From: Candidatus Bathyarchaeota archaeon
GTDB lineage: Archaea; Thermoproteota; Bathyarchaeia; Bathyarchaeales; Bathycorpusculaceae
Assembly (NCBI GenBank): GCA_963770935.1
Contig: CAVYRJ010000015.1
Location: 1-41,799 of the forward strand
Direction: 5' to 3'
DNA: 41,799 bases
Shown here: in pieces, positions 1 to 41,799 of the stretch
Layout of the letters: the number at the start of each line of letters is the position of its first letter
How positions within the stretch are numbered: the stretch's first letter is position 1
The notes under the pieces: generated by a model
What the model was told of the DNA's origin: nothing
The model's database searches: none
Seen by the model: only the letters and a program-made list of their open reading frames with translations
Program-made: the position numbers and the translations under genes

Positions 1-336
1 GGTGTCAGCGTTAGCTATGCTGGTAACATTCGCTATAAATTCAGAGCTTACTTGGATAGCACCTGAATAAAATCTGTCAAAGCCTCTACTCATGCCTCTG
101 TTACCCATGCCAAATCTATGTTCCGGCGGCGTCATCATAGACCCATCAACAAGCCCGTTAAAGGCGTTTGATTCATTGTCAGTGGCGTTTATGGATGAAG
201 GTGTAATTTCTGAGTCTGCTGCAACTGGTGTAGTAGTATCGGCTTTAGCTGATTGCAGTGCAAAAACAAGTGACCCTGCAACTGAAGCTACAATTAAGAC
301 TGAAAGTAACGTCAAAGCTTTGGTTTTTAGGTTCAT
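1..336 (-). CDS. Secreted or membrane-anchored hypothetical protein, 3' end outside the window
   Basis: Not in the ORF track. Manual translation from ATG at 336 gives MNLKTKALTLLSVLIVASVAGSLVFALQSAKADTTTPVAA..., open to base 1, with a signal-peptide-like N-terminus. RBS AGGAGGTGA at 348-356. Confidence 0.8.
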   Translation of the reverse strand, partial: MNLKTKALTLLSVLIVASVAGSLVFALQSAKADTTTPVAADSEITPSSINATDNESNAFNGLVDGSMMTPPEHRFGMGNRGMSRGFDRFYSGAIQVSSEFIANVTSIANADT

Positions 337-403
337 ATCCTTGATTTTCACCTCCTATTTCCAAAAAAACGGTTAGCAAGAGATTATTAAGGGATTTTTC
401 AGG

Positions 404-437
404 ATTACACCCAAATTTACTCCTAATTCCCACCTAA
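404..437. promoter_or_regulatory. Three imperfect 11-bp direct repeats between divergent genes, candidate wHTH binding site
   Basis: ATTACACCCAA (404-414), TTTACTCCTAA (416-426), TTCCCACCTAA (427-437). They lie just upstream of a minus-strand TATA-like TTAATAAT (383-390). Confidence 0.4.
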
Positions 438-527
438 ACCTAAGGCATTTCGGCGTTAGAAAGAACACATTTATTACTATAATCAGTTTAACTCTGACCA
501 AAGAAACTCTTGCACGGAGACCTGAAA

Positions 528-830
528 ATGTCTGTAAACGCGCGTTCGCTAAAATACCTGTTAGGATGGCTGATTGCAGGTACCAGAGGCGGACCGACCC
601 GTGCAAAAATAATTTTGTCTCTTAAGGAAACACCGCAGAACGCAAATCAACTCGCAACGCTGCTGAAAATGGATTATAAAACGATGAGGCATCATATCGA
701 GGTTTTAGAGAAGAACAGAATGATCACATCTGTCGGCGACGGGTATGGCGAAACATATTTTCTATCGCAGACTTTGGAGGACAATTATGTTTTGTTTGAG
801 GAGATTGTGAGTAAAATCGGGAAAAAGTAG
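528..830 (+). CDS. Winged-helix (ArsR-like) transcriptional regulator
   Basis: GTRGGPTRAKII...PQNANQLA...DYKTMRHHIEVL...YGETYFLS wHTH pattern. ATG at 528 follows GGAGA. Confidence 0.88.
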   Translation: MSVNARSLKYLLGWLIAGTRGGPTRAKIILSLKETPQNANQLATLLKMDYKTMRHHIEVLEKNRMITSVGDGYGETYFLSQTLEDNYVLFEEIVSKIGKK

Positions 831-860
831 AAAAAGGAGTACATGAAAGAGGGAGAACAA

Positions 861-1303
861 ATGAACAGAAAACAAACAATCTTGGTATTGTTGGCGGTTT
901 TAATAGTTTTAACTGCGTCCGTAGCAGTTATATCTTGCAACACAATCTGACTAATCCGCTGAGAGGCTTTGACTTTCCATTTACCCCACGGCAATATAGA
1001 CCTAACCCCGCAGATATAGAATTATACTATTTGGCGAGAACTGTGTTCTCCACCATTAACATTGTACTTACCATCATTTTGATTGCCAATTATGTGAGTA
1101 TCTACCTTAAGACGAAATCAGAATTTACCATTGGGCTGTCGCTTTTTGCTTTTTTCTTCCTCATAAAAGACATAACTTGGAGCCCTTTCTTAATCGGATT
1201 TGCAGGATTCGGCGTATTCGGATTAGGTCCCTTCGCATTCCTCCCTGACCTCTTCGAAATGGCAGCATTGCTAATACTATTTTACCTAAGCATAAAATAC
1301 TAA
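861..1303 (+). CDS. Membrane protein, frameshift near 935
   Basis: MNRKQTILVLLAVLIVLTASVAVIS from 861 shifts into ORF 935-1303, which has about 3 further hydrophobic segments. Directly downstream of the wHTH gene. Confidence 0.7.
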
Positions 1304-1394
1304 ACGAAGTATTCCCGCTTAGCTGTGTTGCCTTTCTTATTAGGTAACTGTTAGGGCTGAATCTGGAAAAAATCTTTTATACATAAGGTTCCTA

Positions 1395-2059
1395 TTGCGT
1401 AAAGAAAAGCAGATGAGAGCTATGAGCCAAGAAAATAATGTCCAAAAGAATAGCAACCCTAAAACCGTAGTCATCGCATTAGCCATAATATGCATAATAC
1501 TTGCTGCTAGTTTAGTTGGTGTAATCGCGCTCTACCAACCAAATGATTCACAAGCGCAATTAGCTGAGAAGGACAGTACAATTAGCTCGTTGCAATGCAC
1601 AAATTGCAGTTCTACAAAATCAGTTATCTAACACTCCAAACGCATCTACATATGTAACGCAAATTGCCTATTTAAATCAACAATTGTTAGCTTTGAACGA
1701 TACATTAACAGCTATGAATTCCGATTTGATATACTTAGAAAACATTGTTCAGTTACAGGCTACAGGAACTTTGTACGATAGTAATTTCGTTCAAGATGCC
1801 AATAGTACCACAACTCTTTGGGACAACCAACTAGATTACGCGGGATATATTGTTGTTCAAGCAAGTGCCTCAGCAAATACAACATATCGCTGAAGTCAAC
1901 TATAGCTATTCAGAGAGCAATTTTGACTATAATCAAACGTTGGGAACATCAGGAAGTGTCTTATTTCCAGTTTTGCCCGGCGCAGTGATGGTTAAAATTG
2001 GAAACATAAACCAAACTGACGCAAACAATGTAACTGCGACTGTAACATACATCTACTAA
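1395..2059 (+). CDS. Membrane-anchored surface protein with coiled-coil stalk, two frameshifts
   Basis: Three consecutive ORFs (1395-1631, 1684-1893, 1850-2059) join into one reading: TM helix, Q/L-rich heptads, then an N/T-rich beta domain ending VTATVTYIY. T-run follows. Confidence 0.7.
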
Positions 2060-2122
2060 CTCTTTTTTTGTTAACATCTAATAAGTGCATCTACCACTGT
2101 AAGGTAGGAGACTGCTTCTTCT

Positions 2123-4211
2123 TTGAAAAATATTTCTGGAACAGAAAAAAAACCAAACAGACTCATTAAAGAAAAAAGCCCCTATCTCCTTTTGCATGCC
2201 TACAATCCAGTCGACTGGTATCCATGGAGCAATGAAGCTTTCGAGAAGGCTAAAACAGAGGATAAACCAGTTTTTGTCTCCATAGGCTACTCAACGTGTC
2301 ACTGGTGCCATGTCATGGAAAAAGAATCCTTCGACGACACTGAAGTAGCCCAATTAATGAACCAAACCTTCATCAACATTAAAGTTGACAGGGAAGAACG
2401 TCCCGATCTTGACGCAGCATACATGGCTGTGTGCCAATCAATGGGAAGAAACTGCGGCTGGCCACTAAACGTCATTATGTCCCCAAACAAAAACCCGTTT
2501 TTTGTCGCCAGCTACATTCCCAAAGATAACCGTTATGGTACGGTGGGGATGATGAGCCTTGTGCCCCAAATTGGAGAAATATGGAAAACAAGAAAAGAAG
2601 AAATGGAGACCATCGGCAAAGAACTCAAGGAGCAAATTACAACCCAAGAAGCGAAAGAAACAGGAAAGCAACCTGATAAAAATACACTTGATGACGCATA
2701 CGAACAATTGTTTTTACGTTTTGATCCAGAAAACGGCGGATTCGGGACAGCCCCAAAATTTCCTTCTCCACATAACATACTTTTTCTTTTAAGGTACTGG
2801 AACCGAACAAAAGACAAAACCGCTTGGATAATGGTTGAAAAAACCTTGCGTGCCATGAGACTTGGAGGTATCTTTGACCAAATAGGTTTTGGTTTTCACC
2901 GTTATTCCACGGATTCGCAGTGGCTGGTTCCCCATTTTGAGAAGATGCTCTATGACCAAGCTCTGATGGCGCTGGCTTATCTTGAAGCTTACCAAGCCTC
3001 GGGCGCAGCAAAATTCAAGTTGACTGCTAAAGAAACTTTAGATTATGTTTTAAGAGATTTAGTTGCTGAAGAAGGCGGTTTTTACTCGGCTGAAGATGCA
3101 GACAGTGAAGGGGAAGAGGGGAAGTTTTATCTGTGGACAAAAGAAGAAATCGAGAAGGCACTGCCAGAGCAGGATGCAGATTTAGCTGTTAAACTCTTTG
3201 AAGTTAAGTCTGCCGGAAACTATAACGAGGCGCAAAGAAGCAGAAACAGCAAAAACATATTTCATATTGCTTTACCTCTTGAACAGTTAGCCTCAGAATC
3301 GAATCAGACTATTGACGAGTTAATAGGAAGACTTGGAAAAATCAGAAACACACTTTTCCTAATTCGAGAGAAAAGAGTTCATCCTGCAAAAGATGACAAA
3401 ATTCTTGTTGATTGGAACGGCTTAACAATTGCGGCTTTAGCACGTGCAAGCCAAGTTTTGGAAGAACCAAAATATCTTTATGCGGCATCTAAAGCGGCAG
3501 ATTTTATACTTAAACAAATGAAAACTAAGAATAATGAGCTCTATCATAGGTATGTTAAAGGAGAGAGAGCAATTTTTGGGTTTTTAGATGACTATGCTTA
3601 CCTTGTGTTCGGTCTCATTGAACTCTACGAAGCTAGTTTTGAAGCAAAAGTATCTGCAACTATCTATTGAATTAACCAAGACTATGATTGAGCAATTTTG
3701 GGATAATAAAAACGGCGGTTTCTTCTTAACCGACAAAACTGCGGATGAAGAAGTTCCGAGATTAAAGCAAACTTATGACGGAGCTATGCCTTCAGGAAAC
3801 TCCGTAGCTCTATATAATTTGTTGCGTTTGGCACGTTTGAGTGGAGAATCAACTTTTGAGGATTATGCTTTAAGATTGCTTAGGGCTTTCTCTGAAGAAG
3901 TTAAAGGTCAGCCACTTGGGCATACGTTTATGCTTGTTGGGCTGGAGTTCGCTCTTGGACCGAATTATAATGTAGTTTTAGTTGGCGACCCAGCAGATAA
4001 AAACACAGTTAATATACTTGCAGCTTTAAGAAAAAAATATTTGCCTAACTTAACCCTATCGTTATGGACTCCTGAGCAAGCTAAGGCAAATACTTCCGGT
4101 GTAATTTATGAGAAAATTGATGACAAGACGACCGCCTATGTTTGCAGTGACCAAACATGCATGCCACCTACAAACAGCGTTGAAAAAATGCTTGAGTTGC
4201 TTAAATCCTAG
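2123..4211 (+). CDS. Thioredoxin domain-containing protein, YyaL/SSP411 (DUF255) family, frameshift near 3650
   Basis: [66 protein letters not shown] and C-terminal TAYVC...C.PP. Confidence 0.93.
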
Positions 4212-4703
4212 CGGCAAAAATAAGAAAAAAGGTTGGATCCCCAATAAAGCAGCTTTTTACGGGAGGGATAAACTTTGATGAGAAATCAAGGATTATGGTC
4301 AAAGTCATCTTTCAGAGAAGGGCAAGTTGTTTTCATGCACAGCGTGAGTTGCAACAACAATAACTTCTCCTAGATGACAATGGTCTCTTTATAGCTTCTA
4401 TGTATCTTGCACTTACAGGTACCAAATATCTAGAATAAGCATAGAGAAATCAGATTTTAACCATAGATGGCGCTTCCTAGTCATCAAGCTTATCGAGAAT
4501 GTTGCCGTCTGTAAATTTAGCCATGGGCAGTCTCTCCGCTTTTCTGCGATGCAACTTTTAGTTGGCGTTCGAGCTTCTGTATCCTAACTTGCTGCGCTCC
4601 ATAACCCGCTAAACCTCCAGCTTGGCTAAATGAAATTCAGTTTTTCTATAAGAAAAACACGATACGAGCTAACTTCTGCTTCCAAGGTTGTGAATCTTTT
4701 TAT

Positions 4704-5633
4704 GTGGCATTAACCATTTTTCTGATGGTATACTTTTTGAATCTGGGTAGTCACATCTTTTTCGCTGGCGTGGTCACAGCTATCTTTACAGGCAATCCCT
4801 ACTTCACCCTCTTAGCGGGCGTAGGGAGCTTCATTCCCGACCTTGACCGAGAATACCTGTTCGTGAGCCCCAAGGGTTTTCGCAAGGAACAGTATCATCG
4901 TGCGCTTTTCCATAACCTTCTTTTTCTGTCGGGGTTGTTTTTTGTGAACGTTTGGCTTGCATTAGGTGCGTTCCTGCATATCTTCATAGATTCCTTTACC
5001 ACTGACAAAGACAAGGGAGTAGAGTGGCTATTTCCGTTTTCCAGGCTGGTGAAGAGAGGCCGTTACACTTTAACTGCAAAATCAAAAGAAAGCTCGTGCA
5101 CACTGGAGCTGGTAGATCAGAATCCGCCGGACCGTGTCTGCTTCTTAAATGAAGACTCTCCAGAGGCGACCAAGCTTTCTGATCCAGATTTGAAGGAGTC
5201 AAGAACTGTTCCTTGGCGTAGAACTTATGGGCCTTTGGCGAACGGGCAACTGTTTGATAGGTGGCTTTTTGTGGCTTCTTTTTCACTGCTTGCTCTTTAT
5301 GCTTTGGTGAACCCTGATTTTGCGATAGCTGGCAAAAACCTCATCTTATCTACCCAAATCATTCCTCCTATGAGCCTCTTAACGGGCATTGTTCTGGTTT
5401 TTCTTGGGGGCTTGCTCAAAAGGAACAAGAAATCGAGAAAAGGATACCTTACCCTCTTCGCCGCTGGTTGTGTATTCATGATTTTGTCGGCGGTGTTTTC
5501 AGCTGGCGGATTTTCGGGTTACAAATTGCCTTTAGAACCTATTTTTGTTGCCGTAGCATGTGTGGTTTTGTTTGTTGAAGCGGTTTTCATTTGGCGGCTT
5601 AGCACCCGCGGTGGGAGAAAAGCGATGGTTTAG
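4704..5633 (+). CDS. Membrane-bound metal-dependent hydrolase (YdjM/DUF457-like)
   Basis: SH, IPDLD, HRALFHNL, HIFIDSFT and GVEWLFP motifs with multiple TM segments. Confidence 0.78.
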   Translation: MALTIFLMVYFLNLGSHIFFAGVVTAIFTGNPYFTLLAGVGSFIPDLDREYLFVSPKGFRKEQYHRALFHNLLFLSGLFFVNVWLALGAFLHIFIDSFTTDKDKGVEWLFPFSRLVKRGRYTLTAKSKESSCTLELVDQNPPDRVCFLNEDSPEATKLSDPDLKESRTVPWRRTYGPLANGQLFDRWLFVASFSLLALYALVNPDFAIAGKNLILSTQIIPPMSLLTGIVLVFLGGLLKRNKKSRKGYLTLFAAGCVFMILSAVFSAGGFSGYKLPLEPIFVAVACVVLFVEAVFIWRLSTRGGRKAMV

Positions 5634-5869
5634 ACAACGATCTATCTTTAGTTACTCAAAGAAAATCAAGTTTCATCGGCAGGCAAGTAAAGTTTGAATC
5701 TAGTTATAATTCTCGATTAGATTTTTAAGAGCTTTTCACGATAAGTTCGTGCTTCCACTTTCTTGTTATTGTCTGCTCACAGTCACACATATTTAAGTTG
5801 TGAATAACGACTTACCGATAGAGTTGAAATGAGTAGTTTTTGTGGTTTTGAAAAATTGGAGGTAATTTT

Positions 5870-6121
5870 TTGGGTAGTTTGTGGGTTGGAGCTTTTGTTG
5901 GTTTCTTGATTACTTTGCTTCTTAGTTTTTTCTTTCCGGGAATTGGACACCTAATCGGAGGACTTATAGGTGGATTTGTGGCAGGCATCATAGCTCGCGG
6001 AGGAATGTTGAGAGGCGCATTGGCAGGCTTTCTTGCAGGCATATTTGGCGGAATAATCATTACAATCCTCGCAGTTCTGGGTCTTGCAGTTGTCGGAGGA
6101 GTTGCCGGTTCCAACCTTTAG
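5870..6121 (+). CDS. Gly-rich small membrane protein (DUF5518-like), possibly truncated
   Basis: IGGLIGGFVAGIIARGG...GALAGFLAG glycine zippers. RBS GGAGGT upstream of a TTG start. Confidence 0.65.
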   Translation: MGSLWVGAFVGFLITLLLSFFFPGIGHLIGGLIGGFVAGIIARGGMLRGALAGFLAGIFGGIIITILAVLGLAVVGGVAGSNL

Positions 6122-6336
6122 CGCGATTTCTGGTTTGCCAAGCAATAGACTCTAACAATTATGCCAAATAATATGTGGTAGAAAGATTCATGAGAACAAC
6201 CGTCGACTTCTGACTGGTCAACTTTTATTGGGCAATTTTAAGGATATGAAGTTAAGTTAACTTTAGAACCTCACATATTTCCGGTCATGTGGCGTAGAAT
6301 CCCGCAACGATTAGGTGAAATCTTCATAGGATTTAT

Positions 6337-6504
6337 TTAATTTTGAACTATGCCAATAATGATTATTATGGTTCCAACCGATGCCCTTATTACTCTAATT
6401 AGGTGTTCAGGAAAGCTTTGCTTCGGATATTTGACTATGCTTAAAACACCGTCTAGGACAAGCCAAAAACCTAAACCAACCAAAACCGATGAAAGAGCAT
6501 TCAA
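6337..6504 (-). CDS. 55-aa two-TM small membrane protein (below ORF track cutoff)
   Basis: TTG start after GGTGAAG. Translation MNALSSVLVGLGFWLVLDGVLSIVKYPKQSFPEHLIRVIRASVGTIIIIIGIVQN. Confidence 0.55.
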   Translation of the reverse strand: MNALSSVLVGLGFWLVLDGVLSIVKYPKQSFPEHLIRVIRASVGTIIIIIGIVQN

Positions 6505-6703
6505 ATAATCTTCACCTTCTTAAGCCATTTCGTTTTTTGAAAGGCTAATGTTCTCTCAATAAATAGTTCTTAACAAAGTTAATCCTTTCGGATTCCCAGA
6601 GGCTCAGTTGGAATATCCTCGTAACTTCAATAGAAACCCAGAAAACTGGATTTTGAAGATTGGATAAAGCAGAAAAAACGGTATATTGTCGCACTATAGG
6701 AGG

Positions 6704-6788
6704 CGCCGAGGATGGGATTCGAACCCATGCGGACCGGATGGTCCACGGGCTCTCAAGGCCCGCGCGTTAACCACTCTGCCACCTCGGC
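6704..6788 (-). tRNA. tRNA-Ser(TGA)
   Basis: Acceptor GCCGAGG/CCTCGGC, discriminator G, anticodon arm CGGGC-CT TGA GA-GCCCG, long variable arm, T loop TTCGAAT. CCA not encoded. Confidence 0.97.
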
Positions 6789-6904
6789 ACTACGAATCAA
6801 CAGTTCTAGTTAACTGTGTCTTAAATGTTTACCGAATAACAAACAGATTGATTGAGTGGACTTTGGGAAAAAGTTCTTTACCAACCTTCTTAACCGTTGT
6901 TTAC

Positions 6905-7330
6905 ATGCCTGCGCCTGTAACCGTCAATATTCCAAGTAACATCCTAGATGCTATCTATGCAGGCGCCAAAGAACTCTACCCACGCGAAAGCTTCCTGATG
7001 TTACGAGGCAACAAAAAAAGGGGCATCATCCACATAACCGATTTGGTTTTGGCTCCTTTTGCAGTTCACGGCGAAGGATTTGCACACTTTAACCCTTACA
7101 TGTTTACGGGTGATTACTCATTGGTTGGAACTGTTCACTCTCATCCGTCAGGCGACATTTCACCCAGCGATACCGATTTGAATTATTTCTTTGGGCGGGT
7201 TCTCATGATTGTGGGTTACCCTTATGAAGGAAAAAGCTGCATAGCTGCATACAATTCTGAAGGCGATGTTATCCCAATAGAAATAACTGCTCCCACTAAA
7301 TGTGATGAAGAAGACTTTTACGAAATGTAA
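6905..7330 (+). CDS. JAMM/MPN+ (Mov34) metalloprotease
   Basis: YPRE...VGTVHSHPSGDISPSDTD matches E-x(n)-HxH-x7-S-x2-D. The start is placed at ATG 6905 because the longer ORF overlaps the tRNA. Confidence 0.9.
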   Translation: MPAPVTVNIPSNILDAIYAGAKELYPRESFLMLRGNKKRGIIHITDLVLAPFAVHGEGFAHFNPYMFTGDYSLVGTVHSHPSGDISPSDTDLNYFFGRVLMIVGYPYEGKSCIAAYNSEGDVIPIEITAPTKCDEEDFYEM

Positions 7331-7683
7331 TCTTGGGTTTTTTTAGAGGATAATTGATAATGCATCAGAAAATCTAGCGCAAATTTATCAGCGTTGCCTT
7401 CTGTTCCCCGATGCATCTTGTCCACTCCTTTGCTTCGCAAGTGGTGATAGAATTCATGGAGGATAACGAAGGGATTAATCAGTACGTCACTATTTTGCAC
7501 AGAGATTGTCTGGTTTTTGGCGGTGTAGCAGCCGTAGGCTTTAATTTTGTGTTTCTTGGGCAAGCCAACTTTCAAAGTAGGTACATTAACGCGATAGGTT
7601 TTGGCTAGGAGTTCGAGGGCGTCTTCTGTTTTGCCATTGAGAATGAGCCAAACCACCAAGGGCTTAAAGTTATTCTCTGCCAT
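7318..7683 (-). CDS. Small HEXXH zincin-like protein
   Basis: PFVILHEFYHHLR followed by E..AD.FA, typical of minimal zincin-type proteins. Confidence 0.75.
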   Translation of the reverse strand: MAENNFKPLVVWLILNGKTEDALELLAKTYRVNVPTLKVGLPKKHKIKAYGCYTAKNQTISVQNSDVLINPFVILHEFYHHLRSKGVDKMHRGTEGNADKFALDFLMHYQLSSKKTQDYIS

Positions 7684-7728
7684 CCAAAATCAACAATACT
7701 GACAACTGCAGCTTAATTAACCACTTGC

Positions 7729-8976
7729 CTATTGCCCGTATGTTCCCCTTCGAATCTTCTCAGCTAATAGATGAACGAATTCAATTGGCCAAACATCGTC
7801 ACAGACATCGTCTGTTAATATTTTGCGTTGATGATACATGGAGATTAAATCGTTTTTCAAGAGAAGAATCAGAACAAATTTATGCCCATAGGTTCTTTTG
7901 AAAAGAGCGTATTTACGCGCTTGTCTTTTAGTCATCTCGAAGTGGGGTTCAAGAATTATTTTTCTTCCATGAACCGTCTTCTCTAAAATAAAATCCGGAG
8001 TATAGACTTCGTTTGGTAGGGGAAAACTAATTGTTTCGTAGCCGTATGGTATGTGCATTCTAAGTAGTGTTAAGGCGGTTTTTTTCTCCCATCCGCTTTT
8101 GTAGCGGCTCATTTTTTGGTAATACGCTTGCGATTGCCCCGTGATTTTTTGCATGCGCTCTAGAAAGTCAAGGGCGGTTTTGAGTGTGTAGCGGTTTAAG
8201 GTTTTTTGTTTTAGCCATCTGCCCAAAAGGAAAAAAGGGTAATCGACTTTTGCCGGGTCTTGTGGAAAGAGACGCTTTGCAAAATCAGTTAGTTTTTGGC
8301 GCGCTTCTGCAGCTGTTTTCTCATCTCGCCAAACAGAAGGCGAAGCTGACTCTATCACACCTAAACTGGCAGCAACATTGGCGTTCTCTTTAGTAAGCGG
8401 AACATAGAGGTCTTCAGGTAAAAAATGATCATAGATTTGCAGGTCAGGTTGAGGACGAACCATCCAACGCATGTAAATCCAAAGTTTATCTTTATGGGGA
8501 CCAGCCAATGCAGGGATGTTTTGTGCGAGGTCTTCTATGAAATCTTTGGGTTTACTGAATTTTTGAGCGTACTGCAAAATGTTTCGTTCTGCTTTCAGCT
8601 TTAAGAAAAGATTAATTTGGGAGAGAATTTCTGAGGCAGCTTTCTTGTTTGGGCCTAAATCATGATAAAAATCAGCCTTCACTATTTCCTCTTCAAATAG
8701 ATGGGCTTTTTTGATTTCAAAGAAGGCACTGCCAAACGCTTCATGCAGATAAACAAGTAGCATACGCGCGTTTTCAGGGTACCCAACGATTGTATCATCA
8801 AGAATAGAGGCAGCTAGCAAGAAATAGTGGGCAGCGATTTTTCGTTCTTCAAACTTTTCTGAGTAGGGATTAAAGAGCAGCCTTGGGCTCATTCGTCTGT
8901 CCCATTGGACATCTACGACGTTGCTATTTTTGTTTATGAATTCGACTATTAATTGGAGCACTTCATCGGTTGCCAT
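7729..8976 (-). CDS. DUF2400-like protein fused to a C-terminal PD-(D/E)XK-type nuclease domain
   Basis: Core K.WIYMRWMVR..PDL...DLYVPL...LG...FPQDPAKVDYPFFLLG resembles DUF2400/TIGR02757. C-terminus YKSGWE...YE...YTPDFIL...IILEPH resembles T7 endonuclease I-like nucleases. Confidence 0.7.
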   Translation of the reverse strand: MATDEVLQLIVEFINKNSNVVDVQWDRRMSPRLLFNPYSEKFEERKIAAHYFLLAASILDDTIVGYPENARMLLVYLHEAFGSAFFEIKKAHLFEEEIVKADFYHDLGPNKKAASEILSQINLFLKLKAERNILQYAQKFSKPKDFIEDLAQNIPALAGPHKDKLWIYMRWMVRPQPDLQIYDHFLPEDLYVPLTKENANVAASLGVIESASPSVWRDEKTAAEARQKLTDFAKRLFPQDPAKVDYPFFLLGRWLKQKTLNRYTLKTALDFLERMQKITGQSQAYYQKMSRYKSGWEKKTALTLLRMHIPYGYETISFPLPNEVYTPDFILEKTVHGRKIILEPHFEMTKRQARKYALFKRTYGHKFVLILLLKNDLISMYHQRKILTDDVCDDVWPIEFVHLLAEKIRRGTYGQ

Positions 8977-9176
8977 AGCCCTTACCCAAGTCTTAATTTA
9001 CTATTATGCGAGAGCTACCTTAAAACTGCTCTTATAACAAAAAATATCTAAGGCTTCAAACACATGTTTTTGTCCTTTGGGAAACAGATTAATACCAGCT
9101 GGAAATCAAGTATTGCAACGCTCGCAGAAGACGAAGAGCCTAATAGAAAAAAGTCATAGAAAAATGCACAAAGTGT

Positions 9177-9254
9177 GGGCCGGTCGTCTAGCCTGGTTAG
9201 GACATCTGCTTGACGTGCAGAAGGTCGCCGGTCCGAATCCGGTCCGGCCCACCA
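9177..9254 (+). tRNA. tRNA-Val(GAC)
   Basis: Acceptor GGGCCGG/CCGGCCC, ACCA encoded, anticodon arm TCTGC-TT GAC GT-GCAGA. T loop reads TCCGAAT. Confidence 0.95.
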
Positions 9255-9464
9255 TATAATCCTATTCATTGAGTCGAAATAAGATCTGCCTACAAAGGTA
9301 GATTCAATTTAGTTATTTTATTGAAGCTCTTTAAGACGTAACAACATTCTCGCCTGGTTCTGTCTCAAAAGATCAATCAGATTTGTAATATTTTTGGTGA
9401 CGACGTTACAAAGTGGCAAAGCTTTTATGCTGTTCAAAACAAAAGAGATTAAAGAGGTATAAGA

Positions 9465-10022
9465 ATGTCTTTAGAATCAGGAAAAAATTTAGCTGGCATT
9501 GGTTCCATATTTTTGGTAATTCCGGTTCCATTTCTGAGTATCGTAGGCATCATAATGGTGCTCGTAGGAATGAAAAACTTGTCAAAGGCGTACAATGACG
9601 AAAGCATCTGGAAGAACACTCTATATGCAGTAATCTTTGGAATCATAGGAATAGTCGCTTCTGGGGTGACTCTTGTATCGTTGTTTTTCGGCGGGATTTT
9701 TGCTGGCGCAGCGGTAGGATTGGAAGATGCAACAGGATTAGTTGGATTAATCGCGGGACTGATCATCTTTCTTGTCGTAGCGTTCATATTCTATTTACTT
9801 GAAGCCATCTATATCAGAAGAGCATTTGATACCCTCGCAAACAAATCCGGAGTCGGGCTGTTCAGGACTGGAGGAATGCTTCTGCTTATTGGTGCGATTC
9901 TTACAATAGTCTTAGTTGGTTTATTCTTGATCTTCATTGCTTGGATACTGATACTTGTAGCATTTTTCCAGATACCATCTTCACCGCAATCTCAGATGCC
10001 ACCACCGCCACCACCAACTTAA
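9465..10022 (+). CDS. DUF996 family membrane protein
   Basis: MSLESGKNLAGIG...LFRTGG.LLLIGAILTI...IAWIL..VAFF with a Pro-rich tail. Confidence 0.85.
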   Translation: MSLESGKNLAGIGSIFLVIPVPFLSIVGIIMVLVGMKNLSKAYNDESIWKNTLYAVIFGIIGIVASGVTLVSLFFGGIFAGAAVGLEDATGLVGLIAGLIIFLVVAFIFYLLEAIYIRRAFDTLANKSGVGLFRTGGMLLLIGAILTIVLVGLFLIFIAWILILVAFFQIPSSPQSQMPPPPPPT

Positions 10023-10029
10023 AAATTCC

Positions 10030-10044
10030 CTTTTTTCTTTTTTT
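10030..10044 (+). terminator. Oligo-T archaeal terminator
   Basis: T-rich run TTTTTCTTTTTTT immediately after the DUF996 stop codon. Confidence 0.5.
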
Positions 10045-10160
10045 AGCTGAAATCTCTGGTTTTGCTAGTTTGAGGTTAATTTAATTAATCAAGAAATCGC
10101 CATTGACGGACAAAAATACTCTATAAAATACAAAAGAAAAAAATTTCTACTTCACTTTTG

Positions 10161-10412
10161 TTAACGCTTACGCGTTTCTATTATACCTCGGCATTTGTCG
10201 GCGTACTGGCAGTATTCTAGGCATGCGGCAGACTTGTCGGGGCGTTTCCATTCGGCTCCGCAGCTGGGGCAGGTCGTTTTGTCTTCATCACTCCAGATTT
10301 CCAGGTCGCCACCGCACACGTGGCATTTGATGTAATCTGGTTTTGGCTGTAGCAGATCGCGCAAGCCAGGGCAGGTTTCAGGATTTTTTATGATTTTGTC
10401 TTTAGAGCTCAA
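10161..10412 (-). CDS. Small Cys-rich zinc-ribbon or Fe-S protein
   Basis: CPG, CHVCG..LEIWSDE, CPSCG and CLEYCQYADKC. Overlaps the stop of the upstream Fe-S gene. Confidence 0.8.
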   Translation of the reverse strand: MSSKDKIIKNPETCPGLRDLLQPKPDYIKCHVCGGDLEIWSDEDKTTCPSCGAEWKRPDKSAACLEYCQYADKCRGIIETRKR

Positions 10413-11047
10413 CTACTTCACCTCCAATCTTAACTTCGTATTCTTTAATTGGAATTTTTTTGCCTGAACCTTCAATCGCCTTGGTTACCGCCCATTTTAA
10501 GCCTGTGCAGCAGGGCACTTCCATGTGAACAACGGTTACGGAGGCAATGTTGTTCTGTTGGAAAATTTCGGTTAGTTTTTGGGCATAGGCTCTTGCGTCG
10601 TCGAATTTTGGGCATCCTATGATAACTCGTTTTCCAGGCAAAAGTGTGGTTTGGAAGTTTTTGAGCGCAACTGGAGCGCAGTCCGCGGTGAGCAAGAGAT
10701 CAGCGTTTTCCCAGAAAGGCGCTTTCACTGGGACAAGGTTAAGTTTTATGGGCCATTGGGGCTTTTGCGGCGCTGTACTGGGTTGGGTGGTAAGTGTTGA
10801 TGTTTTGGTTTTTGAGATGTTCATGAACCTCTGCTTCGTTGAAGGCTTCGGCTTCACGTTCAGTTATGGTTATTGCTCCTTGAGGGCATTGTCCCAAGCA
10901 GGCTCCTAGTCCATCGCAGTAGGTTTCTTTGATTATTTTTGCTTTACCGTCCACGATTTGAAGGGCGCCTTCTGCGCATTTGGGGACGCAGTTGCCGCAT
11001 CCATTGCAGAGAGATTCGTTTATGTTTACGATTTTTCTTTTTATCAT
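10402..11047 (-). CDS. 4Fe-4S dicluster protein with C-terminal ADC/CPK/MEVPCC domain, frameshift near 10805
   Basis: CNGCGNCVPKC and CDGLGACLGQCP ferredoxin motifs. The second part has QWPIKL.LVP, LLTADC, IGCPKFD and MEVPCCTGL. Confidence 0.85.
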
Positions 11048-11368
11048 TTAATTTTCTCCTTTTAGGCATTTTCCGCCTGTTGGGCAGAATTCTTGAGCGT
11101 GGTTTTCGATGGCTTCAAAAATGGGCTTTAATGTGTGTTGGTTGACAGTGTAGATGTGTTTCTTTCCTTGTTTTTCGATGGTGATGAGGTTGCATTCGAG
11201 TAGGGGTTTTAGGTTGTGGGAGATCATGCTTTGTTCTTGTCCCAGCGTAGTTGCGAGTTCGCTAACGCTCATTGGTTTGTCCATTAGTTGTTCGAGTGCG
11301 GCGAGGCGGGTGGGGTTTGCTAGGTTTGTGAAGAATCTGTGGCAAATTTTTGTTAGCCCTTTTTTCAT
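11048..11368 (-). CDS. ArsR/SmtB family repressor
   Basis: FFTNLANPTRL...MSVSELA...QSMISHNLKPL wHTH, with C-terminal H...FCP.GGKC potential metal or redox ligands. Confidence 0.9.
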   Translation of the reverse strand: MKKGLTKICHRFFTNLANPTRLAALEQLMDKPMSVSELATTLGQEQSMISHNLKPLLECNLITIEKQGKKHIYTVNQHTLKPIFEAIENHAQEFCPTGGKCLKGEN

Positions 11369-11393
11369 TTGTTTCCATCTTTCCTTTAATTAC

Positions 11394-11425
11394 ATGAATA
11401 ATAATTCATATGAATTTATATTCAT
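11394..11425. promoter_or_regulatory. Tandem ArsR/SmtB-type operators
   Basis: ATGAAT-AATA-ATTCAT (11394-11409) and ATGAAT-TTAT-ATTCAT (11410-11425), overlapping minus-strand TATA TTTATATG (11423-11430). Confidence 0.8.
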
Positions 11426-11479
11426 ATAAAGTTAATGGTTTAAAAAAACAGATTCAACAAAAAAATCGCTCAATGTGCT

Positions 11480-11689
11480 TTAAAGTTTGTATCTTTCCAA
11501 ATCAGTTTGAGAACCACACTGTGGAGTAACAAAATAAAAAATTGCCCCACACTTGCTGCAACTATACTCCTGATTCTTGCTACGCTCAACCGCCAATGAA
11601 CCACATTTTGGGCATCGTATAGCAACCTTAGACGTAGTTGATCCTCTCCAGTTTAGCGTAAACCATTTTACTAATAAATATTGCTTCAA
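11480..11689 (-). CDS. Small CPxCG zinc-ribbon protein, start uncertain
   Basis: IRCPKCGS...YSCSKCG. RBS GGAGAGG at 11643-11649 suggests a start near 11635. Confidence 0.65.
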   Translation of the reverse strand: MKQYLLVKWFTLNWRGSTTSKVAIRCPKCGSLAVERSKNQEYSCSKCGAIFYFVTPQCGSQTDLERYKL

Positions 11690-11993
11690 GCCAAGTTTTA
11701 GAGGACAAGGTTTTTGAGTGTGGCTGTTTTCTATTGCTGGCTAAGGTTGAATGATTTGTCCAAAAAAGCAAAGAAAGCTGAAGGCTTAGAACATCACAAG
11801 AAACTACAACGAGAAAAAGACCAAAAACGAAAAGAGAGAAAACAGGTCTCACTTCCAGCAAAACATGCCAGCAAAGGCAAAAAATAGCTTTGTAAAGCAC
11901 CCGTTTGCCATTCATCCATTTTTACTTTCATTATAATACGAAAATCGCAGTTAATCAAAAAGACAAAAAAAGTAAATCATGACAAGTGATTTT

Positions 11994-13907
11994 TCAGGCT
12001 TCGTTAATTCTTGAAATAATTTTCAATTGCGTTTCTTGAAGTAGAGCATCAAACCACTTCCTGATACAATAACAAATATTATTGCAGCCCAAAGCCACCA
12101 TTGAAACCAAATTGGCTGGCAGCGGGATATTAACGGTGTTGCTGATTTGGAGTTCATCTATAGTGCAAATTGAGTCGTGGCCGATGTAGATTTCGTTTTG
12201 ACGTGATATAGCGCCCGTGGGATTTGCGTCTCCATATGTAGTGTATACTGCTTGCTCTTGTCCATTAACATAAATGTGCATCCCTGTGGTTAAGCTACGA
12301 GTGAAAACTACATGAATCCATTTGTTAAGTGACACAACTGATTCTTTAGTTACAATCTCGTTAAAAACACCGTTCTTTGTGAATACGTATCCTCGAAGTG
12401 CACCCACTTGTGGGGAACTTGCGTTTCTGGGAGCTTCTCCATTGATGGCTAACCCAAATGTTCTCGTTGGCGTGGCATTGATTGTTCTAGCACATTCGAC
12501 AAGAATGTTGTTGTAGGCCACACCATCTTTGAAGGATTGAACATTTATCCACGCTTCCACAGTTGTTTCCTCAGAGGTTTCCAGGCTAAGTGAAGGAGGT
12601 ACGTTTACGTACGAGTGACCATCGAAGCTTAAGGCTGCTCCGAATTTTCCTTCTACTGCCATTGGTGTGAATAATTTGTTTACCGTTTTTGGTCCAAGAG
12701 TTGCAGGGTTTTTGCCTGTGGAGTCTGGGGTGATGCCGTTGGAATCAATTGAGTCAAATGACCAAGAGGCAACTAAGCTGTTAGGGGCTGCGGTTGGAGA
12801 AGAGTTTGGGGATGGTACATTTCTCAAGTTTGAGGTATCGTACGGAGTCCAGAGAGGGTAGTTATCAATATTGCTAGCGTGAATTAGATAAGGAGTATTA
12901 CCTATACCCGAAGTGTTAATTTGTTTAGCGTTTGGGTATCTTGTGAGGTAATCGCTCCAGTAATTTCCGCCTAACTCAAACCCATTATCCCAGCGCTCTA
13001 CAGGTAAAGAAGAATTGTCAAATGCGTTATTACTGTTGTTTACAAAGTTGTTGCGATAGAAAGTGTTATCGTGAGATGCGGCTAATTGAGGCGAAATAAA
13101 AATACCCCACTTGTTTTCCTTGAAATCATTCGATGAAACTATGTTTTGAGAGCCTGCGAAAAAGAGTCCAGATTCAATGTTGGAAGCGATAAGGTTTCCG
13201 AATATTACGGAGTAAGAGGAACCAAAACCGATGCCACGGTAATTATTTTCGATTCTGTTTTTCGCGATAGTGTTTAAGTAACCTTCCATTGCAATTCCTG
13301 AAACGCCGTTTTCGGTGATTTCGTTTTCGGAAATATTGTTGTATGAGCTGCCTAAGAAGCGGATGCCGTCTTTGAGGTTTGCGGTTATTGTGTTTTTAGA
13401 TATTTTTGTGTATGATTGGATTGAGCAAAAGATGCCATAGTAGTTATTTTGGATAATGTTGCCTGTTATGGTGGCGTGGTCGCCTTGGATATTGATGCCG
13501 GTTGCGTAGTAGGAGGTGTTTGAGTACTTGAGGCTTTTAATGGTGAACCCTGAAACATTCACTTTGTCCGCGGTTATTTCAATCACCGAATTTGCGCCCC
13601 GTTCAATTCCACCAGCTCCAATTAAAATCGTATTATGGGCATCCTCGCCTACAATCGAAATCGATTTGTTGATTTGCAAGTTCTCATAATAGACACCTGC
13701 CCTCACCAAGATGACGTCGCCCTCAGACGCATGGCTGATAGCTTCATTTATTGTGGGGTAATCCTGAGGAACAGTAAATGTTTTGGAAGCATTGCTCGTC
13801 GGGAAATTAAGTATCCAAATTGCAGAGAAAACGATTATTGTTAGAGTCAAAGTCTTCATGATAGCTTTTTTTTCTGCGTTCGGCAACAATCTGATTTGAA
13901 GGTTCAT
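11994..13907 (-). CDS. Cell-surface protein with NosD/CASH parallel beta-helix and LamG-like domain
   Basis: Signal peptide (probable start ATG 13859), TVPQDYPTINEAI, N-rich beta-helix repeats, GNYWSDY, then LamG motifs (VASWSFD, GKFGAALSFDG, W.HVVFT, IYVNG, IDELQI). A frameshift near 12115 restores the TM anchor QWWLWAAIIFVIVSGSGLMLYFKKRN ending at 12023. Confidence 0.88.
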   Translation of the reverse strand: MNLQIRLLPNAEKKAIMKTLTLTIIVFSAIWILNFPTSNASKTFTVPQDYPTINEAISHASEGDVILVRAGVYYENLQINKSISIVGEDAHNTILIGAGGIERGANSVIEITADKVNVSGFTIKSLKYSNTSYYATGINIQGDHATITGNIIQNNYYGIFCSIQSYTKISKNTITANLKDGIRFLGSSYNNISENEITENGVSGIAMEGYLNTIAKNRIENNYRGIGFGSSYSVIFGNLIASNIESGLFFAGSQNIVSSNDFKENKWGIFISPQLAASHDNTFYRNNFVNNSNNAFDNSSLPVERWDNGFELGGNYWSDYLTRYPNAKQINTSGIGNTPYLIHASNIDNYPLWTPYDTSNLRNVPSPNSSPTAAPNSLVASWSFDSIDSNGITPDSTGKNPATLGPKTVNKLFTPMAVEGKFGAALSFDGHSYVNVPPSLSLETSEETTVEAWINVQSFKDGVAYNNILVECARTINATPTRTFGLAINGEAPRNASSPQVGALRGYVFTKNGVFNEIVTKESVVSLNKWIHVVFTRSLTTGMHIYVNGQEQAVYTTYGDANPTGAISRQNEIYIGHDSICTIDELQISNTVNIPLPANLVSMVALGCNNICYCIRKWFDALLQETQLKIISRINEA

Positions 13908-14065
13908 CCAAACTCACCAAACAAGAGTAGTGAAACACCTGAAATATTACTCTCCCTAGAGAACAGAGTGTTCTCCAAGCGGAACAGCAAAATTCCATAA
14001 AAATTGGTGCATATTTATGGGAAGTGGGGTCTGTCAATATTTCGTTCTTCATCTTCCCTATCAGA

Positions 14066-14109
14066 CTGGGACGGCGACATCATCCCCCGATGAATAAGCA
14101 CCGTCCCAG
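14066..14109. repeat. GC-rich hairpin upstream of the integrase
   Basis: CTGGGACGG (14066-14074) and CCGTCCCAG (14101-14109) form a perfect 9-bp stem with an inner TCATC-CCCC-GATGA stem. Confidence 0.75.
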
Positions 14110-14142
14110 ACTAAAAGGCCTTGGGTTAAAGGAGGAAAGAAA

Positions 14143-15097
14143 ATGAATCAAGAAACATAACCCAAGAACCCCAACAACAATAAACCGCAAGACCCCAAGA
14201 CATCGGAAAATTAAACATTCCAAACACAATGCTCTGGATGAAAAAAAACGCCTATGAAGCAAACAACCATTAAGACGAGTAGCCAAAGAGCTAAGACATT
14301 TAGAACGAAACTGCAACACAAGCAACCCCGAAGAAGTCAAACTCTTCATAGCAAAAAAGAATTGCTCAAACGCAAGAAAAGAAAACCTAATAGAATCATA
14401 CAACTAGTGATAAAATCCTTAGGATTAACATGGAACAAGCCCTTTTACGAACGCTACGATAAGAAACGCAGAGCACCAAAAGAAGAACTCATAGACTTTA
14501 TGATTAATCACTTTCGCTTTGAAATGGCACTTAAACTAACCATGCTGAAAGACTTAGGAACACGTCCTAAAGAACTCCTATGGTTAACAGTCCAAGGACA
14601 TAGACCTAACACTGGAATCGTCAGCATAACAGGAGCAAAACACACAGTAGGACGAGATGGAAAATTAAAACCCAAATCAATGACACTACTAAAAGTCTAC
14701 ATAGAGAAGAGACGCCTAAAAGCAACAGTAAACTTTTCGAGCTCTCAAGCTCAGAATGTTTGAGGCGACTGTACGACATGCAAGAAACCGATTAGCCAAA
14801 GACTACAATATGCCAGAGCTCAAACAAATCTGCTTATATGATTTTAGACGTTTTCAAGGAACCTCCAAGAGATTACCACTTATCAGGCGGAACACATTCT
14901 ATGAATCAAAGCAATCACTCGGACACAAAGACTTCCGAAGCATAGAAAAATACATCAGCATATTTGATGACAGCAACGTAAACTGGATACCAGTAATATG
15001 CCACAACCAGAGCAGAAATAGAACAAGCCATCAAAGACGATTGCAATCTTAGTTTGCCAAGCAGAAGGAATAACAGTACTTCAAGAAACCAGCATAA
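14143..15097 (+). CDS. Tyrosine recombinase/integrase, multiply frameshifted
   Basis: RBS GGAGG at 14131-14135. Catalytic set LGTRPKELLWL (R), GAKH (K), YDFRR (xxxR), LGHK (H), EKYI (Y). The N-terminal part MLWMKKNAYE...NPEEVKLFIAKKNCSNARK is in other frames. Confidence 0.85.
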
Positions 15098-15109
15098 CCA
15101 CCTTTTCTT

Positions 15110-15787
15110 TTAGCTGGTAACTGAAGTTTCATTTGACTTGGTTAATTCAATGAGAAATTCAGGATAACGTGTTTCTCGCAAGGCATTACCAGTCGTTATG
15201 ACAAAAGCTGAGACAAGAACAAGCTCCGTCTTTAGGTCAAATTCTTCATTGACCGATCTTAACTCGACCGTTCGGAAGGGGGTCAAATTCGGTATGCGCG
15301 ATGGTCATTTCGGCAGACCGTTTGTTTATAATGGAAAGTTGAAGTCCTGATGATTTAGGAATGCTAATTTTTCCGCTAAAGTAGCATTGTCCAGATCTCG
15401 AACTTCTTAGCAGATTGCATTGTTTGAGTAAACATTCAAATTCAGGATGACACTGCATTAAAAACCTAGATCAATTGGTCGACAACAGTTGTAATCGACG
15501 ATTTCGAAGCAAAACCTAGATGAAGATAGTGCAATCCTGACCGTTTCAGTTTCGTTACTCGGAGCACAAAATTCAGACACTTCAGAAAGGAATTTACCTG
15601 CTGTTTTGAAGTATTTCCCTCGACTCAAAATTTTATTTGCGCAAGGTGCTAAAATTTTATGAGCGTAATCAGAATTCTTTATCGCTTCGACCATCGGTTT
15701 TAACTCAGATAGAAAGTCAATATACTCCTTACTGGAAAGAAGATTCTGAGTTAGTTTTTCACCCGTTAGTTCTGGCTTGTCACTCAA
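15110..15787 (-). CDS. Cargo protein, possible HEPN domain, frameshifted
   Basis: ORFs 15458-15787 and 15246-15458 plus a further frame ending TAA at 15110. Removing one base near 15303 gives RNDIAH, an R-x4-H motif. Confidence 0.5.
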
Positions 15788-16317
15788 TAGTATGACCCCT
15801 GCACGTTATCGCATCATGAGCTATTAAATTAATTGCAATTTAATAAATTAACAGACCAGCGCTTTGCTCCCGCTTGCGCGCTCGCTCCGCTTCGCTCTTG
15901 CCGAACTAACTCGCAAAAGCCAAACGTTTCCAATAGCTATACATCGATTTCCTCAGCACCCAAGACCCAAAAATGATTGAGACTTACCAAGCTCCTTTTG
16001 CTAACGTGGGTTTTTGCACAGCAAACAAACAGATAAAAAAGATAGGATTGCAGTATATCTTAAATATAGGCAAAGTTGACTTTCCAACTATCGAGCCATA
16101 GAAAAAAAGGGAAAAAATATTTTACCTTTAGTCATAGAAGGTTAATTTGCAATCATCAACTCCGGAAAATGCGAAACCGATCCCTCCTGGCAATTGGGTA
16201 CCGTCAAAGCCTATAGTAATGCGTTCCGTGAAGCCGAAGGGTTGCATGTTGCTGTTGGTCAATGATAATCTGCTGGTTGTTATAGTCAGTTGTAATCGGA
16301 GCATTGAGTCTTTAAGT

Positions 16318-16620
16318 CTACGGGCCTTCCTCTTCGCCTACTGGCTCAGCTGTTGTCTTTATTCCATTCTCCGAGGTTGGGCCACTCCAAAGCAGGTACA
16401 TGGGTTTTTCGTTTTGGAGAAGACCTATTGTATTCTCGAAGTCGGCTAAGTGGTAATGTAGGTTAACTCCGCTGGCGTTGTTGTCTGCTGGAAGAGCTGT
16501 CCCATCGGGTTTGAAGATAAGTTGCCCTATGAATTTTCCCGCACTCTTTAGCCAGATTCGCGGTGGGAATTTGTTGGAGGAATACATGACTTCATACTCA
16601 TCGATTTTTGTCAAAACCAA
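16318..16620 (-). CDS. Hypothetical protein, about 100 aa
   Basis: Strong RBS GGAGGTGA before TTG at 16620. Globular-looking sequence ending TTAEPVGEEE. Confidence 0.75.
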   Translation of the reverse strand: MVLTKIDEYEVMYSSNKFPPRIWLKSAGKFIGQLIFKPDGTALPADNNASGVNLHYHLADFENTIGLLQNEKPMYLLWSGPTSENGIKTTAEPVGEEEGP

Positions 16621-17305
16621 GATTATCACCTCCTCTTTTTTCCGCTTAAAAGAACGCAAAAGCTCTATTTAACGCGGTTTACTTATATGGTTTGTGCAGT
16701 AGATAGTCATAGGAAAACTGAAGCCAAGATTTTCTGATGTAGCCAAGATGATTCTCAATGGTTCTGCAGTGCTTATTGGCACTGAAATGGAGATATGACA
16801 AATCCCTAAAATGTACTGAAACTTCGTAAAAGGGCACATGGAAATTTACACCTCCCTTAGAATACTCTCCTCACGCGTAAGGAATCTGTTTTTATACGAG
16901 CAAATCGTGGTCAAAGGATTAGCGTATTAAGTCTCAACGCGATCAAGAATTCCTGAAAAAACACTCTTAACGGTGATACCAATCAATTATAGCGTCGCAG
17001 ACTTTTTTTGAATATCCACAACCTGGCAGCAAATCAAAAACAGACTCTATTTTGCTATCGTTTATCGCATTCATACCCTGAATCTCGATATTTCAGCTTA
17101 TAAATTATATGGATTGCGGTTAAACAATGTATAATTGTTGAACAACAATACAGAATTTTATAATTATTATAATCTTTTGGAGTTTTTAAATTCCCGCCTC
17201 AGAACTTTTACAGTCTTTCAACTTTGAAAAAACAACAGCTGGACAGCCATATTTATTAATAAATCCATTAGCTCCTAAGGCAGATGCTTTCGCAGCTAGC
17301 AGAAT

Positions 17306-17530
17306 TTATTGCTTGAAAATAATTAAAAAATTCTCGGTTTTTTCGCATAGAACTCCTCTAATCTTAAGAAATAGCTCTATTTGGCTAGAGTCATACTCGC
17401 CTTTTATTTCAAGTTGAAATTTGTCTGGTTTCTTTTGTTCAATTAAAACTAGGTGCGGATGAACGTAACCATTAGCAACTAAGTCTGTAAATAGAGCCAC
17501 CGCTTCTTTCCTATTCAATGCGTTCCCCAA
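17306..17530 (-). CDS. Small hypothetical protein
   Basis: About 70-aa ORF (NRKEAVALF...FLIIFKQ) with plausible alpha/beta patterning. Confidence 0.6.
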   Translation of the reverse strand: MGNALNRKEAVALFTDLVANGYVHPHLVLIEQKKPDKFQLEIKGEYDSSQIELFLKIRGVLCEKTENFLIIFKQ

Positions 17531-17688
17531 AAGCCTTCTGAACGTACAATATTAATAACTCTTTGCATAACTGAACGGAACGAAGCTTGAAATAGAATTT
17601 AGCTGAAAAGCAAAAACTAAATTTCGAAAACTCTATTTGCTCTTGTGTAATAGCTTAAAAAAGAAAAGTGGATTATTGACTTATTCTT

Positions 17689-18324
17689 TTAGACAGTTGT
17701 TGGTGGAGGTAAGCCTGAAGCGGGGATGGGCTGTTCACTAGTCTTCAGTGTAAAGAAGGCAATTGCCAGTAACAGCGCTGCTATCCACATTAGGATTAAT
17801 CCAATTAATGGGACTATAGCGCCTATTAGCAACAGTAATCCAGCGGTTCCAAATAAGCCCACATTTGATTTGTTTGAAACTTGTTTTAGCGAGCGATAAA
17901 TAAAGAATGCTGCAATTATAGCGAAAACCCAAACTATTACCAAAACAACGAGTAGCCCTCCGATAAGTGGAAAGATAGCGGATGGATCAATGTTGGTGTT
18001 AGGAGTCATGCCTTGAAGTGTTGACCACTCACCATTCCAGCCTGGATAGAGTTGCATTAAAAGATCCCTTAAGTTTGACAGGACAACTGCAAATGCAAGT
18101 ATACTTGTAATGATTCCGCCTACTATGATGATTGCGACACCATAAAGGGCATTGCTGAAGATGCCTCCTTCTTTGTAATAATTAGCTAAGCCACGTAAAG
18201 CAACCAAGATCAGTATTGCGCCTATGATACCGATTACCCATGTGTATTGAATGAAGGGTATTACGCCAATGAAAAGCAGTATTGCGCCTATGCCGCCTAA
18301 AGTTTTGCTTGATTCTAAAGTCAA
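17689..18324 (-). CDS. DUF996 family membrane protein, paralogue of 9465-10022
   Basis: MTLESSKTLGGIG...LFGTAGLLLLIGA...WIAALLLAIAFF with a PPPT tail. Confidence 0.85.
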   Translation of the reverse strand: MTLESSKTLGGIGAILLFIGVIPFIQYTWVIGIIGAILILVALRGLANYYKEGGIFSNALYGVAIIIVGGIITSILAFAVVLSNLRDLLMQLYPGWNGEWSTLQGMTPNTNIDPSAIFPLIGGLLVVLVIVWVFAIIAAFFIYRSLKQVSNKSNVGLFGTAGLLLLIGAIVPLIGLILMWIAALLLAIAFFTLKTSEQPIPASGLPPPTTV

Positions 18325-18440
18325 TTTGTTTTCCTCTAGATTTCTGTCACTATCATTAGGATAAAAGCTTTTTCATTCGGCATAGCAAACGTTGGTTCTT
18401 GGCCAATTGTAAACCATGAAGTAAGAATGCTAGATTATTG

Positions 18441-18761
18441 TTAATTGTTGTTTTCGAGTTGTCCCTGCAGAATATCGTAGTAAGTTTGCAGGTAGATTTT
18501 CCCTTTTTCAGTTATAGCATACACTTTTCTAGCGCGTCCATCCTTTTTTTGTTTACTGCTTTCGACAAAGCCTTTTTCTTCAAGACTCTTTAGTGTGGGG
18601 TAGAGTGATCCATGTCGAAGTTTCACGTTGAAATCTGATTCTACTTGTTTTTTGATTTTGTATCCCCATATTGGCTGGTTTTGTATAATGCGGAGGAGTT
18701 GGATATCTAGTAAGTTTCTGATTATGTGTTGTACAATTTCTTTTTTGTATGTTTCAGACAT
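18441..18761 (-). CDS. PadR family regulator
   Basis: WGYKIKK...GSLYPTLKSLEEKGFV...RKVYAITEKG. Confidence 0.92.
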   Translation of the reverse strand: MSETYKKEIVQHIIRNLLDIQLLRIIQNQPIWGYKIKKQVESDFNVKLRHGSLYPTLKSLEEKGFVESSKQKKDGRARKVYAITEKGKIYLQTYYDILQGQLENNN

Positions 18762-18918
18762 TGCTTTTCCTTGTTTGCAGTTGTTTGTGTATGGTTTGAT
18801 GTTTGGATTTATTTAGGTTATGTTAGAATTTTCGGTTGTTGTATTGCATGGTTATGTATTGGTATGCTTTTGATATGTATGAGGGTTTATATCGGTGTAG
18901 TAATACTAAGTACTCAAG

Positions 18919-18940
18919 ATATGTCCGAATAAGGACATAT
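18919..18940. promoter_or_regulatory. Palindromic operator, candidate PadR site
   Basis: ATATGTCC-GAATAA-GGACATAT perfect 8-bp inverted repeat, about 25 nt downstream of TATA TTTATATC (18886-18893). Confidence 0.7.
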
Positions 18941-18986
18941 TGTACACAAGTATAACAGAAAAACTGTTCAACAAAAATACACAAAG

Positions 18987-19403
18987 TTGGAAAGAAAAAT
19001 GTTTAAAGCAAGCTCACAAAAAGAAGTCTCAACCAAACTAATGAAAGGGCTACTAGACCTAATAATCCTACAATTCCTAAGCACTGAACCCATGCACGGC
19101 TACCAAGTAATCACCAAAATCCGCAAAAACTTCGGCATATATTTCGGACCAAGCACCATATACCCATTACTGGGAACTCTAGAAAAGAAAGGCTACGTAG
19201 ACAGCCACTGGGACATGAACTTTGAACGCCCAAGAAAAGTCTACAGCCTAACAAACGACGGACAAAACATGCTAAACTACACTGAAGACTCACTAAATAT
19301 GATTTGTAGAAAAATAACCAGCACCAACCCTGATATAGCACAGGCAACAGTAAGCATGATAACCTCCAAAAGCAGAAGCCACTTAGCATTAGAAATTCCT
19401 TAG
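18987..19403 (+). CDS. PadR family regulator
   Basis: KGLLDLIIL..L...PMHGYQV...GPSTIYPLL..LEKKGYV...RKVYSLT. Confidence 0.92.
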   Translation: MERKMFKASSQKEVSTKLMKGLLDLIILQFLSTEPMHGYQVITKIRKNFGIYFGPSTIYPLLGTLEKKGYVDSHWDMNFERPRKVYSLTNDGQNMLNYTEDSLNMICRKITSTNPDIAQATVSMITSKSRSHLALEIP

Positions 19404-19543
19404 AGTTGGCAAGTCTTTTAGCGCTTGCCAAATATACAAATTCACATTTTGATTTTAAAACAGCAAGTTAATCCTTTTAGGTCCATGATCCTGTTTTAAA
19501 TACATCAAGTCCAATTGCTATAATGACCGCCCAAGGTGAGTAG

Positions 19544-21262
19544 TTGAAGCAGGCAAACAACGGCGAAACTTTCGAATTAACCAGTCAAATTCTTGAATTC
19601 TGCAGGCACATCGCTGGGTCATCAAGAGTCGCAGCTGTCTTTCTGACCGACAATTATTCCAGGAGAACATTGAACGACCGCACAATCTACGAAGTAATGC
19701 TAGTCATCCATAATTTCCCGCCCAGGCTAATGCGCTACATAAAAACCATCAATAACAAGACGATTTTTGTTTTTGGAGTTGACAAATGGATTTTTGAACG
19801 TGACATTGATAAGGGCTTTCTGGGTGAGGCAATTGCCGGCAAACTTATTTTTCCAAACTTAGGACTTTACGGCAATGATTACTTACATGAAAGAGAAGTT
19901 GCTCTAAAGAAACGTTTGATTCTTGAGTTACTTGAGAATTTGGTGGTGAATTTTCCTGAACTATCCAACCGCATCCAAATTAAGCCACAATACTTCATGT
20001 ATGAAGTATTTTCTAACCGCATAAGGGTTTTTCCACTAATAGTCCTCGACCTTGCAGCCCTGAAATGTAATCTGCAACAGAATGAAGAACAAGCGCTCAG
20101 CAGTTACAACGAAGCCTTAAAACAGATTGAAGCAGAAGAAAAAATAAGTCTTTCAAACGGTAACGTAAAAATCACAAAGAAATTCATAAAACAATCCCAA
20201 GACCCTAAAATAAAAGTAATTAACTTATCAAAGAATATGCCTCGAACAATCTTTACTTCAATTTTCGGCGCCCTTCCCCAACTATTGAACATTGTTTCAC
20301 AGAATACCGAAGACTTCCTAAAAACTCAAAAGATTAGTTGGATGAAGGTACCTGACCCAACCTGTAGGTTAGCTGATCCTCAGAAATACGTATTTTTTTC
20401 AACTTCAGGCGGGTTGGTTTCACTGGCAGACAAGCTTGATATCAAGGGCTATGCTCAAAGGATGCTGCTCAAAGGACAGAAAGACAGCATAAAAGTTGAA
20501 TCCGTCGGAGGTATGCTAAATGATGTTTACTTAATCAGCGCATTTGGTAACGGAGGTGAAACCAAAGTTTTAGCTAAACGCTTTAAGGATTGGTCAGGTT
20601 TAAAATGGTTCCCGTTAATGCTATGGTCTTTTGGAGCCAGATCATTTGCTGTTTCAGCTCAAGCCCGCCTGGCTAAGGAATGTGCAATCAACGAGTTTTT
20701 ACGGAGTGAAGGGTTTAATGTTCCCAAGCTTCTGCATGTCAGCAATGCTGAGCGTATTGTGTTCATGGAGTTCATCGATGGAGAAAGCCTCAGCGAAAAC
20801 ATTAAACAAGTCGCGACGTCAACCGATTCGGCAACTCTCGAAGATGTACTCGGAAAGGTGAGTAGAGTAGGCGAGATATTTGCGAATGTTCACTCTCGAA
20901 ATGTCTCCTTAGGTGACACAAAACCCGACAACGTAATCATTAAACCGGATGGCACCATATTTCTGATTGATTTTGAGCAAGCCACCCAAGATGGCGACAA
21001 AGCCTGGGACATAGCCGTGTTCCTCTATTACTGCGGGCATTATCTCCAACCGTATTACAGCAACGCTAAATCTGAATCAGTTGCCAAAGCTTTCATTGGT
21101 GGTTACATAAAGAGCGGAGGAAACGTACTTAATGTGAGGAAAGCGGGAGAGCCAAAGTACACGCGTGTTTTTAGCATCTTCACACCACCACTAATTATGC
21201 GCGCTATTTCAGACGTTTGCAAAAAAACAGTAAGTACTGAGGAAGAAAAAGTACACAATTAA
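19544..21262 (+). CDS. Protein kinase-like (Kdo/RIO/Bud32-like) domain with long N-terminal region
   Basis: C-terminal LAKRF, VPKLL, MEFIDG, H...LGDTKPDNVII, LIDFEQA and KAWD motifs. The N-terminal ~120 aa may be a degenerate nucleotidyltransferase fold. Confidence 0.8.
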   Translation: MKQANNGETFELTSQILEFCRHIAGSSRVAAVFLTDNYSRRTLNDRTIYEVMLVIHNFPPRLMRYIKTINNKTIFVFGVDKWIFERDIDKGFLGEAIAGKLIFPNLGLYGNDYLHEREVALKKRLILELLENLVVNFPELSNRIQIKPQYFMYEVFSNRIRVFPLIVLDLAALKCNLQQNEEQALSSYNEALKQIEAEEKISLSNGNVKITKKFIKQSQDPKIKVINLSKNMPRTIFTSIFGALPQLLNIVSQNTEDFLKTQKISWMKVPDPTCRLADPQKYVFFSTSGGLVSLADKLDIKGYAQRMLLKGQKDSIKVESVGGMLNDVYLISAFGNGGETKVLAKRFKDWSGLKWFPLMLWSFGARSFAVSAQARLAKECAINEFLRSEGFNVPKLLHVSNAERIVFMEFIDGESLSENIKQVATSTDSATLEDVLGKVSRVGEIFANVHSRNVSLGDTKPDNVIIKPDGTIFLIDFEQATQDGDKAWDIAVFLYYCGHYLQPYYSNAKSESVAKAFIGGYIKSGGNVLNVRKAGEPKYTRVFSIFTPPLIMRAISDVCKKTVSTEEEKVHN

Positions 21263-21871
21263 GTACTGTAGCTTTCAAGACCACAGCTCTAAACCTGGGC
21301 TTTACGAGAAAGTAAGGTAAATTGAGGCAGTGACAATTATAACTAAAGCAACCAACAAGGCAGGGAACAACTGTTCGCAATTGAGCTGAGGTTGAAGCAC
21401 AACCTAACAAGAATGCAATATGAATAGACGAATTAAATTTAGCTATTCAATTATAAACCTCTTCAATATGTTCTACAAAATTAGCAAGAAAAATATCGGT
21501 GCTTAACTGTTTCACTAAAACAAGCATTTCTATTGGAAGCTCTCCACAATAATAACAAACACCTGCAAGTTTCATTGCTTAAAAATGAGGTATTGTTTTT
21601 TCGAAAACCGAAAACCAATTAGTTGAGCGATTTGATTGAAAAAACCAAATTTTCGATGTGTTCGAGGGTTCGAAGTAGCGATGAAACACGTTTTTAGTAG
21701 TTTTTTCTACAATTTTGAAAATGAGCTTTTAAGTTCTATTGTTGGAAGTCGCCATGTTCGTTAGGAGAAGATGCTGCTGATGCTGCTGCAACCGCTTTTT
21801 TTCACAGCTGTAGCATCTTTCAAAGCAAGAGTTATTTAGTATAAAAACTAGAATAATATTGAAGGATTTTT

Positions 21872-22159
21872 ATGAGCGACCTTTACTTGTACAAAGGTTT
21901 ATTCAAAGTCAAAGTTGTAACAGAAAGCGAAGGCTACTGGATCGTGGAAGCACTGGAAGATTTTAAGGATTGCATTGAAGGTGAAAAAGTTCCTGTTAAA
22001 GCTGGAGAAAGACGCATTGTACCGCCAAATGATTTAATAAAGAAAGATGCTCTGCCGCCTATGGTGGCTGAACACGCTTATGAATTACAATTAGAGAAGA
22101 AAGTAAAGCGCATGGTTGAAGAGTACGAGAAAAAGAAAGGCAAGAACGAATCGAAATAA
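21872..22159 (+). CDS. Hypothetical protein
   Basis: 95-aa ORF with a beta-rich N-terminus and helical C-terminus. TATA-like TATAAAAA about 25 nt upstream. Confidence 0.75.
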   Translation: MSDLYLYKGLFKVKVVTESEGYWIVEALEDFKDCIEGEKVPVKAGERRIVPPNDLIKKDALPPMVAEHAYELQLEKKVKRMVEEYEKKKGKNESK

Positions 22160-22299
22160 AAAGAACATAAAAGCCAATATTTTTAGTAAATCAACCCAAG
22201 GATGCTCCTATTTTTGATGAATATAGGATGAAACATTCCTTAATGGTAAATGTTAAATAATTAACGACACATCTTTGCCTGCGTTGGCTGAGTTGGTGG

Positions 22300-22869
22300 T
22301 TGGATTATTTCTCATACATTTCCATCGTTCCTTCAATAATCATTGCTTTAGGCCTCACAAGGCTTCTAACAGGCATTGGCAAGATTCTGGAGCGGCGAGA
22401 CAAAGTTCAGAATTACTGGGTTCACATCCTTTGGGCTTTTAACGTGTTCTTGTACATGGCTTTGAATTGGTGGGTGCTGTTTAGATGGGAGCCTTGGCAA
22501 ACATGGAGCTTTCCGCTATTTATTTTTCTTCTCTTAACGCCAACAGTATCCTTTCTACTATCTGTAATTTTGTTTCCCGAGCCATTTGACGAAAAAATGG
22601 ACTTCAAAAAACACTTCTATGAAGACCGACGCCGGTTCTTCGCTCTTGCCACTTTGCTTCCGCCGCTGGATTTCTTTGACACCCTGCTTAAAGGTGTGCC
22701 ACATTTGTTGGCGCAGGGTCCAATCTACATTATCACCATAGGATTGATGACAGCGTTAAGTGCTGCCGCAGCTTTAACAAAAAACCAGACTTACCACAAA
22801 TTCTTCGCGATCTTCTTCCTCGTTTACATATCTGCATTTATCGGCATAAACCTAAACACCTTAGCATAG
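22300..22869 (+). CDS. Multi-pass membrane protein of unknown function
   Basis: About 6 hydrophobic segments. SIIIALGLT.LL.G, YWVH..W, WW and F..HFY. Confidence 0.75.
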   Translation: MDYFSYISIVPSIIIALGLTRLLTGIGKILERRDKVQNYWVHILWAFNVFLYMALNWWVLFRWEPWQTWSFPLFIFLLLTPTVSFLLSVILFPEPFDEKMDFKKHFYEDRRRFFALATLLPPLDFFDTLLKGVPHLLAQGPIYIITIGLMTALSAAAALTKNQTYHKFFAIFFLVYISAFIGINLNTLA

Positions 22870-23061
22870 GCGATTCAGATGAATAGAGTTAAGCTGGTTT
22901 TTCGATTTGTCAGGGTTGAACGCAAACAAAAGTGCACTTCTCTAATGAATGACTATAGCCTAATATGCAAAACCCGCAAACACATATCATTTAAACTATA
23001 GCCCATAGAAAAGAATCACAGGTAGCTTTCCAAATTAACAAATAAAAATGGAGAAAAAGTG

Positions 23062-23634
23062 CTAATAGTTTTCTACCCAGACTTCAAAGTATGCTTTAGG
23101 ATGGCTACAGGTCGGGCATATATCAGGTGCATTTGACCCTTCAATAACTAAGCCGCAGTTTCTGCATTTCCATTTTATTGGTGCATCCTTTTTGAAAACT
23201 TTGCCCTGCTGAAGACTTTCAAGCAACTTATTATATCGTCGTTCATGCCATACCTCGACTTTTGCTACCATATGAAAAGTTCGTGCAACATCTGGAAAAC
23301 CCTCTTGCTCAGCAACGTCACCAAAGTTAGGGTAAAGTGTTCCCCACTCAAACTTTTCACCTTCCGCAGCGGCTTTAAGATGGTCAGCTGTTGAAGCAAT
23401 TACGCCTGCGGGGTAAGATGCTTTAATTTCCACCATTCCGCCTTTGAGGTGCTTAAAGAATAACTCTGCATGCTCTTTTTCGTTACCTGCAGTTTCCTCA
23501 AAAATTGCACCAATTTGCTCATAGCCTGCTTTTTTGGCAACACTGGCAAAGAATGTATAACGGTTGCGTGCTTGGGATTCTCCTGCAAATGCAGCTAAAA
23601 GATTCTTCTCTGTTTGACTTCCTACAAAATCCAT
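23062..23634 (-). CDS. rbr: Rubrerythrin
   Basis: TEKNLLAAFAGESQARNRY, EKEH and EVWHE diiron motifs, plus C-terminal WKCRNCG...CPTC.HP rubredoxin site. Confidence 0.96.
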   Translation of the reverse strand: MDFVGSQTEKNLLAAFAGESQARNRYTFFASVAKKAGYEQIGAIFEETAGNEKEHAELFFKHLKGGMVEIKASYPAGVIASTADHLKAAAEGEKFEWGTLYPNFGDVAEQEGFPDVARTFHMVAKVEVWHERRYNKLLESLQQGKVFKKDAPIKWKCRNCGLVIEGSNAPDICPTCSHPKAYFEVWVENY

Positions 23635-23746
23635 AAGTTTTGACTCCTGACTGTGAATATTTGTAACGAAAAATAAAAGTGTTCTTCCCTGCGCAATGTG
23701 GATTGACGTGTTAATCCTTTTATCTTCGCTTCACGCTATGTTCTTT

Positions 23747-23813
23747 TGCCGGATGATGAGAAGGCATTAGCTTGACACTTGTTGGATGACGGATCAGAGT
23801 TACTCAGACGGCA
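23747..23813 (+). ncRNA. Box C/D methylation guide sRNA (dual guide)
   Basis: Terminal stem TGCCG/CGGCA, box C ATGATGA (23753-23759), 12-nt D' guide, D' TTGA, C' TGGATGA, D guide ending TCAGAGTTACT, box D variant CAGA. TATA-like TTTTATCT about 25 nt upstream. Confidence 0.85.
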
Positions 23814-24003
23814 CTGTAAATGTAACTTAGATCGTCCGCAACTTTTAGCTTATGAAGTGAAACTCGGTTTGTGACTTATTTTTTAGATTTAAATTTCTCA
23901 CACCTATAGTGCAAAGATTCCTCACGATAAAAATTAATCTGCAGAATAATACCTAAAAATTAATTGGTACCAAGCAGACCTAAAGAAAACATTTTACTTT
24001 GAA

Positions 24004-24237
24004 TTAAATTGTTCTAACCATCAAATAATTCTGTATCTGGTCCAAAGTTAGCTTGCGGGTTTTAAGGTAATTTTCAAGTTCACTTGAGAAGGGTCCAACG
24101 GCTAACTCCGAGTCAACCACAACTACGTAGTCATCTTTTACGCTATTCCAATTATCATGAAAAATAGTTCCTTTAATTATTTTCGGGTGACATTCAGGAA
24201 ATTTTTTTGAAAATTCCACGGCTTCGACGAAAATCAT
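24004..24237 (-). CDS. Small hypothetical protein
   Basis: 77-aa ORF with RBS GAGG, downstream of the wHTH gene on the same strand. Confidence 0.6.
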   Translation of the reverse strand: MIFVEAVEFSKKFPECHPKIIKGTIFHDNWNSVKDDYVVVVDSELAVGPFSSELENYLKTRKLTLDQIQNYLMVRTI

Positions 24238-24268
24238 TAGTTTATTCCTCGAATCCTAAAAGCTTTTT

Positions 24269-24580
24269 TCAAGAAATGTTCCGCGCCAAAGTTGATGTTG
24301 TAATTTGACTTTCGATTTCTTCATTAATTTCTAGCGGTTGTCTAAGGTCGCAGAAGAAATTCACTACGCTTATGCCTCTCTTGGTGATTACAAAGACTCG
24401 GGCTTTGTCTGTAGTAGTTTTTTTTTCAATTAAACCTTGTTCAATTAAGAAGACTAAGTGTTCATCAACACTGGTACTATTGAAATTGACCACGTTCCTT
24501 ATGTTTGACAGGTTGGCAGGACCTTTATATGCCAACATATTGAGTATCTCAATGCATCTCTCAAGTTTGCTGCGGGTCAT
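24269..24580 (-). CDS. Archaeal winged-helix protein
   Basis: RSKLE..IEIL..L...NI...VN.N....E.L..LIEQGLI...F.ITKRG. Confidence 0.85.
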   Translation of the reverse strand: MTRSKLERCIEILNMLAYKGPANLSNIRNVVNFNSTSVDEHLVFLIEQGLIEKKTTTDKARVFVITKRGISVVNFFCDLRQPLEINEEIESQITTSTLARNIS

Positions 24581-25045
24581 GGGTATCGTTGGATATTCAT
24601 GAAAAGCGCATTTATAAACTTTTTCATTTTTTCAATTGTTTGATTCAAGCAATTATGCTTATTATAGACAAAAATACAATATATATTCAAAATATGAATT
24701 AGAAATCACATTTTGAAATAAAAATATTGTAACTTTAATCCATTAAAAAAAACACGACTTTCCTCATTTTTGTTTTATTCTTAAAAAAATTTTAAAAAGA
24801 CATTATTTGCGCTAATTTTATTTCCTCACCACATTGCGGATGTAGATTGAACTCTCGTTGAGCCACTTTTTCTTTCATAACAAAAAACATATTTAGAATC
24901 CCAATTGAGTTTTAGAACTGTACTTGCTCTCAGTAAGCTTAATCCGTTTGTTGCCTGCTCAAAAATCGATTGTTACTAATAAATTGAAAAACTTTTTCAT
25001 TAATAAAAATTCAAGCTTGCTAAACTCATTATTAGAAATAATGAT

Positions 25046-25081
25046 AAATCGACTATCAAAAATTTAGTAAGTAGTCGATTT
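25046..25081. promoter_or_regulatory. 10-bp perfect inverted repeat with 16-bp spacer directly upstream of a TATA box
   Basis: AAATCGACTA (25046-25055) and TAGTCGATTT (25072-25081). TATA TTATATAT starts at 25084. Confidence 0.65.
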
Positions 25082-25139
25082 TCTTATATAATAAGGAAAC
25101 GATAATTAAGTACTGTTTATTAAGAATAAATAATAGCAG

Positions 25140-25928
25140 GTGATTTTCTTGGACTATTTGTCTCCTCTAAGATCAGAACTTAAACTAAAGATTTTGTTAA
25201 GCCTCTTAAATGGAGAAAGGAAAATAGCTGAACTTAGGACCAATGTTGAAACAAGAGATACTACTATTCTTCATATACTTGAAGAATTTGGTGACCTTAA
25301 TCTAACAACTAAGACACAAGGACTCTATAAATTATCTTCACTAGGCATCATGGAAGCAAAAATTTTTAAAGAGTTTATTTCAACTGTTGAAGTCATTGAG
25401 AAGTATAGCGACTTTTGGTTATCACACAACATTGAGGATATTCCAACGCCATCTCTTCAAAATATGGGTGCATTAAAAAACGCTCATCTAGTTCGAACAG
25501 AATCATCAGAACTGGGAATTGTTCATAAAACATTCACAGAGAACCTGAAGACAGCTAAAAGAATAAAGGGTATCTCTCCAATATTCCGTTCCGAATTCAC
25601 ATCTTTGTTTGGACAATTACTCGAACAAGGAGCTACAATTGAGTTAATAGTTAGTAGTGAGGTTCTCAACAAGATTGCTGGTTCTGTCGACTTGGAGTCA
25701 GCAAAGAAATACTTGATGGAAGATAAACTGAAGCTTTTTCTAAAAGATGATCTGAAGATTGCTCTCGCTTTGACCGAGAATAATTTCTCTCTTGGTCTTT
25801 TTACATTGTCCGGAATGTATGATGATAACATGGACTTGCTCTCAGAAAGCGTCGAGGCAATCGAATGGGGCGAGCATCTCTTTGAATATATAGCTAAAGG
25901 CAGTACCAGAATTGGGCTAGATTTGTAA
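25140..25928 (+). CDS. wHTH transcriptional regulator with DUF1724 (FilR1-like) domain
   Basis: SELKLKILLSL wHTH, FW..H.I..IP, GISPIF, SLGLF...G.YD and AIEWGE.LF. Confidence 0.85.
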   Translation: MIFLDYLSPLRSELKLKILLSLLNGERKIAELRTNVETRDTTILHILEEFGDLNLTTKTQGLYKLSSLGIMEAKIFKEFISTVEVIEKYSDFWLSHNIEDIPTPSLQNMGALKNAHLVRTESSELGIVHKTFTENLKTAKRIKGISPIFRSEFTSLFGQLLEQGATIELIVSSEVLNKIAGSVDLESAKKYLMEDKLKLFLKDDLKIALALTENNFSLGLFTLSGMYDDNMDLLSESVEAIEWGEHLFEYIAKGSTRIGLDL

Positions 25929-26085
25929 GTTAACGAATCATTTTTTGATCCGGACTCTTCATAGTTTTAGCAATTTCAAAAGCCTCTTTGATTGAAGGAA
26001 AGTCTAAACTGATTTTGAATATTGATTAGTAATTCATAAGTTACATTACTTATTTCAAATCCATATTTGTCTTGAGAGGGGCAAA

Positions 26086-27000
26086 GTGAAAGATCAAGAC
26101 TTTCACATGGAATCAATAGAGATCCAGAACATAGGTTTTGGAACTTTTGTTTTAAAAGAAACCTATTGCTCAATATACAAAGTTCTAAGGTTTATGACTT
26201 CAACTTCGCTACTTTTGGCTTTAAATTCAGTTATGGTTGTTGTCTTCGGCGCTTTATTGTACAACGCTAGAATAATGCCCGCAGTGCTTTTGGCAGCATT
26301 TCTAGTTACCTTCGCAGTTTATGGCTTAAATAAGGTAACGGATAAGGCGGAAGATTCAATTAATAAACCAGAAACCTCGCCAAAGGCTTCGGGTTACTTT
26401 TTGGTTTTCTCGATTGGATCAATGCTAACTGGTTTTCTAATAGGAATTATAGTTGGAGTTTGGACCTTCCTTATACTTTTTGCTCCAGTTATCATTGGTG
26501 TAATTTACAGTGTAAAGATTTCGAAATCGATCCCAAGACTTAAAGAGGTAGTAGGTGTGAAGAGCCTTGTAGTTGCTGTGAGCTGGGCGTTAACAGGTTG
26601 CCTATTGCCTGATTCTTTTTCTGCGGTAAAATTTCAGGCAGGCATTATTGTTTTTGCATACATATTCATTCGGGTATTTGTGGGCACCATTCTGTGCGAT
26701 GTGTTGGATAAAAAGGGTGATTTAGCGTCAGGAGTACAAACAATACCCACAAAAATAGGGAGAAAAAATACCAAAAATCTCTTGATATTTCTAAATAGTC
26801 TTGGAGTGATCTTGTCAGTTTATTGTTTGCTAACTGGGATCTTTATTCGATTCGTACCAGCGTTAATATTCGGAGTTTTATACGGGTATCTTGCAATTTG
26901 GTATTTATTTAAGGACAACTGTAAAAGGTTAACTGCTGGGTTAATGTTGGATGGCGAATGGCTGCCCATTGTTATAATCCTTTGCTCACTTGCAAAATGA
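26086..27000 (+). CDS. UbiA family prenyltransferase
   Basis: YGLNKVTDKAEDSINKP and CDVLDKKGD...GVQTIP aspartate-rich motifs with multiple TM segments. The true start may be further downstream. Confidence 0.88.
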   Translation: MKDQDFHMESIEIQNIGFGTFVLKETYCSIYKVLRFMTSTSLLLALNSVMVVVFGALLYNARIMPAVLLAAFLVTFAVYGLNKVTDKAEDSINKPETSPKASGYFLVFSIGSMLTGFLIGIIVGVWTFLILFAPVIIGVIYSVKISKSIPRLKEVVGVKSLVVAVSWALTGCLLPDSFSAVKFQAGIIVFAYIFIRVFVGTILCDVLDKKGDLASGVQTIPTKIGRKNTKNLLIFLNSLGVILSVYCLLTGIFIRFVPALIFGVLYGYLAIWYLFKDNCKRLTAGLMLDGEWLPIVIILCSLAK

Positions 27001-27114
27001 TAATTGATTGCAGTTCCAAACAATTCTCCGGAAAATAATTCATAGTCCTGATTTTAGATTTTCACAAAAACAAACTCTAATTGCTTGGATGATTCTAATT
27101 TTCCATGTTGAGAT

Positions 27115-27366
27115 TTAGCTTTTTTCTCCGGATTCACCTGCTCTGTCTAAGACTTGCGCAATTAACATGTCTCGAAGGCGTTCAGCTTCTGCGTTTACGC
27201 ATGAAGACACTTTCAACTTCTGAATATGCAGATTAATATGAACCTTAATAGCGTTGCCCATCGCTTTTGCATCAGGAAGCAAGAATATTTCCTCGCCGCA
27301 TTCGCATTTGATGGAATTCTTATTCTGACCAAATCGCGTCAACTTCGGTTTTTTCATGTAATACAA
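27115..27366 (-). CDS. Small zinc-finger-like hypothetical protein
   Basis: IKCECG.EI.L.PD.KAM..AI..H...H, a C2H2-like ligand set. Confidence 0.65.
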   Translation of the reverse strand: MYYMKKPKLTRFGQNKNSIKCECGEEIFLLPDAKAMGNAIKVHINLHIQKLKVSSCVNAEAERLRDMLIAQVLDRAGESGEKS

Positions 27367-27777
27367 ACCACAAAAAATTCAATTAAAACTGTAAATAACT
27401 TTGCTTACTCTATTATTGAAAAGATTATATAGAAAGATAAACTTTTTTTCCTATATCTTAGTACTCAATTAACATTTTTTTCAAAGAAATTTGAACCTTA
27501 CCTAATAATCGCGATTTTAACCTGAATTTTCGTTTCTCGTTAACTAACGCTTTCTTCTAAAAAAATTTAATCTGGTGAGTCTATTCAATATTTTAATATG
27601 TTAAAGCTATTAAATTGAAGTGTTTGATTTTGGGAACTTTGACATCGCTAAATCGAAGCTAATTAGAATGGCACCTAAAATTTTCGTGAATCTATAAATG
27701 TTAACTATGTAAGCAATAGTAATTCTTAAAAGGGCTATGAACCAATCATGTAGTCTATTTGAGAGGAAGAGAAAGGT

Positions 27778-29400
27778 TTGGAAATAGTATTGGGCAAAAA
27801 GATTGTTCTAACAGCATCGGCAACCGAAATGAGTGACTTTCTAAATAATCCTTTCATCGCATTCGCGGGTGGGTTTGGCAAAGGACCCATTCCACTTTCA
27901 TATGTTCGAAAAACGCTTTACCCACATTGCGGCACAAAAAATGATGGACAAGCTGCATTTGCACCTTATGGACTTCGAAAAGTGGAATCCATACTTTTGG
28001 AAGGCGGCTTTACAGCAGAGGATATTGCAGTTGCCCATCCTCACGAACTTGAAAACTTCATTGGTCCAGAAACCAAAGTCGTTGGAATATCATCAATGGA
28101 CCCAACAGGCATGGGATACGTCAGCAAAACATACTCGTCAATTGTAGGCGGCGGCGAACCCATGAACCGAATAGAATTCCGAAAACTTGTCACCCACCCT
28201 GCAATTAAGAAATACAAGCCGAAAATCATAGTTGGCGGTTTTGGATCATGGCAGCTTGAACGTCAACACGTCTCAAAAAGTTACGGCGTTGACTGTGTTG
28301 TTATGGGTGGCAGACCCGGGCCTATTGTTGAGCTTTTTAAGAAAGCAGTCAATGGTGAGGCGCTTCCACGTTTAGCAAAAGCGGATGAATCATTAGATAA
28401 TTGGAACTACAATGAGGAGATGCCCCTTAGTAAACATGTGGCTATTCATGGCGCGGTAGAAATCTCGAAAGGTTGCGGTCGAAACTGTCAATTCTGCACA
28501 CCTACAATGCAGCATAAAATTGATGTACCGCTTGAAAAAATCATGAAGGAAGTAGCTTTAAGCACTGCTCAGGGTAGTGACCATATAACACTAATAACTG
28601 AAGATTTATTTCTCTACGGAGCAAAAGCCCCCCAATTTGTACCTAATCGGGAAGCAGTAGTGAAGCTATGTAAGAGTGTTGCAGACCATCCGGGCGTCAA
28701 GAGCATTCAGGCTGCACATATGTCTCTTGCTCCTGTTTGGCATGATCCTAAGATGATTAAGGAACTGGCTGAAATCTTAATTGAGAAAAGCTGGTATTCC
28801 TTTGGTAAACAACCAATTATTACGGCTGAAACTGGCATCGAAACTGGTAGTCCGCGTCTCATGAAGAAGTATATGGGTGGCAAAATGTTGCCGTTTAAGC
28901 CTGAACAGTGGCAAGACGTAGTCACCAATGCCTTTGGTATTCTAAATGATAACGACTGGTATCCATTGGCAACATTAATAATAGGGTTACCTGAAGAAAA
29001 AGAAGAAGACATGTTGCAGACGTTAGAGTTGATGGATAAACTCAAGGACTACAATGCATTCTACGTTCCGCTTTTCTTTGTGCCGCTTGAAAACTGCGTT
29101 CTGATGAATAAGAAAGGCGCGGAAATGGATTCGCTTTCTAAAGCACGTTGGGACTTCTTCATTAAATGCTGGGAATACAACATAAAAATCTGGAAGCCAA
29201 CCTTCCTGGAAAACCGCTTAACCAACCCGGTACTTTACAAGACATTTGACCAAGTCCTTATCCCATACTTCGGTAAAATCCTAGGCGCATATTATGGTTT
29301 AACACGCGGCGAAAAGAGTGAACAGTTAAAGCAGGCAGTTTGGACACTCAGCATGCCTATATCTGAATCAACACAGCATAAAATGAAAAACAAGGCTTAA
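27778..29400 (+). CDS. Radical SAM protein with N-terminal B12-binding-like domain
   Basis: EISKGCGRNCQFC (CxxxCxxC), APYGLRKVE, VGISSMDP, IIVGG.G, GIETGS.RL and IIGLPEE. Confidence 0.9.
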   Translation: MEIVLGKKIVLTASATEMSDFLNNPFIAFAGGFGKGPIPLSYVRKTLYPHCGTKNDGQAAFAPYGLRKVESILLEGGFTAEDIAVAHPHELENFIGPETKVVGISSMDPTGMGYVSKTYSSIVGGGEPMNRIEFRKLVTHPAIKKYKPKIIVGGFGSWQLERQHVSKSYGVDCVVMGGRPGPIVELFKKAVNGEALPRLAKADESLDNWNYNEEMPLSKHVAIHGAVEISKGCGRNCQFCTPTMQHKIDVPLEKIMKEVALSTAQGSDHITLITEDLFLYGAKAPQFVPNREAVVKLCKSVADHPGVKSIQAAHMSLAPVWHDPKMIKELAEILIEKSWYSFGKQPIITAETGIETGSPRLMKKYMGGKMLPFKPEQWQDVVTNAFGILNDNDWYPLATLIIGLPEEKEEDMLQTLELMDKLKDYNAFYVPLFFVPLENCVLMNKKGAEMDSLSKARWDFFIKCWEYNIKIWKPTFLENRLTNPVLYKTFDQVLIPYFGKILGAYYGLTRGEKSEQLKQAVWTLSMPISESTQHKMKNKA

Positions 29401-30291
29401 GCAGTTTGTTCTTCAGCTATCTTTTCAATATTTTCTTGTTCTAATGGTTCTTCTACTGTTACCTCAGGCATTGCCTCTTGTGAAAGCGACTGCGAAGGTT
29501 CTTGGGTTGGCGGCTTTATAATTTTTCTTGCATGCGTAATGTAGCCCGTGTGACCAGTCATCATCGTATTGGGACGAGTTTTTCCACGTTCTACCTGCAT
29601 TGTCCGCATTAAGCATTCAACAGTTTCTATGAAAACGAAGCCATTTTCACGAAGCGCTTCTGTTGTGCGAACGACCTGGTCGATTGTTGGGCTAAACGAG
29701 ACTATTATGCCTGAAGGTTTCAAGGCAGTGTACGCGTGTGGTACAACAAGCCATGGAACGGCAAGATCCAAAATAACTGCATCAATGTCACGTTCATCAT
29801 ATCCGGTAACTGTAACGTCCCCGCTTTTCATTTCCACATGTTCGATCATCTTGGATCGTTGAAGGTTTTTTGCGGCGTTTTTCTGGAATTCGCTTCGAAG
29901 CTCGTATGTGTATACTTTTCCTGTTGACCCAACGTAATGTGCTAACGCTGTAGTCAGAGATCCGGTGCCTGTGCCTGATTCCACTACACGACTTCCTGGT
30001 CCAATGCCACTGAACATGACGATTAATGCGGCGTCTTTGGGGTATATGATCTGTGTGTTACGACTGGACTTCATTATGTAGTCGGTTAAGGACGGCTTTA
30101 GAGGTGGTGAAGTAGATGCCCATGCTGCTTTTGATTGGTTCACCGTATTCTTTGCCGATGACTTCGTCAAGTTTTATGTAGCCTTTGTGGGTATGAAAGG
30201 TTTGTCCTGCCTGCATCTTTATCATATAAGTTCGACGTGCATCCAAATAGATTAGGACGTAATCGCTATCGCAAATTTTTTCGTTAGCCAA
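29397..30291 (-). CDS. trmI: tRNA (adenine-N1)-methyltransferase, frameshift near 30105
   Basis: FHTHKG in the N-terminal part, then TQIIYPKD, VVESGTGTGSLT, LDLAVPW, FSPTIDQV and GHTGYI. Confidence 0.93.
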
Positions 30292-30516
30292 CTGACTTTT
30301 CCTCTTTTGGAAGTGAAACGGGGTTGTATCATTTAAGCTTTGAACTCAATGCTTAGAAAAATAAGTAGCACAATTCGTAAGATAATATATTTGGTAATCA
30401 TCAACAAACCCACAGACGAAAAAGTTATTTCAATTTTCCCACATTATATATACTTGGATAGCTTAATGTTGGTAAACCAGACTCCGTGAACATGATTCGC
30501 AAACGGAAAAAAGAAC

Positions 30517-31546
30517 ATGGAAATTAAGCTGGGAAAAAGTGCTATAATATTAATTGTCATCATCGTTGCAGTTTCATTAATTTTAAGTTCCTTCTTTTAC
30601 CTAAATGGGACGAAACCCTACGATGGCCCAATGGAATCGATTACTGTAGCATATTCCCCTTTTGAATCCGTTACATTATTTTGGGTCGCTGAAAACCAGA
30701 ACTTTTTCAGACAGAACGGGCTCAACGTGACTTCACGTAGGTATGCTACTGGAGCAGGTGCATTAGATGGAGTTATAAATGGTGAAGCAGACATTGTGGT
30801 GGGGACAACATGAGTTCCCATTAACCGCGAGGGCACTTAATTAAGTGAGAGAATTCAGCACAATTGGAAGCATATCAAAGAGTGAGTTTACGTATCTTGT
30901 CGGCAGGGTGGACCGGGGAATTGACGAGGTTTCAGATCTGAAGGGAAAAACAGTTGGAACTACCTTTGGAACTATAGCTCATTTCTACTTGGGCAGGTTC
31001 CTTGATTAAATGGTATGGAAATTCAGGATATGACCCTCGTTGACCTAAAGACGCCGCAGAATGGGTTGATGCAGTCGTAAATGGCTCAATTGATGCAGTT
31101 GCTACTGCCCAACCGTATGTCGAATATGGCAAAGAACGGTTTGGGTAACAATGCTGTTAGTTTGGTCAATACAGAGTGACCAACGCTCTATACGCTCAGG
31201 CAATTTCCACCGAGGATTGGATAGCTGGGCATCCCGAACTTTGCAGCAAGTTTCTAAAGTCTCTCTACCAGGCTGAAATGTTTGTCGTCAATCATCCTGC
31301 CGAAGCTAAAGCGATTGTAAAGAGCCAGATTGAACTTTAGCGACACTTATATGGAGACTGTATGGCATCAGAACCAGTTTTCTCTCTCGCTTGACCAGTC
31401 GCTTATTCTCGCCATGGAGGGTGAAGCAAGGTGGCTAATAAGCAACAACCTTACCAACGCAAACGGCTGTCCCAAATTTCATCAATTACATTTACTTAGA
31501 TGGGCTAAAAATGGTGAAGCCTGAATCGGTGAATATAATTCATTGA
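30517..31546 (+). CDS. NrtA/SsuA-type solute-binding protein, multiply frameshifted
   Basis: TM anchor, WVAENQNFF..NGLNVT, GEADI, DLKGK.VG, GSIDAV and FSLSLDQSLILAME.EARW fragments in successive frames. Confidence 0.8.
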
Positions 31547-31558
31547 GAGGACGAAAAA

Positions 31559-33883
31559 ATGAAAATAAAAACTCAATTTGTTATATGCATCCTCGTTTTC
31601 AGCTTAATATTGACTAGTTATTGCTACCTCAGTCGCAATCACGGAACAACAGGTGACTCAACTCAAGGTCCAGGAAGAAATTTCTAATAACATCGAACGC
31701 GGAGCAAGCAGCCTAAACAGTGTTTCCATCGATTACTTCCTATACCAAGAAGACCTACAGCTTTCTCGATGGCAATCCGTGCTTTCGTCTCTTTCAAGCG
31801 ATTTAGAGAACCTAAAACCCAGCAACTTGCAACAGCAGATACTTGAAGACAACGTTGCCGAGGATCTTCAAATTCTCAATGATCTTTTTGATGACGTAGT
31901 TTCCTACCTGCAAAGTGCTTCTCGAAATGTGAGTGTTAGAATTGACCCGCATTTCAGCTCAGATGGAGCAGCATGGCAGCTCAAAGCCAGGCACTTGCCT
32001 TTGATGCTTCCCAGCTATCACTTTTATTAGATAATCAAGCCCATCAATTGAATGATACAAACATCTTTGCTCATTATATCGCTTGTTTCACATTTGGCGC
32101 TTTCTTAGCAACAATTTATCTTATGTTTTTCCGTAGAACATTGAAATTCGGTATGCAGATCTTCAGAAACGGAATTGACACAATCGGCTCAGGAAACCTC
32201 GATTATGTCAATAAAAATCGAAGGACAAAAATGAAATAACAGAACTTTCGTACTGCTTTCAACCAAATGACAGCAAACCTAAAAGACAGTAACAGCTTCC
32301 AAAACAGATCTTGAACAAACGCAAGCTTCACTGCGTGCAAGCGAACAACGCTGGTCAACAACGCTTGGCAAGCATCGGGGACGCTGTTATCGCCACCGAT
32401 TTATCAGGAAAAATTACATTCATGAACAGTGTAGCCCAAGAACTGACAGGTTGGACAATGGATGATGCATCACTGAAACCTGTAAAGCAAATTTTCAATA
32501 TAGTTAATGAGCAGACCCGCCTGGAGGTTGAAGACCCAGTCAGCAAAGTTCTTGAGAGAGGTGTGATTGTTGGATTAGCTAATCATACTGTGTTGATTAA
32601 AAAGGATGGTTCTGAAATTGCCAATTGATGACAGCGGAGCACCAATAAAGACAACGATGGCAAAAACATCGGTGTTGTGCTAATATTCAGAGATATTAGC
32701 GAAAACAAAAAAGCTGAAGAGACAATCAGGAAAGCGAAGAACGTTTTTGCTAAAGCCTGCGCCATTATAGTTTGGACCATGACGGCACCATAAATTATTG
32801 GAGTGACGGTGAGGAAACTATACGTTGCGCAAACGACAGCGGTTGGACAACACTTCGAATGAGTTGTAGAAGACGTAATTGGTCAGTTCTCAGCCGAATA
32901 AAACTGATAGCACCAGAACAACTAACAAGGGTAAATGGTCTGACGAAATGATTCATACAACCGAGAAAATCGAAAAAGTGGCAGTGCGAATTAAATGCGG
33001 GCAAAATGGCTCACACGTGCTGGATTGCGGAATCAGAATCAATCAAGCTGTAACGGATCGGAACCGAATCATACTCATGCTGAAGACGCTTCATCGACAT
33101 AACAATACGCAATCAAATGAGAGAAACTTGCAAGATACAGCAAACAGCGGAGAAGTTGAAGAGCGAACAAAACAACTCAAAGATTCTGAGCGTTTAGCTG
33201 CTATTGGCGCCACTGCTGGCATGGTGGGACATGACATCCGCAACCCACTGCAGGCAATAACAGGCGACTTGTATTTGGCAAAGACCGAATTCGCGGCGAT
33301 TCCAGAGAGCGCAGAGAAACAAGAATGCATAGAAAGCCTATCAGGAAATCGAAAAGAACATCGACTACATCAACAAGATCGTGGCTGATCTCCAAGATTT
33401 CGCTAGACCATTAAAACCACACATAGAAGAAGCCGACCTAAAACAAATAATCTCCGAGCTTGTTAGCAAAGAACGAGTTACCTGAGAATATTAAGATAAG
33501 GGTTAAAGTTGACGCTGAAGTCAGAGAAAATGTTTCTCTGACTCAGCATACATAAACCGCATCATGTACAATTTAGTAACCAACGCGGTTCAAGCCATGC
33601 CAAAAGGGGGAAAACTAACAATACATGCCTACAAAGATAAGAAGACAAATGAAGCCGTCATAACTGTCACAGACACAGGAGTTGGTATTCCTGAATCGGT
33701 AAAAAACAAATTATTCACGCCCATGTTCACTACAAAATCGAAAGGTCAAGGTTTCGGCTTAGCAGTAATCAAGCGAATGGCTGAAGCATTAAACGGTAAC
33801 GTCATTTTTGAGAGCCAAGAGGGCAAGGGAACAAAATTCACGGTGCGGTTGCCACAAAACATCAAAAGAAAACGAGCTTTTAA
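31559..33883 (+). CDS. Membrane sensor histidine kinase (TM, HAMP, PAS, HisKA, HATPase), multiply frameshifted, end approximate
   Basis: IGSGNLDY (HAMP), LASIGDAVIATD..GKITFMN (PAS), GHDIRNPL (H box), NLVTNAVQAM, DTGVGI, FTTK..GQGFGL. Confidence 0.85.
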
Positions 33884-33926
33884 TGGCAACCTTGAAGACA
33901 ATTTCTCTTTTCTTTTAAAACTACTG

Positions 33927-34436
33927 CTAAACAATATATTTACCTGTTTTCTCAAAATCGCGAACAATCTCCATCACACGCTTCGGCGCATTGTATGGTC
34001 CAAGCGGAATATCTTTAAGCAAAACCCAAGGCGACCTGCAAGCAACCAACGTAGCAATGTGTTGTTCGCCGAAACTTTTCTTTGCTACTTCGACAACTTC
34101 TCGTCTAACGCCGGTTTCTGACAGCTCACCCAATGCATGAAGGTACTCATGGAGCAAGAGGTTGTAAACTAATGCGTTAACAGTGGCTTTATCGCTCATC
34201 GATGCCTCAACAATTTCTACAAGCGCGCGGTTCAATACGATGTTGTTGGTTCCAACTGGATAGTAAGCACCCAGCTGCAGGGGTAAATCATCCAAAAACA
34301 GCATCATGCTGTCCCTACGCTTTCCCAATGCGTATTCTGCGGTTTCCTTCACGATTTTCCAGACTTCAGCGTAGTTTTTAGCTTTATCAAGAGTGGAGCC
34401 GAATCGTTGATTGGATTTGGAATCTCTGTTGCTCAA
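33927..34436 (-). CDS. HEXXH zincin-like hypothetical protein
   Basis: GAYYPVGTNNIVLN...LLHEYLHALG...E. Confidence 0.78.
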   Translation of the reverse strand: MSNRDSKSNQRFGSTLDKAKNYAEVWKIVKETAEYALGKRRDSMMLFLDDLPLQLGAYYPVGTNNIVLNRALVEIVEASMSDKATVNALVYNLLLHEYLHALGELSETGVRREVVEVAKKSFGEQHIATLVACRSPWVLLKDIPLGPYNAPKRVMEIVRDFEKTGKYIV

Positions 34437-34562
34437 AAGTAGTTGCCCTAAAAATAAATAAAAAAAACACCCCTTTAAGCATTACACACTTGAAACAAAA
34501 AATAAACGTAAAATTGATAAATGAGACTTACGTTTTTGTCATACCATTAAGGTGAAAATTAA

Positions 34563-34985
34563 ATGGCAAGTAATGTCGTCGTAAAAGACATCATGCAAAA
34601 AGATGTTAAAGTCGTAAATAACAACACAGTGATGCAAGAAGTCGTTGCAATAATGAACAAATTTGACAAAGACGCAATTCTCGTTGTCCAAAGCGGGAAA
34701 CCCACTGGAATCATCACTGTTAAAGATGTTCTGATCCGAGCAGTTGAAGCTGGCATGCCGCTTAAAACCATCATTGCAAGAATGGTCTACACAAACCCAC
34801 TCGTAACCATTGACGAAAACGCAACTGTTGAAGAAGCAGCAAAACTCATGAAGCACTGGAACATAAAGCACTTACCAGTCGTCGACAAACAAGGCGCACT
34901 CGTAGGCTTACTAGATGATAGAGCAATAGTCTATGCAGTTCCAAAATTGATGTCGATAATGGAAGAATTCTGCCGCCGAAAATAA
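34563..34985 (+). CDS. CBS domain pair protein
   Basis: VKDIM, GIITVKDV, EAAKLM...IKHLPVVD..G.LVG. Confidence 0.92.
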   Translation: MASNVVVKDIMQKDVKVVNNNTVMQEVVAIMNKFDKDAILVVQSGKPTGIITVKDVLIRAVEAGMPLKTIIARMVYTNPLVTIDENATVEEAAKLMKHWNIKHLPVVDKQGALVGLLDDRAIVYAVPKLMSIMEEFCRRK

Positions 34986-35079
34986 TCCCTCCTATACTTT
35001 ATTTTTATTTACCACTATTTTTCCAAAATTTCAAAAAAACAGGGTATCCTACGAAGATTAACAAGAAAAGAAAGAAAAA

Positions 35080-35370
35080 TTAGGGCTTGGTTTCTTTTGC
35101 CCATGCTTCTTTTGCCAACTTGGCGATGGCTTCAGTGTTTGGCTGAGCATTCAAATCTGCTAAAACATTGTTGATTTCGTTTCTGACAAGCAATGCAATT
35201 TCGTTGACACGTAGCGGTTCAGGCCTTGTCGATTGGTAAACACGGAGAGCACGTAAAACAAATCGAATGATTACATTGTTGAGTTCGCCCTGTAATTCTG
35301 TCAGTTCATCCTTGCTTTCAGTCATCTTTTTACTATAAGAATCTGAATCTCTTTTTCCAGTAGGTTCCAT
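35080..35370 (-). CDS. Helical hypothetical protein
   Basis: 96-aa amphipathic ORF directly downstream of pyrG. Confidence 0.7.
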   Translation of the reverse strand: MEPTGKRDSDSYSKKMTESKDELTELQGELNNVIIRFVLRALRVYQSTRPEPLRVNEIALLVRNEINNVLADLNAQPNTEAIAKLAKEAWAKETKP

Positions 35371-35431
35371 TTTAATCGTTCCTTTAGGTTTTCATGTAAA
35401 TTGCGCATTATAGCCTTTTCTGAAATTGACT

Positions 35432-37060
35432 CTAAGAAATAGGGTTTTTCGGTTTTCCAAGTTTTTTGTTTACGCAAGCTTGGATAAACCCAAAGTACTC
35501 AGGCGAAGGTCTTCCCGGTCGGCTTTTGAATTCGCCGTGGAACTGCGATGCAAAATAGAAGTATTTATCTGGCAACTCTAAAGTTTCCATTCTCCTTCCA
35601 TCGCTGCTTTTTCCAGTGAAGCATAACCCATTATTTTTTAGCGCATCAATATAGTCGAGGCTCACTTCGAAGCGGTGACGATGGCGCTCGTGTACGTCTT
35701 CCTGCCCAAACAAACAATAAGCTAACGTACCCTTCTGCAGAACTACCTTATGCGCTCCCAATCGCATTGTTGCCCCTTTGATTTCGATTCCGCGTTGCTC
35801 AGGCATAAGGTCAATTACTGGATAGGGAGTGTCAGGGTTGATTTCGGTGCTGTTTGCGTCTGTTAATCCGCAGACGTTTCGGGCAAATTCTATGACGGCA
35901 AGTTGGAAGCCATAGCAAATTCCTAAAAATGGAATGTCGTTCTCTCGGGCATACTTTGCAGCAGCAATCTTGCCTTCTGTTCCGCGTGGACCAAACCCGT
36001 ATGGAACAAAAACTCCGTCATAATTTGCCAAGTCTTTGACGCACTGCGGTTCTCGCTCAAATTTTTCTGCTTCTAAATATGAGATACACACTTTGGTTTT
36101 GCATGCCGCCCCGCCATGTCGGAGAGCTTCGGTCATGCTAACGTAACTGTCCGATAATCCGGCGTACTTTCCAACCAAAGCAATTTTTACCTCATGGTCT
36201 GGGTTGATCATACCGTCAACGAAGACTTGCCAGGCATTGAAGTCTTTACCTTCGCATTTGAGGCCTAGTCTTTGGCATATGAAGTCGCCCATGCCCTGTT
36301 TGTCAAGGATAAGTGGCACCTGATAGACTGTCTCAGCGTTATAGGAGCAGAACACAGCACTCTCAGGAATCGTTCCGAAAAGGGCGATTTTTCTCAGGGC
36401 TTCTGCATCAATCATCTGGGGGCTTCGGGCAACTATTGTGTCTGGTTGGATACCGATACGTCGTAGTTCGTTAACGCTATGCTGGAGCGGTTTAGTTTTC
36501 ATTTCGCCCGTCACATCTAAAATAGGCACCAATGCAACATGAACATAAAATGTATTCTCGTATCCTTCTTCCACCCGCATCTGGCGGATTGCTTCCAGAA
36601 ACGGCAAGCCCTCGATGTCGCCAACTGTACCGCCGACCTCTGTTAACACAATTTCAGCGTTTACCATTTTGGCGGCGTTTCGGATGCGGTTCTTTATTTC
36701 GTTAGTTACATGTGGAACAATTTGGACACAGCGTCCCAAGAAGTCGCCATGTCGTTCTTTTTCGATTACTGATTTGTAGATAGTTCCTGTGGTTAAGTTG
36801 TTTTCCTGTTTTAGGCTTAAATCCAGGAAGCGTTCGTACCATCCAAGATCCAAGTCAGTTTCTCCTCCGTCGTCGGTAACGAAGACTTCACCGTGCATGT
36901 ACGGATTCATCGTTCCCGCATCAATGTTAACGTAAGGGTCAATTTTTACAACTGTCGGCTTTAATCCCCTTGCTTGAAGCATTTTACCGATGGAGGAAGT
37001 TAAGATGCCTTTACCGACTGAACTTAGCACGCCACCTGTTACGAAAATGTACTTAACCAT
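35432..37060 (-). CDS. pyrG: CTP synthase
   Basis: KYIFVTGGVLSSVGKG, DPYVNIDAGTMNPYMHGEVFVTDDGGETDLD, GICYG, ERHRHRFE and QFHGE. Confidence 0.99.
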   Translation of the reverse strand: MVKYIFVTGGVLSSVGKGILTSSIGKMLQARGLKPTVVKIDPYVNIDAGTMNPYMHGEVFVTDDGGETDLDLGWYERFLDLSLKQENNLTTGTIYKSVIEKERHGDFLGRCVQIVPHVTNEIKNRIRNAAKMVNAEIVLTEVGGTVGDIEGLPFLEAIRQMRVEEGYENTFYVHVALVPILDVTGEMKTKPLQHSVNELRRIGIQPDTIVARSPQMIDAEALRKIALFGTIPESAVFCSYNAETVYQVPLILDKQGMGDFICQRLGLKCEGKDFNAWQVFVDGMINPDHEVKIALVGKYAGLSDSYVSMTEALRHGGAACKTKVCISYLEAEKFEREPQCVKDLANYDGVFVPYGFGPRGTEGKIAAAKYARENDIPFLGICYGFQLAVIEFARNVCGLTDANSTEINPDTPYPVIDLMPEQRGIEIKGATMRLGAHKVVLQKGTLAYCLFGQEDVHERHRHRFEVSLDYIDALKNNGLCFTGKSSDGRRMETLELPDKYFYFASQFHGEFKSRPGRPSPEYFGFIQACVNKKLGKPKNPIS

Positions 37061-37470
37061 GCTTTTCCCCGCAATAACTTACTCCTTTCATGCCGATTTA
37101 ATATAACTCTTTTGTGTGCAGAGCTGTAAAAACGTGCAATCAGCCATGTTATATTCTTAATAAATGAGCAAGATATGTGGGTTATGCCTTCTTTTAACTG
37201 TGTTTTCATCTTTAGCCCCAAGTATGTAGCCATAACCGATTGAACCTGCATCTGCATGATTAACCAGAATTCTGGAAAAATATACGTACCACAAATAGAA
37301 CATATCGTAGCGCAGTATTTTGTGCAATAAAATAAACTCCATGTCTCCTCAAATATCTTTCAAAGAAGCATTAAGCTCACATGATTTTTAATCTCAACAG
37401 CAATACACATGTTCGAATACATAAAATATTAATTACAAGTCTTGCACTAAGTATTACTTGGAGACTAACA

Positions 37471-37704
37471 ATGCCACAAGCCTTTGTATTGATAAATGTT
37501 GAATCAGGAGCAGAGGAAGATTTAGTTAAGGAACTTAAGAAGATTGAGGGCGTGGAGGAAGCATACTTTTCGTATGGTGTTTACGACATTATTGCTAAGG
37601 TTAAAGCTGACTCAATGGAGAAACTCAAAGACATGGTGACACGCAAAATAAGAATACTCACTAAAGTACGCTCAACCTTAACCCTGATAATGATGGAAGA
37701 GTAA
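37471..37704 (+). CDS. Stand-alone Lrp/AsnC ligand-binding (RAM) domain protein
   Basis: MPQAFVLINVE.G.E...GV.EA...YGVYDIIAKV...VRSTLTLI. No HTH domain. Confidence 0.92.
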   Translation: MPQAFVLINVESGAEEDLVKELKKIEGVEEAYFSYGVYDIIAKVKADSMEKLKDMVTRKIRILTKVRSTLTLIMMEE

Positions 37705-37805
37705 CCTCTTCGCTATGAAATATCTGCTGTATTTTCTTTTTTTGTTTAATTAAGCGCCAGTTTTATTAGAATTAACTTTTATTATACCAAAATAGGGTCA
37801 AAACC

Positions 37806-38456
37806 ATGTTCAGAAAGCTTGTCAGCGTATTAATCGTGCTTGTTTTAGTTTTAGGGTTAGCATCAGCGGTACATGGTGATTTGTCAGTTGGAGTAAAAAA
37901 AGGCGATTGGATAGAGTACGCGATAACTACCAATGGCACTCCCTCCGAAGGACACGACATTGACTGGTCTCGAATGGAAGTGACAGACATTCATGGCACC
38001 AACATAATCGTTTACATTACGTCAACATTCATAAACGGCTCGACAGAGAATTTTAACTCAACCCTTAACCTAAAAACAGGCCATTTAATCGACGACTTTA
38101 TCATACCAGCCAACCTAAAGTCAGGCGACACATTCCTAGACGAAAAAGTGGGAATCGTCACCATCACCAGTTCTGACAAGCACTCTTATGCAGGAGCAAT
38201 GAGAACGGTTCTGTCGGCGTATATAAGCCAGGACACTCACATTGTTTGGGACCAAGCAACAGGAGTTAGCGTTGAAGCAATATCTCAACTGCCAGATTAT
38301 TCAATGCATACAATTATTGAGGATACCAATATGTGGCAGACAACACAGGAACTGGACATGACGAGTTTGTTTTTAATTTATGTTGCCGTGATTATTGCCA
38401 TAATTGCGATAGTGCTAATGGCCTTGAGATATAGAAAGAAGAAACTGACTCAGTAA
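37806..38456 (+). CDS. Secreted protein with C-terminal membrane anchor
   Basis: Signal peptide, VGVKKGDWIEY, WDQATGV, C-terminal TM followed by RKKK. Confidence 0.8.
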   Translation: MFRKLVSVLIVLVLVLGLASAVHGDLSVGVKKGDWIEYAITTNGTPSEGHDIDWSRMEVTDIHGTNIIVYITSTFINGSTENFNSTLNLKTGHLIDDFIIPANLKSGDTFLDEKVGIVTITSSDKHSYAGAMRTVLSAYISQDTHIVWDQATGVSVEAISQLPDYSMHTIIEDTNMWQTTQELDMTSLFLIYVAVIIAIIAIVLMALRYRKKKLTQ

Positions 38457-38526
38457 AAGACGAATGCCTTTTTGATGAACGCTTAATAGTTTAGCCGCCG
38501 AAGTCTAACCAAGGCTTGAAACCCGG

Positions 38527-39601
38527 ATGAATCTTGCGATAAAACCCTTCCGCCCTAACCCTGTTCTTATAGTGTTAATTTTGGGATTAGTAGCCTTCTT
38601 TTTCTACGTTTACTTTTTTATCGATCCAGCACAAGTAATTAGCATACTTTCAAAAACTAACCTGGCTATCTATGCAGGCGCGTTTGTTGCTTACTCATTT
38701 TTTGTTATTTTGTCTTCATTAGTCTGGCAACAACTTCTAAGCAGGTTATCCATAAAAATAAGCAAACGCAAAAGTCTGCTCTTCACGTGGGTCAGGGTTG
38801 TTTTTTGATGCAACCGTTCCACAATTGGGTTGGTCAGGGGAAGTATCAAAAACATACTTGCTAGCAAAAGACTCAAAAGCTGATCCGGGAAAAATCGGAG
38901 CATCAGTTGTTGGACAGAAAATTTTTACAATGACAATGACTATTTTCACATTAAGTATTGGTTTGGGTTTAGTGCTTGTTAACTATTCCTTGCCTCTTGC
39001 AACAACCTTATTGTTCGCAATTGTTCTGACCCTCTCAATTATCGCCTTAGCCATCGTTTACTTTGTTAGCATTAAGCCGACAGCAACCCATACCTTGCTC
39101 AACTGGGCAATAAAAATCGCGGTATTCATACGAAAAAGTTGGAGCCCAAAGAATTTCCAGCTTAAAGCCGAAGAGTTGCTCGACAAATTCCACGTGGGAA
39201 TCAAGCAACTAACCGAGCATCCTAAGACGTTGGTCAAACCAGCTGTTTTCGCAGTTTTAAGTTTTATTTCTGAAATCTCGGTAATTTTCCTAACTTTTTT
39301 AGCTTTAGGCTACCCTGTTCCAGTTGATAAAGTGCTAATAGTCTTTACTTTAACTGGAACACTGCAAACTGTTGGTTTAACTTTTTTTGGGTTTCCAGAA
39401 TTAATTATGACCGTTTCGTTTAGCGCACTTTTAATCCCCGGGGAACTTGCAGTCTCCGTGACTTTGTTAACAAGGGTTGTAAACCTGTGGTTCCGACTTA
39501 TCGTGTCCTATTTAGCTCTGCAATGGGCAGGAATAAAAATCATCAGACAAAAACAAGCAAAGCTACAAGGAAACATTTTAATGCAAACTATACCTAAGTA
39601 A
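38527..39601 (+). CDS. Lysylphosphatidylglycerol synthase TM domain (UPF0104/AglD2-like) protein, frameshift near 38800
   Basis: W..LL, FFD..VP....GE..K.Y and L.R..N.W motifs with multiple TM segments. Confidence 0.82.
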
Positions 39602-39617
39602 TTATTTGAGGATTATT

Positions 39618-39854
39618 ATGCCTACAGCGTTTGTATTAATAAATACTGAAATAGGCTCTGAATCGGACGTCCTAAAAGAGCTAAAAAAAGTTGAGGGTGT
39701 AGAAGAGGCCTCAGCCGTTTACGGAGTCTACGACATAGTGGCAAGAGTCAAAGCAGATACCATGGATAAACTTAAAGAAATTGTGACATGGCGAATCAGA
39801 CGGCTAGATAAAGTGCGTTCAACACTGACGATGATCGTCGTAGAAGACAGATAA
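39618..39854 (+). CDS. Stand-alone Lrp/AsnC ligand-binding (RAM) domain protein
   Basis: MPTAFVLINTEIGSE...VYGVYDIVARV...VRSTLTMIV. Confidence 0.92.
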   Translation: MPTAFVLINTEIGSESDVLKELKKVEGVEEASAVYGVYDIVARVKADTMDKLKEIVTWRIRRLDKVRSTLTMIVVEDR

Positions 39855-39990
39855 ACAACAAATTCCCTTTCTTTTAAAAAACTAATTTTACGTTTAGTCA
39901 ACATTACAGGTGTGGTTGGTTAGATACAATCACATAGTCTTAAATCATTTCCGATGGAAGTATCATTCTGTGCGTCAAGGTAGTGACAAA

Positions 39991-40152
39991 ATGGAGACAC
40001 CCCTGCAAATTGAAAGTATGCCGCAAGAGAGCAAAACGGAAGCAGAAGCTCTAGCTACCGAGAGATGCACTACTTTTTTAATCGGTTGGTGTAAGAGGTT
40101 TGGAACAGCATCGAACCTTTTTGTGTTCCCCCAAACAATAAAGAGCACCTGA
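39991..40152 (+). CDS. Possible 53-aa small protein
   Basis: METPLQIESMPQESK...FLIGWCKRFG...FVFP. It fills the gap between two RAM-domain genes on the same strand. Confidence 0.35.
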   Translation: METPLQIESMPQESKTEAEALATERCTTFLIGWCKRFGTASNLFVFPQTIKST

Positions 40153-40193
40153 ACCTCTGAAACCAACTCACCCCAAAAAAGGAGAAAACAAAA

Positions 40194-40478
40194 ATGCCAA
40201 TAGCTTATATTCTAATAAACACCGAAATTGGAGCCGAAAAAGAAGTTCGCGGTGCCCTAAAAAAAGTTGAAGGCGTCGAAGAAGTGCACAACCTATGGGG
40301 CGTCTATGATTTAATCGCAAACCTCCAAGCCGAAAGCATGGATGAACTTAAGTACATAATAACACAAAAAATTGAAAAAATCGGCAAAATACACTCTAAA
40401 TTAACAATGATAATAGCTGAAAAAACCCAAAAATCAAATCAAGAGCAAGTCCTTTTTGAAAACCCGCTAATCCAGTAA
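40194..40478 (+). CDS. Stand-alone Lrp/AsnC ligand-binding (RAM) domain protein
   Basis: MPIAYILINTEIGAE...LWGVYDLIA...SKLTMII. RBS GGAG. Confidence 0.9.
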   Translation: MPIAYILINTEIGAEKEVRGALKKVEGVEEVHNLWGVYDLIANLQAESMDELKYIITQKIEKIGKIHSKLTMIIAEKTQKSNQEQVLFENPLIQ

Positions 40479-40550
40479 AGCTAAGCTTAAACTAACAATA
40501 TTTTTTACCTTCCAACCCATCTTCTTATTTTAATTTGGAAAGCGGTCGCC

Positions 40551-41799
40551 ATGAAACACCATCGGACAATGCATATTGGGCTTGATGACACAGACTCAAC
40601 CAAGGGCGGCTGCACAACCTACCTCGCCGCGGTGCTGGTCGAAAAGCTGGCTCAACTGCAAGTGAAATTTACCGATTACCCTGCATTGATTCGGCTTAAT
40701 CCAAATGTGCCTTGGAAAACACGGGGAAACGGCGCCCTCTGCCTACGCTTCCGTTACCCCGCCGAACAGGAAGACGCCATAAAGCAGTCTGGCTTTGGAC
40801 CTTTGGGAACAGCATGCCCACGTAAACGACAAAGGAACCGACCCCGGAATTGTCTTTTACAAGGGCGAAAAAATCCCCCAAGAGCTAACCGATTTTTCCC
40901 AGCGGGCCAAAACCTGTATTGTCACCTTAAAAGAAGCCGTTGCGCTAATCCAACAGTTCGGCGCCGAAGCGTTAGGCTACAACACCTGCCGCGGAATCAT
41001 CGGTTCCCTTGCAGCAATCGGCGAAACCCTCACAGGCGACTACACTTACGAGTTAATAGCTTACCGCACCCCAGCCAATTGGGGCACAAAACGCAAAGTC
41101 GATGAAGAATCCATTTTCAACATGGACAAGCAGTTGCAGCCCCAAGTCTTCAACAACGTTGACTACGAAAAAAAGCGTGTCATCATTACCCCGCGTGGTC
41201 CTGACCCCATCCTTTTCGGCATCCGAGGCGAATCAGCCCAAGCCGTAAAGCAGGCTTTTGGTCTTGTTAAGCCACTGGAGCCGGTCGAACGTTGGGTGGT
41301 TTTCCGTTCAAACCAAGGAACAGACGCGCACCTAACAAGGGCGGACTCGATTTCCGCGTTGGAGCCTTACCGTTCTGTAATCGTTCAAGGCGAAGTATGC
41401 CAGAACCCCCGCATTGTCCCAGTACGGCACGTTATTTTCAGCATTAAGGATGCTTCGGGAGAGGTGGATTGTGCCGCTTACGAACCCACAGGCGACCTTC
41501 GCAAAACCGCCAGAGAACTAATCGTCGGCGACACCGTAGAAGTTGTTGGGGCAGTCCACAAAGCCACCAAAACCAAACCATTAACCCTCAACCTCGAAAA
41601 AATCCGTGTCCTCAAACTTGCACAAAAACTCGAAAAACAAAACCCGCTTTGTCCCACCTGCGGAAAACGCCTAAAATCCATGGGCAAAAATCAGGGGCTC
41701 AGATGCGAGAAATGCGGCCCAAATACGCTGAATTAAAAAAACAGGAATCTGCCCTGCCACGGGAGCTTAAACTGGGTTTGTATGTTACTTCTACGCGGT
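40551..41799 (+). CDS. tiaS: tRNA(Ile2) 2-agmatinylcytidine synthetase, frameshifted and 3'-truncated
   Basis: HIGLDDTDS..GGCTTY, LIRLNPNVPWKTRGNGA, GIIGSLAAIG, PDPILFGIRG, NQGTDAH, OB fold AAYEPTG and NP.CP.CG. Confidence 0.95.

Follow-up and report, generated by a model that had tools for sequence, protein, structure and literature searches.

Conserved sRNA gene and its upstream region

The window is the 41,799-nucleotide stretch of Bathyarchaeia DNA that we analyzed. The locus under study begins beside an intact gene for a 637-aa NosD/beta-helix protein (11994..13907, minus strand). A 63-nt C/D box sRNA gene (14026..14088, minus strand) follows, then a short spacer (14089..14142), the remains of a tyrosine integrase gene (14143..15097, plus strand), the remains of a convergent cargo gene (15110..15808, minus strand), and a G+C-rich non-coding motif (15857..15960). 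As originally predicted, there is no adjacent tRNA gene: the nearest, for tRNA-Val, lies at 9177-9254, and ARAGORN with introns allowed found none in 13800-16200.

Read on the minus strand, the sRNA starts with GGGGG (14088-14084) and continues with a C box, AUGAUGU (14083-14077), a 12-nt D' guide, CGCCGUCCCAGU (14076-14065), a D' box, CUGA (14064-14061), a C' box, AUGAAGA (14052-14046), a 12-nt D guide, ACGAAAUAUUGA (14045-14034), a D box, CAGA (14033-14030), and a 3' CCCC (14029-14026). A terminal stem of 4 bp (GGGG/CCCC) is present. The gene is single-copy in this genome, with the NosD/beta-helix gene downstream in the same orientation, and the two adjoin each other in other loci as well (L016-L019 and L022). 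It is conserved across Bathyarchaeia, as seen in an alignment of 79 distinct full copies with lengths of 57-67 nt. All 79 have a 12-nt C-to-D' spacer; between C' and D, 51 copies have 12 nt and 17 have 11 nt. The C box reads AUGAUGU in 70/79 copies and the canonical AUGAUGA in 8/79; the D' box is CUGA in 64/79, and the D box is the noncanonical CAGA in 78/79, with a single copy bearing the canonical CUGA.

The invariant D' guide GCCGUCCCAG pairs with CUGGGGCGGC of the organism's own large-subunit rRNA through nine Watson-Crick pairs and one conserved G.U pair, a match equaled by 43 of 2,000 shuffled guides. The target, positions 2369-2378 of the host rRNA, corresponds to E. coli 2248-2257 in the 23S P-loop, and the fifth base upstream of the D' box (N+5) faces G2251 in E. 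coli numbering. The sRNA is therefore predicted by the N+5 rule to direct methylation of G2251. C/D-guided methylation at the equivalent of this residue has been predicted in three archaea, according to an excerpt of PMC4644070, whose species set, as far as that excerpt goes, apparently does not include Bathyarchaeia. The commonest D guide among the copies pairs with E. coli 2590-2599 (as good in 16/2,000 shuffled guides). No convincing target for the D guide of this window, or for two other D guides of the genus, was found in the rRNAs tested; the 16S rRNA of this genome is unassembled.

The spacer at 14089..14142 separates the sRNA gene from the integrase start, and its hairpin, its conserved arm and its similarity to relatives mark it as derived from the element. 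These ~55 nt of element DNA upstream of the intact sRNA gene are well conserved, and the region aligns with two relatives at 92% identity over 142 nt (G002) and 91% over 127 nt (G001). An A/T box, CTAAAAG, at 14111-14117 lies ~26 nt upstream of the sRNA 5' end and is probably its promoter (TATA) element. The original prediction of a hairpin at the left end was borne out: arms at 14057-14074 and 14101-14118 fold on the minus strand at -37.5 kcal/mol (z = -2.5; 2/200 shuffles as good), so that the hairpin spans the sRNA gene and its upstream region. In 47 of 144 distinct flanks, versus 1 of 144 shuffled flanks, its second arm, which contains CCGTCCCAGACT (14101-14112), recurs with at least 7/8 matches at a constant offset of 13-16 nt.

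It could be argued that the conserved 63 nt act only as DNA and are no RNA gene at all: they might be a site for attachment or regulation within the leader of the NosD-like gene, or else a sequence that the elements themselves have spread. Consistent with this, an Rfam search over 13850-16150 returned no family at E<=1, the D box is noncanonical, the neighboring hairpin arm is conserved too, as protein-binding DNA would be, and the sRNA by itself folds no better than shuffles (z = 0.13). However, C/D sRNAs are not expected to fold strongly by themselves. The exact order of the C/D and C'/D' boxes, the 12-nt spacer found without exception, the terminal stem and the matches of two guides to domain V of 23S rRNA, one of them at G2251, all favor an RNA gene. 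Moreover, the C' box, the D box and the CCCC end are conserved although they lie outside the recombination core described below, and they occur once per genome, on the host side. We thus consider a site acting only as DNA unlikely and treat the locus as an sRNA gene.

Decayed integrase and cargo genes

The original prediction placed here a tyrosine recombinase of ~310 aa with a full catalytic set. The catalytic residues are indeed all readable (R14563, K14638, Y14837..R14846, H14924, and Y14951), but they are divided between two frames, with R and K in one and YxxR, H, and Y in another, and there is no ~310-aa open reading frame; the two longest pieces, of 169 and 98 aa, lie in different frames. 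The ATG at 14143 is followed at codon 6 by a TAA (14158-14160), and the original stop lies at 15095-15097. Frameshift-aware alignment to P0005, an intact 311-aa homolog, needs nine frame changes and gives 236 identical residues out of 309 aligned (76%). Against six intact homologs we counted 11 indel events, 10 of which are not multiples of 3; these 10 are each 1-4 nt long, and the indels are mostly single G insertions outside homopolymer runs. With at least nine frame changes and the early TAA, the integrase gene has no uninterrupted frame and is a pseudogene.

The best fragment of the remnant scores 13.1 bits on PF00589 versus a cut-off of 27.1, and a whole-genome family search at E<=0.01 did not recover it. 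P0005 scores 34.9 bits on the same model, above the cut-off, and also matches phrog_216, annotated as integrase. The family is abundant: 166 of 331 candidate proteins fall into it at E<=1e-3, mostly 280-315 aa long and labelled as Bathyarchaeia integrases. A PDB sequence search with P0005 gave XerD as the top match, which was not significant (E = 0.16), and tblastn of P0005 against phage and plasmid collections found no archaeal relative. This agrees with the earlier view of the locus as mobile-element DNA; its integrase family has no characterized close relative.

The cargo gene is in a similar state. Its stop (TTA on the plus strand, 15110-15112) and that of the integrase frame leave 12 nt between them, exactly as had been predicted, but this gene is dead as well. 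It is split into three or more pieces (109, 70, and 58 aa), and alignment to the intact 222-aa relative P0122 requires seven frame changes and two internal stops, so that at least seven frameshifts separate it from a working gene. The proteins to which it is related belong to no named family: Pfam and PHROG gave none, only three relatives turned up among 1.84 billion representatives, and in the atlas it falls in unnamed clusters only, with a 0.77 lead to a HEPN family. An AlphaFold model of the cargo protein has a mean pLDDT of 61.6. Separately, an R-x4-H motif can be read in the sequence of P0122 (RNGIAH).

Attachment sites in relatives and the probable origin of the locus

The att core, CTGGGACGGCGACATCATCCCC (14066..14087), is a 22-nt stretch common to the full (attL) and partial (attR) copies of the sRNA gene in relatives. 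By eye it contains GGGACG and CATCCC separated by 7 nt. Neither the window nor the genome as a whole has more than one copy of it, which agrees with the predicted lack of a direct-repeat att pair here, and a scan of a viral contig collection for the 22-nt core gave 0 matches. We also looked for a decayed attR in 15000-18500, where the best 33-nt match (17/33) was at the level of shuffles (average, 17.4). Because a second core copy is missing from the window and the genome, the right boundary is unmapped, and the local copy alone cannot show integration; synteny did not map this boundary either.

The relatives supply what the window lacks. All 20 fetched loci carry a full sRNA copy, and in 6 of them partial copies occur as well, on the C-box side at a distance of 0.9-4.7 kb. 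Two of the elements so delimited, of 3.9 kb (G010) and 4.7 kb (G008), each encode an uninterrupted 315-aa integrase. Further full/partial pairs lie on single contigs (L108/L107, L047/L066, and L096/L055/L056), and a lineage-specific variant of the core is common to L047 and L066. Judged by their sequence, these 22-nt repeats are a classical attL/attR direct-repeat pair. The element ends in relatives read ...CCTAAGG followed by the core. In metagenomes this junction was present at 66 loci, with a full integrase gene directly behind it in 2 of them.

The integrase gene also keeps to one side of the sRNA gene. A GTDB-species sample provided 57 full copies flanked by 1.1 kb or more. On the C-box side, a near-full integrase was found at 12 (9 in one frame), a remnant at 11, and none at 34; on the D-box side of the same copies there was no integrase match. 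Some database proteins of the family, such as P0031, have N-terminal extensions across the core that represent read-through of the host sRNA gene. The genes that accompany the integrase vary among the relatives' elements, in accord with the original expectation of a variable cargo, and tandem accretion and decay at a single site are seen among them. tblastn and tblastx of the relatives' element ORFs against 15100-17700 found nothing except orf74. Empty alleles, which had been proposed as a check, were sought, and no clean empty site was found in relatives, since in G012 and L088 the sRNA gene is separated by other genes from the right-flank genes that are shared.

Taken together, the chromosomal attachment site of this integrase family is evidently the 5' part of the conserved C/D box sRNA gene, and in our window a complete sRNA gene stands ~55 nt from the integrase start. 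Given the attL/attR pair of the relatives at this gene, the window holds what reads as the scar of a site-specific integrative element that has lost its right attachment site. We think it very probable that a small, cryptic, plasmid-like element of this kind was inserted at the family's sRNA-gene docking site, and that its left part survives, decayed, from 14089 to at least ~15960.

Going by the intact relatives, integration would run as follows. In the free element, attP would consist of the right end, ...GCCCTAAGG, followed by the 22-nt core and the integrase-proximal spacer. The tyrosine integrase would recombine the attP core with its exact counterpart in the sRNA gene, 22 nt that comprise the G-run, the C box and the D' guide, and we infer that the exchange takes place at the core itself. 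The resulting attL would be a complete sRNA gene with its first 22 nt, or part of them, and its promoter contributed by the element, the integrase gene directly following, and attR at the far end would be a 22-nt partial copy. The copy in our genome has most likely since died: attR is gone, and so probably is the distal part, and the sRNA gene is intact.

Alternatively, the element might be intact and possibly active, and the frameshifts might be consensus errors in the assembly, as could arise in a long-read MAG with mixed strain variants or low coverage. The same-genus relatives do derive from MAG sets of long-read style, with few contigs, all 10 frame-breaking events are short, and residue identity to P0005 is still as high as noted above. 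On the other hand, the neighboring genes, of 415-637 aa, are uninterrupted, and most of the indels are single G insertions away from homopolymers. Also against an artifact are the substitution-type defects (the TAA at integrase codon 6 and the two in-frame cargo stops), the missing attR, and the frequency with which remnants in all states of decay occupy the same site in relatives. Among public runs the best shared 0.33 of the sampled words, and no contig from the four runs examined spans 14096-15540. We judge an assembly artifact to be quite improbable, and the frameshifts in both genes are most likely real mutations in a dead element.

Finally, the element had been expected to end in a 10/11 inverted repeat. 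The repeat exists, as GGTCTGTCAAT at 14028-14038 and its 10/11 reverse complement at 15847-15857, but at least one such pair arose in 304 of 1,000 shuffles of the two flanks (P = 0.30), and it is outside the 25 longest of 40 inverted pairs in 13000-17000. The left arm falls outside the element, being formed by the D box and 3' stem of the host sRNA gene, and the right arm is a chance match that is not conserved in related elements. The G+C-rich foldback supposed to lie just outside the right repeat fared no better: the G+C content of 15857-15930 is high (59%, versus 40% for the window), but the piece folds no better than shuffles (z = 0.0 and -1.2), and the motif is common to the G010 and G008 elements and lies inside rather than outside them. 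A minimal IS-like tyrosine-recombinase element with GGTCTGTYAAT ends or folded single-stranded hairpins and one cargo gene, which the inverted repeat, the strong hairpin and the lack of a direct-repeat pair in the window might suggest, is hardly credible, because the repeat is expected by chance, its left arm belongs to a Bathyarchaeia gene conserved with or without an integrase, its right arm is not retained, the integrase/cargo region is single-copy in this genome, and the relatives have direct repeats and elements ending in CCTAAGG plus the core. We likewise rejected an IS-like transposon with terminal inverted repeats, as there are no conserved inverted ends, multiple copies or target duplication. 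The absence of a direct-repeat pair here is instead put down to decay, both genes being pseudogenes. As both genes are dead and the repeat is a matter of chance, the object in the window is an ordinary one and gives no support to a new transposition mechanism.

Comparison with known integrative elements

The closest parallel is found in the Thermococcales. According to excerpts of PMC8371274, pTN3-like integrases and TKV4-type elements have their target in the 5' half of a gene for a small stable RNA and restore an uninterrupted copy, which is then expressed from element DNA beside the integrase gene. The target here is also at the 5' end: the sRNA gene contributes its first 22 nt as the core, and ~55 nt upstream of it the divergent integrase gene begins. 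In contrast to those elements, the target is a C/D box sRNA gene and not a tRNA gene, the host belongs to the Bathyarchaeia, and the att core lies outside the integrase ORF. Because of this last feature, and because uninterrupted integrases stand beside full sRNA copies, the layout is not "suicidal." This sets the family apart from SSV-type integrases, as the core ends ~55 nt before the ATG and the 315-aa ORFs of G010 and G008 are whole when integrated.

A broader comparison is with the nonsuicidal archaeal tyrosine integrases of the pNOB8 type and with the cryptic integrated elements of archaea. The family shares with classical pNOB8-type integrases the PF00589 domain, site-specific integration and short direct repeats, and its elements resemble cryptic integrated archaeal elements in being small (1-5 kb), in carrying variable and mostly unknown genes, and in their tandem accretion and decay at one site. 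It differs from classical archaeal integrases in its target. A 2021 review of archaeal tyrosine recombinases (PMC8371274) gives tRNA genes, protein-coding genes and intergenic regions as attB sites, and the words sRNA, snoRNA and non-coding are absent from its text.

Bacterial prophages offer another likeness, since they too can use a short conserved small-RNA gene as attB and rebuild it upon integration. Phages of the 186/Fels-2-like group integrate at rybB. Phage phiEf11 integrates into the ffs/4.5S RNA gene, as stated in an excerpt of PMC12540744. Those systems involve bacteria and tailed phages, whereas here the host is archaeal, the 5' end is used, and the target encodes a predicted methylation-guide RNA. 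This predicted RNA resembles archaeal C/D box sRNAs in the order of its boxes, its 12-nt spacers and its size (~60 nt), and its guide faces G2251 by the N+5 rule; it departs from them in its CAGA D box, in the conserved G.U of the guide duplex, and in belonging to no Rfam family. Any likeness to IS elements, IS200/IS605 or integron attC sites is superficial, being limited to the 11-nt inverted pair and the hairpin; unlike those elements and folded single-strand sites, this one has no conserved inverted ends, multiple copies or target duplication.

The wider pattern is that an abundant Bathyarchaeia integrase family apparently has its docking site in the 5' portion of a C/D box sRNA gene conserved throughout the class. 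Our literature search did not find the 5' half of such a gene, with an element-supplied promoter, described as an archaeal docking site, and according to a 2021 review on archaeal C/D box sRNAs, mobile features of such genes are still to be discovered. The 22-nt core offers a precise means of finding the limits of small integrated elements in genomes of Bathyarchaeia, and the integrase and its att sites are a candidate pair for genetic tools in an uncultured class. The sRNA itself is a likely guide for a conserved P-loop methylation.

Each element may come with a G-run, a C box, a P-loop (G2251) guide and an upstream promoter region of its own. It is conceivable, though we hold it rather unlikely, that the elements thereby carry half a methylation-guide gene, and that integration swaps the host promoter and 5' half of an rRNA-modification guide for the element's version. 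Were this so, a mobile element would gain a handle on ribosome modification and a route by which guide RNAs could be spread or remodeled. An inverted copy of the guide's target, CGTCCCAG, stands at a fixed place 13-16 nt past the core; it may serve to mask the guide in precursor transcripts or as an extra site for the integrase.

Remains of an integrase and its cargo

The original prediction placed an integrase of ~310 aa in the window, which is the complete 41.8-kb contig C15 of a 1.98-Mb genome (G000, 18 contigs). No 310-aa open reading frame (ORF) exists between 14.1 and 15.8 kb; the ORF list holds pieces only, of 169 and 98 aa on the plus strand and 109, 70, and 58 aa on the minus strand, and three-frame translation showed that integrase and cargo are readable only by switching frames. 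Frameshift-aware alignment with an intact 311-aa integrase homologue (P0005) covered 14147-15097 and required 9 frame changes; of the 309 residues aligned, 236 are identical. The frame from the ATG at 14143 reaches a TAA after five codons. DNA alignment with six intact homologues gave 11 indel events, 10 of them frame-breaking, mainly single G insertions away from homopolymer runs. The convergent cargo gene aligns at full length with an intact 222-aa homologue (P0122; 113/222 residues identical), but the alignment has to change frame 7 times and to pass 2 internal stops. Genes nearby, of 415 to 637 aa, have unbroken reading frames. What the window holds is a dead remnant of an ordinary kind. 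The full set of catalytic residues listed for the integrase can indeed be read, although it is spread over two frames, and the 12-nt gap between the integrase and cargo stop codons was given correctly.

The remnant had also been viewed as a possible IS-like element bounded by inverted ends. The 10/11 inverted repeat, GGTCTGTCAAT and its partner, is present but is a chance match: at least one such pair arose in 304 of 1,000 shuffles of the two flanks, and 13000-17000 holds 40 inverted pairs of at least 10 nt. Its right arm shows no conservation in the two related elements that have the adjacent G+C-rich motif. At the left end, the hairpin exists, but as part of a conserved, putative host sRNA gene and the DNA upstream of it. 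The IS-like interpretation is not supported, as the family shows the layout of classical site-specific integration, with full and partial copies of an attachment core.

A putative C/D box sRNA gene and its guides

When the DNA of 12500-17600 was compared with 41 genomes, 14025-14088 proved to be conserved at 80 to 92% in most members of the genus, and conservation extended to other families of the order; integrase gene identity was only ~72%. A degenerate pattern of the most conserved 22 nt, scanned on one genome per GTDB species, matched at least 125 stretches, and the matches listed were nearly all from Bathyarchaeia. The pattern also matches records of Acidilobaceae (L049), Polyangiaceae (L053), and Pontiellaceae (L064); the remainder of the sRNA gene is absent there, and chance or coding sequence probably accounts for these hits.

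The 79 distinct full copies align readily and, on the minus strand, are built like archaeal C/D box sRNAs, with lengths of 57-67 nt. Their consensus has a 5' G-run and a CCCC that pairs with it. The C box is AUGAUGU in 70 copies and the canonical AUGAUGA in 8, the C-to-D' spacer is exactly 12 nt in all 79, the D' box is CUGA in 64, and the C' box is AUGA(A/G/C)GA in 76; the C'-to-D spacer is 12 nt in 51 and 11 nt in 17, and the D box is the non-canonical CAGA in 78 and CUGA in one. We regard 14088-14026 (minus strand) in the window as a putative C/D box sRNA gene, the weak points being the non-canonical D box, a conserved G.U in the guide duplex, and the lack of any matching family in Rfam.

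Across the alignment of 79 copies, the D' guide never varies. Its invariant part, GCCGUCCCAG, forms nine Watson-Crick pairs and the conserved G.U with CUGGGGCGGC of the organism's own 23S rRNA, at E. coli 2248-2257 by alignment with E. coli rrlH; 43 of 2,000 shuffled guides found a duplex as good. The N+5 rule gives P-loop G2251 as the predicted target base, and passages of an earlier study describe predicted guidance of the equivalent of G2251 by C/D box sRNAs in three archaea (PMC4644070). For the D guide seen most often across the class, the pairing partner is E. coli 2590-2599; a match of this kind arose for 16 of 2,000 shuffled guides. Within the genus, the class-wide D guide ACU(C/U)AUGACGG(A/G), which pairs with 23S domain V, is replaced by ACGAAAUAUUGA and other variants. 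The window's own D guide (14034-14045, minus strand) is diverged, and the new guides of the genus, this one included, had no target among the rRNAs tested. The 23S gene of G000 lies on contig C9, and no 16S rRNA gene was found in the assembly.

Inferred integration at the putative sRNA gene in relatives

Six of 20 fetched loci from relatives carry, besides the full copy (the complete sRNA gene, attL), one or two partial copies consisting of the core only (attR). The partial copy is CTGGGACGGCGACATCATCCCC, and in most cases a conserved ...GCCCTAAGG precedes it, replacing the remainder of the sRNA gene. The distance from full to partial copy is 0.9 to 4.7 kb, the partial one being invariably on the C-box side, and integrase genes of the window's family sit between the two. 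These are uninterrupted 315-aa ORFs in a 3.9-kb element of genome G010 and a 4.7-kb element of G008, a truncated gene in G019, and stubs in G003 and G007. Stubs adjoin the full copy in G014 and G013, with no partial copy found in either locus, and G023 has a frameshifted integrase gene with no partial copy in the locus; integrase was not detectable in 12 of the 20.

Among the matches listed for the species-wide sample, at least 1.1 kb of flank was available for 57 full copies. Near-full integrases lay on the C-box side of 12 (9 in one frame), remnants accompanied 11, and 34 had none; integrase was never found on the D-box side. Full and partial copies also occur together, at distances of 3-5 kb, on three more contigs; on one of these (L047/L066) a lineage-specific core variant is common to both copies. 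The junction CCTAAGG plus core occurs on 66 metagenome contigs, two of which have a full integrase directly behind it, representing either attP on a free element or part of a tandem array. By our reading, the 22-nt core contains GGGACG and CATCCC separated by 7 nt, and two arms around 7 nt are the usual layout of a tyrosine-recombinase core.

Judged from these sequences, the family is one of classical site-specific integration into the putative sRNA gene. Because the core lies outside the integrase ORF and the integrase is whole when integrated, the family falls outside the SSV "suicidal" type. N-terminal extensions of some database proteins are read-through of the host sRNA gene. The chromosome of G003 (locus L023) holds three core copies, a full sRNA gene, a partial copy 4.2 kb from it, and another partial copy 2.8 kb beyond that. 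The intervening DNA has an integrase C-terminal stub and unrelated genes, and the whole resembles a tandem array in which one element after another has accreted at a single site.

We infer that the rebuilt sRNA gene takes its promoter from the DNA between the core and the start of the integrase gene. The second hairpin arm, CGTCCCAG, is a recurrent feature at a fixed 13-16 nt past the core (at least 7/8 matched in 47 of 144 distinct flanks versus 1 of 144 shuffled flanks). After it comes an A/T-rich box, ~26 nt upstream of the 5' end of the sRNA. In line with such a role, identity is 92% to G002 over 14016-14155 and 91% to G001 over 14025-14147, both without integrase, whereas the neighboring protein gene is only 67% identical. 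Thermococcales pTN3-like elements are described as likewise supplying a promoter to the RNA genes that they rebuild, in their case tRNA rather than sRNA genes (PMC8371274).

The remnant is ordinary; the novelty lies in the target class of the family. Archaeal tyrosine recombinases are reported in the relevant review to target tRNA genes, protein-coding genes, and intergenic regions, and the terms sRNA, snoRNA, non-coding, and Bathyarchaeota are absent from its text (PMC8371274). A Pyrobaculum sRNA study contains no word starting with "integrat," no "integrase," and no "virus." Excerpts of a paper on Bathyarchaeia viruses mention integrases but not attachment sites, and a review of archaeal C/D box sRNAs regards the mobile features of such genes as still awaiting discovery. 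Bacterial attachment sites are known to include small non-tRNA RNA genes such as ffs (PMC12540744), a likeness in target. Our search of the main texts of open-licence PubMed Central and bioRxiv literature turned up no paper evidently about integrase docking at archaeal box sRNA genes. Within that literature, the target would be a class new for archaea; given these limits of the search, prior description elsewhere is possible.

Extent of the remnant and diversity of cargo

The left boundary of the remnant is within the core, 14066-14087. The left flank is host DNA, with a NosD/beta-helix protein gene that adjoins the sRNA gene in at least five fetched loci. At L025 (G013) and L026 (G021), ~4.3-4.9 kb of other DNA lies between the sRNA gene and the NosD-like gene plus upstream stretch, and the D-box side may thus have been rearranged or have received an insertion.

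Rightward, a G+C-rich motif of ~75 nt within 15857-15960 (GCTCCCGC..CGCTCCGCTT..CTTGCCGAA..CGCAAGAGCCAAACG) is common to three elements, including those of G010 (L019) and G008 (L027). It lies mid-element in the latter two, and the window remnant therefore extends at least to it. The motif folds no better than shuffles and may be an origin or other cis site; the DNA search also found it elsewhere in G008, G010, and G013. The genome has no second core copy with up to 5 substitutions in 22 allowed. Since no decayed attR is recognizable and the right flank of G002 also has the 74-aa gene found here at 17306-17530, the right end falls at ~15960-17300, lost or erased.

As anticipated, the cargo varies among relatives. 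In G010 the integrase is accompanied by a 383-aa ORF. Its companions in G008 are a HEPN-domain protein (PF05168, E = 1.6e-6) and an ORF of 330 aa, and in the window it is paired with the 222-aa family. Just three relatives of this last family came up among 1.84 billion representatives, and neither Pfam nor PHROG has a family for it; its R-x4-H motif could offer a weak, sequence-based lead toward HEPN. The 330-aa ORF (L027:5184-6176, minus strand), also without a Pfam or PHROG family, has a Cys-rich N-terminal part and a stretch, ...SPHFHIIGF..., that by eye appears to us to resemble the HUH motif of rolling-circle replication proteins.

A contig from soil-metagenome run X1 is 95-99% alike over 15540-16676, diverges left of 15540, and skips the 82 nt at 15749-15830, so a related strain has a different version of the cargo end. 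An intact 113-aa ORF at 16318-16659 (minus strand), either host DNA or element cargo, belongs to a widespread family of ~100-aa small proteins (270 at E<=1e-3, many ~70% identical) with no Pfam or PHROG family and a paralogue on contig C7. Run X10, a sediment metatranscriptome, has a 425-nt contig that spans 16131-16555 and shows 3 differences from it.
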